Source: a virus. Taken from it: DNA of 64,000 bases. Shown here one piece after another: positions 1 through 64,000 of this stretch. The DNA lies in IMG/VR virus record IMGVR_UViG_3300025598_000023, positions 32,001-96,000 of that record, one strand, 5' to 3'. The position numbers and the translations under genes are program-made. Under the pieces are notes generated by a model. That model was not told the origin of the DNA. It ran no database searches and saw only the letters and a program-made list of their open reading frames with translations. How positions within the stretch are numbered: position 1 is the first letter of the stretch; each line of letters begins with the position of its first letter.

Positions 1-3000
1 AATCGTGACAATAGCGGGTATGACCATCATCCACACAGTTATGGTATGTGGTTTGTGCCACCTGACATTGGTGTAAAAGTTCTTTGCACATTTGCTAATG
101 GTAATCCATTTGATGGTTACTGGTTTGGTTGTATTCCTGAATGGCCTAATATGTATAATATGCCTGGTTTGGCTGGTGCATTAGATGGTTCAATACCAGC
201 ACCAGTAACAAATGGTTATACAGATAATTTAACACCTGGCACATTGTCTAATATTGGTCCACTCAAGGACCAAAATGGTAATAATATTCGTATAGCTCAT
301 GATTATCAAAAAAAGATATGGGATAAGCAAAATCTAACCAATGACCCAGATCGTGGACCTGGTACAAGCAGTGCGTTCCGTGAAACACCAAGCAGTGTTT
401 TTGGTATTTCTACGCCAGGTCAACCTATAAACCCCAATGATCCACAGTTTTTTACAAATAAAAATGGTGACCAAGAGTATGGCGTAAGTGGTCGCAAAGG
501 CGGTCATACACTGGTTATGGACGATGGTGATGCAAACGTCAAAAACGCAATGTTTAGATTGCGTAGTGCCAATGGTCATATGATTTTGATGAATGACACT
601 AAAGATTTCATTTACATTATCAATAGTAAAGGCACAGCTTGGGTAGAAATTAATGCTGCTGGCGATATCAATGTTTATGCGCAAAGCAATCTTAATATTG
701 AAGCTAAAGGTGGTATGCAATTAGAAACACAAGGCGCACTTAAACTACATGGTAAGACTGTAGATATCGTAAGTGATGGCGCTTTTAACATGCAAGGCAC
801 AGATATTAATATTTTAGGCAGTGGCAGCACAAAAGTTACAGGCAAATCATCGCTGCATCTAAAAGGCATGAATACATATCTTACTGGAGATAGTTGTATT
901 CAAATTAAAAGTGATGGTCACATTGACCTTAAAGGCGCATGTCACACAATTAATACAGCAGATGCTAATAAAGCCACCGAAGCAAGCGGCGCATCACAGC
1001 CAAGCAATATGCCAACTGCTGAACCTTGGACTGGTCATAATAGTCCAACTGCACCCACAAGTCAACCAGCATACGGTCAACAACAAGGTTTACCACCATC
1101 AAATGGTTCAAATAGTACAAGTGCAGGTCAATTTGGTGCTGCTAATAATTTCGGTAGTAGCAATGTTCAACAAAGCTATGGTCCAATGACTAATAATATA
1201 CCGCCTGTAACATATTCAAATTATGGTTATAACTCTGCAGGTGCTGGCAGCATTGCTGGCAGTTACACTGATTTAAATTCTACACCAGGCACAAGTTATC
1301 TTGTAAGTGGTGCTATTGCAGGTGCAGTAGCAGGCATTGTTTTTGGAAGTGGAGCTAGCTTTGATGTATCAGATATATCAACAGGCAGCAGCAATCCAAA
1401 ATATAGCACTGGTGAGGCACAAAATAATCCTGGTAATTTACCTTATAACAATAGTGATTCTTATGCAGTTGGTTTTGCTAATGGTCTAGCAGTTTACACT
1501 AAACCTGAATCAGGTATTGCAGCGTTGGCTAAACTTTTCCAAGGTTACAATACAAGTACATCAGTGACTTGTATTGATTTAATAACTAAGTTCTTAAACG
1601 CACAAAGTAGCAGTGATCCAAATGTAATTAATATGACACGTTATATGCAAACAAATTTAGGTATCAACAGCAAAGACCATGTTGCATTAACTGATCCAAC
1701 TACGCTACTTGGTTGGGTATCTACTGTAATAAAATATGTGCAAGGACGCCTTATCTATACATATGACCAAATTGTTAGTGGTTGTGCGATAAGTCTGAAT
1801 GAAAGTAATACTACATTCTTGAATGGTTTACAACCTATTACACAGCCTTGGCAAAACAATGGCGGCACTAACCAGTATAGTGGATTTGTTAATCCAGCAA
1901 CTACACCTAGTGTGGCAAATAAAGGCAGTAGTCCACTGCAACAAATTGCAAATCGTGTAATTACTAATCTTGTAGGTGGTGCAGCATTTGGTGTTGGAAA
2001 TGCTATTGGTCAAGCTCTAAATGGTCAACAGCAAACTGGGGGCGGCAGTTATGGATTTGTTGATTCACCAGTTAATAATATAGGAACAACTGCTGGTCAG
2101 ACTGCTTATACTAATTATTTGGGACAAAGTGTAGGCAGTGGTCAGTGCGTAGCACTTGTTCAAGCCGCAAGCGGAGTTGGTAATACAAGCACTTGGGTGC
2201 CAGGTAATAGCGTTCTAAATGGCACTACACAACCTGGAACAGTTATTGCTTGTGGATTTACTGGACCAGGCGGAACCTATGCTAACCAAAGCGGCGAATC
2301 GCATGCTGCTATTTTTTTAGGTTATCAGTATGATACAAATGGTAATATAAGCGGTATTCGTGTTCAAGACCAATGGGCTGGTCAGCCTTGTGGAACACGC
2401 ACTATAAGTATAGATCAAGCAAAAGCAGAAGGTGCACAAAACTTTAGCGAAGTTACACATGATGGCAGCACAGCAATTCAAGCTGCTGGCTCACCACAAG
2501 TAGTAACACAAAATCAAATTGATCAGATTAATGGTAACTCACCAACTTATAGTTCACAGTCACAAAATGTAAGTGGCAGTAGTCCAACAAGCGAATCAAA
2601 CGCTTATAATTATGATAACACTGGTTATCGTGATTTGAGCGCAACAGGCACAACTGGTCCAGTGCCACTACCACCAAGTAATCCTTCGGTTATAAGTGCT
2701 AACAGTCCTACTGCAAGTAACGGCACAATTGCTTATAATGGTGGTGCTACTGCAAGCGACAACGTGGCTGCAAGTGTTCCAAATTATCCAGTTACACCAC
2801 AAGGTGCTAATCCAGCAGATATTGCTGGTGGTGGTTTTGGTGCACCAAGCAGTGGCAGCGGCGGCGTAGCATATCAACAGATTACATCACTGCAAGGGTT
2901 GCAACGAGTTTATGATCCTACAACTGACAGTTACAATTTTATTGGTAAAACAAGCAATGGTTCTACTGTAAGTATAAGCCAATCAACAGTAGATCAGCTT

Positions 3001-3618
3001 ACAATACAAGGTCAAGATAAAGCAAGTCTCAATGAAATTGGTGTTGATGGACTTTATCAAATACAACAAAATAATGCAGCGGCTACAAGTTCAACTGATT
3101 ATAGTGGCGTTGTAAATCAAGGTGTCAGTTCTACACCTACCCCAAGCACTGATTATGTTCCACTTGATACAGGTATTGCGGCACAACAACATAATTATGC
3201 AAATGACACCAGTTATCTATATGACACCACTGCTCGTCGTGATCCAATTAGTAGTCCAGATGCTGCTGCATATGGTGACAAGTATAGCGCAACTGTTGTA
3301 AATGCTCCAACCAATACGCCTACAAATATAGCAGCAAATCCTGGTGATATTGCATCTGGAGGATACGGCACAGGTGATAATCAAAGTTCAACTGGCAGTG
3401 TAGTTGGCACAAAATCACCATCAACCAATACTGCACAAGCTACATCAAACCCTGGTGATTTAGCTGGCGGAGGTTTTGGAAGTGGCAGCAGTGGCGGCAC
3501 AACATCGGTTGCACCTATTACTGGTAATCAACCAGCGCCAGCAACGGGTGGTCAAACTGGTGCACAAAGCACACCAAGCGGCAGTGCATCTACTGGTGCT
3601 GCAGGTAAGAGTTGTTAA
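1..3618 (+). CDS. gp5/VgrG-like baseplate hub-spike protein (5' end outside window) with lysozyme-like and Tae2/BPSL0067-like amidase domains
   Basis: Frame open from base 1 (..HSYGMWFVPPDIGVKVLCTFANG..YWFGC, gp5 OB-fold-like); GHTLVMDD..LRSANGHMILMND..WVEI followed by beta-helix-like repeats; NNPGNL motif ~1420; GQCVALVQ..HAAIFLG..VQDQW ~2140-2376; sits before gp25/gp6-like genes. Confidence 0.8.
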   Translation, partial: NRDNSGYDHHPHSYGMWFVPPDIGVKVLCTFANGNPFDGYWFGCIPEWPNMYNMPGLAGALDGSIPAPVTNGYTDNLTPGTLSNIGPLKDQNGNNIRIAHDYQKKIWDKQNLTNDPDRGPGTSSAFRETPSSVFGISTPGQPINPNDPQFFTNKNGDQEYGVSGRKGGHTLVMDDGDANVKNAMFRLRSANGHMILMNDTKDFIYIINSKGTAWVEINAAGDINVYAQSNLNIEAKGGMQLETQGALKLHGKTVDIVSDGAFNMQGTDINILGSGSTKVTGKSSLHLKGMNTYLTGDSCIQIKSDGHIDLKGACHTINTADANKATEASGASQPSNMPTAEPWTGHNSPTAPTSQPAYGQQQGLPPSNGSNSTSAGQFGAANNFGSSNVQQSYGPMTNNIPPVTYSNYGYNSAGAGSIAGSYTDLNSTPGTSYLVSGAIAGAVAGIVFGSGASFDVSDISTGSSNPKYSTGEAQNNPGNLPYNNSDSYAVGFANGLAVYTKPESGIAALAKLFQGYNTSTSVTCIDLITKFLNAQSSSDPNVINMTRYMQTNLGINSKDHVALTDPTTLLGWVSTVIKYVQGRLIYTYDQIVSGCAISLNESNTTFLNGLQPITQPWQNNGGTNQYSGFVNPATTPSVANKGSSPLQQIANRVITNLVGGAAFGVGNAIGQALNGQQQTGGGSYGFVDSPVNNIGTTAGQTAYTNYLGQSVGSGQCVALVQAASGVGNTSTWVPGNSVLNGTTQPGTVIACGFTGPGGTYANQSGESHAAIFLGYQYDTNGNISGIRVQDQWAGQPCGTRTISIDQAKAEGAQNFSEVTHDGSTAIQAAGSPQVVTQNQIDQINGNSPTYSSQSQNVSGSSPTSESNAYNYDNTGYRDLSATGTTGPVPLPPSNPSVISANSPTASNGTIAYNGGATASDNVAASVPNYPVTPQGANPADIAGGGFGAPSSGSGGVAYQQITSLQGLQRVYDPTTDSYNFIGKTSNGSTVSISQSTVDQLTIQGQDKASLNEIGVDGLYQIQQNNAAATSSTDYSGVVNQGVSSTPTPSTDYVPLDTGIAAQQHNYANDTSYLYDTTARRDPISSPDAAAYGDKYSATVVNAPTNTPTNIAANPGDIASGGYGTGDNQSSTGSVVGTKSPSTNTAQATSNPGDLAGGGFGSGSSGGTTSVAPITGNQPAPATGGQTGAQSTPSGSASTGAAGKSC

Positions 3619-3621
3619 ATA
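3616..3621 (+). promoter_or_regulatory. TAAATA late-promoter-like motif
   Basis: TAAATA 5 nt before ATG 3627; motif recurs before virion genes and resembles T4 late TATAAATA. Confidence 0.55.
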
Positions 3622-3626
3622 CTGAC

Positions 3627-4013
3627 ATGGCATTGTATAAAGGTTATAGCAGCGTAAATCGTGATTTTGGACCGTTTAATATCACTGACAATGATTTAAT
3701 CGTTCAAGACCTATTGAACTATCTTAGTATTCGCAAAGGTGAAAAACTTCATAACCCAAATTTTGGCACAATTATTTGGAATAGGTTGTTTGATCCACTT
3801 ACGCCAGCACTAAAAAGTGAAATCAAGCAAGATATTGATCGTATCATTGCTTATGACCCACGCTTTAGTGTAGTAACACAAACTATAGTGCAAGAAAGTC
3901 CAGATGGTCAAGGATTAATTTTAAATTTTAGTTTGCGTTTTGCAACTGACAACAAGATTGCAGACCTTAATGTTTTATTCAATAAAACCAGTAATCAATT
4001 ATATGTGTTGTAA
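3627..4013 (+). CDS. gp25-like baseplate wedge subunit
   Basis: DLIVQDLLNYLSIRKGEKLHNPNFGTIIWNRLFDPLT..DPR is the GPW_gp25 pattern; start moved to ATG 3627. Confidence 0.85.
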   Translation: MALYKGYSSVNRDFGPFNITDNDLIVQDLLNYLSIRKGEKLHNPNFGTIIWNRLFDPLTPALKSEIKQDIDRIIAYDPRFSVVTQTIVQESPDGQGLILNFSLRFATDNKIADLNVLFNKTSNQLYVL

Positions 4014-4038
4014 TAATAGTCGCATATTATTTTACAAA

Positions 4039-4044
4039 TAAATA
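4039..4044 (+). promoter_or_regulatory. TAAATA late-promoter-like motif
   Basis: Intergenic ATAAATA followed by GAGG SD and ATG 4060. Confidence 0.6.
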
Positions 4045-4059
4045 CATTGAGGTTTTATA

Positions 4060-7000
4060 ATGGCAACTAATACTCGTCAAACCAACATTTTTGCGGCTGA
4101 AGACTGGAAAAAAATCTACACAACATTCAGTAACGCAGACTTTCAATCTTATGACTTTGAAACGCTACGCAAAGTTATGGTTGACTATATCAAAACCTAT
4201 TATGCAGAAGATTTCAATGACTTCATTGAAAGCAGCGAATATGTTGCACTATTAGATTTAATTGCATTTATGGGTCAAAGTGTTGCGTTCCGCACAGACC
4301 TTAATGCTCGTGAAAACTTTCTTGACACAGCAGAACGCCGTGATAGCGTCCTGAAACTAGTAAAACAATTAAATTATGTGCCTAACCGTAATGTTGCTGC
4401 AAGTGGTGTTTTAAAAATTAATAGTCTTAACACAACTGAAAATATTTTTGACATCAATGGTGCTAATTTAAGTCGTGTTACAGTAAATTGGAATGACGCA
4501 AATAATGCAAGTTGGGTTAGTCAGTTTACTCAAATATTAAACGCGGCAATTACAAAATCAACAAAAGTTGGTCAGCCATATGCAAGCAAAACAATCAATG
4601 GTATTAGAACAGAACAATACAATATTGCTATACCAAATACAATTTTGCCTATCTTTAATTTTTCTACAACAATTAATGATGTTGCAACTGATTTTGAAAT
4701 TGTAAGTGCAAACATTCTTAATACTGATACTATTACAGAATATGATCCTGGCAGTCGTGGTCAATTTGGTATTCTGTATCAAAACGATAGTCGTGGCAAT
4801 GCTAGTGCCAATACTGGATTTTTCCTATACTTCAAACAAGGTACACTAAACAGCACAGATTTTATTATTACAGAAAAAGTTGCTAATCGTGTATTTCCAA
4901 TTAATACAGCAAATATCAACAATAGTGATATTTGGATGTATGAAATTACAAATGGAACAATTGGTACACGTTGGACACAAGTTCCTGCAACCAGTAGTAG
5001 CAGTGCAATTTATAATAGTGTAGCACGTGGTGTTCGCACACTGTATAGTGTAGATACACGCATCAATGACCAAATTGATTTAATCTTTGGTGATGGCACA
5101 TTCAGTGATATTCCACTTGGCACTTATCGCACATATTATCGTGTAAGCAATGGCTTAACATATCGTATTACGCCAAGCGATATGAGCAGCATTACTGCTG
5201 CAATTCCATATATTGATAACACTGGCAAACCGCAAACTCTTACAATTAATGCAAGTTTACAATATACAGTAAGTAACAGTTCACGCCGTGATTTAACTAA
5301 CGAAATTAAACTTAAAGCACCACAGGCTTATTATAGTCAAAATCGTATGGTTAATGGTGAAGATTATAATACTTTCCCATACACAAGTTATAGTGACATT
5401 GTTAAAGTAAAAAGTGTAAATCGTTATGCAAGTGGTGTAAGTCGTGGTCTAGATATTACTGATCCAACTGGCAAATATACTTCAACTGATTTATATGGAC
5501 GTGATGGTGTTATCTATGAAGATGTTTTTGACCAAGCGTTTAATTTTACTTACACAAGTCGTAATGATGTAATCAATGTAATTGATACAAGAATATTACC
5601 AATTATTCAAGATTATCCAATGCGTCAATTTTATTTTGAAAATTATACACCATTGGATTTTACTACACTGCAACCAACTGTTTGGTCACGCAGCACTGAT
5701 GATACTACTACATCTACTGGATTCTTTTTAGATGCAAACAACACAGGAAATGGTCCACAACAAATTTCAACATCAACAACAAGTTATCGCAAATACTTGC
5801 AAGTAAACAGTTTGATTAAGTTTGTAGCACCAACAGGTCAATATTTTGATGCAACTAATACTCTTATTACTGGCACACCTACACTTACTAGTGATAGAAC
5901 TTATATCTGGGCAAGTATTCAAAGTATTACTGGAACTGGTGCTAGCAGTGTGCTTGTGGCTGGCCGCAATATTGGTGCAGTAACGCTAAGCGAAAGTATT
6001 CCAAGTAACGCAATTGTTAGCCAAGTATATGTGCCATTTGCTACTACTTTCCAATATACAACTACAAATACATTGGTAAGTTATATACTAAACAAAACTG
6101 AATTTGCTCTGATTTATGATTATACTAAAACTGCTGGTGTAAACGACCCTTGGACCATTATTCCAATTTCAAGTGTTAATACTATGAATGACTTTGATTT
6201 GGCTACACAATATTCTACAAGTGATACCAGTTGGTTAATACGTTTTAATACTGATGGTCAAAAATACACAGTAACATATCGCCAATTAAATTATGTTTTT
6301 GGTAGTGGTGGTCAAGTTAGTTTTATAAGCACTAACCCTACTCCTGTTTATGATGCAGCAACAAATACTCTTGTTCGTGATAATATCAGATTAACAACTG
6401 TAAACAGTAATATTACTAAAGATGTAAACATGAGTGTTTATAAAAATTATATTACTAGCGATGGCTATACTGATAGTAGTAGAATTTATGTAACTTATCC
6501 TACTAGTGCTACAAGTGGATTACCTACTGACCCAAACATTTTTACTGAATCTGCAAGTGCAAATCCTAATTACGTATTCTTTAAGTTATACACAGATAGC
6601 GACAATTTATTGCGTTGGCAGTTAGTTCCAGTTGGTGGAGTAGTATCAATTTACGCAACACTTGCAGATATTAATTATGTTCGCAATAATTTTCCATCTG
6701 GCACTGTATTTTATGCAACAACTGATGATACATTTTATCAAACCCAATCAACAAACGGCGTTATAAGTGTTGTAAGTGCAGATGGTTATTGGGAAGTTTA
6801 TTATGGACGCCAAGATTTAGTATTTGAGTACCAACACAATGCAGAAAATACTCGTCGCCTTGATCCTGCTGCCACCAATCTTATTGATACTTACATCCTT
6901 ACACGAAGCTATGATGAAAGTTATCGTAACTACGTTTATGACAATACTGGAACGGTTGCGAAACCCACTGACTTAGACAGTGTTCAGTTAAACAGTAGTT

Positions 7001-7452
7001 ATAGTGGATTGTTTAATTATAAAATGCTTAGTGATGAAATGGTTTTGAACGCTGGTGTTTATAAATTATTATTTGGTTCTAAGTCTGAATTACAATTACA
7101 AGCAAACTTCCAAGTAGTAAAAAATTCTTCAACTACACTAAGTGACACTGAAATTAAAACACGTGTGATTGATGCAATCAACACTTATTTTAGTTTAGAT
7201 AATTGGGATTTTGGTGATACTTTCTATTTTAGCGAATTGGCAGCATACCTACATCAACAGTTAAGCAGTTATATCAGTAGTATTATTTTAGTTCCTATTG
7301 ATACAAATAGTTATTTTGGTAGTCTTTATGAAATTCGTTGTCAACCAAATGAAATCTTTTTAAGTGCAGCAACTGTTGATAACGTGCAAATTGTTCAAAG
7401 TGTATTAAGCGGTATTAATACTGCTGGCGTAAATCTGTATACAGGATATTAA
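4060..7452 (+). CDS. gp6-like baseplate wedge subunit
   Basis: DFQSYDFETLRK..FNDFIESSEY..ENFLDTAERRDSVLKL..Y.P; FGDG.F; QNRMVNGEDY; C-terminal WDFGDTFYFSEL. Confidence 0.85.
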   Translation: MATNTRQTNIFAAEDWKKIYTTFSNADFQSYDFETLRKVMVDYIKTYYAEDFNDFIESSEYVALLDLIAFMGQSVAFRTDLNARENFLDTAERRDSVLKLVKQLNYVPNRNVAASGVLKINSLNTTENIFDINGANLSRVTVNWNDANNASWVSQFTQILNAAITKSTKVGQPYASKTINGIRTEQYNIAIPNTILPIFNFSTTINDVATDFEIVSANILNTDTITEYDPGSRGQFGILYQNDSRGNASANTGFFLYFKQGTLNSTDFIITEKVANRVFPINTANINNSDIWMYEITNGTIGTRWTQVPATSSSSAIYNSVARGVRTLYSVDTRINDQIDLIFGDGTFSDIPLGTYRTYYRVSNGLTYRITPSDMSSITAAIPYIDNTGKPQTLTINASLQYTVSNSSRRDLTNEIKLKAPQAYYSQNRMVNGEDYNTFPYTSYSDIVKVKSVNRYASGVSRGLDITDPTGKYTSTDLYGRDGVIYEDVFDQAFNFTYTSRNDVINVIDTRILPIIQDYPMRQFYFENYTPLDFTTLQPTVWSRSTDDTTTSTGFFLDANNTGNGPQQISTSTTSYRKYLQVNSLIKFVAPTGQYFDATNTLITGTPTLTSDRTYIWASIQSITGTGASSVLVAGRNIGAVTLSESIPSNAIVSQVYVPFATTFQYTTTNTLVSYILNKTEFALIYDYTKTAGVNDPWTIIPISSVNTMNDFDLATQYSTSDTSWLIRFNTDGQKYTVTYRQLNYVFGSGGQVSFISTNPTPVYDAATNTLVRDNIRLTTVNSNITKDVNMSVYKNYITSDGYTDSSRIYVTYPTSATSGLPTDPNIFTESASANPNYVFFKLYTDSDNLLRWQLVPVGGVVSIYATLADINYVRNNFPSGTVFYATTDDTFYQTQSTNGVISVVSADGYWEVYYGRQDLVFEYQHNAENTRRLDPAATNLIDTYILTRSYDESYRNYVYDNTGTVAKPTDLDSVQLNSSYSGLFNYKMLSDEMVLNAGVYKLLFGSKSELQLQANFQVVKNSSTTLSDTEIKTRVIDAINTYFSLDNWDFGDTFYFSELAAYLHQQLSSYISSIILVPIDTNSYFGSLYEIRCQPNEIFLSAATVDNVQIVQSVLSGINTAGVNLYTGY

Positions 7453-7455
7453 TAA

Positions 7456-10400
7456 ATGGCAAAACGTAAAAGTGAAAACTTTTTACCACAAGTTTTTAGA
7501 ACTTTAGGAAATAAGCGTTTCTTAAATGCCACAATGGACCCACTTATTCAGGAACCAAGCCTGAAAAAGATGTATGGTTATATTGGTCAACAAGACCAAA
7601 GTCCTGTGTATAGTACAAGTGATTATTATATAAACGAGAATGACAGCTATAGTCAATTCTACCAACTTGAACCAGGCGTAGTAATTAAGAAACGTCAGTT
7701 AGGCACAAACACATACAAAGTTAGTAATGTTTATAACTATGTGGATTTATTAAATCAAATTTCTGCTGATGGTGGTCTTAATAATAATCATGACCGTCTT
7801 TTTACAAATCGTTATTATAGTTATAACGGATTTGTAGACCTTGATAAACTTACAAACTATCGTCAATATTATTGGGTGCCTGGCGGTCCTATGCCTGTTG
7901 ATGTTACTGCTGATTTAACACCAACACAAAAAGATTTTTATTTTCATCGTGTAAGTTATGTTGCTAACAATCAAACTGAATTACAAAGTGCTGCACTTGG
8001 TGAAACTGGTTATAGTGTTGATGGATACAACAATGTTGTTAATCCAACTATCACTCTGGTTCGTGGTGGCAGTTATAATTTTTATGTAAATCAAACAACA
8101 CAATTTTGGATTCAAACAGAAATTGAAACAAGTGGTACAAGCACTGTCCAAAGTAATATTTCTACTCGTGATGTTCTTGGTGTATCAAATAATGGAACTG
8201 AAAGTGGTATTGTTACTTTTACTGTTCCACTAAGCACTGCACAGGATTATCTAATAAATTATCCTACTTTGGGACAAACTGTAGATATTATCGTTGATGA
8301 TATTACTTACGAAGAGCTACAAGGCGTTAACTATGATAACTTTGTTTTACAATACAGTTTAGATGGTGTGCGTAGTTTTGATGGCAAATATGTAGTCTTG
8401 ACAAGTAATACAGGCTGGGCGGATGTTGACTCTAGCCAATGGCACGGTGTTTGGCGCATTAATGTCGATCCAGTAACACGATTAATGAATTTAACTTACA
8501 TTGCTGCTTGGGATAACCTTTATAAAGTATTTGTGAATCAAGGTGATGTGTATGGTCACGTTTATGCTTATAAAAACAACGTTGGTGTAGTCACTAAGTT
8601 TCCAACTCTTAGCGCAGCACAAAATGTGCTTTATTATGTTGATGCAGAAAATCAACTAGTTTATGGAACTATACGTTTAGTTGACCCTACACCAAATAGT
8701 TTGCTTAATGTAAATGACATTATAGGTAAAACAAATTACACAAGCCCAAATGGTGTGCAATTTACAACAGGACTAAAAGTTAAATTTACTGGTCTTGTTG
8801 TGCCAAGTGAGTATCAAGGCAATGAATATATTGTAGAAGGTGTTGGCAGTAGTATTAAACTTGTCAAATACAGTGATTTGGTAACACCAGAAACTATTAA
8901 TACTAATTTGGGAAGTAGTTTTGGTAATAGTCGAGGTTTTGATGCTGATGGCACTGGATTTGATGGAACCACTAATAGTCCAGAAATTAAAGATTATATC
9001 ACAATTAATCGTGCAAGCGTAGACGGAAATAGTTGGAGTCGCAACAATCGTTGGTTCCATCGTGATGTGCTACAAGCAGCAGCAAATTACAACAACACAA
9101 ACTATGCATTTGATAGCAATCAACAAGCAAAGCGTCCAATTGTAGAATTTTTACCAAACCTTAAACTTTATAATTATGGTCAAAATTATCGTGGTTATAT
9201 TACTTGTTTTGATAATGTAACAACAAGTGCCTTTTCGCAAATTGAAGGTGTCAATAGTTATGCTGTGCCTAAAGGCACATATGATAGTAAAAACAATAGA
9301 TTCGTTTATAACAGTGATGGTATACAACTATTAAATGGTGTAACAGTTGTTTTTATTAATGATATTGATCCAACTGTTCGTGCTACTCTATATCAAGTTC
9401 AAAATAACAAAACTCGCACTGCTGCAACATATAATCCTATTACTATAGGTTATTCAGGTGCAGATTCAACTCAACTTTTTATTAATGAATTAGGCAATAT
9501 TACTTTGGGTCAACATGTTACTGGCACTGGTATTGCTCAAAATACTACTGTTTTAAATGTTGATACCGTTAATAATGTTGTTACAATCAGTAATCCTATC
9601 ACAAGCGAAATACCAATTGGTCAAACAATTTATTTTGATAATAGTTTTGACCAAATTCATCTGGTTCCAATTAAAACATTTAGCGATGGTGATACTGTTG
9701 TTGCTATGGAAGGTGTTAATAATCAAGGCAATATGTATTATTACGCAAATGGCACTTGGACACTTGCACAAATTCGCAATAGTCGTCCACAGGCTCCGCT
9801 ATTTGATATCGTGGATGCAAACAGTATAAGTTTAAGTGACCAAACAGCTTATCCAAGCAGTAATTTTACTGGTAGCCAATTATTTGGATATGCAGTCAAT
9901 TTAACTCCAAATGCAAAACGTGATAGTGAATTGGGTTTTGCTCTTGTTTATAAAAGTATAGGTAATTTGGGAGATATTGTATTCCAAAATTACTATGCAA
10001 CCGACACATTTGATTATAATTTAAATCAAATTGACACTGTAAAAAATGTAAACACAGGCTATGCTGCTGTAATTAATAGTTATAATAATTATAGTTTTGC
10101 TAATGGTTGGTTCCGTGTTAGCGATAAAACAAAACAATACATCACCAAAACTTATAATGCTACAGTTATACAACTTAATAATTTTGATTTGGGTGTTGTT
10201 TATAACAATAGCTACTATGAAAACAATATCTTTGTTTATGTTAATGGTGTTTTGCAATCACGTGACAAATATACGCTACAAACAAGTTCTATAACAAGTG
10301 TTGTTAAATTTACAAATGATGTAGTGATAGGTGATCGCATATTTGTTAAAATATATGGCACAAGTGCACAGTATAAGCAAACTTACACTATGCCTCGCAA

Positions 10401-13400
10401 TTTAACTAACAACAGTGAAAATTCAGAATTTACAACAATTACACTAGGCCAGGTTCGCAATCATTTGATTGAAGTTGGTAATAATCTACTTAATTTAGTG
10501 GGTGAACCAGCAGGCGCTAATAATTTCCGTGATTTGAATTTTAACTATGTTGGTGGAAAATTACTACAACATAGCTCAAGTTTGCGACCAGCGGCATTGC
10601 TGTTTGCAAATAGTGATGTTGATCCTGTTCAAATTATACGCTTCGCAGCAGATAGCTATACAAATTTTAAAAATCAGTTGCTTGATTACATAAACAATCG
10701 TGAATTTGCTGATCCAACTAACTATGCAGCTTGCTTAGATTCCGTTCTCAAAGAGTTTGTAAATTTAAGCATTATCAGTTCACCTTTTTATTATACCGAT
10801 ATGGCTGCAAGTGGAAATGATTATTTAAAAAACACATACACCGTTAACAATACAACATATCGCAGTTATAATTTAACCCAAGATTTTAGTGATAATAACA
10901 AAGGTTATCGTTCACTATTAGTATACTTAAATGGTGTTCTGTTATTGAAAAACATTGATTATGTAATTAACTCAAAAGTAATTACTATCAATGATAGCGT
11001 CACTATTTCACGCAATGATGTTATTGAAGTTGTAGAGTATAGCAGCACTGCAGGTTGTAATATACCAGCTACACCAACAAAATTAGGCATTTATCCTAAA
11101 TTTACTCCACAGATTACTGTAGATGATAGCTATGTTGTGCCTACTACTGTTATCATTGGACATGATGGCAGTATTACCACTGCTTATGGTGACTACCGTG
11201 ATAATATTTTATTAGAATTTGAAAAACGTGTATACAACAATATCACAGTCACCTATGCCAATAATACTGATTACGATTTGCCAAGTGTTGTGCCTGGTGC
11301 TTTTCGCAAAACTGATTATAGCCTTACTGAATGGACACAATTACTTACACCTGCATATTTGCGTTGGAGCACTATCAACAATGTAAATGTATTTGATAAT
11401 ACAACTACTACTGGAAATGAGTTTACTTGGAATTACAGTAGTGGTGTAGATAAGTTGTTTTACAATCCAGTGCCAGGTTACTGGCGTGGAATTTATAGCT
11501 ATTTTTATGATACTGATAGACCACATACACATCCATGGGAAATGTTGGGTTTTGCAGAAAAACCAACTTGGTGGGAATTGCGTTATGGACCAGCACCATA
11601 TAGTAGTGCTAACAATGTTTTATGGACTGATCTTGAATTAGGTTTTGTATATGGCGGAAATCCAAATTTAAGTTATATTAACAGTCGTTACAGCCGTCCT
11701 GGTCTAAGTCAAATTATTCCAGTAGATGAACATGGTAATCTTGTGCCGCCAAACTTAAGTGTCATTACAAATTATGATGTTGCTACAGCAAGTCAAAATT
11801 GGCAAGTAGGTGACCAAAGCCCACAAGAAACTGCTTGGCGTCGTAGTGTAGATTTTCCATTTGCTGTCATGATTGCATGGTGTTTAGCAAGACCAGCAGA
11901 ATGGTGTGCGTTAAAATATAATACTCGTGATTTGACATATGTTGCAGCACTAAATCAAATAATCAATACAAAGACAAATAATCGCACATTTGATTTTACT
12001 GCTACAAGTGCAAATGATTATATACCAGGTTACAATGTATGGTTGCGTGATTATCTTACAAGCAATAACCTTGATATAATTGAAAACTGGAATAATGTCG
12101 TTAACAACAGCACATTCAATCTTGTTTACAAGATGGGTGCTTATACTGATAAAAGTTATCTAACAGTTGTTGCAGATCAAGTTAGTCCACAAAGCACAAA
12201 TAGTAGTGTTATTATTCCACAAGAAAATTACCAAGTTAAAGTTACTAAAAGTGCGCCTGTAGCACGTGCAGTATATAGTGCGGTTGTTGTTCAAAAAGTA
12301 ACTAATGGTTTCCAAATTACTGGATTTGACAAAGAACGTCCTTACTTCTTGACAATACCAAGTCGTGTCAGCAGTAACAATTATGGAATTGCAGTTGGAA
12401 ATCAAACAGCCATTATCTATCTTGATGCAGCAGAAGGTATTGTTACATATCCTTATGGCACTATCTTTAATACTACACAACAAGTAGTAGACTTCTTAAT
12501 AAGTTATGGTCGTTATCTTGAATCACAAGGATTTAGTTTTAATGAATTTTTAAGTGATAATTCAACTAAAAGCGATTGGACACTTGCTGCAAAAGAATTT
12601 TTATTCTGGGAACAACAAGATTGGGGTGATAGCACAGTTATAAGTTTAACCCCAACTGGCACCAGTGTTAATTTTAATAGTCTGTTTGGTATCGTTGACA
12701 CTATCACTAACACAAACAATTACACTAAAATTATCAATAGTGATAATGTCACGCTTACTGGTCGTGATTATCGTGTGTATCGTGATGACAACAACTTTAG
12801 TGTAACGCTGAAAAATGCGCAAAAAGGTATACACTTACTGGATATTGCTATTGTTCAGTATGAGCATACACTTATTTTTGATAATAACACTGTGTTTAAT
12901 GATATTCTTTATGATGAACAAACAGGCAGTCGTCAATTCCGACTGCGTATTGATGGCAGCAAAACACAAGATTGGAATGGTTCACTTTATGCGCCTGGTT
13001 TCTTTGTTAATGTAAGCGATATACCACAATGGGCTGCTTATACTGATTATTACACAGGCGATATTGTTCTATTCAAAGACAAGTATTATGCAGCACAAAA
13101 GTTTATACCAGGCACACAAAAGTTTGCAACCAGTGACTGGTATCTCATTAACGGCGATTTACTGTCTAAAAACCTAATTCCAAATATGGCAAGTGGTGCT
13201 GCACAGTTTATTAATTTCCATGATCCTGATGCAACTGACTTAAACAGTGCAGCAGATGCACTAAGCAAGAGTGAAACTGGATTTAGTCCACGCCAATACT
13301 TCACAGATTTGGGATTAGATAATACAAGCCAATATAAATTTTATCTTGGTATGATAGCTCAAAAAGGAACACAAGCTGTTCTTAATGCTTATCTACGCAA

Positions 13401-16400
13401 TTATCAAAAGCGTATTGATAGTAACATTAAAGTTAATGAACAGTGGGCTATTAAACTTGACAATTATGGTGGCACAAACGATAATGATAAATTAGAATTT
13501 AATATTGGTAATGCAACAAGTATCAATAACCAATACTTGTTCCAATTTATTAATGACACAGATGTTAGAAGTGTTGAATATAATAGTGTAAAACCAAGCG
13601 ATTTGTTATACAAGCCTCGCAGCTATACTACTGAAATCTTTGCACTTACTGAGCCACGCAAGCAAATTATACCTACTGCTGGTCCAGTCAATACAAGTGA
13701 TGTATCTGCCACAGTTTTTGATATTAGCAAGATTTACAATATATCAGCACTAAGTTCAATTCTTGGCGAAGGCAGTAAAATATGGATTGCTGCCGATACT
13801 AGCAATCAATGGGGCGTTTATCGCTTAAGTTCTACTGCTCCGCTTACTGTAGTTTCAGTTACCCAAGTAAGTCCAACAGAATTACAATTTACTACTAATG
13901 TTGCGCATAATCTATCACAATTTGATTATATTATGCTTAAAAATGGCAAAGTTCTTGGAACTGTAAGCAGTGCAACTGTTGTAGATTTAAGTGGATTTTA
14001 CAAAGTAAGCAGCGCAACCAATAACACATTCAACGTTAAAATCATGAATAATATAAGCATTGGCACTGGCTCTTTAGCAGCGACTATGCTTAAGTTAATT
14101 AATGTTCGTTATTCTACAGGCAATGACTTTGCAAACTTTATTCCAGTTCGTGGTTGGAATAGTGGCGAAATTGTTTATATTGATAACGGACCAAATGGCT
14201 ATAATGTTCTACAGAATACAAACAATTGGGCATATGCACAAACTAAAAGCCCAACATACACTGTTCCAAGTGACAACTATGGCAGTAGTGTAAAAATTAA
14301 TCATAGCCAAGGTTTTGCAATAGTTGGTGCGCCAAATAAAAATACAAGTGGCAGTGCTTTCATCTATGGCAAGCGTCAAGACAATACTTGGCAAGAAATT
14401 GGTATTCTAACTCCTGATAGTCGTGTCCGTGGTTTTGGTAGTAACGTTGATATTAATACTAACGATATAGCGTTTTTAAGTGCACCAACCACAAATAAAG
14501 GTGTAGTTTATACTGCTAATGTAAGCAGCCAGCAAATACAATTAACACAAGCTATTCACTATGATAATCTATATGTCATAAGTGCTGGTATTTCTCAAAG
14601 TAATGCATATTTGTTAATAAGCAATGTTAATGTTTTTGATGCTACCGCTAACATTGCTGTTCAAGCAAATTATAGCTTGGCTAATTTTGCTAATGGTATG
14701 GCAGTTGCCGTGCCTGGTGCAAACTCAACTATACAAATTGCAAATATTAGCTATGGATATCCATATCATAAGATTGGTTTAACTGCAAACTTAGCAACTC
14801 TTGGTCTTACTATCAGCGGTTCAACTAAGGTTGCAATTTACTCTAATGTAACACCACAAAGTCAGTTCGGATATAGCATTAGCGCAAGTGGCGATGGTAA
14901 TTGGTTGTATGTTGGCGAACCAACTACAAATAGTGTGTATGTTTACAAATATAATACTGTAGCACCCGTTACTTCATTGCGTCAAGGTGACGGTGTATCA
15001 ACCAGTTTCTCATATCCAAGTGGTGCTACTGGCAGTGAAAATGATGTTAAAGTATATGTTGATGGTGCGCTTAAGATTCCTTATCTTGATTATATTAAAA
15101 CACCAGGTCAAAATGCAATCACATTTGATGTAGCACCAACTGGTGGTTATGTAGCAAACGTGCTTACAACAAGTGGCGGTGTTGGCTATTATTATGGCAA
15201 TACAAGTGTTACGTTTAGTCCACCTTTAAGTGGTGTGACTGCTACAGGTAATGTTTGGATTTACCCAAACACAGCAATTGGTGGTGTGATTATCACAAAT
15301 CCTGGTAAAGGATATGGTTCTTTAGCACCTACTGCAACTATTAGTAGCACAAGTGGCAGCGGTGCTATTCTTACACCTGTACTCTACAATGCAAACATTG
15401 CAATTGTTTATGAAAGCCATTGGACAGAGACAAATAGAATTGTCACTGATGACCCACAAGTCGGTGGTTTTGGAACAAGTGTAAGCACAAACTATGATGG
15501 CAGTGTTGTTGTAATTGGTGCAGCTAATAGCAGTGCAACATTTAGTTCAACATATAACAATGCAGGTAAAACTTATATCTATGACCGCACTGCGGAAGTA
15601 TTTGTTGCTGATGGTGCTACAACCACATTCCAATTAAGCAATGCATTAGCTAATTTAACAACTATTACTACACCTACTCTTACTACAAATCCAACTATAT
15701 TTGTAGATGGTGTAATTGCACAACCCACAGTCAATTATAGCACAAATTCAATTACTTTTGGTAATGCGCCTGCACGTGGTAGCACTATCACTGTTCAGAC
15801 AAACCAATTCATTAATACTAAAATTGGCACAACTGATGTTGGACAACAAAATAGCAATTATGGAACTGCTGTTAAAATTAGTAGCGATGGTAGCAGTGTG
15901 TTCTCATCAGCTACTGGTTATGGTTTAAGTTCAAGTCAGAATGGTGTTGTTTTCTATCTGCTTAACATACCACAAAAGTATGGCACTGCAATAGGTAGTA
16001 AATCAAACTTTACAATGACAGCTAACAATGCTGTGCGTATAAATGACCAATTAGTTACATTTACTGGTGGTAGTGTAACACAAACTGTCAATGATATCAA
16101 TGCGGCAAATATTCCACATGTTACTGCTTCTGTATTGTCTAACAATGCAATCTCAATCACTACAACTGATGTTAACAGTGCAGCAAAATTGCGTCTGCGC
16201 AATGAAGTAGGTGATCCATTAAACACTATGGGTATTGTTCAATGGCACACAATTCAACGTTTGAACAACCCTATTGCACAAGACACAGCACACTTTGGTG
16301 AAATCTTAAGTTTAAGTCCAGATGGCAATAGTTTGGTTGTTGGCAGCACATTAAGTAACACCAAAGCAAAAACAACATTTGATAACAATACTACAACATT

Positions 16401-19400
16401 TGATATCAATAATATCAAATTTATTGATACAGTGTATCGCAGTGGTGCTGCACACATCTATGAATACCAAACACTAAGTGATGAAAACTATTCAAGCTAT
16501 GGAAGTTATGCATATGGAACATTAATTAATGACCAATTTGCAAACAGCTTTGACCGTTATTCAACTGGTGTTGATATTAGCGATAACTTTATTTTAGTTG
16601 GTGCTCCACAAGCAAAAATACTTGGAAACCAAACAGGCGCACTATATGTCTATTACAATCCTAATGCTCAACCAATTTGGCAAAGCATACGCAGCGGTGG
16701 TGTAGATTATGATAGTCGTAAGATTGACCGTGCTTACATTTATAATAGCACAACTGCAAAACTTATTGCAGATTTGCCAGTTTATGATTTAACAAATGGC
16801 TATTTGCCAAATGAAAGTGAGACATATCTTGATTTTGTTATCAACTATGATCCAGCAGTTTATAACAAGGTTCCAACTACAATTAGCTTTAACTATGATC
16901 GTAAAAATGCTTGGGGCAAAGAAAAAGTTGGAAAACTTTGGTGGGATATTAATAGTATAAAATACTATGACAACACACAAGGCTCTACACTTGATAGATT
17001 TAACTATTGGGGATTAGCTTTTCCAGCAAGCACAGTTAATGTGTATGAATGGATTGAAAGTAGTGTTCCGCCAAGTCAATATGTTGGCTCAAGTGCAAAC
17101 AATACTCCACTTTACACTATTAATGAAGTGTATAGTTCACATGTAGAGATTGATAGTGCAACTGGTTTGGCTGTTACAAAGTATTACTTCTGGGTAAAAA
17201 ATAGCACACTAAGTTCTGGTTCACGACCAAGTGCATTGGAAATTCAAGGTCAAATCAGCCTACCTCGTGCAAGCAGTGAACCATTTGCAGCAGTAATATC
17301 ACCAAATGCAATTGCACTATTCAATGCTAAAAATCTAATCAGCATTGATACCAATATGGTTATTGAATATAAAGATGTTCTGAAACCACAGCTAACTCAT
17401 GCCGAATGGACTATGTTTGATGATGGCACAGATTTAGGTGTGGCATATGAGTTCTTGAATAAACTTAATGATAGTCTAACTGGTCAAGATAGTAGCGGTA
17501 GAATTGTTCCTGATCCAAAACTTCCTATTGGTCAACGTTATGGCATGGATGTAAAACTACGTCAAAGTTTATTCAAAGATCAATATACTGGACGCAAGCT
17601 GTTTGTTGAAAATGTAAATCAAGTTTGCACAACATATCCAATGGTTCTTACTCGTGGAGCAGCAATTGCAGCATTGGACAGTTATGATCCAATTCCAGAT
17701 TCAACTCATTATAAAACTGTAGTAGCTAATATTACTGAATTGGGTTATCTTGATACCAATACATATCTTGCTGGTGACCAAGTTCTTGTTTTAAGCGATA
17801 GCAACAGCTATAATAACGGTTGGAGTTTATATAGACTAAATGTTGTATTCCCTAATACTAGAACATGGGAAATTATACAAGTTCAAACTTATAACTTAAA
17901 CAATTATTGGAGTTATGCTGATTGGTATAGCAATCAATATAATCCACAAGCACAACCAAAATATACTGTTACAACAGAAAATGATATTAGCAATTTACAA
18001 CTTAATGTTGGTGATATCATTTATGTTACTAACAGTTCTAATGGAGGTTGGAAACTTGTTCTTGTGACAATTAATAGTCTAGAACTATTAGCTCAGCAAA
18101 ATGCTACAATACAATTTAATACTAATTTGTATGATCTAGTTGCTGCAAACCAAGGATTCCAAACAAGTAGTTTCCAAAGTGTTGGATTTGATAGCGATAG
18201 CAATTTAGAATTTAATAAAATATTCAATATTATTCGTGATGAATTATTAATCAATGAATATCGCAGCAACTTTAAAGATTTAGTAAAACTCATGATTGAT
18301 ACGATTGCTACACAGCATCAGCAAACAGATTGGTTAATGAAGACCAGTCTAGTTGATTTGTATCATCGTGTTCGTGGTTTGGATCAATTACCAGTTTACC
18401 TTCCACAGCCAGAAACTACTGTCACAAGTTTCTTTAGTGAAGTAAAACCATATCACACTAAGCTAAAACAATATATTGCAACATATGATAATACTGATTC
18501 TATTGATGTTGCATACAACAATGTAACTGATTTTGATTTACAACCATATAAAAACAGTGTTGTAAACAAATATCGCAGTCCACAATTAGGCAATAGCTTG
18601 GATACTAACGCTTTAGAAACACAAAGTGTTTATCAACCATGGCTAAACAACCATTCTTATGGCGTTAAACGTGTTGATACAGTCACTGGCGGAGTTGGTT
18701 ATGATGCAAATACCACAGTAACTATTGTTGGTGATGGCACTGGTGCAACAGCACAAGCGTATGTTGTCAATGGCAGTGTTTACACAATTACTGTTACTAA
18801 TAGCGGTGTAGGCTACACTTATGCAAAAGCATATATTTTTGGTGTTGGAACTGGTGCAACAGCTACTGTGATTCTTGGCAATGGATTGGCTCGTACAACA
18901 AACACAATTATTAAGTATGACCGATATACATATTTTAATAATATTCAAGATTGGGCTGCTAATACTTCCTATACTGTAAACACGGTAGTAGTGTATAATG
19001 CTCAACCATACCGTGTTATTACTGCTCATACAAGCGGAACTACATTTGATTCAACTAAGTTTGTGCAACTTGTAGTAAAAGTTTGGTATCCAGAAACACA
19101 ATATGCACTCAATGATGTAGTCATTTATAAAAATACAAGTTATACAGTCAATGAAACATTTACAAGTGCTCTTACATTTGATACAGCCAATTTGACAGCG
19201 TATAACGGTCTATGGCTTGATAATGCATGTGACCGTGTTTGGGCATACTATGCCCCAAAAAGCGGTATGGCTGGTCGCGATTTAGCGCAAGTTATGACTG
19301 GAATGGAGTATAGTGGCAATCAAATTATTGGTCCTAACTTTAATCAAACACCAGGTTATGATGTAAACAATTACGACTACATAGCTTATGATTATGAAAC

Positions 19401-21453
19401 ATTTAACGTAGAAAATGTTGCAGACGTTTATGGTTCACAAGCAGAAGACACATACATTCAAAGTTTGTTTACTGACACTGGTTTAGGATTGCGACCAGAA
19501 GATATTAATATTGTTGGCGGTGATTTCTATGATGCTTACAGCAGCCATGCACCAGAAGAATTTGTGCCTGGTCAAGTATTAGATACACTTGATATTAAAG
19601 TAACTACCACTCCTATTGCAAATGGCGGACCAGATATTAAAATCTTTACTGTAAATTATCAAGGTTTAAAAACATTTAGTTTTGATAAAGCAATAACTGG
19701 TGTTGACTATCCAGTTGGTGGTATTGAAAAGTTTTATATCGTTGACCATTTACAAGGTCCACTTGCTGAATCTGTTAATTATAGTGTAAACTGGCAAAAT
19801 AAAACTATCAGTCTAAACTACACACCACAGAGCGGAACTTATTTTTATTCCATGATGATTGGCTCAAACGGTGTAAATCCAGTATATGATCAAGATTATT
19901 ATGGTGATGGTGTTCAAACTGATTTTGCTGTAAACGGTTGGACTCTAAACACAGTTAAGCAAGCATATGTTAAAGTAAATGGTATAGCTGTATCTAATTG
20001 GAGTTTAGTGAATATTACACAGAATGGTGTTGGAACTCTGGCAGTTCGTTTTGCAACACCTCCACATGTTAATGATTATATTCAAGTTCATTTATATAAT
20101 GTTGCACTTGGAACTCGTGCGTATAGCGAATGGTATGAGCAAACATTTACTGTGCCAAATGCAAGTTATCCAAGTGGATATAATTTTACTTTAGCCAATC
20201 CAGAAATATACTCACAGCCAATCTCTGCTTATGCTATTGTAAGATTGAATAATAGTGACTTATTACCACCACAACAAAGTTATTATATTGGGGATGGTAT
20301 CACAACAAACTATAGTTTAACAAACAGTTGGACAGAAACAATTGCAAATATTGTTGATACAGAAATTATGGTTTTGGTTAATAAGGTTCTACTTACACGT
20401 AATATTGATTACACTGTGTATCATGATCCACTTAATATTGCAACACCTGTAATACAATTCACAACTGCACCAGCAAGCGGAACTTCAATTGTAATAAGTG
20501 ATGCAAGCCAATGTGATTTTAGAATTTATGATGGAAATCAACTTTGGATTAGCCAAAACGTTGTAATACCACAAAATAGTGTAATTACTGTTTTATCTCA
20601 AGGCAATCACGATGCAAATAATCAATATACCAAGTTGTTTAGTGGTAGCACAAGCAATAATAGCTTCTTGGATAACGGTTTAGATAGTGGTGGATTTGAT
20701 GCTCTTGGTTTTGATAATGAACTTTCTAATTTGATTGGACAAGTTTACTATACATTGCCTACTGCTGTATCAAATATAAATCAAATCTATATAACTTTGA
20801 AAACACCTAATACAACTGGTGGTAAACCATTGTTACCATATACAGATTATGTGTTAGTAAACCCAACAACTATCGTATTAAGTAGCACACTTAATATCAG
20901 TGGCGCAAGTGTTATTGCGGTTCGTATTTTTGGTAATCCAATACGTGAACATAACGTAGAATTTAGAATATTCAAAGATATGCGTGATACTACTCGTTAT
21001 TATGCGGTGAAAAATAATAAAACAATTCTGTCTGCAAATTTAATGCCAAGCGACAGTTGGGTTTATGTTGAAAACGTGGATGTATTACAGAATCCAGAAC
21101 CATCAACAAATACTGCTGGTGTTGTTATTATTAATGGTGAACGTATTACATATGGCGTTATTGACACTATAAACAAGCGTTTAGGAAACTTGCGCCGTGG
21201 CACGGCTGGCACAGGATTGTATAATAACCATGTTGCTGGCAGTGTTGTATATGATAGTGGCAACTTATTAGAAATTCCAAATAGTCGTGAAACTTACACA
21301 GTGGCAACTAACCCAACATATATAACAAATGGAAACATTTCACTTTATGTTGCTGCCAATAGCACAATACGACAAAGCCACATGTTTGTAAATTTGGGTG
21401 AAAGTATTCAAACAAGTAACACACCATATGCACAATTTATTAGGGCACAGTAA
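7456..21453 (+). CDS. Giant (4665 aa) baseplate wedge / gp7-like multidomain virion protein
   Basis: Follows gp6; DLDKLTNYRQYYW and VKPYHTK motifs typical of jumbo-phage wedge proteins; FG-GAP-like repeats, CBM5/12-like repeats, GDGxxTxF repeats; C-terminal INGERITY..LRRGTAGT. Confidence 0.75.
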   Translation: MAKRKSENFLPQVFRTLGNKRFLNATMDPLIQEPSLKKMYGYIGQQDQSPVYSTSDYYINENDSYSQFYQLEPGVVIKKRQLGTNTYKVSNVYNYVDLLNQISADGGLNNNHDRLFTNRYYSYNGFVDLDKLTNYRQYYWVPGGPMPVDVTADLTPTQKDFYFHRVSYVANNQTELQSAALGETGYSVDGYNNVVNPTITLVRGGSYNFYVNQTTQFWIQTEIETSGTSTVQSNISTRDVLGVSNNGTESGIVTFTVPLSTAQDYLINYPTLGQTVDIIVDDITYEELQGVNYDNFVLQYSLDGVRSFDGKYVVLTSNTGWADVDSSQWHGVWRINVDPVTRLMNLTYIAAWDNLYKVFVNQGDVYGHVYAYKNNVGVVTKFPTLSAAQNVLYYVDAENQLVYGTIRLVDPTPNSLLNVNDIIGKTNYTSPNGVQFTTGLKVKFTGLVVPSEYQGNEYIVEGVGSSIKLVKYSDLVTPETINTNLGSSFGNSRGFDADGTGFDGTTNSPEIKDYITINRASVDGNSWSRNNRWFHRDVLQAAANYNNTNYAFDSNQQAKRPIVEFLPNLKLYNYGQNYRGYITCFDNVTTSAFSQIEGVNSYAVPKGTYDSKNNRFVYNSDGIQLLNGVTVVFINDIDPTVRATLYQVQNNKTRTAATYNPITIGYSGADSTQLFINELGNITLGQHVTGTGIAQNTTVLNVDTVNNVVTISNPITSEIPIGQTIYFDNSFDQIHLVPIKTFSDGDTVVAMEGVNNQGNMYYYANGTWTLAQIRNSRPQAPLFDIVDANSISLSDQTAYPSSNFTGSQLFGYAVNLTPNAKRDSELGFALVYKSIGNLGDIVFQNYYATDTFDYNLNQIDTVKNVNTGYAAVINSYNNYSFANGWFRVSDKTKQYITKTYNATVIQLNNFDLGVVYNNSYYENNIFVYVNGVLQSRDKYTLQTSSITSVVKFTNDVVIGDRIFVKIYGTSAQYKQTYTMPRNLTNNSENSEFTTITLGQVRNHLIEVGNNLLNLVGEPAGANNFRDLNFNYVGGKLLQHSSSLRPAALLFANSDVDPVQIIRFAADSYTNFKNQLLDYINNREFADPTNYAACLDSVLKEFVNLSIISSPFYYTDMAASGNDYLKNTYTVNNTTYRSYNLTQDFSDNNKGYRSLLVYLNGVLLLKNIDYVINSKVITINDSVTISRNDVIEVVEYSSTAGCNIPATPTKLGIYPKFTPQITVDDSYVVPTTVIIGHDGSITTAYGDYRDNILLEFEKRVYNNITVTYANNTDYDLPSVVPGAFRKTDYSLTEWTQLLTPAYLRWSTINNVNVFDNTTTTGNEFTWNYSSGVDKLFYNPVPGYWRGIYSYFYDTDRPHTHPWEMLGFAEKPTWWELRYGPAPYSSANNVLWTDLELGFVYGGNPNLSYINSRYSRPGLSQIIPVDEHGNLVPPNLSVITNYDVATASQNWQVGDQSPQETAWRRSVDFPFAVMIAWCLARPAEWCALKYNTRDLTYVAALNQIINTKTNNRTFDFTATSANDYIPGYNVWLRDYLTSNNLDIIENWNNVVNNSTFNLVYKMGAYTDKSYLTVVADQVSPQSTNSSVIIPQENYQVKVTKSAPVARAVYSAVVVQKVTNGFQITGFDKERPYFLTIPSRVSSNNYGIAVGNQTAIIYLDAAEGIVTYPYGTIFNTTQQVVDFLISYGRYLESQGFSFNEFLSDNSTKSDWTLAAKEFLFWEQQDWGDSTVISLTPTGTSVNFNSLFGIVDTITNTNNYTKIINSDNVTLTGRDYRVYRDDNNFSVTLKNAQKGIHLLDIAIVQYEHTLIFDNNTVFNDILYDEQTGSRQFRLRIDGSKTQDWNGSLYAPGFFVNVSDIPQWAAYTDYYTGDIVLFKDKYYAAQKFIPGTQKFATSDWYLINGDLLSKNLIPNMASGAAQFINFHDPDATDLNSAADALSKSETGFSPRQYFTDLGLDNTSQYKFYLGMIAQKGTQAVLNAYLRNYQKRIDSNIKVNEQWAIKLDNYGGTNDNDKLEFNIGNATSINNQYLFQFINDTDVRSVEYNSVKPSDLLYKPRSYTTEIFALTEPRKQIIPTAGPVNTSDVSATVFDISKIYNISALSSILGEGSKIWIAADTSNQWGVYRLSSTAPLTVVSVTQVSPTELQFTTNVAHNLSQFDYIMLKNGKVLGTVSSATVVDLSGFYKVSSATNNTFNVKIMNNISIGTGSLAATMLKLINVRYSTGNDFANFIPVRGWNSGEIVYIDNGPNGYNVLQNTNNWAYAQTKSPTYTVPSDNYGSSVKINHSQGFAIVGAPNKNTSGSAFIYGKRQDNTWQEIGILTPDSRVRGFGSNVDINTNDIAFLSAPTTNKGVVYTANVSSQQIQLTQAIHYDNLYVISAGISQSNAYLLISNVNVFDATANIAVQANYSLANFANGMAVAVPGANSTIQIANISYGYPYHKIGLTANLATLGLTISGSTKVAIYSNVTPQSQFGYSISASGDGNWLYVGEPTTNSVYVYKYNTVAPVTSLRQGDGVSTSFSYPSGATGSENDVKVYVDGALKIPYLDYIKTPGQNAITFDVAPTGGYVANVLTTSGGVGYYYGNTSVTFSPPLSGVTATGNVWIYPNTAIGGVIITNPGKGYGSLAPTATISSTSGSGAILTPVLYNANIAIVYESHWTETNRIVTDDPQVGGFGTSVSTNYDGSVVVIGAANSSATFSSTYNNAGKTYIYDRTAEVFVADGATTTFQLSNALANLTTITTPTLTTNPTIFVDGVIAQPTVNYSTNSITFGNAPARGSTITVQTNQFINTKIGTTDVGQQNSNYGTAVKISSDGSSVFSSATGYGLSSSQNGVVFYLLNIPQKYGTAIGSKSNFTMTANNAVRINDQLVTFTGGSVTQTVNDINAANIPHVTASVLSNNAISITTTDVNSAAKLRLRNEVGDPLNTMGIVQWHTIQRLNNPIAQDTAHFGEILSLSPDGNSLVVGSTLSNTKAKTTFDNNTTTFDINNIKFIDTVYRSGAAHIYEYQTLSDENYSSYGSYAYGTLINDQFANSFDRYSTGVDISDNFILVGAPQAKILGNQTGALYVYYNPNAQPIWQSIRSGGVDYDSRKIDRAYIYNSTTAKLIADLPVYDLTNGYLPNESETYLDFVINYDPAVYNKVPTTISFNYDRKNAWGKEKVGKLWWDINSIKYYDNTQGSTLDRFNYWGLAFPASTVNVYEWIESSVPPSQYVGSSANNTPLYTINEVYSSHVEIDSATGLAVTKYYFWVKNSTLSSGSRPSALEIQGQISLPRASSEPFAAVISPNAIALFNAKNLISIDTNMVIEYKDVLKPQLTHAEWTMFDDGTDLGVAYEFLNKLNDSLTGQDSSGRIVPDPKLPIGQRYGMDVKLRQSLFKDQYTGRKLFVENVNQVCTTYPMVLTRGAAIAALDSYDPIPDSTHYKTVVANITELGYLDTNTYLAGDQVLVLSDSNSYNNGWSLYRLNVVFPNTRTWEIIQVQTYNLNNYWSYADWYSNQYNPQAQPKYTVTTENDISNLQLNVGDIIYVTNSSNGGWKLVLVTINSLELLAQQNATIQFNTNLYDLVAANQGFQTSSFQSVGFDSDSNLEFNKIFNIIRDELLINEYRSNFKDLVKLMIDTIATQHQQTDWLMKTSLVDLYHRVRGLDQLPVYLPQPETTVTSFFSEVKPYHTKLKQYIATYDNTDSIDVAYNNVTDFDLQPYKNSVVNKYRSPQLGNSLDTNALETQSVYQPWLNNHSYGVKRVDTVTGGVGYDANTTVTIVGDGTGATAQAYVVNGSVYTITVTNSGVGYTYAKAYIFGVGTGATATVILGNGLARTTNTIIKYDRYTYFNNIQDWAANTSYTVNTVVVYNAQPYRVITAHTSGTTFDSTKFVQLVVKVWYPETQYALNDVVIYKNTSYTVNETFTSALTFDTANLTAYNGLWLDNACDRVWAYYAPKSGMAGRDLAQVMTGMEYSGNQIIGPNFNQTPGYDVNNYDYIAYDYETFNVENVADVYGSQAEDTYIQSLFTDTGLGLRPEDINIVGGDFYDAYSSHAPEEFVPGQVLDTLDIKVTTTPIANGGPDIKIFTVNYQGLKTFSFDKAITGVDYPVGGIEKFYIVDHLQGPLAESVNYSVNWQNKTISLNYTPQSGTYFYSMMIGSNGVNPVYDQDYYGDGVQTDFAVNGWTLNTVKQAYVKVNGIAVSNWSLVNITQNGVGTLAVRFATPPHVNDYIQVHLYNVALGTRAYSEWYEQTFTVPNASYPSGYNFTLANPEIYSQPISAYAIVRLNNSDLLPPQQSYYIGDGITTNYSLTNSWTETIANIVDTEIMVLVNKVLLTRNIDYTVYHDPLNIATPVIQFTTAPASGTSIVISDASQCDFRIYDGNQLWISQNVVIPQNSVITVLSQGNHDANNQYTKLFSGSTSNNSFLDNGLDSGGFDALGFDNELSNLIGQVYYTLPTAVSNINQIYITLKTPNTTGGKPLLPYTDYVLVNPTTIVLSSTLNISGASVIAVRIFGNPIREHNVEFRIFKDMRDTTRYYAVKNNKTILSANLMPSDSWVYVENVDVLQNPEPSTNTAGVVIINGERITYGVIDTINKRLGNLRRGTAGTGLYNNHVAGSVVYDSGNLLEIPNSRETYTVATNPTYITNGNISLYVAANSTIRQSHMFVNLGESIQTSNTPYAQFIRAQ

Positions 21454-21480
21454 TGAAAAAACCAGAGATTATTAAACCAA

Positions 21481-21486
21481 TAAATA
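21481..21486 (+). promoter_or_regulatory. TAAATA late-promoter-like motif
   Basis: ATAAATA 30 nt upstream of in-frame ATG 21516. Confidence 0.5.
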
Positions 21487-21515
21487 CTAATAATACAAAA
21501 ATCGGAAGTGAAAAG

Positions 21516-22136
21516 ATGAATCGTCCTAATGAAACAAGTGGTATTGCACTAAGTGGTCATATTAAAATCTTTGATCCGCAAAGTGGCGAAGTGTTTGTGA
21601 ACAAGCGCAATGCAATTCACTATGAAAACTTCTCACTTGCACTTGCTCAAAGTATAAGCAACCAACAACAAGGTTGGATAAGTGAGATGGCATTTGGTAA
21701 TGGTGGTACAAGCGTTGACCCAACTGGTGTAATTACATACCTTCCAACTAATACTACTGGTAGTAATAGTGCTCTGTACAACCAAACTTATTATAAAGTA
21801 GTTGATAATTATAGCAATTATAATACTGACCCCACAAGAAATAATATTAGTATTCGCCACACCAGTGGCACTGTTTATAGCGATATTTTTGTAACTTGCA
21901 CACTGGATTATGGTGAGCCAAGTGGTCAGCAAGCATTTGACAATACTACAAATTTTAATGATACTTTTGTATTTGATGAACTTGGACTTAAAGCATGGAA
22001 TGGCGTTGCAGTCGATCAAGGTATGTTGCTAACTCATGTTATTTTCCACCCAATACAAAAAAGTCTCAACCGTTTAATTCAAATTGATTATACGGTTCGT
22101 ATTCAAACTCTAACTAACTTGACTTCACAGGTATAA
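21516..22136 (+). CDS. Conserved baseplate/tail structural protein
   Basis: GHIKIFD..KRNAIHYEN..MAFGNGGT..FDELGL..LLTHVIFHPIQKSLNRLIQIDYTVRI; start may be 21453, but 21516 lies downstream of TAAATA. Confidence 0.7.
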   Translation: MNRPNETSGIALSGHIKIFDPQSGEVFVNKRNAIHYENFSLALAQSISNQQQGWISEMAFGNGGTSVDPTGVITYLPTNTTGSNSALYNQTYYKVVDNYSNYNTDPTRNNISIRHTSGTVYSDIFVTCTLDYGEPSGQQAFDNTTNFNDTFVFDELGLKAWNGVAVDQGMLLTHVIFHPIQKSLNRLIQIDYTVRIQTLTNLTSQV

Positions 22137-22138
22137 TC

Positions 22139-23092
22139 ATGACATTTTACATTAACTATACTAACGGTGCAAATTTAGCAGCAATAAGTGATGGAACAAT
22201 TAATACAAGTGCAACTAGTATTACACTTATTGGAAAGAATTTTCCAACTTATGGACAATTATTAAACCAAAATTTAGTTAGTATGTTAGAGAATTTTGCA
22301 AATACAACAAGTCCAAATAATCCATTAGTTGGACAAATTTGGTATAATTCAAGCAATACAAGTTTGCAATTTTATCGTAGTGGTGCTACTAGTAATTTCT
22401 GGCAGTATATTCCAAATATTACATATAGTGCATCTACACCTGAAAGTCCACAGCAAAATGATATTTGGTGGGACAGCACAAATCAACAGTTGAAATATTA
22501 TGACCAAATGAATTGGATTACAATTGGTCCACAAACTACTAATGATGGACTAAATCGTGTAAGTGGAACTAATAGTTTTATTGTTCAGATCGGTGGCAAT
22601 AACGTCTTTACTGTTGATGCTTATGGTCGTTTGAATGCTGCATATAATCCAGTTGTTCAAATGCTTGGAGCATCAAGCCCAACTACAAGCAGTGGATTAA
22701 CATCTCCTACTACATTTACAAACACAACGATGTATCTAAACATTGGTAACTTTTTTAATTCATCTACTGGTATTTTTACTTGTCCAGTCTCTGGAATTTA
22801 TCAAGTAAGTGCTAGTATATCAACTATTGGCAATCCATCCAGTCCAAACAGCCAACTTAACACAAAGATTAGTTGGTGGAAAAACCAAGCTGATAGTGGT
22901 ATTTTGAGTGCATCTATTACTGAAAATGTAGTAACAAGTGGTGGTGGTAGTGTAAGCACAAAAATACCACTTAATGCTTTTGGTTATCTACAATGCAGTG
23001 CTGGTGATTTACTACAATGTGTTTGGTATGGTGATGTTGGTGACCAAGTAGATAATGCTACTCTAAACCTGAGCATAAGATTAGTTCAATAA
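22139..23092 (+). CDS. Tail-fibre-like protein with C-terminal C1q-like domain
   Basis: N-terminal TSITLIGKNFPTYGQLLNQNL..LENFA..P..GQIW module shared with the next two genes; NIGNFFNSSTGIFTCPVSGIYQVS is a C1q signature. Confidence 0.7.
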   Translation: MTFYINYTNGANLAAISDGTINTSATSITLIGKNFPTYGQLLNQNLVSMLENFANTTSPNNPLVGQIWYNSSNTSLQFYRSGATSNFWQYIPNITYSASTPESPQQNDIWWDSTNQQLKYYDQMNWITIGPQTTNDGLNRVSGTNSFIVQIGGNNVFTVDAYGRLNAAYNPVVQMLGASSPTTSSGLTSPTTFTNTTMYLNIGNFFNSSTGIFTCPVSGIYQVSASISTIGNPSSPNSQLNTKISWWKNQADSGILSASITENVVTSGGGSVSTKIPLNAFGYLQCSAGDLLQCVWYGDVGDQVDNATLNLSIRLVQ

Positions 23093-23096
23093 CCAA

Positions 23097-23102
23097 TAAA
23101 TA
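23097..23102 (+). promoter_or_regulatory. TAAATA late-promoter-like motif
   Basis: Intergenic ATAAATA upstream of ATG 23122. Confidence 0.6.
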
Positions 23103-23121
23103 ATAATGTTGGGAAGTTGCA

Positions 23122-24750
23122 ATGTCTTATAGCGTTAAAAATTCAGCACAAACAGTTACATACACAGTTGCAGATGGCGCAGCTAATACAAATGCTATAA
23201 GTTTAACATTTCTTGGAAAAAATGAAACCAATTACGGAACATATCTAAATCAAAACTTTTTATGGTTATTAGAAAACTTTAGTAATACAAGTTCTAATCC
23301 ACCAAACTATCCTGTGCAAGGTCAATTGTGGTGGGACAGCACTCATAAGTTTTTGAATGTATATGACGGTGTTAACTGGAATACAGTTTATGGCAATATT
23401 GCAAACTTAAATGTCAATAATAGTGCAAGTTTTAGCACAATTACTGCTGCCACAATAGGTAATAGTGGAACCATCTATACAGGTTTGAGTGCAAATCTTG
23501 TTGGCGGAGTTACAAGTGTTGGACAAAATTTTAATGCTAATCCTGTAAGCACAGACGCTGGCAGAATATTTGGGGTTTATAATCTTAACTACATGCCAGG
23601 CGCTAGTTATAGCCCTTCTGATAATCGTATTTTTGATTTTGGAGTTACTACTGGTAATATTGCATATGTTAGAACAAATGGTTCTAATGGAGTACAATGG
23701 TATGCGGCTGGTAATGGAACAAGTTTTAATAATGCAGTGCTCCCAATTAGTAACGCGAGTATAAACCTTGGCAGTACAACTAATTACTGGAATAACATTT
23801 ATGGTGCTAATGTTTATGGTGTAAATGTTAACGCAGCCAATGGAACATTTCTTACAAGTTTGGGTGTTGGAACAAATTCGCCGCTGTATACACTTGACGT
23901 AAAGAGTCCAAGTGGCGAGTACCGAACTGCTATTTTTGAAACAGCAAGCACACTTGGTCCATCAGTTCAAATTAAAGGTAGTAAAATTTACGAACTAAGA
24001 AGCACTGATACTGGTGCAAGTGAAGGTGCTGGATTATTTTTTATCTATGATAAAGATAATAATGTTTCTCGCTTTACTGTGAATAGTAACGGTTATATAG
24101 GTATCGGTGGAGTAACATCACCAACTGCACCATTAGATGTAAATGGTAATATTACTGCACGTGCTGCAAATATCTATGCAGCAAATCAAATTGCAAATAC
24201 TGCAATATACAGTGCATCATATTATTGGGCAAATGGCACACCATTTGTAAGTTCAAATTATGGCAACACACAAGTTGCTGGTTATCTTGGTGTTGTTGCA
24301 ACAAGTATTGTTCCTTCTGTTAGCAACACTTATACTTTAGGTAGTTCAACAAATTGGTGGACTACAGCCTATACGCAAAGCGTACAGGCAAAATACGCTG
24401 ACTTGGCTGAAAAATACTTACCTGATGCTGATTATGAAGTTGGCACCGTAATGATGGTTGGTGGCGTCAATGAAGTAACACAGCACGATGGCAGCAACGT
24501 TCGTGCTATTGGAGTTATAAGTGAATATCCAGCTTATACGATGAATAGTGATCAAGAAGGCGGTGTATACATTGCACTTAAAGGTCGTGTGCCCGTTAGA
24601 GCTATCGGTCCTATTAAAAAAGGTCAAGCACTTATTGGAACTGCTCATGGTTTAGCAATCGCGCAAACAGATGACAGCCAGTGGATGTTTGCAATATCAC
24701 TACAAGACTTGAATGATAGTGTAGGCATAGTAGAAGCTGTAATACTTTAA
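23122..24750 (+). CDS. Tail fibre with C-terminal intramolecular chaperone/autocleavage (peptidase G2-like) domain
   Basis: Shared N-terminal module; GIGxxSPxxxLDV fibre repeats; YADLAEKY..GTVM..VIS..PAYxMN..IALKGRVPV. Confidence 0.75.
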   Translation: MSYSVKNSAQTVTYTVADGAANTNAISLTFLGKNETNYGTYLNQNFLWLLENFSNTSSNPPNYPVQGQLWWDSTHKFLNVYDGVNWNTVYGNIANLNVNNSASFSTITAATIGNSGTIYTGLSANLVGGVTSVGQNFNANPVSTDAGRIFGVYNLNYMPGASYSPSDNRIFDFGVTTGNIAYVRTNGSNGVQWYAAGNGTSFNNAVLPISNASINLGSTTNYWNNIYGANVYGVNVNAANGTFLTSLGVGTNSPLYTLDVKSPSGEYRTAIFETASTLGPSVQIKGSKIYELRSTDTGASEGAGLFFIYDKDNNVSRFTVNSNGYIGIGGVTSPTAPLDVNGNITARAANIYAANQIANTAIYSASYYWANGTPFVSSNYGNTQVAGYLGVVATSIVPSVSNTYTLGSSTNWWTTAYTQSVQAKYADLAEKYLPDADYEVGTVMMVGGVNEVTQHDGSNVRAIGVISEYPAYTMNSDQEGGVYIALKGRVPVRAIGPIKKGQALIGTAHGLAIAQTDDSQWMFAISLQDLNDSVGIVEAVIL

Positions 24751-24751
24751 C

Positions 24752-24757
24752 TAAATA
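24752..24757 (+). promoter_or_regulatory. TAAATA late-promoter-like motif
   Basis: Intergenic CTAAATA upstream of ATG 24779. Confidence 0.6.
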
Positions 24758-24778
24758 TATTTAAAGTGGGTTTTTGCA

Positions 24779-25975
24779 ATGTCTTATACATTAACAGTAG
24801 TTAATCACACACCAATTACGATTCAAAACGGCTCAACCGATAATACAACAAGTTTAACTTTGGTTGGTAAAAATTATCCGAATTATGGTCAACTACTACA
24901 ACAAGATTTAATTAATTTGCTACAAAATTGGGCTGGTTCAAGTCAGCCCGTGAGTGCAGTAACAGGTCAACTTTGGTGGAATACAACATCAAATTCTCTA
25001 CAAATCTATACTGGATCAGCTTTTAAAACAGTTGGTGGTGCCACTGTAAGTGCTACAGCACCTACTGCAACTCCAATACAAGGTGATTTTTGGTTCAAGA
25101 GCGATGACCAGACTGTTTATGTCTATAATGGCAGCAGTTGGGCATTAGTGGGACCAAGTTATACAAGTGCACAGCAGTATACTACTTCAATTGGTATGAC
25201 TATTACTGATAATACTAGTTCAAGTCATACTGTTTTGGCTTACTTTGTGGGTAACTACCTTACTGGTATTCTAAGCAAAGACCCTGCATTTACACCAGTA
25301 AATGGTGTAACTACAGATGGAAAGACCATAAGCACTTTGTCAACAAGTGGTTTTAGCACTATATTACCTGGTTATAATATCAATACTACAATCTTTGGTG
25401 GTTCAACTCCACCACTAAGTGGATTGCTTGTAACTAATGCACAACCTTATATTACAAGCCTTGGAAATTTAACTTCACTTAATGTTAATGGCACGTCTAC
25501 TTTTACAGGTTCTATTCTTCCAAGTACAAGTAATGCTTATACATTGGGTAGTTCAACATATTGGTGGGCAACTGCTTATACCCAAAGTATTCAGGCAAAG
25601 TATGCTGACTTGGCAGAAAATTATTTAAGTGATGATTTGTATGAGCCAGGCACAGTAGTTGAATTTGGCGGTGATGCAGAAATTACAATTTCTACCACAA
25701 TAGGCGGAACAAATGTTGCTGGCGTTATCTCTACAAAACCAGCTTATCTTATGAATCAGAATGATAATCCATTTATGTTACCAGTTGCTCTACAAGGACG
25801 TGTTCCATGTAAAGTAGTTGGACCAGTAACTAAAGGTGACCTTTTAGTAAGTAATGGTTCAGGAGCAGCAATGGCTACTGCAGAACCAAAAGTAGGTAGT
25901 GTAATTGGCAAAGCATTGCAATCAATAGCTGATACAAATATTCAAACAATAGAAGTGGTGGTTGGGGTAAGATAA
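24779..25975 (+). CDS. Tail fibre with C-terminal intramolecular chaperone/autocleavage domain
   Basis: Shared N-terminal module; TNAQPYITSLGNLTSL repeat; YADLAENY..GTVV.FGG..VISTKPAYLMN..VALQGRVPCKV. Confidence 0.75.
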   Translation: MSYTLTVVNHTPITIQNGSTDNTTSLTLVGKNYPNYGQLLQQDLINLLQNWAGSSQPVSAVTGQLWWNTTSNSLQIYTGSAFKTVGGATVSATAPTATPIQGDFWFKSDDQTVYVYNGSSWALVGPSYTSAQQYTTSIGMTITDNTSSSHTVLAYFVGNYLTGILSKDPAFTPVNGVTTDGKTISTLSTSGFSTILPGYNINTTIFGGSTPPLSGLLVTNAQPYITSLGNLTSLNVNGTSTFTGSILPSTSNAYTLGSSTYWWATAYTQSIQAKYADLAENYLSDDLYEPGTVVEFGGDAEITISTTIGGTNVAGVISTKPAYLMNQNDNPFMLPVALQGRVPCKVVGPVTKGDLLVSNGSGAAMATAEPKVGSVIGKALQSIADTNIQTIEVVVGVR

Positions 25976-26370
25976 TGTCTACATTAGCAATTGCAAATTA
26001 TACAGAAGATTCTTATGATACAAATTTACTTGTTGTAATTGATGGTGACAAAAGTGGTGTTGCACTTGCAACACAATCACACGACCCACGTGTTTTGGGT
26101 GTAACTACTGATTTAACAAATGCTGAATTAGTTTTAGGTGAATTTGGTAATGATGGAACATTACCTATGATTGCTGTTGGTGGCAAAGTTCAACTTTATG
26201 TTCAAGGACCAGTAAATCGTGGTGATTGTATTGTTACAAGCAACCAACCTGGTATTGGTCAAAAACTTGATCCTACAAAGTGGGTACCTGGTTGTATCGT
26301 TGGTAAAACACTTGATAATATTGATGATTCAAGTGTAAGTTTAGTAACAGTGGTGGTTGGTTTACACTAA
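25975..26370 (+). CDS. Stand-alone fibre chaperone-like (peptidase G2/IMC-like) domain
   Basis: RVLGV..IAVGGKVQLYVQGPVNRGDCIVTS..IVGKTL..VVVG parallels the C-termini of the two upstream fibres but lacks ADLAE; TAATG overlap with previous gene. Confidence 0.6.
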   Translation: MSTLAIANYTEDSYDTNLLVVIDGDKSGVALATQSHDPRVLGVTTDLTNAELVLGEFGNDGTLPMIAVGGKVQLYVQGPVNRGDCIVTSNQPGIGQKLDPTKWVPGCIVGKTLDNIDDSSVSLVTVVVGLH

Positions 26371-26373
26371 ATA
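26368..26373 (+). promoter_or_regulatory. TAAATA late-promoter-like motif
   Basis: CTAAATA overlapping the previous stop, upstream of ATG 26392. Confidence 0.55.
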
Positions 26374-26391
26374 TACTGTGGGAAATAGAAT

Positions 26392-27297
26392 ATGACTTAT
26401 GCTAGTGGTGGTTTAATTCAGGCAAGTGATTATAATGGTTTTGCAACCAGTGTAAACCAATTATGGGGCACTGGTAGCGGTAGCTATGGTTATGGTCAAA
26501 GCACAACTATCTCACAATCACAAACTGCTGGCACTGTTGTTCCTGCTTCTGATTGGGCAACACTTATTGCTCGTATGAGCACTATGCAACAACATCAGTA
26601 TAATAATACGACTGGCATTCCTTCACAACCAAGCAGCGGTGGTATTGTAACTTATCTTAGTCAGATTTCTACAGCTATCACGAGTTTGCAAAATAACCGC
26701 TTCCAATCATATACATCAACAATAAGTCCTGTTATAGCAAGCACAACCAATTCATCATCTTGGTATACAAGCAGTGTGAAAACATTTACTATAGCTTTTG
26801 GCAGCGATAACCAAGCTCGATATTTCTTTAATTGTGGTGGATACATTAAAATTGATTCCAGTGGTAATAGTATAACCAGTCCAAACGGTGGAACTGCGTG
26901 GAATAGTTTTGTTAATACTGGATTTAATAATTATTTTCTTTTTGCTACAAGTTCTCAACATAGCGGAACTGTTGGAACTTATACTCGTAGCACTTATTTA
27001 AGTGCAAGCGGGTTTTATAATTTAACAAGCACACCTACATCATTTTTGACAATGACGGAAACTGGAACTGGTAACACAAACTACAACGCTAACTCTATTG
27101 ATTTAAAATATAGTTATAATGGAAGTGGAACAATTACTGTAACATTAACACTAACGGATAATGATACAAATCCATTTGGTTACACAAATACTGGTTCAAC
27201 TAATGCTTTTATTCAATATTGGTATCCTGAAACTACGTACATATCTAATACGTGGGGTTCTACTACAACTGTTAATACCGTAAATACCCAAAGTTAA
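26392..27297 (+). CDS. Virion structural protein (tail/baseplate-associated)
   Basis: MTYASGGLIQASDYN..GSYGYGQ..ARYFFNCGG; S/T/G-rich; end of late module. Confidence 0.6.
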   Translation: MTYASGGLIQASDYNGFATSVNQLWGTGSGSYGYGQSTTISQSQTAGTVVPASDWATLIARMSTMQQHQYNNTTGIPSQPSSGGIVTYLSQISTAITSLQNNRFQSYTSTISPVIASTTNSSSWYTSSVKTFTIAFGSDNQARYFFNCGGYIKIDSSGNSITSPNGGTAWNSFVNTGFNNYFLFATSSQHSGTVGTYTRSTYLSASGFYNLTSTPTSFLTMTETGTGNTNYNANSIDLKYSYNGSGTITVTLTLTDNDTNPFGYTNTGSTNAFIQYWYPETTYISNTWGSTTTVNTVNTQS

Positions 27298-27298
27298 T

Positions 27299-27327
27299 TT
27301 GACATTACTATTAACATTTGATAAAAT
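27299..27327 (+). promoter_or_regulatory. sigma70-type promoter for the GT/radical SAM operon
   Basis: TTGACA-N17-TAAAAT with extended -10 TG; ATG 27334 lies 7 nt after the -10 (leaderless geometry). Confidence 0.8.
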
Positions 27328-27333
27328 TATCAC

Positions 27334-27654
27334 ATGACTCCAGAAGAACTGCGTGAACGGGCTATTGAAGCCTACAATCGTGATTTAGCAAAACAAAATA
27401 TTCTAACTGCCATGGAATCACGCATGACAGTAAATTATAATGATGGCGTATTCATCGTAACACAAGAACTTATAAGTTTCTTACATGCTTGGCAAGATGA
27501 ATTGATTTATATGCTTGATGCGTATGATGTTCCAATCCAAGTTGATGCCAACTATCTTAAAAAACTTTGCAAGCAACGCTGGCATGAAGTTATGAATGAA
27601 TTTGCGTTAGAATACGAAGAGTATAAAAAGATTCGTAATGCAAAACAACTCTAA
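27334..27654 (+). CDS. Hypothetical protein, first gene of modification operon
   Basis: 106-aa ORF overlapping the next gene. Confidence 0.7.
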   Translation: MTPEELRERAIEAYNRDLAKQNILTAMESRMTVNYNDGVFIVTQELISFLHAWQDELIYMLDAYDVPIQVDANYLKKLCKQRWHEVMNEFALEYEEYKKIRNAKQL

Positions 27655-28387
27655 AGGTTGTATCATATTTGCATACAACACAGATACTACTGACTATTTT
27701 AGTCAAGCAGTAGCGGCTGCTGACAGGGTAGAGCATTATCTTAACATACCTACAACTATTTTTACAAACGAACCAAGAACTTGTAAACACAATGTCATAC
27801 TTACGGAAACACCAGAAACCAATTATAAACTTAAAAAACTTTGGCTCAATCGTAGCCGAACACGTGCTTTTGAACTTTCACCGTATGATAAGACGCTAGT
27901 AATTGATAGTGATTACTTTTTATGCACCGATAATCTAAACTATCACTTGCAAAGTTCTAAACAATTTTTAATAGCAAGTGAAGTTTATGAACCACTTACT
28001 GGCAAACGCACAGTCTATAATCTTGGTAAAACACAAATACCTATGATGTGGGCAACGGTAATGATTTTTGATAAGAGTGATGAAGCACGATGCATATTTG
28101 AGTGTGCAAGTTATGCTGAAAAACATTATAATTATTATAGTGATTTCTATGGTTTTAAACGACATCCAATACGCAACGACTATATTTTTACAATAGCCTG
28201 TCATCTTATGGGTGGTTATGGCAGCAAGTCATATGCACTACAAAATTATCCACTTGTAAATTGTTATGATATGGCATATCATAGTTGGGATAATAATAAG
28301 TTAGTTTACAAATACGATAGCGGTAAAGTTTATGGCAATCGGTTACAAAATATGGATTTGCATCTTATGAACAAGGATCAACTATGA
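27638..28387 (+). CDS. GT-A fold glycosyltransferase-like protein (DxD)
   Basis: GCIIFAYN..AFELSPYDKTLVIDSDY..WATVMIFDK..RNDYIFTIA. Confidence 0.65.
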   Translation: MQNNSKGCIIFAYNTDTTDYFSQAVAAADRVEHYLNIPTTIFTNEPRTCKHNVILTETPETNYKLKKLWLNRSRTRAFELSPYDKTLVIDSDYFLCTDNLNYHLQSSKQFLIASEVYEPLTGKRTVYNLGKTQIPMMWATVMIFDKSDEARCIFECASYAEKHYNYYSDFYGFKRHPIRNDYIFTIACHLMGGYGSKSYALQNYPLVNCYDMAYHSWDNNKLVYKYDSGKVYGNRLQNMDLHLMNKDQL

Positions 28388-29229
28388 GTCGAGGATTTTT
28401 ATGCATTGCACAGAATAGTGGTGAAACAGATTATTTGCGCATGGCATATCTACAAGCATTAAGTTGCAAGATAACACAATATGCACATCGTAATAGTTTT
28501 AGTGTTATTGTTGATCGTGAAACTGCTGATTGTCTTGAACAAAAACACATTGATGTATTTGATAATATCATTGTTTTAAAAAATGATCTTGCACAAAACA
28601 GCAAGGTAAAAATGCAGAATGAATGTCAAGTTTTTAAGTATAGTCCTTATAAACAAACAATTAAAACCGAAGCAGATATGCTTTTTACGTCTAATTATGA
28701 TTTTATTTGGGATCATTGGGCTTTTGACAAGTTCCACTTTTGCACCCATGTTTATACATATGATGGACATTTAATCAAAGACCGTAGTCAGCGTCAATTG
28801 TTTGATGATAGTTTATTGCCTGATGTGTATAGTGCTTGGACATACTTTACATATGACTTGGAATGCAAAGAATTTTATGATACAATGCGTTTAATTATAG
28901 ATGATTGGGATTATTATCGTGACAGTTATCTTGTAAATTGTCGCTATGATGAACCACGAACCGATGAAGTATATGCGCTGGCTTGTAAAATATTAGATAT
29001 ACCTTATAAAGGAAGCGGTTATGGTTTCTTACATATGAAACCAAAATTACAAAGACTTGGATTACATCAGTCATGGACTGAACAGTTAGATTTAGATGTC
29101 AACGCAGACTTAAATGTAACTATTGGTGGTTATAGACAAAATAAACCGCTGCATTATGTAGAAAAAACCTTTGTTACAGACGAATTGTTAAGTAGATATG
29201 AATATGGATATAAGCGAACAAGAGATTAA
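28384..29229 (+). CDS. GT-A fold glycosyltransferase-like protein (paralog of previous)
   Basis: RGFLCIAQN..YLRMAY..SPYKQTIKTEADML..DVYSAWTYF..FLHMKP..LHYVEK; ATGA overlap. Confidence 0.6.
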   Translation: MSRGFLCIAQNSGETDYLRMAYLQALSCKITQYAHRNSFSVIVDRETADCLEQKHIDVFDNIIVLKNDLAQNSKVKMQNECQVFKYSPYKQTIKTEADMLFTSNYDFIWDHWAFDKFHFCTHVYTYDGHLIKDRSQRQLFDDSLLPDVYSAWTYFTYDLECKEFYDTMRLIIDDWDYYRDSYLVNCRYDEPRTDEVYALACKILDIPYKGSGYGFLHMKPKLQRLGLHQSWTEQLDLDVNADLNVTIGGYRQNKPLHYVEKTFVTDELLSRYEYGYKRTRD

Positions 29230-29428
29230 AGCGTGGTGGGATGAGTTTGAACGTGAACTTGCTACTATGGTTAAACCAAATGATCCAAATCCACCGCCAA
29301 AACCAAGTATGGAACCACCTAGACTACCTTCTTGGAAACGTGGCAACACATATTACACATTGGCAAATGACCGCCAGTTTCCTGTAGAACCCGAACACCC
29401 TAACGCCGTAGGCTGGAATTATGACTGA
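29198..29428 (+). CDS. Small Pro-rich hypothetical protein
   Basis: 76-aa ORF that fills the gap and overlaps both neighbours. Confidence 0.5.
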   Translation: MNMDISEQEIKAWWDEFERELATMVKPNDPNPPPKPSMEPPRLPSWKRGNTYYTLANDRQFPVEPEHPNAVGWNYD

Positions 29429-30359
29429 ATTAATTGATATAAGTGAGTTAGATTGTATTTTTTTGAGTTACAAAGAACCAAATGCTGATAGTAATTGGGC
29501 ATATTTGCGTTCTTTTGTCCCGTGGGCTAAACGTGTGCATGGCATAGAAGGCAGTGATGCAGCGCATAAAGCTGCCGCTGCTGTTAGTGAAACCGAACGT
29601 TTTATTTTGATTGATGGTGATAATCAACCAAATCCAGAGTTTTTTAATCAACAGTTGCGCATTAATCAAACAAATGACCGTTGCGTATTTCGTTGGCGCG
29701 CTAGGAATGTAATAAACGGTCTTTGTTATGGCAACGGTGGGATCAGCAGTTGGACAAAAACTTTTGTAAACAATATGCGAACACATGAAGCCAGTGAAGG
29801 CGATGCCGACACTGTTGTAGAATTTTGCTTTGATGACAACTATTGGGCTATGCATGATGTTTGGAGTACTACTATTCCTAATGGTAGTCCACAACAAGCA
29901 TGGCAAGCTGGATTCCGCGAAGGAGTTAAACTTTGTCTTGACCGTGGTCGTCGTCCTACACCAGAAGAATTTGAAAGTGTTACATGGGTAGGCAATAGAA
30001 CTAATCTTGTTATTTGGTGCACAGTTGGCGCAGATGTAGATTATGGAAAACATGCCATTCTTGGTGCAAGACAAGGTGCTTATAAAACCATGTTTGATGA
30101 TAGTTGGGATTATACTGAAGTGCGTGATTTTAATAAACTTGACAAATTATGGAATAATAGTTTAGAATATAGCGATAAAGAAAGTGAAGGATTTGCTCGT
30201 ATTTTGCGCAACCGTTTAAACCTTGATATTGCAACATACAATGCAGAACAAAGCAAATGGTTTAAAAAGCATCAGCGAACATACCAGAATATTGATATTA
30301 TGTTACCAGAAAGAGACGTAGGAAATGTCATCAAAAGCGCAGCTAGACAACTCTGGTGA
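29421..30359 (+). CDS. Glycosyltransferase-like protein (GT-A, DxD)
   Basis: IFLSYKEPNA..KRVHGIEGSDAAHKAAA..RFILIDGDN..YGNGG..AWQAGFREGVKL. Confidence 0.65.
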   Translation: MTELIDISELDCIFLSYKEPNADSNWAYLRSFVPWAKRVHGIEGSDAAHKAAAAVSETERFILIDGDNQPNPEFFNQQLRINQTNDRCVFRWRARNVINGLCYGNGGISSWTKTFVNNMRTHEASEGDADTVVEFCFDDNYWAMHDVWSTTIPNGSPQQAWQAGFREGVKLCLDRGRRPTPEEFESVTWVGNRTNLVIWCTVGADVDYGKHAILGARQGAYKTMFDDSWDYTEVRDFNKLDKLWNNSLEYSDKESEGFARILRNRLNLDIATYNAEQSKWFKKHQRTYQNIDIMLPERDVGNVIKSAARQLW

Positions 30360-31764
30360 TGTCGCCACAGTAAATGTGGACAACACTCTTAAAAGTGATT
30401 TTTTATCTGCTGCTGAAAAGATGCAGTCAAAACTTGGTCATGCCCTTTGTCTTGCAAAGTGGCAACAAACTAGTTTGCATCTAACAACTGGTCATACAAA
30501 TAGTTGTTACCATCCACCACTACACAGGATTAATGTAGATGATCTCACCGATAACCCCAGTGCGCTACACAACACTGAATACAAAAAAGCGCAAAGACAG
30601 CGAATGTTACGTGGCGAACGTCCAGAAGAGTGCAGTTATTGTTGGCGAGTCGAAGCAACAGGAAACCTTAGTGATAGACACTACCGCAGTGGAGAGCCGT
30701 GGGCTGCCGATCATTACGATACAATTATTGCTAGCGACCCTAATACTTGGAATGTTAATCCTGCTTATGTAGAAGTTAATTTTAGCAATGTATGTAACTT
30801 ACAGTGCAGTTATTGCTCGCCACAATTTAGCAGTGCGTGGCAAAAGGAAATAAATGAGCACGGTGCTTATCCTACTTCTAACCTTCATAATAGTCCTACT
30901 TACTTTGGGGGTGATCGTAAACCTATACCGAATCGTGAAGTTAATCCTTATGTTGATGCGTTTTGGAGATGGTGGCCAGAACTCTACCCAAATCTAAAAC
31001 ATTTCCGTATGACAGGTGGTGAACCGTTGTTAGATAAAAACACATACCGTGTTTTTGATTATGTGTTAGATAATCCTAAAAAAGATTTGCATCTTAATGT
31101 CACTAGTAACTTTAGTCAAGATGAATATGTATTTGACAAATATCTAACTTACGTCAAACATATGTGTGGCAATGGTGTATTAGAACACTTTATGCAATTT
31201 GTTAGTATTGATGGTTATGGTGAACGTGGTGAATATGGTCGTCATGGTTTAGATTTTGAACTCATGAAAAGGAATGTAGAACGGTTTTTGACAGAAGTTC
31301 CTAGCCGCAATAGCGTGACATTTATTATTACAATGAATGTTTTAAATGTAACAAGCATACGTGAATTGCTGCAATGGATTACTGAATTGCGCAGCAAATA
31401 CAGCACGACCTATCAACGTATTTGGTTTGATACACCTATTTTGCGTGAACCAGCTTGGCAATGTATTGATATACTACCTGAAAGTTATGCTTGGTTTTTA
31501 CAGAACGTTGTTCATTGGATGCAACCACAAACTGAAACAGTAGATACTCGATTCAATGGATTTAAAGATTATGAAGTTGTGAAACTACAGCGTGTTGTAG
31601 ATTGGATGCACGAACATCGTCGTGAAGATAAAAAAACTATGGCAGACTTTTATCGCTTCTTTAATGAACATGATTCTCGTCGCAAAACTAATTTCTTAAA
31701 AATCTTTCCAGAAATGAGTGATTGGTATAACACTTGTAAATATTGGGCTGATAGCAATGTATAA
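30325..31764 (+). CDS. Radical SAM protein with N-terminal twitch domain (1)
   Basis: CLAKW..SCYHP..CSYCW, then CNLQCSYC and TGGEP. Confidence 0.9.
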   Translation: MSSKAQLDNSGDVATVNVDNTLKSDFLSAAEKMQSKLGHALCLAKWQQTSLHLTTGHTNSCYHPPLHRINVDDLTDNPSALHNTEYKKAQRQRMLRGERPEECSYCWRVEATGNLSDRHYRSGEPWAADHYDTIIASDPNTWNVNPAYVEVNFSNVCNLQCSYCSPQFSSAWQKEINEHGAYPTSNLHNSPTYFGGDRKPIPNREVNPYVDAFWRWWPELYPNLKHFRMTGGEPLLDKNTYRVFDYVLDNPKKDLHLNVTSNFSQDEYVFDKYLTYVKHMCGNGVLEHFMQFVSIDGYGERGEYGRHGLDFELMKRNVERFLTEVPSRNSVTFIITMNVLNVTSIRELLQWITELRSKYSTTYQRIWFDTPILREPAWQCIDILPESYAWFLQNVVHWMQPQTETVDTRFNGFKDYEVVKLQRVVDWMHEHRREDKKTMADFYRFFNEHDSRRKTNFLKIFPEMSDWYNTCKYWADSNV

Positions 31765-32785
31765 ATTTCCACTTTGGCATTGGCACATTGAAAATAGTAG
31801 TATTTGTAGCTTGCGTTGTCCTCGCTGCCCTCGCGCAGAAATTCCCGATACACTTGTTCAAACTAGTCTTGGTTTAGATTTTTTTAAGAAGAATTTTAAT
31901 CCAGAATTTATGCAAGACGTTTGGCAAATTAGTTTTTGTGGTGATGATGGAGACCCAATTTATGGTAAGGAATTTTTAGAAGTAGTTGAATATTTAAAAA
32001 CTACAAAACCTAATTTAAGTTTACGCATTGTTACTAATGGAAGTTTTAGGAACGAATCTTGGTGGAAAAAACTTTCTCATAACTTGAATCAATATGATGA
32101 AATTCATTTTAGTTTGGATGGATGGGATCAAGAAAGCAACGAAAAATACCGTGTCAATAGTGATTGGGATAGTATAACAACTGCTATAAAAACTGTCAGA
32201 GAAAATAGTAATATTATAATGACTTGGGCTGCAATTGCTTTTAAATTTAATCAGTATGATATTATTACTATGAAAGATTTAGCCGTTAAATGGAATTTTG
32301 ATATATTTCAACTTACCTACAGCACAAAGTTTGGTAGTAAGTATCCTAATTATAATACCGATGGAAAAGACGAGCTTGAACCAAATTCACAATTCATTGC
32401 AAAGGGACATAGGTTTAGTCGTGAAATAACGAATCTCACTGATAGAAAAATACTAGACAATGGTAAAAACCAAATAAATTTAGATTTATATCAAAACATT
32501 AATAATGTTAACGATATAATTCCACTTTGTAAGATTGGTAATAAAGGTCTTTATATTAGTAGTGAAGGATATTTTTATCCATGTTGTTGGATGGCAAATA
32601 GGTATAATCATACACGTTGGCAAGAGTTTCGTCAGCCACAATATAACTTGAACAAAAGAAACATAAGTGATATATTAGGCGATGAAATGTGGGACAATTT
32701 TTTTAATAATTTAAACAATTATGATGAATGTAAAAATAAATGCTGTTCACAAAATTTTAATGAGGGATATGCGACATCGTGGTAA
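31757..32785 (+). CDS. Radical SAM protein with C-terminal twitch/SPASM domain (2)
   Basis: CSLRCPRC, GDDGDP, TNGS, FSLDG; C-terminal PLC..GYFYPCCW..CKNKC; start moved to ATG 31757. Confidence 0.88.
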   Translation: MYKFPLWHWHIENSSICSLRCPRCPRAEIPDTLVQTSLGLDFFKKNFNPEFMQDVWQISFCGDDGDPIYGKEFLEVVEYLKTTKPNLSLRIVTNGSFRNESWWKKLSHNLNQYDEIHFSLDGWDQESNEKYRVNSDWDSITTAIKTVRENSNIIMTWAAIAFKFNQYDIITMKDLAVKWNFDIFQLTYSTKFGSKYPNYNTDGKDELEPNSQFIAKGHRFSREITNLTDRKILDNGKNQINLDLYQNINNVNDIIPLCKIGNKGLYISSEGYFYPCCWMANRYNHTRWQEFRQPQYNLNKRNISDILGDEMWDNFFNNLNNYDECKNKCCSQNFNEGYATSW

Positions 32786-34140
32786 GAAGCAAACGTCCAG
32801 ATGAATCTTTTTTAGAATATAAGCAGCGTATTCTTGATACTAAAAGTGCATCATTCTGTGGTGCTAAGTGGTATAATGCTACAATTTGGCTAGGTAGTGG
32901 GCAAACTACAAGCTGTCATCACCCACTGCCGCATCAAGTAAGTGTAGAACAAGTTTTGGCTAACCCTGCTGCATTGCATAATACTCCAGAAAAGAAACAA
33001 CAACGATTACAAATGCAAAAAGGTGAGCGTCCAAGTGGTTGCGAATATTGCTGGCGTATTGAAGATTCATCTCCTACTGCCATCAGTGACCGTCCTTATA
33101 AAAGCATGCTATATAGTGAAGAAGAACTAAACACTGCATTTAATACACTGTATAAATTAGATGTTAATCTTCGAACATTGGAGATAGCCTTTGACCGCAC
33201 TTGTAACTTTGCTTGCAGCTATTGCAATCCCGCTTTTAGCACTACTTGGGTTAAAGACATTAAAGTTAATGGACCATATACCAATCTGGTTAGTGATGGC
33301 CGCAATCATTTTACCCATCTACATGATAGTTCTCAGTTATATGGTTTCACTGACACTAATCCATATGTAGAAGCATTTTTTAAGTGGTGGGAAAGTGATC
33401 TACATAAGACACTACGTGAATTGCGTATTACTGGTGGCGAACCACTTATGAGTGGTCATACTTGGAAACTACTTGATTGGTTTAAATTAAATCGTGGCAA
33501 AAGTGAAACAAAACTAGCTATCAACAGCAATCTTGGCATGGATAATAAAAAGTTAAATGAATTTATTGAAGCTGTTCGTGATATTCCACACGTAGAAGTT
33601 TATACAAGCTGCGAGGCATTTGGTAGTGCAGCAGAATATATTCGTGATGGTTTAGATTATAACCAATGGTTTGATAATCTTGTTGCACTGCATAGCAGCG
33701 GTGTAGTTAAACAATTGCATGTTATGGCAACTATCAATGGTTTATGTTTGATGTCGCTTCCTAAATTCTTAAAACACATGATGGATTTTAAGATAGGACG
33801 AGGAAAAAGTTCTTTAACTTTTACGCTCAATATTTTACGTTTTCCTAGTTTCCAAAGTCCAACTGTTATGCCACACAATGTTCGTGAAAATTGTGCAGTT
33901 GAATTAGAAAAATTTTTAAATAGTTACGAACATAGTAATTATTTGCATCAAATGGAAATTGAACATATCAAAAGATTAATTGAATACCTTCGCAAAGTTG
34001 AAACACCTCACGAAGGTGCAAGTAATAAAAATGTGTTAGAAAAAGATTTTAAAAATTTTTATGAACAATATGATGTTCGTCGTAATAAAAATTTTATAAA
34101 AACATTTGCAGAATTGGAAAATTGGTATAGTGGCTTATAA
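32779..34140 (+). CDS. Radical SAM protein with N-terminal twitch domain (3)
   Basis: CGAKW..SCHHP..CEYCW; CNFACSYC; TGGEP. Confidence 0.9.
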   Translation: MVRSKRPDESFLEYKQRILDTKSASFCGAKWYNATIWLGSGQTTSCHHPLPHQVSVEQVLANPAALHNTPEKKQQRLQMQKGERPSGCEYCWRIEDSSPTAISDRPYKSMLYSEEELNTAFNTLYKLDVNLRTLEIAFDRTCNFACSYCNPAFSTTWVKDIKVNGPYTNLVSDGRNHFTHLHDSSQLYGFTDTNPYVEAFFKWWESDLHKTLRELRITGGEPLMSGHTWKLLDWFKLNRGKSETKLAINSNLGMDNKKLNEFIEAVRDIPHVEVYTSCEAFGSAAEYIRDGLDYNQWFDNLVALHSSGVVKQLHVMATINGLCLMSLPKFLKHMMDFKIGRGKSSLTFTLNILRFPSFQSPTVMPHNVRENCAVELEKFLNSYEHSNYLHQMEIEHIKRLIEYLRKVETPHEGASNKNVLEKDFKNFYEQYDVRRNKNFIKTFAELENWYSGL

Positions 34141-35419
34141 TTATAACGGTAAAGAACCAATCAAGATTGAAGTTGACCAATTAAGTAATAAGCACAAAGA
34201 GCTTATTTTTGAAAATAAAACATTTTGCATGTATCCGTGGATTCATCTACATGCCTTTCCAACTGGTGAAGCATATCCTTGTTGTAATACAGAGATGAGT
34301 GAAACTGTTGGTAATACACGTTATGATACTCTTGAAGAAATATGGCATAGCGCACCTATGCGTGATATTCGTAGTAAAATGCTTGCTGGTGAACATGTAA
34401 AAGGTTGCAACCGTTGTTATGAACAAGAACAAAACGGTTTCTTTAGTATGCGTATGAGTGCCAATAAACATTTTGGGCATCATATTACTTTAACTGACAA
34501 TCCTACACCACCAATGAAAATGATTTATTGGGATATCAGATTTTCTAACTTATGTAACTTAAAATGTCGTAGTTGTGGTCATATCTTTAGTAGTAACTGG
34601 TATGATGATCAGGTTAAGTTATTAGAATTAGAACAAGCTACTGCTGAAAGTTGGAAAACAAGAAATACAAGAATAAATTTTGCTGGAAAAACCGAAGATG
34701 ATATTTGGGAACAGCTAGAACCACAGATTGATAATCTTGAACAAGTATATTTTGCTGGTGGTGAACCACTTATTATGGAAGAACATTATCGTCTTCTCAA
34801 TGAACTGATTAAACGTGGTCGTAGTGATGTACGATTAATTTATAATACTAATTTTAGTCAGCTTACTTACAAGAAAACAAATGTGTTAGAATTGTGGCGT
34901 GAGTTTAATAGTGTCAGTGTTGGAGCAAGTCTTGATGCTATGGGTGCTCATGCTGAATATATTCGCAAAGGAACCAAGTGGTCGCAAGTTGAACAAAATC
35001 GTGAGCAAATGTTAAAGATTTGTCCTAATGTAGATTTTTACATAAGTCCTACCCTAAGCATTATGAACGCTCTGCACTTGCCTAAATTTCATCGTGAATG
35101 GGTGAATCGTGGCTTTTTAAAACCACAGGATTTAAATATTAATATACTACAAGACCCACCACATTATCGTATTGACGCATTGCCATTCCAGTATAAAGTA
35201 GATATACAAGAATTATATCTAGAGCATATTAAATGGTTAAAACCTCAAGATAAATTAACTCGTGCAACAATTGGTTTTGAAAGTGCAATTAACTTTATGA
35301 TGGCAGATGATAAATCAGATTTGTTGCCAAAATTTATTCAAAAAACCGCGCAACTAGATAAAATAAGAAATGAAAATATATTAGATGCAATTCCAGAGTT
35401 AGGGTATTTGTATGAATAA
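34130..35419 (+). CDS. Radical SAM protein with N-terminal twitch domain (4)
   Basis: CMYPW..PCC..CNRC; CNLKCRSC; AGGEP; YNTN; likely GTG start 34130. Confidence 0.9.
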   Translation: MAYNYNGKEPIKIEVDQLSNKHKELIFENKTFCMYPWIHLHAFPTGEAYPCCNTEMSETVGNTRYDTLEEIWHSAPMRDIRSKMLAGEHVKGCNRCYEQEQNGFFSMRMSANKHFGHHITLTDNPTPPMKMIYWDIRFSNLCNLKCRSCGHIFSSNWYDDQVKLLELEQATAESWKTRNTRINFAGKTEDDIWEQLEPQIDNLEQVYFAGGEPLIMEEHYRLLNELIKRGRSDVRLIYNTNFSQLTYKKTNVLELWREFNSVSVGASLDAMGAHAEYIRKGTKWSQVEQNREQMLKICPNVDFYISPTLSIMNALHLPKFHREWVNRGFLKPQDLNINILQDPPHYRIDALPFQYKVDIQELYLEHIKWLKPQDKLTRATIGFESAINFMMADDKSDLLPKFIQKTAQLDKIRNENILDAIPELGYLYE

Positions 35420-36611
35420 TATTTGTATATTGCCTTGGATTAGTATAGAAACAACACCACTTGGACAAATGCGAGTTTGTTGTTTAGCAAATGAAAATAT
35501 TAAAGATACGAATGGCAAAGATTTGCTCATTGAAAACACAACACTATCATCTGCTTTTGTAAGTGAATATATGAATGATCTTCGTAAGTCTTTTATAAAT
35601 GGTGAAAAACCATCTGTGTGCAATCGTTGTTGGAGCGAAGAAGAAAGTGGACGAACTAGTAAGCGACAAAATAGTTACAATCGTCTTGGTAATCTTGTAA
35701 AGCATATTGATTTTAGTAATCCAAATAGTGGTGATTTAATATTTCTTGATTTAAAATTAGGAAACATTTGTAATCTTAAATGCAGAATTTGTGGTAGTTT
35801 TAGTAGTTCAAAGTGGGCGCAAGAAGAAATAGAAATTAATAAAGAATATCTTACTGAATATCATAGACCAGCAAAAGAGTTCTTAAGACAAGGACAATGG
35901 CCTCGACAAGTTTCTGCTTTTTGGAATGATTTAGATGTTTTGCTGCCACACATCCGCTATTTGGAATTTACAGGTGGTGAACCATTTTTAATCACCGAAC
36001 ATTTTGACTTTTTGCGTCAAGCTATAAATCTTGGTGTTGCAAAAAATATTGAAATTCATTATAACACTAATGGAACACAGTTTCCTGAAGATGCAATAGA
36101 TATATGGAAACAATTTAAACTTGTAGAAATCGCACTTAGCATTGATGATATGGGTGCAAGATTTGAATATCAACGTTATGGTGCTAAGTGGGATATTGTT
36201 GAAAAAAATTTAAAAAACTTTAGAGACTTGCGAGATAAAAATAAGAATATTGTGCTACAATTATGTTTAACTGTAAACGCATTAAATTTTTATTATATAG
36301 ATGAAATATTAAATTGGGTTCCGCATCAAATGTTTAATTACCATTATCTTAATGTAGTTCATGATCCACCACATTTTTGTATTAAGAACCTTAATGATGA
36401 TGCAAAAGAAATGATAACAAGAAAAATTTCTCAAGCAAATATTCCATCTATATTTGTTGATGAAATTAAAAATTTATTGCAATTTATGAATAGTGGAACT
36501 GGCACAGATTGTTCATATCTGATACAAGTATTACGTGATAGTGATAAATTTCGCAAACAACATCTTGCAGATCATCATCCAGAGTTGGCGGCAGCGATTG
36601 GTTATGAATGA
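35412..36611 (+). CDS. Radical SAM protein with N-terminal twitch domain (5)
   Basis: CILPW..VCC..CNRC; CNLKCRIC; TGGEP; YNTNG. Confidence 0.9.
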   Translation: MNNICILPWISIETTPLGQMRVCCLANENIKDTNGKDLLIENTTLSSAFVSEYMNDLRKSFINGEKPSVCNRCWSEEESGRTSKRQNSYNRLGNLVKHIDFSNPNSGDLIFLDLKLGNICNLKCRICGSFSSSKWAQEEIEINKEYLTEYHRPAKEFLRQGQWPRQVSAFWNDLDVLLPHIRYLEFTGGEPFLITEHFDFLRQAINLGVAKNIEIHYNTNGTQFPEDAIDIWKQFKLVEIALSIDDMGARFEYQRYGAKWDIVEKNLKNFRDLRDKNKNIVLQLCLTVNALNFYYIDEILNWVPHQMFNYHYLNVVHDPPHFCIKNLNDDAKEMITRKISQANIPSIFVDEIKNLLQFMNSGTGTDCSYLIQVLRDSDKFRKQHLADHHPELAAAIGYE

Positions 36612-37908
36612 TTTTTGTGTAGCACCGTGGACACATACATATATCTCACCTCAAGGTGAACGCCGTTTATGCTGTGCATCACGTGAACCTGCACAGAACT
36701 TTAAACAATATATTGATACCGCTGGTGGTAATGGACAATTTAATCCGCTTACATTAAAGGAATGGTGGAATGGTGAACATATTAGGGAAATTAGAAAACA
36801 ATGGTTGTCTGGTGAAGTTCCTTCTGCATGTGAAGTCTGTGATAAGAAGTTACTTAATACCTCTGTTTATCGCGATTACTTTGGTCACTTGTTTGGTCAT
36901 ATTAGATCAGATATACAAGCTAATACTGATGCTGATGGTTATACAACTTTAGAACCAATCTCATGGGACTATCGTTATAGTAATGTATGCAACTTCAAAT
37001 GTCGCATGTGTGGCGATATGTTAAGCAGCGCGTGGGAAGTTGAAGTTCGCAAAAATTCTATGGTTGATTTGTCTAATCCAAAGAATTATTGGATGCAACC
37101 AAAGAACCGCCATGCTATCCGTGATTTTACTCGTGATGTTGTAATACCAGAATTTAAACAAGCCATTGAAAACAAAAGTGTGCGCGAAATTTACTGGGTA
37201 GGTGGCGAACCACTACTTTATGATGAGCACTGGACATTCATGCGCCGTATAATTGAATTGGGGTATGCAGATCAAGTTCGTGTGCGATATAATACTAATT
37301 TAAGTTATTGCAAAGATTCGCAAGGAACACTTTGGGATTTATTGCAACACTTTCCGCATTGGGAAATATGTGCAAGTTTAGATGGAACAGGAGCGATTGG
37401 TGAATATATTAGAACTGGCCTTGACTATGATATGTTTTTACAAAATTTTAGACACGGTGTTGAACAATCAAAACATCCTCGTCAGATGCGTATCGACTTT
37501 ACTCTTACTACCCCTGGGTTATTTGATTTGGAAAATATCATCGCTCTTGCTGATGAACTGAATGTTGAATTATTAAGTAAGGTAGTATTTGCTTTCTCGC
37601 CTGACATACTAATAAGCCCCTTGGCACTACCTAGAATGGTGCTAGAACCACTTTTAGATGGTATACAGAAGCGTATTAAACCGCTCATTACTCGTCGCAC
37701 ACAAAGTTTATGGGATGTTCTAGAACATCTTAAAACTCGTCCTACATTTGCAGAACAGTTTTCTGATACCTATAAACGTGAGGCAATTCGTGGTAAAACG
37801 CATCTTTTAAAATTGGAATCTATTCGCAAAGATGCTAAAATAAAAATGGAAGATATTCTATCAAGTGAACCAACTGTTCTATCATGGTGGAATTCTATTG
37901 GTGAATAA
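36604..37908 (+). CDS. Radical SAM protein with N-terminal twitch domain (6)
   Basis: CVAPW..LCC..CEVC; CNFKCRMC; VGGEP; start moved to ATG 36604. Confidence 0.9.
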   Translation: MNDFCVAPWTHTYISPQGERRLCCASREPAQNFKQYIDTAGGNGQFNPLTLKEWWNGEHIREIRKQWLSGEVPSACEVCDKKLLNTSVYRDYFGHLFGHIRSDIQANTDADGYTTLEPISWDYRYSNVCNFKCRMCGDMLSSAWEVEVRKNSMVDLSNPKNYWMQPKNRHAIRDFTRDVVIPEFKQAIENKSVREIYWVGGEPLLYDEHWTFMRRIIELGYADQVRVRYNTNLSYCKDSQGTLWDLLQHFPHWEICASLDGTGAIGEYIRTGLDYDMFLQNFRHGVEQSKHPRQMRIDFTLTTPGLFDLENIIALADELNVELLSKVVFAFSPDILISPLALPRMVLEPLLDGIQKRIKPLITRRTQSLWDVLEHLKTRPTFAEQFSDTYKREAIRGKTHLLKLESIRKDAKIKMEDILSSEPTVLSWWNSIGE

Positions 37909-38122
37909 CATGATAGAAGATTGTGGTAAGTGCTATGAATGTCTTAAAAGTAAAACGATTAAGATGCGTTTTAAAGATGATAGTTATTATGATATGCCTA
38001 TAGTTAATACTCGCATGATACTTTGCGTGGAATGTGGCAATAAGCGTTGCCCACATGCTACCGACCATCGTTTTACGTGCACTGGAAGTAATGAGCCAGG
38101 TCAAATAGGAAGCCGATACTAA
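37901..38122 (+). CDS. Small Cys-rich (zinc-finger-like) phage protein
   Basis: CGKCYEC..CVECGNKRCPHATDHRFTCTGSNEPGQ; start GTG 37901 or ATG 37910; TAATG coupling to next gene. Confidence 0.65.
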   Translation: MNNMIEDCGKCYECLKSKTIKMRFKDDSYYDMPIVNTRMILCVECGNKRCPHATDHRFTCTGSNEPGQIGSRY

Positions 38123-39228
38123 TGACTGTTATAATGACCCTTCGCAATCCTTTAAATAAAGAAGATTTATTGCCTGTAATTATTGAACCTAATGAAACAC
38201 AGTTAGCAGTAGATTGGATGGCTGCATTAAAAGTAGAACTACAGCGCAATAGTATTTTAGAAAAGAATTATTGTTGGCACGGTTGGCCAAATGGCGCAAG
38301 AAACCTAGAGTATCTTACTAGTGAATTAAGTCGTCATGCGTTAAACATTTGGAAGTATAATGAACTCGGCATATGGCAAAGTGCTGGTTTAGCTAATATA
38401 AAAATTGAAACTGTTTATACACCAGAAACAGTTATGTTGCCATTAACTGAAGTAAAAAACAGTGGTGGTCCAAATCATGATGTTATGAATATCGTGCATA
38501 ATTACTTTGAACATTTACAAGGCACGGTTGAAAATTTAAGTCCATATTACAAACTAGCTCCACCAAATATCAAATATAGTATAAGACAACTAAACAATCT
38601 TTGCCATGAAATTGAAACACTATGTTTAAGTTTGCGAAAGCAGAAACATAATCCAGATTGGGTTCGTCCAAGCCAAATAACAACATTTCTGAATACCGTT
38701 CGTTATAATTTAACAGATGAACATCGCAATGGGTTTATAACTAATGGTTATGACCGTAAATTTGCTCATGTTTATATGCATTGGACACAAATTGGTAAAA
38801 CGCTAATGGAGGTATTCCGTGATGAAGGTGCTCCCATTTTAGATCAAGCTACATGCGATGCCATCACACATTTGCAATATTACAGTGGAGAGTTTGATAT
38901 TGAGTGGGGTCGTGATGTTTGTTATGGAAAACATGATTGGCATACACGCGAGATTGATGCTTTTAATAAATGGTTGCGGCGTGAAGGTTACAATCCAACT
39001 GATACATCACTAAGTCTTGGTTATCTGGAACTTGGTTCTATAAATTTAGAAAAAAGTTTTGGAACAACTGATATTACAAAGATTTGGGATATAATGGGTA
39101 ACTATCTTGACATATATAGTCTTGAAGTTGATGGACAAACCGCTGTTTACGATTACATTTGGAGTGATGAAGATCACGAACAACGCCAAATTAATTATTT
39201 GATGCCTGGTTACAATAGTCATGTTTGA
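38122..39228 (+). CDS. Hypothetical protein (368 aa) in modification operon
   Basis: Long coupled ORF with His/acidic motifs (HNYFEH, NNLCHEIE, HVYMHW); family not recognised. Confidence 0.75.
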   Translation: MTVIMTLRNPLNKEDLLPVIIEPNETQLAVDWMAALKVELQRNSILEKNYCWHGWPNGARNLEYLTSELSRHALNIWKYNELGIWQSAGLANIKIETVYTPETVMLPLTEVKNSGGPNHDVMNIVHNYFEHLQGTVENLSPYYKLAPPNIKYSIRQLNNLCHEIETLCLSLRKQKHNPDWVRPSQITTFLNTVRYNLTDEHRNGFITNGYDRKFAHVYMHWTQIGKTLMEVFRDEGAPILDQATCDAITHLQYYSGEFDIEWGRDVCYGKHDWHTREIDAFNKWLRREGYNPTDTSLSLGYLELGSINLEKSFGTTDITKIWDIMGNYLDIYSLEVDGQTAVYDYIWSDEDHEQRQINYLMPGYNSHV

Positions 39229-42127
39229 TACCTATTGGTATGATTATGCAGATTGCAATGATATTAAAGAATTAATTGCCAAAGCAATTGCTTCCAGTCG
39301 CACCGAATATATTTGGCTGCGTCATCGTGCAGTAGATTATACTAATTTTAATTTACGATTTATTCCACCGCGACATCAATCAAACATGTTGCATGCTTGG
39401 GCAAGTCATGATAATCCAAAATGTTACACAACGTGGTTAATACCAATTGAAAATTATGGTGAGATATTTTATCACGATGGTATATTACCTATTGTACAAC
39501 AACCAACTTGGACAACAAGCGAACAAGTATTATATGATGGTTTTAATTTTAATTGGTACCCTGATGTATGGGATTGGGATAAACAACATCACTTTGCAAT
39601 GGATGGCACTACTCAATTATCTTACACAAGTGTAGGAAATGGCAATGAAGTAAAATATCATATTAGCAACTTGCGTTTTAAATCTATAGGTGTTTGGTAT
39701 GATACAGATATTATAGATGATTCACCTTATGAATGGAATTGGATTGCAGATAATCGTATTGACTATACCGATTTTAATTGGAACTGGTTGCCTGATAGAT
39801 GGGATGCAGATAAAATACATGAATTTTGTATGTGGGGCGCGGAACAATTATCTTATACACGATTAATGCGTCGAAATTGTAAAAAAGAAAAAGTCTATCA
39901 CTCCTCATATCTTACTTTTAAGAATATTCCTAAATTGCATCAATTAGAATCTATAGATAGCGAGTGGATTTGGATTATTGACGAGCGTATAGATTATAGC
40001 AACTTTAATTTTAATTGGTTGCCGCCAGCGTGGGATATTAACAAAACACATGCGTTTGTCATGAGTGGCACAACACAACTTGCCTATACTTTTTTACACA
40101 ATACAAAGCATGCAAGCAAACAAATAAAGTATCATATAACAGATTTAAAATTTGATGCTACAAAACAAAATGATGAATGGGTTTGGGAAACAGATGAACG
40201 CATAGATTATAGTCATTTTGATTTTGATTGGTTACCAGATGCATGGGATGCAAATAAAACTCATGCTTTTGCTATGCATGGAACCGAACAGTTGTGCTAT
40301 ACTTTTTTACGCAATACAAAAGTTGAAAGTGTTGAAACAAAATATCATAAAACAGATTTGCGATTCAAAAGTGATATTGAAAATGATGAATGGGTTTGGA
40401 TTAAAGACGATAGAATAGATTATAGTGATTTTGATTTTGATTGGTTACCTGATGCGTGGGATGCCGATAAAACACACGTATTTTGTATGGCTGGCACAAA
40501 ACATCTAGGATATACTAAACTTATAAACACCAATATTAAAAATCCCAAAATAATTTATCACAGCAGTAATTTAAAATTTTTACCACAAGTGCGTCCAGTC
40601 ATTTATTGGCAAGATTACACTAATAGTTTTAATTTAGAAACGTTTAAATCATTAGCAATGGGAAGTGAATGGACATGGATTGCTGATCGTCGCATTGATT
40701 ATAGCGATTGGGACTTTGATTGGTTACCTGATGGATGGGATACGAATTATATTCATTGTTTTACAATGAAAGACAAAGAACAATTAAGTTATACTATTCT
40801 TATTCACAGAGATGCAATTACAAATTTCGTAGATTACAAATATCACACAGCACAGCTACAGTTCAATGATACACATGCTGACATGTGTTTAATTAACACG
40901 AACTCATTTGATAATACTATTACGCAAGACTTTCAAGTTCGTTTAATTACAACAATGGAAGAAGCAATCAAAGCTGCTGTTGCAAAAAGTAAACGTGAAT
41001 GGTTATGGCTTTATAGTGATTGTTGTGAATATGATGGTTTTGATTGGTCATGGTTGCCAGACCTTGATCAACGTGAACAAGTGCATTGTTGGCCAAGTGG
41101 AACTTGTGAAAAAGGCGATACATTTTTAATACACGTTCCAAGTTTTAATCCTAATAAAATTAAGTATAATTTTGAACATAGTGCAGTTATCAGAAAAAAA
41201 TGGACACTTGTCAATTATAAAGAGGACAATTTAGCCCAAGCCTTACAATACAAAAGCAGTGCAATATACACTATTTTTTGCAAGGAGACTATAGGTAATA
41301 TTCCTGATGTTTGTTTATGGGATAAGCGACCTATAATATCTTTAAACAATTCCAATAGTTCAAGTTTAGTGCCTCGTGATTGTATAGTAAAAAAAGAAAT
41401 ATACGAGTATCCGCATCTTATGAAAATATCAGAAGATATAAAAACACAATATGATATTGTTTTTATAAGTTATGACGAAGTTCAAGCAGATGAAAATTAT
41501 GTTAAATTATTAGAATCATATCCACATGCCAAACGAGTGCATGGTGTAGAAGGAATGGAAAATGCATTGGCTGCTGCAGCTAAATGTAGCAATACTGACT
41601 ATTTTTATGCTGTTTTTGCTAAAACAAAATTATATGAAAGTTGGGATTTTACAACCGAACCAGATTACTGGCGTGATCCTCGCAACTATATCTTTTATGC
41701 TATTAATACATCAAATGATTTGGTATACGGTGAAATGGGAATTGTTTTGTATAACAAAAAATTCTTACTTACTGCGCCATCTTACGATGAATTAGGAATA
41801 GATTTTACTATGAGTTTTCCAGTTCAGGTAATTCCACAAATTAGTGCCTATGGAGAATTTGCCACTGACCCTTATCGTGCATGGAGAACTGCTTTTCGTG
41901 AAACATGTAAGTTAGCATACTTTAATAGCCAAAAATCATGCATTGAAACTCAATATCGTATTAACCAATGGAAAACTTATGCTCATGGTGAACATGCAGA
42001 AGACGTTTTAAGAGGTGCCAATGATGGATATCAATATTTTATTGAAAATAGTGACGATTTGTCAGCACTTAAGAAAACATTTCGTTGGGATTGGCTCAAG
42101 AATTATTATAATTCCAAATACAACTAA
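39221..42127 (+). CDS. Repeat-rich protein with C-terminal glycosyltransferase-like domain
   Basis: Six strong ~70-aa WxWxxDxRIDYxxFxFxWLPDxWD repeats plus degenerate copies; C-terminal IVFISYDE..KRVHGVEG..AWRTAFRETCKL paralogous to 29421-30359. Confidence 0.75.
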   Translation: MFDTYWYDYADCNDIKELIAKAIASSRTEYIWLRHRAVDYTNFNLRFIPPRHQSNMLHAWASHDNPKCYTTWLIPIENYGEIFYHDGILPIVQQPTWTTSEQVLYDGFNFNWYPDVWDWDKQHHFAMDGTTQLSYTSVGNGNEVKYHISNLRFKSIGVWYDTDIIDDSPYEWNWIADNRIDYTDFNWNWLPDRWDADKIHEFCMWGAEQLSYTRLMRRNCKKEKVYHSSYLTFKNIPKLHQLESIDSEWIWIIDERIDYSNFNFNWLPPAWDINKTHAFVMSGTTQLAYTFLHNTKHASKQIKYHITDLKFDATKQNDEWVWETDERIDYSHFDFDWLPDAWDANKTHAFAMHGTEQLCYTFLRNTKVESVETKYHKTDLRFKSDIENDEWVWIKDDRIDYSDFDFDWLPDAWDADKTHVFCMAGTKHLGYTKLINTNIKNPKIIYHSSNLKFLPQVRPVIYWQDYTNSFNLETFKSLAMGSEWTWIADRRIDYSDWDFDWLPDGWDTNYIHCFTMKDKEQLSYTILIHRDAITNFVDYKYHTAQLQFNDTHADMCLINTNSFDNTITQDFQVRLITTMEEAIKAAVAKSKREWLWLYSDCCEYDGFDWSWLPDLDQREQVHCWPSGTCEKGDTFLIHVPSFNPNKIKYNFEHSAVIRKKWTLVNYKEDNLAQALQYKSSAIYTIFCKETIGNIPDVCLWDKRPIISLNNSNSSSLVPRDCIVKKEIYEYPHLMKISEDIKTQYDIVFISYDEVQADENYVKLLESYPHAKRVHGVEGMENALAAAAKCSNTDYFYAVFAKTKLYESWDFTTEPDYWRDPRNYIFYAINTSNDLVYGEMGIVLYNKKFLLTAPSYDELGIDFTMSFPVQVIPQISAYGEFATDPYRAWRTAFRETCKLAYFNSQKSCIETQYRINQWKTYAHGEHAEDVLRGANDGYQYFIENSDDLSALKKTFRWDWLKNYYNSKYN
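39501..40864 (+). repeat. Intragenic tandem repeat, ~210-280 bp units
   Basis: TGATGAATGGGTTTGG..GATTATAGT.ATTTTGATTTTGATTGGTTACC at 40171 and 40384 (213 bp apart); six protein-level units. Confidence 0.85.
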
Positions 42128-43175
42128 CAATATATTCAAGTTCACTTTGTTTAAGTTGCGCAAAAACTGGCAAACTCAAACAAGTGGCTGCTAATTCTTC
42201 ACTACTTGGCAATTGTAATAAACTTTTATAAACTGGTTGCTGATGTAATGCTAAAGGAAATTGTAGTCCAGTTTCAATTCCATGTTCTGCTAGATACTGA
42301 CGTAAAACATCTCTGCTAGGTGAAACAATTACAAATTGATTCCATACATGATCGCTATACGGATTGGTAAGAGGTAATATAATTCCGCTGCCTGCAAGAT
42401 TTTCCAAATAATATCTTGCATTAATATCACGTTGTTTATTCCACTTTTTAAGAAATGGAATTTTTGCAGTAACTATTGCTGCTTGCATAGCATCAAGCCG
42501 TTCATTGTATCCAATGCCAGTATGAATATACTTTTCTGTTCGAGCATGGTCTCTGTAGTATCTAATCTTTTCGCATACCTCAACGGAGCCAGTAACAGCG
42601 CCAGCGTCTCCCATTGCACTTAAATTTTTACCAGGATAAAAACTATAACAAGTTGCATATACAAAATCATTGACATCAACTAGAGTGTTATAACATACTG
42701 CGCTTTGTGCTGCATCACGAATAAGCGGAATACCAACGCTTACGCTGCGCAGTTTTTCAATATCAATAGTTTGCCCATATAAATCAACAAATATTATAGC
42801 TTTTGTTTTTTCTGTAATTGCTGTGGCAACAGCATCAATATTAATTGTATAGTATTGATCTATATCAACAAAGATTGGAGTAGCACCAAGTTGGCTTACG
42901 ACTTCTGCGGTGCTCATAAAACTCATTGCTGGCACAATTACTTCATCGCCGCTGCCAATCCCCAAACTCAACAAAGATAAAAATAGTGCACTTGTTCCAC
43001 TGCTGGTTCCAGCACAATCTTTATTATCGGTATAATTTGCCCATGCAACTTCAAATTGTTTAACTGCATCTCCGCCAATAAAATTACTATTGGCAATACA
43101 ATTTCTTATAGCATTATCTATTTCATATTGACATTCTTTATATTCTGCATACAAGTTTGCATATGGTATTTTCAT
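42096..43175 (-). CDS. DegT/DnrJ/EryC1/StrS sugar aminotransferase, DesV/FdtB-like (C3)
   Basis: MKIPYANL..SGTSAL..GDEVIVP..DAAQS..SFYPGKNLSAMGDAGAV..NERLDAMQAA..LSLP; ATGA overlap with the DesII-like stop. Confidence 0.88.
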   Translation of the reverse strand: MKIPYANLYAEYKECQYEIDNAIRNCIANSNFIGGDAVKQFEVAWANYTDNKDCAGTSSGTSALFLSLLSLGIGSGDEVIVPAMSFMSTAEVVSQLGATPIFVDIDQYYTINIDAVATAITEKTKAIIFVDLYGQTIDIEKLRSVSVGIPLIRDAAQSAVCYNTLVDVNDFVYATCYSFYPGKNLSAMGDAGAVTGSVEVCEKIRYYRDHARTEKYIHTGIGYNERLDAMQAAIVTAKIPFLKKWNKQRDINARYYLENLAGSGIILPLTNPYSDHVWNQFVIVSPSRDVLRQYLAEHGIETGLQFPLALHQQPVYKSLLQLPSSEELAATCLSLPVFAQLKQSELEYIVSCIWNYNNS

Positions 43176-44545
43176 CCTCGTATCCTTACTGGTCCAATTG
43201 ACCAATCAATGCCATATTCTGCGTCATCTCGTGCTTGATTGATTAATAAACTTATTACATGGTCAAAAGCATCAAGAAATCCAACATCCTGTGGCAATGC
43301 ACGAATTTTCTTTTTATTGTTTACGAAAACTTTTGTAACTTCTTCAACTGATGAACCTGCGATATTTCCAATAATGTAACGATCACTGCCTGGTCTATCT
43401 AAAAATCCACTTTCGTGATAAACATAAACATTGCCTTTTACATCTACGGCAACTGAAACTTGTGGAAAACTTTCTGGAATAATTTCATCCCAATTAATCA
43501 TCCGCAAACTACCTACATTTTTATTATATTTTAACGGCTCAAGCGCATAACCTAAATCAAAATGGGTAGACCAGTTTTTTTTAAAATCATCAATAAGTTT
43601 GAATATATCCATTAACTCGCCGCGCTCGGCATCACTTATTGTACGAATATTTTGACTAAAATCTTCACGCAGTGTAACAAAATCTATTGGTGTTGCGCAT
43701 TGCTCGTTAATATAATTTATAATTTTTAAGAGTTCTTTAACATCATTTGCATGTCCTGGCAAAATAATCCAGTTTATACCAACTTTTGTTTTGGCAGCAC
43801 GTTTTTTAAATTCAATAATATTATTAATAATATGTGCAAAACTCTGGCGATTCTTTGTAACAGCATAAGCAGTGTCTTCACTAACGCCATATAAACTAAA
43901 TCTAACGGCTTCTAAATCTAACATACCAGGATGTTTATCAAGATAACGAGCAGTCATCATATTACCATTAGTATACAACTGCATATTATATCCACGTTGT
44001 GCACCATGCGTTATTATATCACCAAGGTATGGGTTTGTTAGTGGTTCAAGACCGCCGCTTATGCGAAATCTATCTTGCCAATTAACATCTGTTTGTGGGT
44101 CTTGGTCAATAATTTGATAAAAATAATCACGACCAATTTCTGCATATTTGTTTTCATATTTTGCAACAGGATTGCGTCCACAAAAACCGCAATAAAACAT
44201 ACAACTCAAACCAGTGTATAAACCAATACGATTTGGATACATCCAACGTCTTTCAATAGCAGATTGCAAAGTGTTGGTTTTTAACAATGGCATAATGGTG
44301 TTAGTCCAATATTTTGTTCCTACCCCATTATGCAAAATTCTATGCTGAGCATCATCGCTATTGCGAATTTCCTCATTAATTTTTTTATGATATTCAAGAT
44401 TAAAATTATATAACTTAGCAATGCTTCTTTGACTAATAAAAGGATCATCAGCAAGCATTTGTATAACTTTTTCTGCATCATCAGATAATGCATGATTTTC
44501 TATAATATCAGTTGTGGTATCTTTGTGTTTATAACCAAGTCTCAT
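43172..44545 (-). CDS. desII: DesII-like radical SAM NDP-4-amino-4,6-dideoxyhexose ammonia-lyase
   Basis: YWTNTIMPL, YPNRIGLYTGLSCMFYCGFC, SGGLEPLTNP, YTNG, RFSLYG, IDFVTLREDFS, DLGYAL, PQVSVAVDVKGNVYVYHESGF, RYIIG and FLDAFDHV occur in the same order as the Streptomyces DesII motifs I recall. Confidence 0.85.
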   Translation of the reverse strand: MRLGYKHKDTTTDIIENHALSDDAEKVIQMLADDPFISQRSIAKLYNFNLEYHKKINEEIRNSDDAQHRILHNGVGTKYWTNTIMPLLKTNTLQSAIERRWMYPNRIGLYTGLSCMFYCGFCGRNPVAKYENKYAEIGRDYFYQIIDQDPQTDVNWQDRFRISGGLEPLTNPYLGDIITHGAQRGYNMQLYTNGNMMTARYLDKHPGMLDLEAVRFSLYGVSEDTAYAVTKNRQSFAHIINNIIEFKKRAAKTKVGINWIILPGHANDVKELLKIINYINEQCATPIDFVTLREDFSQNIRTISDAERGELMDIFKLIDDFKKNWSTHFDLGYALEPLKYNKNVGSLRMINWDEIIPESFPQVSVAVDVKGNVYVYHESGFLDRPGSDRYIIGNIAGSSVEEVTKVFVNNKKKIRALPQDVGFLDAFDHVISLLINQARDDAEYGIDWSIGPVRIRG

Positions 44546-45657
44546 TATAATGAATTTATCACAGTTTGTATAACTGTGTCAACTTGTTCATCAGTTAAGT
44601 GCCAGTGACTTGGTAAACTTATAATACGTTCGTTATTAGTAATATATTCTGCATGTGGACACAATTGATAACCATAAGATTTTACAAATGGTTCACGATT
44701 AAGTGGTCTTGAATAATGGCTACTATATTCTATGTCGGCAGCCTTTAATGCTGCCTTGACACTATCTTGACGTAATGGTGCTATGCTAAATGAATAATAA
44801 TTCCATGTTCCCCATTGTTGTCGCAATGGTAAATCTAATGCTTTAGCATAATTTATAAATTCATTATAATAACGTTTGCAAATTGAAAGTTTTCTTGGTA
44901 AATGATCTTCATAGTAAGGAACTTTTGCTACAAGCGTAGACGCTTGTGTTGATAACATACGAAAGTTAAGACCAGGCAATTCTATTTGACCATAAGGACC
45001 ACCTTCAATTTTACCCATTGTGCATGTGCCATTTAATATAGATGGATGAATTGTTTTACTTACGATAGCACCACCGCCACTGCCGCCAAGATTCTTGAGT
45101 GGATTAAAACTTAAACAAATAGCATCAGCAATAGTTTGGTCATATTCGTTTGAACATAATCCAAAACTATGAGCAGCATCAATAATCCATTTTATATTAT
45201 GGTCATCGCACCATTTGCGAACACGGGTTAGATCAACGCCTTGACCATATAAATCAACAGTGATAAGAGTGCTTATTTCTTCACCATACTTGGCATACAT
45301 TTCATCAAGTAGTTCAATATCCAACAACCAACTACTATCAATATCAACAAAGGTTGGGATACAACCTACTGCCATGACTGCTTGTGCAGTAGCTGCATAT
45401 GTTAGTGCTGGCAACAACACTCTACTACCGCACTTTGTATATAGTGCCATAAGTGCAGCTATAAGTGAACTGGTTCCGCTATTAGTAAGTTCAACATGAG
45501 CATTATTATACTTTACACGAATATATCGTGCAACAGCATCGTGTGCATTACCACTATAAAATTGCCCACTTTTAAAAGCAGATTGCATACCACCAAGTAT
45601 GTAACCTTTACAATCTTCGTATTGTTCTTTAAGATTGTAATAATTTATTGATGCCAT
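44545..45657 (-). CDS. DegT/DnrJ/EryC1/StrS sugar aminotransferase (divergent; DesI-role candidate)
   Basis: NSGTSSL..LPALTYAATAQAV..VDLYG..IDAAHSFG..SFNPLKNLGG..ISLP. Confidence 0.85.
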   Translation of the reverse strand: MASINYYNLKEQYEDCKGYILGGMQSAFKSGQFYSGNAHDAVARYIRVKYNNAHVELTNSGTSSLIAALMALYTKCGSRVLLPALTYAATAQAVMAVGCIPTFVDIDSSWLLDIELLDEMYAKYGEEISTLITVDLYGQGVDLTRVRKWCDDHNIKWIIDAAHSFGLCSNEYDQTIADAICLSFNPLKNLGGSGGGAIVSKTIHPSILNGTCTMGKIEGGPYGQIELPGLNFRMLSTQASTLVAKVPYYEDHLPRKLSICKRYYNEFINYAKALDLPLRQQWGTWNYYSFSIAPLRQDSVKAALKAADIEYSSHYSRPLNREPFVKSYGYQLCPHAEYITNNERIISLPSHWHLTDEQVDTVIQTVINSL

Positions 45658-46507
45658 CTTCTAAACTTGTCTTTGGCGTGTAGCCAAGATATTGCACAGC
45701 ACGGCGAGTATCAAGCGCACCACGTTTTGGCATATCAAATGGTATGCCATCACCATATATAATTTTGCTTTGTGTTTTTGTCCAATCTCTTATTACATTG
45801 ATAGCATCTTGTAGTGTTCTTGCGCTTCCATAACTTACATTAGCTATAAAATTATGTGTGTCAAATAGTGCAGCATTTGTGATAGCCTGTGCTACATCTT
45901 CTACATATGTAAAATCTAATGTAGCATGTGGATCATCTACGTGGATTGTTTCTTGATTAAGAGCAGCTTTTATCCATTTAGAGATGACACGATTGCCATC
46001 ATCACGGTTACCATATACAGCAGTAGGACGAATGATTACCCATTTCTGTGCAATAATTCTAACAAGTTCTTCGCACATTTTTTTAGCCCTACCATAATCA
46101 TTGATAGGTTTAAGTGGTGTATCCTCTGCGATAGAGTCTTTCCAGTCACCATATACCATACTGCTGCTTATATAAACCATTTTTGCATTAGGGTATGTTG
46201 TTAATAGATGAATAGTGCTTTGAACTGTATTGCGCCAAGCAGACAAGTTGTCTTTGGAAAAAGTTGCTTGATTTGGTTCACCAGCGAGATGGATAATAAC
46301 ATCGACATCTTGAATAACAGTTTTGCTGCAATCAGCATTGATCCAATCATCATATGCAAATTCCATATAACGACCACGTTCCAAATATAAATCAGTAGTA
46401 ATATATCGTAAATCATCAATAATTGTAACACGATGATTAGCATCTATTAGACGTTTTACAACATGATGACCAATAAATCCAAATCCACCTGTAACTAATA
46501 CATGCAT
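45629..46507 (-). CDS. NAD-dependent NDP-sugar epimerase/dehydratase (extended SDR)
   Basis: MHVLVTGGFGFIG, IIHLAG, ISSSMVYG, YGRAK, RPTAVYG, DFTYVED; start moved to ATG 46507. Confidence 0.88.
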   Translation of the reverse strand: MHVLVTGGFGFIGHHVVKRLIDANHRVTIIDDLRYITTDLYLERGRYMEFAYDDWINADCSKTVIQDVDVIIHLAGEPNQATFSKDNLSAWRNTVQSTIHLLTTYPNAKMVYISSSMVYGDWKDSIAEDTPLKPINDYGRAKKMCEELVRIIAQKWVIIRPTAVYGNRDDGNRVISKWIKAALNQETIHVDDPHATLDFTYVEDVAQAITNAALFDTHNFIANVSYGSARTLQDAINVIRDWTKTQSKIIYGDGIPFDMPKRGALDTRRAVQYLGYTPKTSLEDGINKLLQS

Positions 46508-46508
46508 A

Positions 46509-47351
46509 TTACACCGCCATTTCTGCTTTGATTGTTGAATGAGATTGATAATTTTGTAAAATAATATTATCCATTTTTGCTGTCCAAATATCTGCAACAT
46601 TACTTAAATCTAATGTAGGATATGGATATGGTTCACGACCTAATAATTCTATAACTTGTGGGACATGATTGTTGTAGATATGAACATCGCCAAATGTAAG
46701 AATAAGTTCGCCAACTTCTGCACCAATTGTTTTGGCAATAAGATGTGTGAGTAGAGCATAACTTGCAATATTAAAAGGCACACCCAAAAACAAATCTGCG
46801 CTACGTTGATACATTTGGCAACTTAAAATATTTCTACGAATATAAAACTGCGCAAACATGTGGCAAGGTGGCAGAGCCATCTGATTTAATTCACCTGGAT
46901 TCCATGCAGTAATAATATGGCGGCGACCGTTGGGATCATTCTGCAAACCATCAATAAGATTTTTTAATTGATCTACTTCGACACCATCAGCACTACGCCA
47001 GTGACGCCACTGTACACCATATACACGACCCAGATCGCCATTATAAGAAGAATTTGGAAGCCAATAATCTGCGTTAGCATTTGCAGTCCAGATTGTTTTC
47101 TTGCTTTCATCTCGTGTTCCATATAGAATTTCTGCCAATCTTCTTTCATCACCGCTGCCTTCAATAAACCATAATAGTTCACTAACTACACTTTTCCAAG
47201 CAAGTTTTTTAGTCGTGATTGCTGGAAAACCATCTTGTAAGTTAAACCGTAACTGTTCACCAAATAAACTAATGGTTCCAACACCAGTTCTGTCTATAAC
47301 TTGCGGTCCAGTTAGTATAATTTTTTTACATAATTCATTGTAATTTTGCAC
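46509..47351 (-). CDS. thyA: Thymidylate synthase
   Basis: DRTGVGT, ELLWFI, GRVYGVQWR, MALPPCH, YQRSADLFLGVPFNIASY, DVHIY; likely GTG start 47351. Confidence 0.95.
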   Translation of the reverse strand: MQNYNELCKKIILTGPQVIDRTGVGTISLFGEQLRFNLQDGFPAITTKKLAWKSVVSELLWFIEGSGDERRLAEILYGTRDESKKTIWTANANADYWLPNSSYNGDLGRVYGVQWRHWRSADGVEVDQLKNLIDGLQNDPNGRRHIITAWNPGELNQMALPPCHMFAQFYIRRNILSCQMYQRSADLFLGVPFNIASYALLTHLIAKTIGAEVGELILTFGDVHIYNNHVPQVIELLGREPYPYPTLDLSNVADIWTAKMDNIILQNYQSHSTIKAEMAV

Positions 47352-47838
47352 GACGAGTCCATACTGAAAATATTTTATTCTTTCCATATGATTCATATTG
47401 CATATTGAAAGATTTTAATAACTCTACCACATCTATGCTAACATCGCAATTAAATTCGTCATAAAATGTTGTAAGATATAATTGCTTAAAAAGATGACTT
47501 GTACTTTCAATTAGTTTTGGACCACCAATTATCCATATATCTTTTTTAGGATGTTGTAATTGCAATACTTCTAAACTTTGTTCAATTGCTGCACCTGCTA
47601 TTACATCATGCGCTTTTGGGAAGTTTTCTACGGATTGATTAGTTACTACTGCACAATGACGATCTGGTAGTGGCTTTGGCATTTTTGGGTCTAGCCAAGT
47701 ATTACTACCCATTACAACTACATGACCACGTGTATTGCTACTGAACCACTCCATATCTTGTTTATCATGTGGCCATGGTAGAGTTCCATCTTTGCCCATT
47801 CCACCATTTAAGTCTACTGCAAAGATGGCTTTTATCAT
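47335..47838 (-). CDS. folA: Dihydrofolate reductase
   Basis: AIFAVDLNGGMGKDGTLPW..DMEWF..VVMGSNTW..KPLPDR..WIIGG. Confidence 0.92.
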   Translation of the reverse strand: MIKAIFAVDLNGGMGKDGTLPWPHDKQDMEWFSSNTRGHVVVMGSNTWLDPKMPKPLPDRHCAVVTNQSVENFPKAHDVIAGAAIEQSLEVLQLQHPKKDIWIIGGPKLIESTSHLFKQLYLTTFYDEFNCDVSIDVVELLKSFNMQYESYGKNKIFSVWTRRAKLQ

Positions 47839-48143
47839 TAGTCTAATAATTTGTTTGTTTCTGTTTCAACTTCTTCGGCAATTGCGGTAATATTCAAATG
47901 AAAATCAACACAATCAATGTCATCGGCATTTAATTCAAGATATGCTTCAATTAGTGTTTCAATTTCTTGAAATTCCATACCCTTTTCAAGCATGACTTTA
48001 ATGTCAAAACTATGTGATTGACCATCACTAAAAGATGCGTTAATTGATTTAATAAAACGAATGGGAACATCCGAAATTTCTACTGAAGAAATTAAATGTT
48101 CCCATCTGTTAAAAAATTCATCACTAAAATTAGTATCAGACAC
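47838..48143 (-). CDS. Acidic hypothetical protein
   Basis: 101-aa ORF coupled to DHFR start. Confidence 0.65.
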   Translation of the reverse strand: MSDTNFSDEFFNRWEHLISSVEISDVPIRFIKSINASFSDGQSHSFDIKVMLEKGMEFQEIETLIEAYLELNADDIDCVDFHLNITAIAEEVETETNKLLD

Positions 48144-48843
48144 TGGTCTTGGTCTTAGCAGTCTTGGCTGTTGCTTTCTTTGTAGTAGCCTTTACGACTA
48201 CTGGCTTAGCACTTTGTAGTTCATTAAGCTGCTTCTGCATGCCCTGCATGGTCTTCATCATTTCCATCATAACAGCAGTCATATCTGGCGTAGCGGGTTG
48301 TGCTGATACAGGTGCAACGACAGGTGTTTCAACAGCATTAAGTTTAGCATTTTCTGCTTCAAGATTAATACCAAGTTCATTGGGACGCACACTGTCACTA
48401 ACTACTGCATCTGTTGTTGCAGTCTTTGCAGGATCAGCAAATCCTTGTTGATTTTCCATACGTTCTAGACGTGAAACAGCTTCTGGTCCCTTACCAACTT
48501 GATTTAAAAGTTTAGTAAGCTCATCAAGTCGGATACTGCTTTTGCTATTTGGAGTAACTAAAACATTTGCTGCTGGCACACGTTTTAGATAGTTTTCTGC
48601 ACTTAATGCTTGCAACATATTTTGACCATCTGCCATCATGCGGCGTTCTAGAATATCACGAAACTCATATGCTTGTTGACCTTCGTCACTCTCTAAAACT
48701 CTCATGACATCATCATGATATTTGCTTGGCATGATTTCACTATAAATTACTGCTGCCATATGTTCATCTTCACCAGGTAGCTGGCGTTGAACAATGATAA
48801 CTTTTTTATTGTTGACACTTCCTACGTGTTTAAAAAAACTCAT
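48136..48843 (-). CDS. Hypothetical protein with Lys/Ala/Thr-rich tail
   Basis: 235-aa coupled ORF. Confidence 0.7.
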   Translation of the reverse strand: MSFFKHVGSVNNKKVIIVQRQLPGEDEHMAAVIYSEIMPSKYHDDVMRVLESDEGQQAYEFRDILERRMMADGQNMLQALSAENYLKRVPAANVLVTPNSKSSIRLDELTKLLNQVGKGPEAVSRLERMENQQGFADPAKTATTDAVVSDSVRPNELGINLEAENAKLNAVETPVVAPVSAQPATPDMTAVMMEMMKTMQGMQKQLNELQSAKPVVVKATTKKATAKTAKTKTSV

Positions 48844-49061
48844 TGATTTACTTCCTCTGTAGATGTTTCTGGTGCTGGCTGAGGATTATTAGCAACAATA
48901 AAGGCTTTAACTTTATCGTATACTGCACCTACACTTGAAAGTTCTTCTGCACGAAAAGCACCACGCTGTGCAACTGTTTCTACAATCTGAACCAAGAAAG
49001 CAATATCATTGATTGTTACGCTTGGTGGTGTTGCAGGAACATTAGTAGTTTCGTCTGTCAT
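48840..49061 (-). CDS. Small hypothetical protein
   Basis: GGAG SD; ETVAQRGAFRAEELSSVGAVYDK. Confidence 0.7.
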   Translation of the reverse strand: MTDETTNVPATPPSVTINDIAFLVQIVETVAQRGAFRAEELSSVGAVYDKVKAFIVANNPQPAPETSTEEVNQ

Positions 49062-49079
49062 TATAATCTCCGTTTTTAT

Positions 49080-49085
49080 TATTTA
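49080..49085 (-). promoter_or_regulatory. TAAATA late-promoter-like motif
   Basis: Minus-strand TAAATA just downstream of the terminator and upstream of ATG 49061; heads the run ending in thyA and the sugar genes. Confidence 0.55.
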
Positions 49086-49092
49086 ATATAAT

Positions 49093-49123
49093 AAAAAAGG
49101 CTCCGAAAATTTTTCGGAGCCTT
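49093..49123 (-). terminator. Intrinsic terminator after vWA gene
   Basis: AAGGCTCCGAAAA-t-TTTTCGGAGCCTT inverted repeat with minus-strand U6 tail. Confidence 0.85.
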
Positions 49124-49157
49124 ATAAGATTGGTGCAAGAAGGAACGTAAACCAATC

Positions 49158-50414
49158 TTAATCTTCATAATAGGCATGAACACCAAACGGCGGTTCAATA
49201 GTCTTGTTATACTTGTTATGGATAATCCATACAGTATCACAATAATTTTCATCACCCCAAGAACCAAAGGGTTCACCGTCAGTAAACACGATAAAAAGTT
49301 TAGGTTCAACGCCTTCGTGTTGCATCCACCGCCAATTTACATCAAAGTCAGTTCCGCCAAAACCTTTTGGTTCATAGTTTATAAGTTCATCACCATCAGC
49401 AGTAGTATATTCTTGTGGGTTATGAACTTGTGTATCAAAGCACCAAATCTTAATCTTGTAATCATCATAAGATTGCATGATACCATTGATTTCACTAAAA
49501 AAAGCAGTCAATTGTTCTTGACCAATTGAACCGCTAGTATCGATAGCAATGCAAACATCAATAGCTTGATCCTTACGCATGTTAGGCAGAACAAACCCTT
49601 GCGAGAACATTTTCTTGTTAGGAATAGTCCAAGTGTAATCATTCTTAACAGTAGATTGGATTTGTTGTGTAATGAGTTCACGCCAGTTGATTTTAGGCTG
49701 TGTGAGTTCATTAATCATACGCTTGACATTGCCAGGACAATCGCCAGCGCCAGCACTTTGTGCTGCTGCAAGCATAGCTTCCTTAAACTCGTCTTTAATC
49801 TTTTGGCGTTCTTCTTGTGAAAGTGTAGGACGGCCCTTACCTTCTTTATCACCGTCTTTGTCTTCACCGCCATTGCCATCTTTTTCAGGATCAAGATGGT
49901 CATCAAGCATTTGGTCAAGCAAATCTTCAATGTTAATTTTCTGTGCATTCTTGATCAAGTCTTCATAAACTTGTTCAAAGTTCCAATCATCATACTTGCG
50001 ATCATAAAGAATAGGAAGAACAGTAATACGTTGACCAAGGTTATACTTGATGCAGTCAGCATTTACCACATAGTCCATTGCAATGTTTGCAAGGTCTTTC
50101 TGTTTGCCAATACCACGGTTCATGTGGTCGTAAGCGCAATGAAGCAACTCATGGCAGAACAAAAACATCATTTGATTGGTAGGAAGTTTGAGGATAAAGT
50201 CACTGTTGTAATAAAAGTGACGACCATCAGTAGCCGCAGTGGTCAGCCAGCTATCAGCATTGACCAGTTTGAGCCGCATGGCAAGATTTCCAAAAAACGG
50301 TTGTTTAATTACAAGGGCAATACGAGCCTTGAGAATTGCTTGACGTGCATCATAGTCGACCTTTGGGTCAACCGTATCGGACAGTTTGCCAGCACCTTGT
50401 TTCATCTTAGCCAT
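49158..50414 (-). CDS. Metallopeptidase-like + vWA domain protein (DUF2201-like), MoxR partner
   Basis: TAATDG, CHELLH (HExxH), acidic linker, IAIDTSGSI MIDAS, GGTDF, FTDG. Confidence 0.85.
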   Translation of the reverse strand: MAKMKQGAGKLSDTVDPKVDYDARQAILKARIALVIKQPFFGNLAMRLKLVNADSWLTTAATDGRHFYYNSDFILKLPTNQMMFLFCHELLHCAYDHMNRGIGKQKDLANIAMDYVVNADCIKYNLGQRITVLPILYDRKYDDWNFEQVYEDLIKNAQKINIEDLLDQMLDDHLDPEKDGNGGEDKDGDKEGKGRPTLSQEERQKIKDEFKEAMLAAAQSAGAGDCPGNVKRMINELTQPKINWRELITQQIQSTVKNDYTWTIPNKKMFSQGFVLPNMRKDQAIDVCIAIDTSGSIGQEQLTAFFSEINGIMQSYDDYKIKIWCFDTQVHNPQEYTTADGDELINYEPKGFGGTDFDVNWRWMQHEGVEPKLFIVFTDGEPFGSWGDENYCDTVWIIHNKYNKTIEPPFGVHAYYED

Positions 50415-50439
50415 AATCGTTCTCCAATTTCTATAATCT

Positions 50440-50467
50440 ATAATACCACATTATTGGGGGTTGTCAA
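50440..50467 (-). promoter_or_regulatory. sigma70-type early promoter
   Basis: TTGACA-N16-TATTAT with extended TG, then ATTATAG and GGAGAA SD. Confidence 0.75.
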
Positions 50468-50478
50468 GCATTATTTTT

Positions 50479-50892
50479 TCAAGAAAAAGCCATTATTTGT
50501 TCGAAAATATTGGTTTTATTTAAATTTAAGTCAATATATCCATTAAAACCAACATAATTTGTTGCAATTTTACTTTGGTTTTCACAATTTATTACTATAT
50601 TTTGCTGTAAATATACTTCATTTATTGGAAACATATCTAATTTAATACTGCAAATTTTAACAAATTTATCAGCAATAATTTTATTGTCTTCAATAATTGT
50701 GTCATTTTTCATATCTTTTCCACTAAAATCTATTTTAATTTTTTTGGGAAGATTTACAAATAAACTTTGTTCTACAAACTTTTCACCCGTGGGATTTATC
50801 ACAATATCATCGCCAATAAATTTTACAGTCATTGTTTTATTTTTGACATAGCCAAATTCAAACAAAAATTTTATTTCTACATTATCAAACAT
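50479..50892 (-). CDS. AT-rich hypothetical protein
   Basis: 137-aa ORF overlapping the end of the B12-radical SAM gene. Confidence 0.6.
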   Translation of the reverse strand: MFDNVEIKFLFEFGYVKNKTMTVKFIGDDIVINPTGEKFVEQSLFVNLPKKIKIDFSGKDMKNDTIIEDNKIIADKFVKICSIKLDMFPINEVYLQQNIVINCENQSKIATNYVGFNGYIDLNLNKTNIFEQIMAFS

Positions 50893-52342
50893 TGTTTTTA
50901 ATTAAACTTTCTAGCACAAAATGATTATCAAGGTTATCAACAACATTGTAACCTAGTTTTTTACTGTAATTCATAAGGTCAATCGTCCATTGCGCCCTTA
51001 TTTTTGGTGTACTATTAATAGACGGATTTATCCATTCATTTGGCAAGGGACCAATTTTTGTTATTCCTAATTTTTCTTTATTATTATCTAAAAAAGTATT
51101 TGGGAAAATACCTAATGTCCCACCCCATTGAATTACCAGTGTGTCTTTATACTCAATATGAGTTGCTAACCAATTTTTTATATAGTTAATATGTGTTTGT
51201 GTTTCAGTAATGTATCCAACGATATTAAGTAAAGTAATTTTTATGTTATATTTTTTAGCTTGTTTTAAATAAAAATCTATAGATTCATTAGTAAATTTTT
51301 TACCCATGGCGTATCTAATATCTTCATTTAGATTTTCAACTCCAACACTTAAAACATTTGCACCAGACTTAGCTATTAACTCCCATTCATGTTCACTGCT
51401 TTGAGATATATTTCTAAAAATAAAATATCCAGACCAACTAAAAGAATTATTTGGATTTTTTGTATTATAATTTGCCAATAACTTTAAAAATTTTAAAAAT
51501 TCTTTTTGATTGCCATTAGTCAAACTGTCTTGAAATTTAAAATTTCTTATATTATATTTTTTGTTTTGAATTAACATTTCATTGAATATTTCTTCTGCTT
51601 CTCTCCAGTGAAAGTTTTTCCAATTAGAAATGTAATCACAAAAAGTGCACTTTCTTACACATCCTCTGCTGCCTACTAAAGGCAATATTCTTTTTCTATA
51701 ATTTGCAAAATTATAATCGTCATAATCAGGATACGGTAAACTTCTAACTTCTTCCCTACTCAGTTCTTGCCATGATGGTGTATTAATTCCATTATAATCA
51801 TTGTTACCATTTAAAAGTTCAATAAGTGAACGTTCACCATCGCCGCGAATATGCCAATCAGCTAATTTTTCATTTAGCATAAAATTTACAAATTCACTTG
51901 GACCAGTAAAGGTATCTAAACAGCCAGCACCGCCAATTAATATTTTGATTTTGGGATTGAGTTTTTTAATATAGTATGCTATCCATTTTCCACTTTGCTG
52001 ACAAACATAAGAAAATAGACTTAACCCCACATATTTTGGTTTATAAGAAATAATTTTAGTAGCAATATTTTTAAACAAATTATGTAAAAAATTTGCTGCC
52101 TCATTATCAGCAACACCATCAAAGAAAAATTTTATCAATTCATCTTTTAAAGGATGAATTGTTATTATATTAAATATTTCTATATTAAGATCGATTGCTA
52201 AACAGCTATAACCACATTTTTCAATTATTGGTTTTAGTGCTGCTGGTGCCATCAACGGCAAATTAGTATCAATCCAGGGCACAGTGGTTATAATAAAATC
52301 TATCTTTTTATTTTCGGAATTATCTAAACATTCAATTTTCAT
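50885..52342 (-). CDS. Cobalamin-binding radical SAM protein (class B methyltransferase-like)
   Basis: PLMAPAALK..IDLNI..VGLSLFS..ILIGG..GDGE..LPYPDYDD..GSRGCVRKCTFCD..GVE..VGYITET. Confidence 0.85.
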   Translation of the reverse strand: MKIECLDNSENKKIDFIITTVPWIDTNLPLMAPAALKPIIEKCGYSCLAIDLNIEIFNIITIHPLKDELIKFFFDGVADNEAANFLHNLFKNIATKIISYKPKYVGLSLFSYVCQQSGKWIAYYIKKLNPKIKILIGGAGCLDTFTGPSEFVNFMLNEKLADWHIRGDGERSLIELLNGNNDYNGINTPSWQELSREEVRSLPYPDYDDYNFANYRKRILPLVGSRGCVRKCTFCDYISNWKNFHWREAEEIFNEMLIQNKKYNIRNFKFQDSLTNGNQKEFLKFLKLLANYNTKNPNNSFSWSGYFIFRNISQSSEHEWELIAKSGANVLSVGVENLNEDIRYAMGKKFTNESIDFYLKQAKKYNIKITLLNIVGYITETQTHINYIKNWLATHIEYKDTLVIQWGGTLGIFPNTFLDNNKEKLGITKIGPLPNEWINPSINSTPKIRAQWTIDLMNYSKKLGYNVVDNLDNHFVLESLIKNNV

Positions 52343-52346
52343 TTCT

Positions 52347-52352
52347 TATTTA
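52347..52352 (-). promoter_or_regulatory. TAAATA late-promoter-like motif
   Basis: TAAATA 4 nt before ATG 52342. Confidence 0.5.
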
Positions 52353-52357
52353 CACAC

Positions 52358-52396
52358 TAAAATAGGGGAGAAGTGCTGTGAACACCACCCCCCTAT
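52358..52396 (-). terminator. Probable intrinsic terminator after MoxR gene
   Basis: Minus strand ATAGGGG..CCCCTAT stem followed by TTT. Confidence 0.55.
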
Positions 52397-52398
52397 AG

Positions 52399-52436
52399 TC
52401 TCGCCCTCACTGTGATGGAGAACGATAGGGGCGAGA
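52399..52436 (-). ncRNA. Candidate regulatory hairpin RNA with anti-SD loop
   Basis: 8-bp stem TCTCGCCC/GGGCGAGA enclosing UAUCGUUCUCCAUCA, complementary to four RBS regions in this window. Confidence 0.4.
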
Positions 52437-53561
52437 TTAACGCAATGCAGACATGATGAAGTCACCATTCTTAGCGTGGAATTCTTTATAGTTTGCCAGT
52501 TTACTTGTTTTCATTGGCAGACTATAAACACGGACAAGAGTAGCAATCATCATAACTTGCAATTCTGTATCCATGTGATCAAGGAAGAAACGGATAACAT
52601 TATCAATTTCACCATGCCAAGCAGTGTAGTCGGCATCTTTCATCTTGTCACCGCCGCGACGAACACAGCTATCCTTGAGTTCATAGCAGCATGAGACTGT
52701 AAGAGAATACTTTGCACCAATGTCTTTAGCTTTGAGTTCCTTGATTTTACCAGCAAGAATATCGCTTGGATTTGGCATTTGGCTTGCAACCTTGCGATGT
52801 GCAGAGAATTTAAGTGCAACACCTTCACCAACCGTGCCCGCAACAAGGTCATTCAATTCGGTATCACCAAGGTCTTCTTGCAAAAGGTCGCTAACAAACG
52901 ACCAAGAACGAGGCGTAGCGAATGATGCACCGCTTGAACGTGGGTCAAAGTTGAACAAATCACCTTTGTTACAGGTCACGTAAGCCACAACATCAGGGCT
53001 GATACCATGGTTCAATGCCCATTCATTCCACGACTCAAAGTCAACACGCAAGTTCAAGTGAACAAAACGGTTAGCAAGTGGCGATGGCATACGATACACG
53101 ACACCACGGTCAGTATCACGGTTACCAGCGGCAACGATAACAACATTGTCAGGAAGTTCATAAGTGCCGACACGACGATTAAGAACCAATTGATATGCGG
53201 CAGCTTGAGTTGCAGGTGCAGCAGAGTTCATTTCGTCGAGGAAAAGCACCACAACAGGATACTTTGCGGCTTCCTCGGCAGTAGGCAAATCAGGCGGTGC
53301 ATTCCACATCGCATTACCCACGGTAGGATTGTAGTAGAGAACACCCTTAAGATCGGAAGGGTCCATAAGTGCAAGACGCAAGTCATACAACTTGCCGCCC
53401 ATGCTTTCGCAAATATCAGCAACCAATTCAGACTTGCCGATACCAGGCGCACCCCACAAGAAGATTGGGCGCTTACGCTTCATACATACCATAATTTCAC
53501 GCTTAGCAGATGCAAGCGTAACTGTCCGCACTTCGGACACAGCATCATTAACTTTAGCCAT
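52437..53561 (-). CDS. MoxR-like AAA+ ATPase
   Basis: WGAPGIGKS Walker A; LFLDEMNSA Walker B; AAGNR; PLANRFVH; ATPRSW. Confidence 0.9.
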   Translation of the reverse strand: MAKVNDAVSEVRTVTLASAKREIMVCMKRKRPIFLWGAPGIGKSELVADICESMGGKLYDLRLALMDPSDLKGVLYYNPTVGNAMWNAPPDLPTAEEAAKYPVVVLFLDEMNSAAPATQAAAYQLVLNRRVGTYELPDNVVIVAAGNRDTDRGVVYRMPSPLANRFVHLNLRVDFESWNEWALNHGISPDVVAYVTCNKGDLFNFDPRSSGASFATPRSWSFVSDLLQEDLGDTELNDLVAGTVGEGVALKFSAHRKVASQMPNPSDILAGKIKELKAKDIGAKYSLTVSCCYELKDSCVRRGGDKMKDADYTAWHGEIDNVIRFFLDHMDTELQVMMIATLVRVYSLPMKTSKLANYKEFHAKNGDFIMSALR

Positions 53562-53591
53562 TTGTTTTCTCCATCAGTTGACTATAATATT

Positions 53592-53619
53592 AATATAACA
53601 GATTATTCTTGGTTGTCAA
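53592..53619 (-). promoter_or_regulatory. sigma70-type early promoter
   Basis: TTGACA-N16-TATATT (TGT extended), ATTATAG, GGAGAA SD. Confidence 0.75.
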
Positions 53620-54295
53620 GCACTTTTTTTGTCTCTAAAAGTGGCTGAACCTTCATTTTAATCCGCACATAATGCAGACGTGTTTTGCTGTCCTCATCAT
53701 GTTTATGGATGCGGGCTGTCAAAATAATGACACTTCCACGCTCAAATTTTTCGGCAAACGGAAATAACACAAGGCAGTTATCTTCTGTCAGTCCAGTATG
53801 ATACCACTTGTTATAATTATAGCTAAAAACTGCCGAAATAATGGTGATTTTTCCTTCAAAATTATCACCTACTTTGCCAAAATGTCGGCTATTTGCTTGC
53901 AAAGTATTAATTTCATCACGTGCATTTTCACGAGCAATAGCATTTTTATATGAGCTTGGAACACTAGCAATTAGTGCTAAAGTCTTGTAATCATTAGCTA
54001 AAAATTCTTTCTGTTCAGTCAATAGAACCAAATTTCGCCAATAATCGTGCAATGTGCCGCCAATAAGTTCAAACATTTTACCATCAAGATATTCAATAAT
54101 TTGTTCAGCACTTTCAATATCTTGTGGCAAAGCATTAACGTGTTCAATTTCAGGATTAAGGATATCACGCATCAATGCACCGTTGCTTTCCTCCCCCTTT
54201 TCTTTGTCAGCTTCATAGCGTTTGATATAACGACCATTAATTCGTTGTGCCGCACAAGCAGCAGAAATAGCGTCTTTTAAGGTAATATTAGTCAT
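53603..54295 (-). CDS. Hypothetical protein, possible C-terminal OB-fold
   Basis: 230 aa; C-terminal beta-rich G.VG..TRLHYV pattern; ATGA-coupled to the ArfA-like ORF. Confidence 0.65.
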   Translation of the reverse strand: MTNITLKDAISAACAAQRINGRYIKRYEADKEKGEESNGALMRDILNPEIEHVNALPQDIESAEQIIEYLDGKMFELIGGTLHDYWRNLVLLTEQKEFLANDYKTLALIASVPSSYKNAIARENARDEINTLQANSRHFGKVGDNFEGKITIISAVFSYNYNKWYHTGLTEDNCLVLFPFAEKFERGSVIILTARIHKHDEDSKTRLHYVRIKMKVQPLLETKKVLDNQE

Positions 54296-54408
54296 TTTGC
54301 ACCTTTATGCTTGTTTTTACGGCTATAGCTACCCTTGCCCTTACGGGGGGTGACAATTTTTTGACGATATTTGGGGTCCGCAAGTGACTTTGCAATAAGG
54401 CTACGCAT
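54292..54408 (-). CDS. ArfA-like alternative ribosome-rescue peptide (38 aa, not in ORF track)
   Basis: Hand-translated MRSLIAKSLADPKYRQKIVTPRKGKGSYSRKNKHKGAK*; own promoter, GGAGAA SD, ATGA overlap with next gene; matches the ArfA core LxDPxFRQ..KGKGSYxRKxKH. Confidence 0.7.
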   Translation of the reverse strand: MRSLIAKSLADPKYRQKIVTPRKGKGSYSRKNKHKGAK

Positions 54409-54432
54409 CGCTAGTTCTCCATCTATAATGCT

Positions 54433-54460
54433 AATTTAGCATATTTTTGGGATTTGTCAA
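54433..54460 (-). promoter_or_regulatory. sigma70-type early promoter
   Basis: TTGACA-N16-TAAATT (TGC extended), ATTATAG, GGAGAA SD. Confidence 0.72.
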
Positions 54461-54837
54461 CCTAAAATTTCAATAGCTTGGCGTAAATTTCCATCGCACA
54501 TAGCCAAAATTGTGGATAATTCTGTATCCATTAGGAATAATTCCCCACTGCTCATTTTCAAAAACCACGGGAATTTATGATATCGATCCATTAATACTAG
54601 TTCTTTACCATTTATTTGATACTTTTTCTTATCAATAAAGTGCTTATGAAAAGTATAACCAGCATTTGTTAATAGTTCAAATGAAGTATTGTTTAGCCTA
54701 AACCCAAAGTTTTTATTATTATGATACCAATATAGAACATAGATGTTTTTTAAATTAGGATTTGGTATAGGCGCGTCTGCACCGTGAGCAAAGTGGTATA
54801 ATTCGTGTGTCCAATCAGTTTTTGATTTATCTATCAT
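54457..54837 (-). CDS. Hypothetical protein
   Basis: 126-aa coupled ORF. Confidence 0.65.
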   Translation of the reverse strand: MIDKSKTDWTHELYHFAHGADAPIPNPNLKNIYVLYWYHNNKNFGFRLNNTSFELLTNAGYTFHKHFIDKKKYQINGKELVLMDRYHKFPWFLKMSSGELFLMDTELSTILAMCDGNLRQAIEILG

Positions 54838-55127
54838 TTTGTGGGATAAACAGCAGCACCACTGTTCAATAGCACAACACTAAAACGGTTTGTCTTGAAT
54901 TGTGCATTTAACTTTTTACATAAATTGATTGCATGACCAGGATTTGAAAAACTAGACTTCTTATACTTTGGTCCGCTATATTGTGCTAACATACTGGTAG
55001 TTTTAAGATTTACTGGTTTATTATCCAAGAAAATTGCCCAAATGCCTTCACTAGCCAGAACTTGCTCTGACTTATATGTTTGCTTATTTGTAATTTCAAG
55101 CAGTACTTGAGGCTTCGGTCTTGACAT
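54834..55127 (-). CDS. Conserved jumbo-phage hypothetical protein
   Basis: MSRPKP..GPKYKKSSFSNPGHAINL..KLN motif recalled from large myoviruses. Confidence 0.7.
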   Translation of the reverse strand: MSRPKPQVLLEITNKQTYKSEQVLASEGIWAIFLDNKPVNLKTTSMLAQYSGPKYKKSSFSNPGHAINLCKKLNAQFKTNRFSVVLLNSGAAVYPTK

Positions 55128-55146
55128 AGTTGATAATCTTACAGTA

Positions 55147-55152
55147 TATTTA
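55147..55152 (-). promoter_or_regulatory. TAAATA late-promoter-like motif
   Basis: Intergenic minus-strand ATAAATA upstream of ATG 55127. Confidence 0.55.
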
Positions 55153-55168
55153 TCGGTTCGAATCGATC

Positions 55169-55390
55169 TTAAAAATCTTTCCCTACCATTTCTACTTGAA
55201 TAACATTACTGTTTAATAGATTTTCTTCTAATTCAGCAACTTTACTTTCAAGTTGCAAAACATAACCGAGCAAATCTACGAGTTCACTTTGCACTTTTCG
55301 CAATTCATCATTATCAATAACTTGTTTACCAACAGCCATAGTAACACGATTATTAAATTCACGAATATAATGGGTATTAGGCGGTCTCAC
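55169..55390 (-). CDS. Small coiled-coil hypothetical protein
   Basis: 73-aa ORF overlapping the upstream gene. Confidence 0.6.
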   Translation of the reverse strand: MRPPNTHYIREFNNRVTMAVGKQVIDNDELRKVQSELVDLLGYVLQLESKVAELEENLLNSNVIQVEMVGKDF

Positions 55391-55853
55391 TATTGCAAAT
55401 CCTTAAACGTTCTTGTTGTTCGAGTTTAGTCTTGAATGGACCCTCATACTCATATCGTTGTAATGTAATAAGTTTTGGTGTAAATTCTGGGACATACACT
55501 TTGTTATATTTTATGATATAATATCCAGCACAAAAGTATGAACTACTTTTGCTGTTTTTAGTATAGATAGGAAGTTTAAGTTTTACATTCCATAAGATAT
55601 TGTGTGGCGTATGGTTTGTGGGAAAGTCATAAACCATGTTTTCTACAGTAGTTTTTGCTTCACGACTACGACGAACAAACGTAATTCCCTTTTCAGCAAT
55701 CATTTGTTGCATGTCTGGAAAAATTTCTACACTATCTTCCATAGTGCAGCGAACACCACTTGTTGTTTGCGCAATGTTTCCAATGCGCTCGCCACGATCA
55801 TTTTCAATAATCCAAAAACGATTTTCTACGATGTTTTTAGCTTTGAGACTCAT
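55377..55853 (-). CDS. Conserved hypothetical protein
   Basis: LPIYTKNSKSSSYFCAGYY..PKLITLQRY..GPFKT. Confidence 0.7.
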   Translation of the reverse strand: MSLKAKNIVENRFWIIENDRGERIGNIAQTTSGVRCTMEDSVEIFPDMQQMIAEKGITFVRRSREAKTTVENMVYDFPTNHTPHNILWNVKLKLPIYTKNSKSSSYFCAGYYIIKYNKVYVPEFTPKLITLQRYEYEGPFKTKLEQQERLRICNSETA

Positions 55854-56055
55854 TTTCTGTAATCCTTATGACAGTATTCGAAAGTTTATCATATTTGCTA
55901 CGCATTTCCAAATATGAAATCCATCCAAGCGTAGCAGCAATATAAATTCCAGTTTCTTTGTAATCAGTAAAAAATGAATTTACAGTTAAAATTCCAAAAG
56001 CTACAAGCATCATCCAAGGTATAACAACATCAAAAATTTTTAAAAATTTATCCAT
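55837..56055 (-). CDS. Small membrane protein (2 TM)
   Basis: GGAG SD before ATG 56055; two hydrophobic segments. Confidence 0.55.
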   Translation of the reverse strand: MDKFLKIFDVVIPWMMLVAFGILTVNSFFTDYKETGIYIAATLGWISYLEMRSKYDKLSNTVIRITENESQS

Positions 56056-57046
56056 AAGAAGTCTCCATAAGAGGTTTAGCCAAAATATCGGCAATGGGTT
56101 GAACATTTTCAGAAAGTTTTACAAGTTCCCATTTACTGCAGAACTTGATTAGTTGACTGCCAATTTGACGATTGCTCTTGGGCTGAACTTGTAACAGTGC
56201 AGCATCAATAGCATCACGTATTTCTTGTGGTTGTGCAGTCAAATCTACAAGGATACGGTTTTCTTCATACCGATCAAGCACACGGTGTTCTACGCCTTCA
56301 TGATCTACCCAACGCTGTAGCATCATGTTATTCCATGCCCAACCACGTTTTTCACGGTCGGCAAAGGCTTCTACAAGACCAACTTTTTTGGTGCTGCCTT
56401 TAGTGCGAACACCAGGATAAGCAGTCATAATATTATCAGTTGGATCACCACGCATGCATTTTTCAAATAGTACAAACTTAGGGTCACCAACTGTTTTGGG
56501 TGCTTTAGTTTTACTATCAACAACTACTTTCCCGTTATCGTCAAAATAACCTTGCAAAGTAATATGTTGATTTGTCAACCCATTGTAAATGCTGACATTT
56601 TCAGCAAGCAGTTGGTGGAAGTCACTGTCATTGCTTAGTATAATATGTTCATCTTGTGGATGAAGTGCAATCCAACGAGCAATAATATCATCGGCTTCTG
56701 CACGTGCAACCTTGATTACACTGCAATTTGTTTTGTCATTAACCCAATTAGTAAAGTCCTCATAGGCTTTCCAAAACTCTGCATCTTCTTCTGCTTCACG
56801 TGCAGTCATTTTACTTTTAATAACCGCACGATTTGCTTTATAAGTGCCTTTGTGATCCTTGCGCCAACTACGGCTTTCAAGGGCAAAAATAACATGGTCA
56901 GGCTTATGCAACCGATTTACCTTTTGAATAACGTTAAAGGTAATATGCAGTGCAAGCCCAATTTTCTGCCAAGTATCCGTTCCACGATTTGTGGAGTGAC
57001 GGGCACGTGAGAACAGATTAGCTGTATCAACGAGAAGATATTTCAT
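56048..57046 (-). CDS. rnh: T4 RNase H-like 5'-3' exonuclease
   Basis: LLVDTANL, SWRK..YKANR, EADDIIA, SNDSDFHQL, GDPTDNI. Confidence 0.88.
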   Translation of the reverse strand: MKYLLVDTANLFSRARHSTNRGTDTWQKIGLALHITFNVIQKVNRLHKPDHVIFALESRSWRKDHKGTYKANRAVIKSKMTAREAEEDAEFWKAYEDFTNWVNDKTNCSVIKVARAEADDIIARWIALHPQDEHIILSNDSDFHQLLAENVSIYNGLTNQHITLQGYFDDNGKVVVDSKTKAPKTVGDPKFVLFEKCMRGDPTDNIMTAYPGVRTKGSTKKVGLVEAFADREKRGWAWNNMMLQRWVDHEGVEHRVLDRYEENRILVDLTAQPQEIRDAIDAALLQVQPKSNRQIGSQLIKFCSKWELVKLSENVQPIADILAKPLMETSYG

Positions 57047-57052
57047 AATACC

Positions 57053-57081
57053 AATATAATATCTGGAGTTTATTTTGTCAA
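57053..57081 (-). promoter_or_regulatory. sigma70-type promoter (leaderless geometry)
   Basis: TTGACA-N17-TATATT; ATG 57046 lies 7 nt after the -10; no SD. Confidence 0.72.
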
Positions 57082-57084
57082 GGG

Positions 57085-57525
57085 TTATTTAAATTCACTT
57101 AAACCATTACCGATATCGGTTCTAGTGACATAACGGGTATTATCCAAATTAGGTGGATTTTGCTCATTGGTTCGTATGATATTACGTGCCACATCATTAA
57201 GCCATGCATCTACAAGGTCTTCGGGATTAACACCACGGTAGCCAGCAGAACGCAACATTTCAATAAATTCTGCGTTCCAATCTAACTCCATGCTACCCAT
57301 GCTTGGATTTTGTGGATCAAAGTCAAATCCAAGCACAGTAACACGTGGTTCTACTTTTTTAGGTTCTTCTTTTTTAACTCGTGGATTGCGAGTTTTTTTA
57401 GGTTTTGGTTCACTGCTAGTTTTAGTAACGGCTGATGGTGCGCTTTCTGTAATTACAGAAGAGGCGTCAGCGGTTTTGTTAATTTCATTATTTGATTTAC
57501 CAAATAGTTTGTCGAATATTCCCAT
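57085..57525 (-). CDS. Conserved hypothetical protein
   Basis: MGIFDKLFGK amphipathic N-terminus; EPRV..ELDWNAEFI..GY.G..VDAW. Confidence 0.7.
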   Translation of the reverse strand: MGIFDKLFGKSNNEINKTADASSVITESAPSAVTKTSSEPKPKKTRNPRVKKEEPKKVEPRVTVLGFDFDPQNPSMGSMELDWNAEFIEMLRSAGYRGVNPEDLVDAWLNDVARNIIRTNEQNPPNLDNTRYVTRTDIGNGLSEFK

Positions 57526-57533
57526 GTTTCACC

Positions 57534-57845
57534 TTATTGGTTTGGCACACGATAACAGTGGCGTTCCACACCAAGAAAATTACCATAGCGGTCAAAAACT
57601 TGCTCACGGCGACACTCTGTGTGATAATAATTTTCATCATCATAACGAGGCTGATTTGCAATAGCACCGCCAACAATTCCACCGATAATAAGACCACCAA
57701 TAAGTGGTGCAACCCAATTACCACCACCGCCACTATGATAGCCAGGACGTGGACCTTCATAACGACGATCACGCCATTGTGCATTTGCTGACGTTGCAGA
57801 AATTAATGTAGTAGCTGCGAGTAGGATAGCTAATGTCTTACGCAT
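57534..57845 (-). CDS. Secreted glycine-zipper protein (alphaproteobacterial type)
   Basis: Signal peptide MRKTLAILLAATTLISATSANA; GGLIIGGIVGGAIA; C-terminal C..C pair; GGAGAA SD before ATG 57845. Confidence 0.7.
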   Translation of the reverse strand: MRKTLAILLAATTLISATSANAQWRDRRYEGPRPGYHSGGGGNWVAPLIGGLIIGGIVGGAIANQPRYDDENYYHTECRREQVFDRYGNFLGVERHCYRVPNQ

Positions 57846-57870
57846 TTGGGTTCTCCAATGAACTATAACC

Positions 57871-57898
57871 AATATAACATATTTATGGGGTTTGTCAA
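57871..57898 (-). promoter_or_regulatory. sigma70-type early promoter
   Basis: TTGACA-N16-TATATT (TGT extended), TTATAG, GGAGAA SD. Confidence 0.75.
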
Positions 57899-57901
57899 GA
57901 G

Positions 57902-58135
57902 TTAATTTAAGTATGGACGGTATTTTGCTTCAAAATCTGCAATATAGCGTTTTGCACTGGATTTTAGGACAATTTTCTCATCTTCCATGCCTTCTGGCAT
58001 TTCTGTTCCAAGATACTCATATAATTCACGTGCTTCAACATAATTTTTACCATTTTGAGTTTCTTGTTGAATATATTTCAAGATCAAATATTCTATTTCT
58101 TCTTCTGTTAGATCAAATTCTTCTTGGCTATCCAT
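57902..58135 (-). CDS. Small acidic hypothetical protein
   Basis: 77-aa ORF in coupled run. Confidence 0.55.
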   Translation of the reverse strand: MDSQEEFDLTEEEIEYLILKYIQQETQNGKNYVEARELYEYLGTEMPEGMEDEKIVLKSSAKRYIADFEAKYRPYLN

Positions 58136-58388
58136 TTGCGACCTGCAATAATGTTATGTAAATTTTCCATGCTTCTTCAAGCGATGGGTGTTGTTTTTGA
58201 AGTGTTTTTTGTTTTGCATAAGGAATGTTAAAAAATAAACTATCGTCACAATCTGGAAGTGCGTTGTCGACCCAAACTAACAAACCTTGTTTGCGAGCAT
58301 TAGCAAAGTTTTGCCAACCTACACTATCCCGTGGAATAGCCCGTCCTGTATCATACTCAAAATCATATTCGTATTGAGTGCTGCTCAC
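58128..58388 (-). CDS. Hypothetical protein
   Basis: 86-aa ORF in coupled run. Confidence 0.55.
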   Translation of the reverse strand: MSSTQYEYDFEYDTGRAIPRDSVGWQNFANARKQGLLVWVDNALPDCDDSLFFNIPYAKQKTLQKQHPSLEEAWKIYITLLQVANG

Positions 58389-58681
58389 CTATTACTTATC
58401 ACATATAGAGTAATGATTTCACTTAATCGTTCACCGAAATTTTCACCCTCGTTGATAACATGCAGTTCATTCATATAACGATCTTTACGATCATCATATC
58501 GTTGAAACTCTAAAATATAACCACCATTGGCAACATGCAATTTCATATTGATACCATTAGCATCAATTCTATCTGGATTGCGTAATTTATTACTTTCAAC
58601 GGTCAGTATGTTACTTTCTTGGTTAGCTGTATCCCAAGCCTTTTTTGTTTGTTTAAGGAACCATCGATCAAACCATTTCAT
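58385..58681 (-). CDS. Hypothetical protein
   Basis: 98-aa ORF, ANGGYILEF..YD motif, coupled at both ends. Confidence 0.65.
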   Translation of the reverse strand: MKWFDRWFLKQTKKAWDTANQESNILTVESNKLRNPDRIDANGINMKLHVANGGYILEFQRYDDRKDRYMNELHVINEGENFGERLSEIITLYVISNR

Positions 58682-58986
58682 ACTTCTAAACCATCCTTTG
58701 GAAAAAATTTTAACTTCATAGCAGCATAAGTTCCCGCTTCTTCATTTTTAAAAATTATTTGAACTTTGTCTAAACCACAAGTTGAAAAAAAGAAATCTTC
58801 GTTATATTTGTAACCCGCTTCACCTAACGCATTACTAATAATACAAGCAGCCTCTACATCACGATAATTTGCATTAAGCGCACCACCTTCTACATAATCA
58901 CCTGGTCCAAATGAATAACTATTTGATACAGGTCGCTGTGTTAGTGATGAACTTGGAAAATCAAGTATTAAGGGTTTTTTTGACAT
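58678..58986 (-). CDS. Hypothetical protein
   Basis: 102-aa coupled ORF. Confidence 0.6.
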   Translation of the reverse strand: MSKKPLILDFPSSSLTQRPVSNSYSFGPGDYVEGGALNANYRDVEAACIISNALGEAGYKYNEDFFFSTCGLDKVQIIFKNEEAGTYAAMKLKFFPKDGLEV

Positions 58987-59252
58987 TGATATAATAACAT
59001 AAAATAACTTGTATTTTCTTCATTTGTAAACAAAACACTTACATTCTGATTATCATAATATTGATCTGTCCAATAATAATCAACACCATGTTTTAACCCG
59101 TGTTCTTGAAATAATTCTTTTAGTAGATACATGGTTTGTGTTCGTTCGTTCCAAGTTTTAGATTTATATTTTTCATCTGTAGTTTTTATTGGAAACTTTG
59201 CTGTATTTTTATTTAAAGTTTCTTCATAACTATGGTATGTAGGCACTGGCAA
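58968..59252 (-). CDS. Hypothetical protein (possible paralog of next gene downstream)
   Basis: 94-aa ORF sharing a GxKxxxD..FxNEE pattern. Confidence 0.5.
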   Translation of the reverse strand: MPVPTYHSYEETLNKNTAKFPIKTTDEKYKSKTWNERTQTMYLLKELFQEHGLKHGVDYYWTDQYYDNQNVSVLFTNEENTSYFMLLYQCQKNP

Positions 59253-59263
59253 AGTTCCACTAA

Positions 59264-59485
59264 TTAGTGAGCGTTTCCGATTTGTTTTTCGTCAAAGAGT
59301 CGTGCATCCACATCCCAATTGTTTGGGATTTTTTCACCACGCCGCACTCGTTCAAATTGCGAGTACGCGTGAGTGTTACGCTTATAAAGATCGGCTTCGT
59401 TAAAAACAAAGCCATATTCCACACAAAAAGCCTTGAAATTATCAAGGTCGTTAAAAACACGATTTACATTCTGGTTCTTAATCAT
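59264..59485 (-). CDS. Small conserved hypothetical protein
   Basis: VFNDLDNFKAFCVEYGFVFNEADLY. Confidence 0.65.
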   Translation of the reverse strand: MIKNQNVNRVFNDLDNFKAFCVEYGFVFNEADLYKRNTHAYSQFERVRRGEKIPNNWDVDARLFDEKQIGNAH

Positions 59486-59542
59486 TTACATTTCCGTTGT
59501 ATTAGAGTTACATGATATGGACTTGCCAGTGCCACAATTCCC

Positions 59543-59570
59543 AATATACAGCAAACTTATGGTTTGTCAA
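59543..59570 (-). promoter_or_regulatory. sigma70-type promoter
   Basis: TTGACA-N16-TATATT. Confidence 0.65.
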
Positions 59571-59892
59571 CTACTTTTTTATCGTTATTTTCCAATAACT
59601 TATTAAAGTGATCGATTGCCGCTTGAAGTTTAGGAATATCTTCCCTAGCCACAAGCACATCATCCCAAACTAAATCTGCACCAAAAATATACTTTAGCGC
59701 AGCCCAAACTCGCTTGTAAAATGGACGGTAATTTACAGCCTGAATATTAACAATAAAGTCTGGCGTATATGGCATTTCATTGCCCCAATCATACACTTGG
59801 ACAACAATAGTATGTTCAGCACTACTGCATTCACACGAAAGAAATACTTTTAGGTCGTCGTGCTTTACTGTAATATCTTCAATATTGCTCAT
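59557..59892 (-). CDS. Hypothetical protein
   Basis: CECSSAEH..FYKRVWAALKYIFG; coupled to clamp gene. Confidence 0.65.
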   Translation of the reverse strand: MSNIEDITVKHDDLKVFLSCECSSAEHTIVVQVYDWGNEMPYTPDFIVNIQAVNYRPFYKRVWAALKYIFGADLVWDDVLVAREDIPKLQAAIDHFNKLLENNDKKVVDKP

Positions 59893-60620
59893 TATTTTGC
59901 CTTTGCTGGCAGTAGATACTCATATGTAATTAAACCACTATTGACAACAACCTTGGCAACACCATCATCACTGAACTCAACAGTCTTGTCACCTTGCAGA
60001 TTAAGAATGCTGATAAACAATCCAACTGGCCAAGCCCAACCTTTTGTTAATGTTCCCGTAACATCACTTTGGAATACAAAATTACCAGCATGTGTAGAAA
60101 CATCACCAAAGAAGAATTTTAAGTTGGTGCCTTCTGTTTTGGCAACAAACATCTTTTCTTCACTATTTGCCTGCGACTGGAACTTGAGGCGTTGAATGCT
60201 ACCAACTGATGGTTCAAATGTAATACCAAAGTTTGCACCACGGAACTTAACAGTTTTCAACTTTTCATTAATAACTTCTGTAGTCATAAAACGATAGTCG
60301 TTCTTAAAATCACCACCAGCGTTTTCAAAGTGAATACCAACAGGAGTTTGTGCGCCATTGCGTTGTTCACGCTTAAGTTCAATTGTTGCGTCACTTGCAT
60401 ATTCTGGAATATTAAGCACAGTGTTTAACTTGCTCAAGTTTGGCATACCAAAAATACCAGCAAAATCTGGATTTACTTCATTAAATTTAGCATTAAGAAT
60501 TACTGAACGGTCTTCGGTAACGCTTTCAATTTTAGTTTCATTGGCATCGCCAGTGACCTTAACTACATCAATTCCAGTAGGAAGTGTGTGTTGAACAATA
60601 TCTGTGAGAAAGTCTTTCAT
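59892..60620 (-). CDS. Putative sliding clamp (gp45-like DNA polymerase accessory protein)
   Basis: 242 aa, two-domain beta-rich pattern, C-terminal YEYLLPA, next to DNA polymerase. Confidence 0.55.
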   Translation of the reverse strand: MKDFLTDIVQHTLPTGIDVVKVTGDANETKIESVTEDRSVILNAKFNEVNPDFAGIFGMPNLSKLNTVLNIPEYASDATIELKREQRNGAQTPVGIHFENAGGDFKNDYRFMTTEVINEKLKTVKFRGANFGITFEPSVGSIQRLKFQSQANSEEKMFVAKTEGTNLKFFFGDVSTHAGNFVFQSDVTGTLTKGWAWPVGLFISILNLQGDKTVEFSDDGVAKVVVNSGLITYEYLLPAKAK

Positions 60621-60640
60621 TGATTTTTCCTTTGATTTTT

Positions 60641-60669
60641 AATATAACAAAATACGAGTTAGTTGTCAA
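60641..60669 (-). promoter_or_regulatory. sigma70-type promoter
   Basis: TTGACA-N17-TATATT (TGT extended), AAGGA SD. Confidence 0.72.
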
Positions 60670-61504
60670 TAATTTCTGCATACCCACCCTTAATTTTGTG
60701 TCGCAATTCCGTAGTGCCTGGTCTTTTTACTACAATATAACTACTTCTGGAAGGTTGGATTTTATAATTTTCAACTTGATACCCAAAATCTTCAAGATTT
60801 GCAATTAACTCTTTATAATCAATAGCACCAAAATTACAACCAAGATTGTATTCAATTGCCCAAAATTCATCGTGAGGTATAAAGTTAAAAACAAATCTGC
60901 CACCTTTATAGAGGTAATTAAAAATTGAACGTGCCCAATTTAAAATATAGTTTTGGTCAGTATAATAAAACTCATTAAAACAATATATAAGACCAAAAGA
61001 TTCTGTAGGTAATTCAGATAGATCAAAATCTTCTACTGTGTATTTTCTAAGTCTACGTGTTGCATAAAATTCATTATTAAGAGATTGCGCAGCAAAATCA
61101 TTTATTTCTTTGTAACGGTCTACTATATAAAGAGGTTCACTTGCAACTACATACGGTAAAAATTGTCCTGTGCCAGGAAATAGTTCCATAGTGGGAATAT
61201 TATTTCCAACATAACCTACAATTATTTTAGACAAATTTTCAACATCAATTTCATGCAGTGCATTTCTTTGCACAAAATCTAATCTTGTTTCAGGTGTTTT
61301 TTGAAGTAAATCATCAGTTAACAATCTACTTTTTGCCAACATGCGAAGTTTGCTATAAAGTAGAGTATCATCTAATTCAAACAATAATTTGTCGAATGCA
61401 CGAAGAGTGTTTTTGTAATTGGCATGAGCAGTTGCATAACTCGCATAAAAATTACGATTTTTTACAATTTCTTCATACATTTTGTAAGATTGAAGGTCAT
61501 CCAT
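60659..61504 (-). CDS. Class I SAM-dependent methyltransferase-like protein
   Basis: MELFPGTGQF (motif I-like), YIVD, LPTESFGLIYC, LYKGGRFVF. Confidence 0.55.
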   Translation of the reverse strand: MDDLQSYKMYEEIVKNRNFYASYATAHANYKNTLRAFDKLLFELDDTLLYSKLRMLAKSRLLTDDLLQKTPETRLDFVQRNALHEIDVENLSKIIVGYVGNNIPTMELFPGTGQFLPYVVASEPLYIVDRYKEINDFAAQSLNNEFYATRRLRKYTVEDFDLSELPTESFGLIYCFNEFYYTDQNYILNWARSIFNYLYKGGRFVFNFIPHDEFWAIEYNLGCNFGAIDYKELIANLEDFGYQVENYKIQPSRSSYIVVKRPGTTELRHKIKGGYAEIIDN

Positions 61505-61507
61505 ATC

Positions 61508-64000
61508 TTATTCCTCAAAATCAAATAAATTAGTAAATGTATTGCTGATGTTTGTTGCGTTAGTAATATCCCAACCAAGAACATCAAGAAGATTTTCTAC
61601 TTTTTGTGTTACAATAGTATCTTCCATTTCATCACTATCAAATGGCATTTCTTTAAACCATTTTGGAATACGAGTTTCATCTGTTGGATAACCAATGCTT
61701 GTAAGTCCAAGTGGATTATCTTTTAACTTACAAACAATAGTTTTCATACCGTCAACAATCTCAATACTGCGAGTATCGCTGTGCATTCTGCGAAGATTAT
61801 TCCAATTAATCGCCGCACGAACGTGACCTGGCATATTTGCTTTGCCTTGTTTCTTTTCTAAATCGCCATAATAAGTTAGTTTATTAACGCGCTTTGGTGT
61901 GCCCTTTTCCCAACTTGGTAATTCTTTAAACTTTGTTTTAAAAGTGCGCACTTCTTCAATGATCTGCTCGCGTTCTGCACCGTCAAGAACTTTCTTCAAG
62001 ATATCGGACAAGAAATCTTGTACAAGTTTAGGTGTATCGCTGCGTTTAAGGTCAAGACCCATAGCTTTAACTTTGCCAGTCTTGCCTTCAACATCAAGTC
62101 GCTTGCCTTCCAAATCAAAAATTAACACAGCATAACGTTTTTTGGTAATAAACAGTCCTTTACTAGCAATAAGTTCACGACCACCTTTAATGATAGAACC
62201 AAGTTCTGGCGTAGTGTGAAATGCTTCATACATAAATTTTGGGAATGTCATATTGACTTGTTCACCAATACTGTCATAAAGCTGAATACAAATCTCTTTA
62301 TTCCATTCCATGCGACCAGAAGCTACATCATCTTTAATAACTGGCCAAGCACTAAAATACACAGAGTCAGTATCGCCATATATGATTGCTTTGCCAACGT
62401 GATCTGCTTCACCAGTGATAAGTTGATTAACGGTAGCATCCATATGTTTTGCAATTGTGCGACCGCATAAAGTGGTGCTTTGTCCAATGCGTTGGTCAAA
62501 GAAACGACAACCTGCGTTTAGAATAGCACCATACAAACTGTTCAAGTTAATCTTTTTAACCAACTGACGTTTATCCCAGAAAGCAATTTCTTTTGGATCG
62601 GTTGCTTCTTTCTTTTTAGCTTGTAATTCTTTACGCTCACTATACCAACGTTCAAGCAAACTTGGCACAACGCCTTGTCGTTCAAGGTTAAAGATTGTGC
62701 CATTTGCACTTAACGCCCATGGTGCATAATTGTCAAAAATCATATCATATATTTGTGCAGCACTATAAACTTCACTGTTACCATTTTCCCAATCAATAGT
62801 AATTTCTGTTCCAATTTCACGGTTCATAACAGCACTATATTCTAAAGTTGCGAATAGACCTTCCCATGCGCCAGCAAATGATTTGCCTTCATCCATGCGT
62901 TGTTTAAGTAGTGCTTCTGTCATAATAGGTCGTAACTGACCAACAACGGTCTCTGGACCCATATTAAGTGCACGAATTGTTGATGGATACAGCGAGTTAA
63001 TATCAATAGCACCAATCCAATCATTTAATCCTTTTTTGGGATAAGCAACATACGCACCAGCAACTTGGCTATTGACTTCTTCATCACGTGAACGGCGATT
63101 AGGAACTACCATACCACGACGATGTGCTTCGTTGATAATTGCTTGTTCTGTGACCGCAACCGCGCCCATTGTAGTTTGTAGCAACACAGTATTATCGTGC
63201 GCAATTTCATTTGCCAAATCAAGAAATCGTAGTTTTTTATCTAACTTATTGAGCAGTGCAACGTCTTGTCGTGAATACTGAATAAATGTTTCAAAGTCGC
63301 GGTTATATAACTGGTCAAGTGTGCCTTCATAAGCAGTCTTGCGTTCATTTAACTCATATTCACCAATAGCATCAAGACTATAACTATGGCGTTCTTCATA
63401 TGTATATTTGCGATACAGTTCCATATAATCCATGTGAACACGACCAACCAAGTCATATGTTGAACTTGTCTTTCCATATTTTTCATATTCACGTACTTTT
63501 GGAAACTGGTCCCACAAGCAAAAACGGCGGGTGTCATCTTTACTTAAAATGCGTGTTACACGATTGATAGTGTATGGAATATCAAAACCTTCACTGTTCC
63601 AACCACTTAACACATCTGCATCTTCGATAAGTTCAAGAAATGTTAGCAGCATTTCTCGTTCACTATCAAACATAAAAGTATTTTCAAAGATGCTTGCTAC
63701 TTTATTCGCATCTTCCATAGACATGGCACTTGGTGGCAGTGCTAATGTGATAAGTTGGTCTAACCAATCCAGATAAACTGTAATTGCAGTAATTTTTGTA
63801 AAGGGATCATCTGGTGTGCTGTAGCCTTTTTGCGGATCAAAATCCGTTTCAATATCGAAGAAGGCTGTTTGTAGCTGTGGCGAATCACTGCCAAGATAAT
63901 TTTCTGCCAAACATCTAAAAATAGGATTGATATCGCTTTCAAATATTTGGTGTTTACCTTGTCGCAGATTTAGTTCCTTGCGGAAATCCTTACTACTGCG
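61508..64000 (-). CDS. Family B DNA polymerase (gp43-like; 5' end outside window)
   Basis: FFDIETD, GWNSEGFDIPY, DINSLYPS, KKINLNSLYG, YGDTDS, KKRY; frame open to base 64000. Confidence 0.95.
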   Translation of the reverse strand, partial: RSSKDFRKELNLRQGKHQIFESDINPIFRCLAENYLGSDSPQLQTAFFDIETDFDPQKGYSTPDDPFTKITAITVYLDWLDQLITLALPPSAMSMEDANKVASIFENTFMFDSEREMLLTFLELIEDADVLSGWNSEGFDIPYTINRVTRILSKDDTRRFCLWDQFPKVREYEKYGKTSSTYDLVGRVHMDYMELYRKYTYEERHSYSLDAIGEYELNERKTAYEGTLDQLYNRDFETFIQYSRQDVALLNKLDKKLRFLDLANEIAHDNTVLLQTTMGAVAVTEQAIINEAHRRGMVVPNRRSRDEEVNSQVAGAYVAYPKKGLNDWIGAIDINSLYPSTIRALNMGPETVVGQLRPIMTEALLKQRMDEGKSFAGAWEGLFATLEYSAVMNREIGTEITIDWENGNSEVYSAAQIYDMIFDNYAPWALSANGTIFNLERQGVVPSLLERWYSERKELQAKKKEATDPKEIAFWDKRQLVKKINLNSLYGAILNAGCRFFDQRIGQSTTLCGRTIAKHMDATVNQLITGEADHVGKAIIYGDTDSVYFSAWPVIKDDVASGRMEWNKEICIQLYDSIGEQVNMTFPKFMYEAFHTTPELGSIIKGGRELIASKGLFITKKRYAVLIFDLEGKRLDVEGKTGKVKAMGLDLKRSDTPKLVQDFLSDILKKVLDGAEREQIIEEVRTFKTKFKELPSWEKGTPKRVNKLTYYGDLEKKQGKANMPGHVRAAINWNNLRRMHSDTRSIEIVDGMKTIVCKLKDNPLGLTSIGYPTDETRIPKWFKEMPFDSDEMEDTIVTQKVENLLDVLGWDITNATNISNTFTNLFDFEE

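Follow-up and report, generated by a model that had tools for sequence, protein, structure and literature searches.

A 38-codon ArfA-like gene in a jumbo-phage lineage and its place in a short ArfA subfamily

The locus and its phage

The window analysed here, i.e. the whole stretch of 64,000 nucleotides, comes from a 111-kb IMG/VR virus record that is rated 33% complete. On its minus strand lies a gene of 38 codons encoding a small, ArfA-like peptide, which is accompanied by its own expression signals and is placed between genes of 126 and 230 aa (Table 1). An earlier note, made from the sequence alone, had pointed to a 38-aa minus-strand frame with a TTGACA/TAAATT promoter, a GGAGAA Shine-Dalgarno sequence and an ATGA coupling to the next gene. 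The frame reads as the peptide described there, and all three signals were located and are conserved in related contigs.

Table 1. The ArfA-like gene, its signals and its immediate neighbours (positions are those of the window)
Feature	Position	Strand	Details
ArfA-like gene, 38 codons	54292..54408	-	CDS 54295-54408, stop TGA 54292-54294; ORF, Pfam ArfA match of 39.5 bits, pN/pS of 0.13
Sigma-70-type promoter	54433..54460	-	-35 TTGACA 54460-54455; -10 TAAATT 54438-54433; conserved in 13 related contigs
Shine-Dalgarno sequence GGAGAA	54415..54420	-	GGAG 54420-54417 ends 8 nt ahead of the ATG
ATGA stop/start overlap with the downstream gene	54292..54295	-	present in 13/13 relatives
Downstream gene, 230 aa, viral-only family	53603..54295	-	nearest clusters are viral hypothetical proteins
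Upstream gene, 126 aa	54457..54837	-	stop codon inside the -35 hexamer TTGACA

The minus-strand block around the gene encodes a DNA polymerase, a 5'-3' exonuclease, an HNH endonuclease and a MoxR-type ATPase. The TGA of the ArfA-like gene (54294-54292) overlaps the ATG (54295-54293) of the 230-aa gene, and the translation of the two is probably coupled; they are presumably also co-transcribed from the promoter of the former. The 230-aa product could be assigned to no known family of Pfam, PHROGs or the protein atlas, where it finds viral hypothetical families only. Elsewhere in the window, the plus-strand structural block contains one open frame of 4,665 codons (7456-21453).

Sequencing datasets in which the phage is present are freshwater and lake DNA metagenomes. 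One related contig, G001 (locus L007 lies within it), has a length of 338 kb, carries direct terminal repeats and is rated complete; a complete relative of this size places the phage in a jumbo-phage lineage, whose G+C content is ~35%. G001 encodes approximately 20 tRNAs and an RNA ligase of the T4 Rnl1 type (e.g. G001:C1:280587-281174), which is circumstantially in keeping with a phage that tends the translation apparatus. Neither in the record from which the window was taken nor in the complete relative G001 did we find a release factor, tmRNA, Pth or RtcB. Lacking its own release factor and tmRNA, the lineage must rely on those of the host. The neighbouring ATPase is 46% identical to that of the PA5oct-group Pseudomonas jumbo phages, a similarity too distant to name a host.

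Evidence for a coding gene with its own promoter

The same gene was found in 13 related IMG/VR viral contigs. Its stop is located at the identical codon in the window and in all of these relatives, and the pooled pN/pS ratio, calculated for the 11 distinct coding sequences of the relatives, equals 0.13, with differences that are mostly synonymous. The -35 hexamer is invariant across the 13 contigs and the -10 element keeps the form TGn-TAnnaT, while the spacer is variable. In the window this spacer has 16 nt and ends with TGC, i.e. it provides an extended -10, and the site scores 10/12 with the TG extension included. The GGAGAA sequence is kept in 11 of the 13 contigs, one base being changed in L011 and the sequence reading GTAGAA in L013.

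The promoter is not a solitary one. The pattern TTGACA-N16/17-TAnnnT occurs at 11 sites in the 64-kb window versus 3.8 expected, a number reached in none of 100 shuffles. Eight of the 11 sites are on the minus strand, between positions 45837 and 60669, five of them with the TG of an extended -10, and those of them that were compared with the ORF lists are placed directly upstream of gene starts. The conservation of the promoter, the Shine-Dalgarno sequence and the overlap, together with the low pN/pS ratio and the enrichment of the promoter pattern, argues for a coding gene with its own promoter, and the earlier claim of such a promoter is thereby strengthened. The ORF at 54292..54408 (-) is a protein-coding gene under purifying selection. 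It is probably read by the host RNA polymerase, and the type of the promoter as well as its neighbourhood suggest that the expression is early.

In one relative (L013:5983-6117) the ArfA-like gene has GTG in place of the ATG, but six codons further upstream there is an ATG in frame, from which a form of 44 residues results. The same length is called for three relatives in the databases (P0001, P0003 and P0007). The gene start is therefore uncertain in some lineages.

Similarity to ArfA and retained residues

The earlier note had likened the peptide to ArfA and suggested a search with the Pfam ArfA model. The match of the peptide to this model (PF03889) covers profile positions 18-44 of 44 and reaches 39.5 bits (E 3.8e-10), the cut-off being 25.5 bits. 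This bears the likeness out, and a six-frame genome search with the same model gave 37.4 bits. No NCBIfam model matches the peptide, and megablast of the region against isolated phages yielded no match. The E. coli ArfA chains of the PDB ribosome structures, with which the core quoted in the earlier note agrees, match at E ~2e-5; the peptide aligns to residues 16-46 of E. coli ArfA with a constant offset of 11 residues. Judged by its sequence, the peptide is an ArfA homologue.

The retained residues fall into the channel-binding tail and the RF2-docking segment. As for the former, the KGKGS motif corresponds to residues 23-27 of the peptide (K23-G-K-G-S27-Y28), Arg41-Lys42 of ArfA are kept as R30 and K31, and Lys44-His45 correspond to K33-H34. 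The KGKGSY motif, the basic tail and the KH motif are thus all present, at positions that are 75-100% conserved both in the long and in the short ArfA forms discussed below, except for the His. The C-terminus of the peptide corresponds to ArfA residue 49; the cryo-EM density of ArfA ends at residues 46-48, and ArfA 1-40 is inactive (PMC8012679).

The docking segment is also present: Pro23 corresponds to P12, Phe25 to Y14, and the strand Gln27-Glu30 to Q16-V19 (QKIV), its last residue being Val versus Glu30 in ArfA. In E. coli ArfA, Pro23 packs on A1492/A1493 and the strand Gln27-Glu30 adds to the RF2 sheet (PMC8012679, PMC5378476). Prediction of a complex from the peptide alignment and RF2_ECOLI gave a score of 0.28, with the mark set at 0.32, and was counted neither for nor against docking.

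Lack of the minidomain and of the non-stop control

By its usual description, ArfA serves some beta- and gammaproteobacteria as a back-up factor, is produced from non-stop mRNA only and needs an N-terminal minidomain to open RF2. The phage gene departs from this description in both respects.

In E. coli it is the folding of the minidomain (residues 2-16 with Ile11, Ala18, Leu19 and Leu24) that opens RF2 (PMC5378476). No counterpart of this minidomain was found in the phage peptide, which starts at the equivalent of residue 12 and is devoid of residues 1-11, including Thr7, Lys8 and Ile11. Furthermore, Ala18 is replaced by Lys, Leu19 by Ser, Leu24 by Lys and Glu30 by Val. The loss of the ArfA N-terminus, as asserted in the earlier note, holds true for residues 1-11, and the change goes beyond these, the key minidomain residues Ala18, Leu19 and Leu24 having been replaced as well. 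The Leu19/Leu24/Phe25 patch, which holds Trp319 of the RF2 switch loop (PMC5378476), retains one of its three residues, the aromatic one. Ala18 is buried in E. coli ArfA against Ile11 and C1914, and the A18T substitution abolishes activation (PMC5378476); ArfA(A18T) still binds and recruits RF2, and no hydrolysis is triggered (PMC8012679, PMC5378476). No N-terminal deletion of ArfA turned up in a search of the literature. With the minidomain missing, the activation of RF2, if it occurs, must differ from that in E. coli.

The regulation differs too. The frame is closed by a genuine TGA, 10 residues past the motif and at the position corresponding to ArfA residue 49, and the hydrophobic extension of 27-54 residues is missing; the canonical arfA genes that we fetched from Enterobacterales and Pasteurellaceae continue for 27-54 further codons after the motif. 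No hairpin or RNase III site was found in the frame, nor any terminator-like site on the gene strand, and the search for a structured mRNA element was negative, the fold being no better than that of shuffled sequences (z = 0.51). One terminator-like stem (54335-54353) was rejected as a candidate: it is on the opposite strand, within the coding sequence and with no plus-strand gene upstream, and was taken as a chance occurrence. The genuine stop, the lack of an in-frame hairpin and the lack of a hydrophobic tail indicate that tmRNA-gated non-stop control is absent, in agreement with the earlier proposal that this version ends in a real stop and escapes such control.

A short ArfA subfamily in phages and SAR11

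The homologue search was performed with a query consisting of the 38-aa frame and two more upstream codons. A profile built from the peptide together with its relatives retrieved 338 clusters (50% identity, E <=1e-3) among 1.84 billion representatives, mostly of 35-50 residues, and in viral contigs relatives are present at at least 270 loci. For P0002-P0008 the gene contexts were read from the IMG/VR loci. For 64 distinct viral ORFs, the median distance from the motif to the end of the frame is 10 residues, and in 54 of these ORFs the distance does not exceed 17 residues. The short subfamily is defined here by a motif at residue 20-31 and a frame end at most 17 residues later.

Positions conserved in the short subfamily are, relative to the motif, Asn -20, Ala -17, Lys -16, Leu -14, an aromatic residue at -9 and Val -4. 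The window peptide fits this subfamily, with its motif at residue 23, a tail of 10 residues, and A6, K7, L9, Y14 and V19 in place; its residue 3 is Ser where the subfamily has Asn, and Asn is found in two close relatives. When anchored at the motif, the long and the short forms share Asn14, Leu20, the aromatic residue, Arg28, Val/Ile29 and the entire tail. The fixed differences of the short form are Glu17 to Ala, Ala18 to Lys, Leu24 to Lys, Glu30 to Val and Asn32 to Pro, and the window peptide follows the short pattern.

Among bacterial genomes two cleanly separated architectures were observed, i.e. the long form in Enterobacterales, Pasteurellaceae and Colwellia, and the short form in SAR11. 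According to reviews and a 2024 survey, ArfA is confined to beta- and gammaproteobacteria (PMC8012679, PMC11633108), and the survey reported no arfA in 2,376 Alphaproteobacteria (PMC11633108). A Pfam ArfA match was obtained in 38 of the 121 sampled genomes of SAR11 (order Pelagibacterales), 16 of them above the cut-off (loci L022-L085, e.g. L024:2992-3108, genomes G004-G125; one of the 38, G117, is unpublished, and nothing rests on G117 alone). The SAR11 proteins have 37-42 aa, the motif at about residue 25 and the stop 7-12 residues later, and their genes sit in a housekeeping context (dapB, a PfkB kinase, a response regulator). They share the architecture of the window peptide and are 53-68% identical to it over ~30 residues; in contrast to it, they are cellular, located in housekeeping neighbourhoods, and most lack the KH motif. 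The fact that the same short form is kept in SAR11 chromosomes argues for a function of this form itself, rather than for a merely decayed or inhibitory fragment.

ArfA as a phage annotation is not new. JGI names close relatives of the gene ArfA, and in GenBank ArfA is annotated in Brevundimonas phage Kikimora and its kin (36 aa) and in Citromicrobium phage RXM (g10, 60 aa). Together with gp30 (58 aa) of pelagiphage HTVC027P, these proteins resemble the window peptide in being phage-borne and in having a core of the PF03889 type. They differ from it in that the core is only 45-56% identical and the hosts are Alphaproteobacteria. Kikimora has the same short, stop-terminated design as the window gene, whereas RXM g10 has a C-terminal and HTVC027P gp30 an N-terminal extension, both of which are absent from the window peptide. 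The extension of RXM g10 (L017:1486-1668) has 22 residues, is partly hydrophobic and continues past the basic tail, as in cellular ArfA. Phage ArfA is briefly touched on in two papers, one of which reports that HTVC027P gp30 is transcribed during infection; for the short ArfA proteins, whether of phages or of cells, no study of function was found in the literature.

The earlier note needs correction in that the gene is no oddity: a short design ending in a stop is the norm in a large subfamily, and close relatives already bear the name. Based on sequence comparison, the gene is an ordinary member of this large short ArfA subfamily, which has been annotated but for which no functional study was found.

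Two further observations concern the wider family. In several viral contigs (L126, L128, L129, L153, L181; proteins P0043, P0070, P0134) the ArfA-like module is fused, on its C-terminal side, to a conserved Gly- and Lys-rich region of ~70 residues, and Pfam matches the ArfA part only. ArfA-like stretches were also noticed inside the annotated 1203-aa gp38 of Roseobacter phage CRP-212 (L020:1201-1293), antisense to an annotated hypothetical gene of Ralstonia phage RsoM2USA (L021:1201-1314), and in Caulobacter phage Cr30 (11142-11237), where there is no annotation at all. These three are likely missed or mis-called small genes.

Proposed mode of action and alternatives

Based on these observations, we suggest, with moderate confidence, that the gene encodes a ‘mini-ArfA’, i.e. 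a constitutively made factor, dependent on a host release factor, that frees non-stop ribosomes. The host RNA polymerase would transcribe the gene together with the next one from the sigma-70-type promoter, and the basic peptide of 38 residues would be made without tmRNA gating. Its C-terminal half (KGKGSY, Arg/Lys and KH) would enter the mRNA channel only if the channel is empty, that is, in ribosomes that have reached the 3' end of a cut or truncated message and stalled there. The middle part (Pro12, Tyr14 and Gln16-Val19) would then be placed in the A site and dock a class-I release factor of the host (RF2 being the most likely one) through a strand added to the sheet of domain 2/4 of that factor. 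Hydrolysis of the peptidyl-tRNA by the release factor would follow, and the ribosome would be recycled for phage translation. For the phage, the benefit might be the recycling of ribosomes during host mRNA decay, tolerance of RNase-type defences, or avoidance of ssrA tagging. In this scheme we infer that the peptide binds the ribosome, which release factor is its partner, when it acts and how the phage benefits.

Activation is the weak step of this scheme. The release factor may be activated in another way by the short N-terminus with its conserved residues (Asn/Ser, Ala6, Lys7, Leu9), or else the peptide only binds. In the latter case it would fill the empty channel and the A site, perhaps recruiting compact RF2, and would be unable to open it; it could then act as a competitor of tmRNA-SmpB or as a plug on non-stop ribosomes, e.g. 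sparing truncated phage products from ssrA tags or dampening host rescue. The A18T variant described above sets a precedent for such a state, and the phage peptide has Lys at the Ala18 position, lacks residues 1-11 and has two of the three patch residues replaced by polar ones. However, the same short design has been retained in the streamlined chromosomes of SAR11 and in hundreds of phage lineages, and ribosomes trapped in this way would cost the phage its own translation capacity. Moreover, the N-terminal residues of the short subfamily (Asn -20, Ala -17, Lys -16 and Leu -14) are strongly conserved, pointing to a working surface rather than a remnant. We therefore regard binding without release as unlikely.

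Another small factor of this kind is ArfT of Francisella tularensis, which has 40 aa and a genuine stop, acts with RF1 or RF2, and is reported to have low similarity to ArfA. By description, the phage peptide resembles ArfT in its architecture, i.e. a length of ~40 aa, its own stop, the lack of non-stop control and a basic tail with a KGKGS-like stretch; it differs in that KKGGSTNKK is quoted for ArfT versus the ArfA-type motif of the phage peptide, a comparison likewise made by description. By analogy, ArfT shows that a stop-terminated peptide of 40 residues can activate release factors. As the N-terminal half of the phage peptide differs from that of ArfA, it could be proposed that the peptide is a rescue factor that uses release factors in a manner unlike ArfA, e.g. 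RF1 as well as RF2. The size, the genuine stop and the absence of non-stop control match ArfT, and the RF2-specific patch (Leu19, Leu24 and Phe25, facing Trp319) is mostly replaced. On the other hand, the sequence is of the ArfA type (KGKGSY, PxxY and the QKIV strand) and passed the ArfA model, while ArfT is described as being of low similarity to ArfA, so this use of release factors seems quite improbable.

It is very doubtful that the peptide is not a ribosome factor at all, being instead a generic basic nucleic-acid-binding peptide or a leader ORF driving the 230-aa gene, since, even though it is very small and very basic and its ATGA coupling is conserved, its match to ArfA is specific and above the curated cut-off, its amino-acid sequence is under purifying selection, and the family is found in many gene contexts without the 230-aa neighbour.

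The reading as a working ‘mini-ArfA’ is favoured by the conserved tail and docking strand, by the retention of the short form in SAR11 and by the precedent of ArfT. Among the known factors, E. coli ArfA (YhdL; PDB 5MGP, 5MDV, 5U4I, 5H5U, 7OJ0) is the nearest one, being homologous over residues 16-46 with the channel and RF2-docking residues; unlike it, the phage peptide has no residues 1-11, ends at a genuine stop and is encoded without an in-frame hairpin or RNase III site. BrfA of Bacillus subtilis is comparable in its RF2-dependent rescue, in the addition of a strand to RF2 and in a KH motif in the channel, but its sequence is unrelated, its N-terminus is helical and it is under non-stop regulation.

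Significance

The short genes represent a second, simpler ArfA design of ~38 residues, with an ordinary stop and without the minidomain, which is common in phages and present also in SAR11. Tentatively, it is possible that the short ArfA peptides of phages and SAR11 constitute a minimal rescue module of 35-45 residues, which activates a release factor without the minidomain, and that phages express it constitutively from early promoters, thereby bypassing the tmRNA gating and keeping ribosomes free during the destruction of host mRNA or RNase-type defence. A peptide of 38 residues is within reach of chemical synthesis. If active, the short peptides would be the smallest ArfA-type rescue module, and phages would bring their own ribosome-rescue capacity into the host, which bears on mRNA decay and on RNase-based defence.
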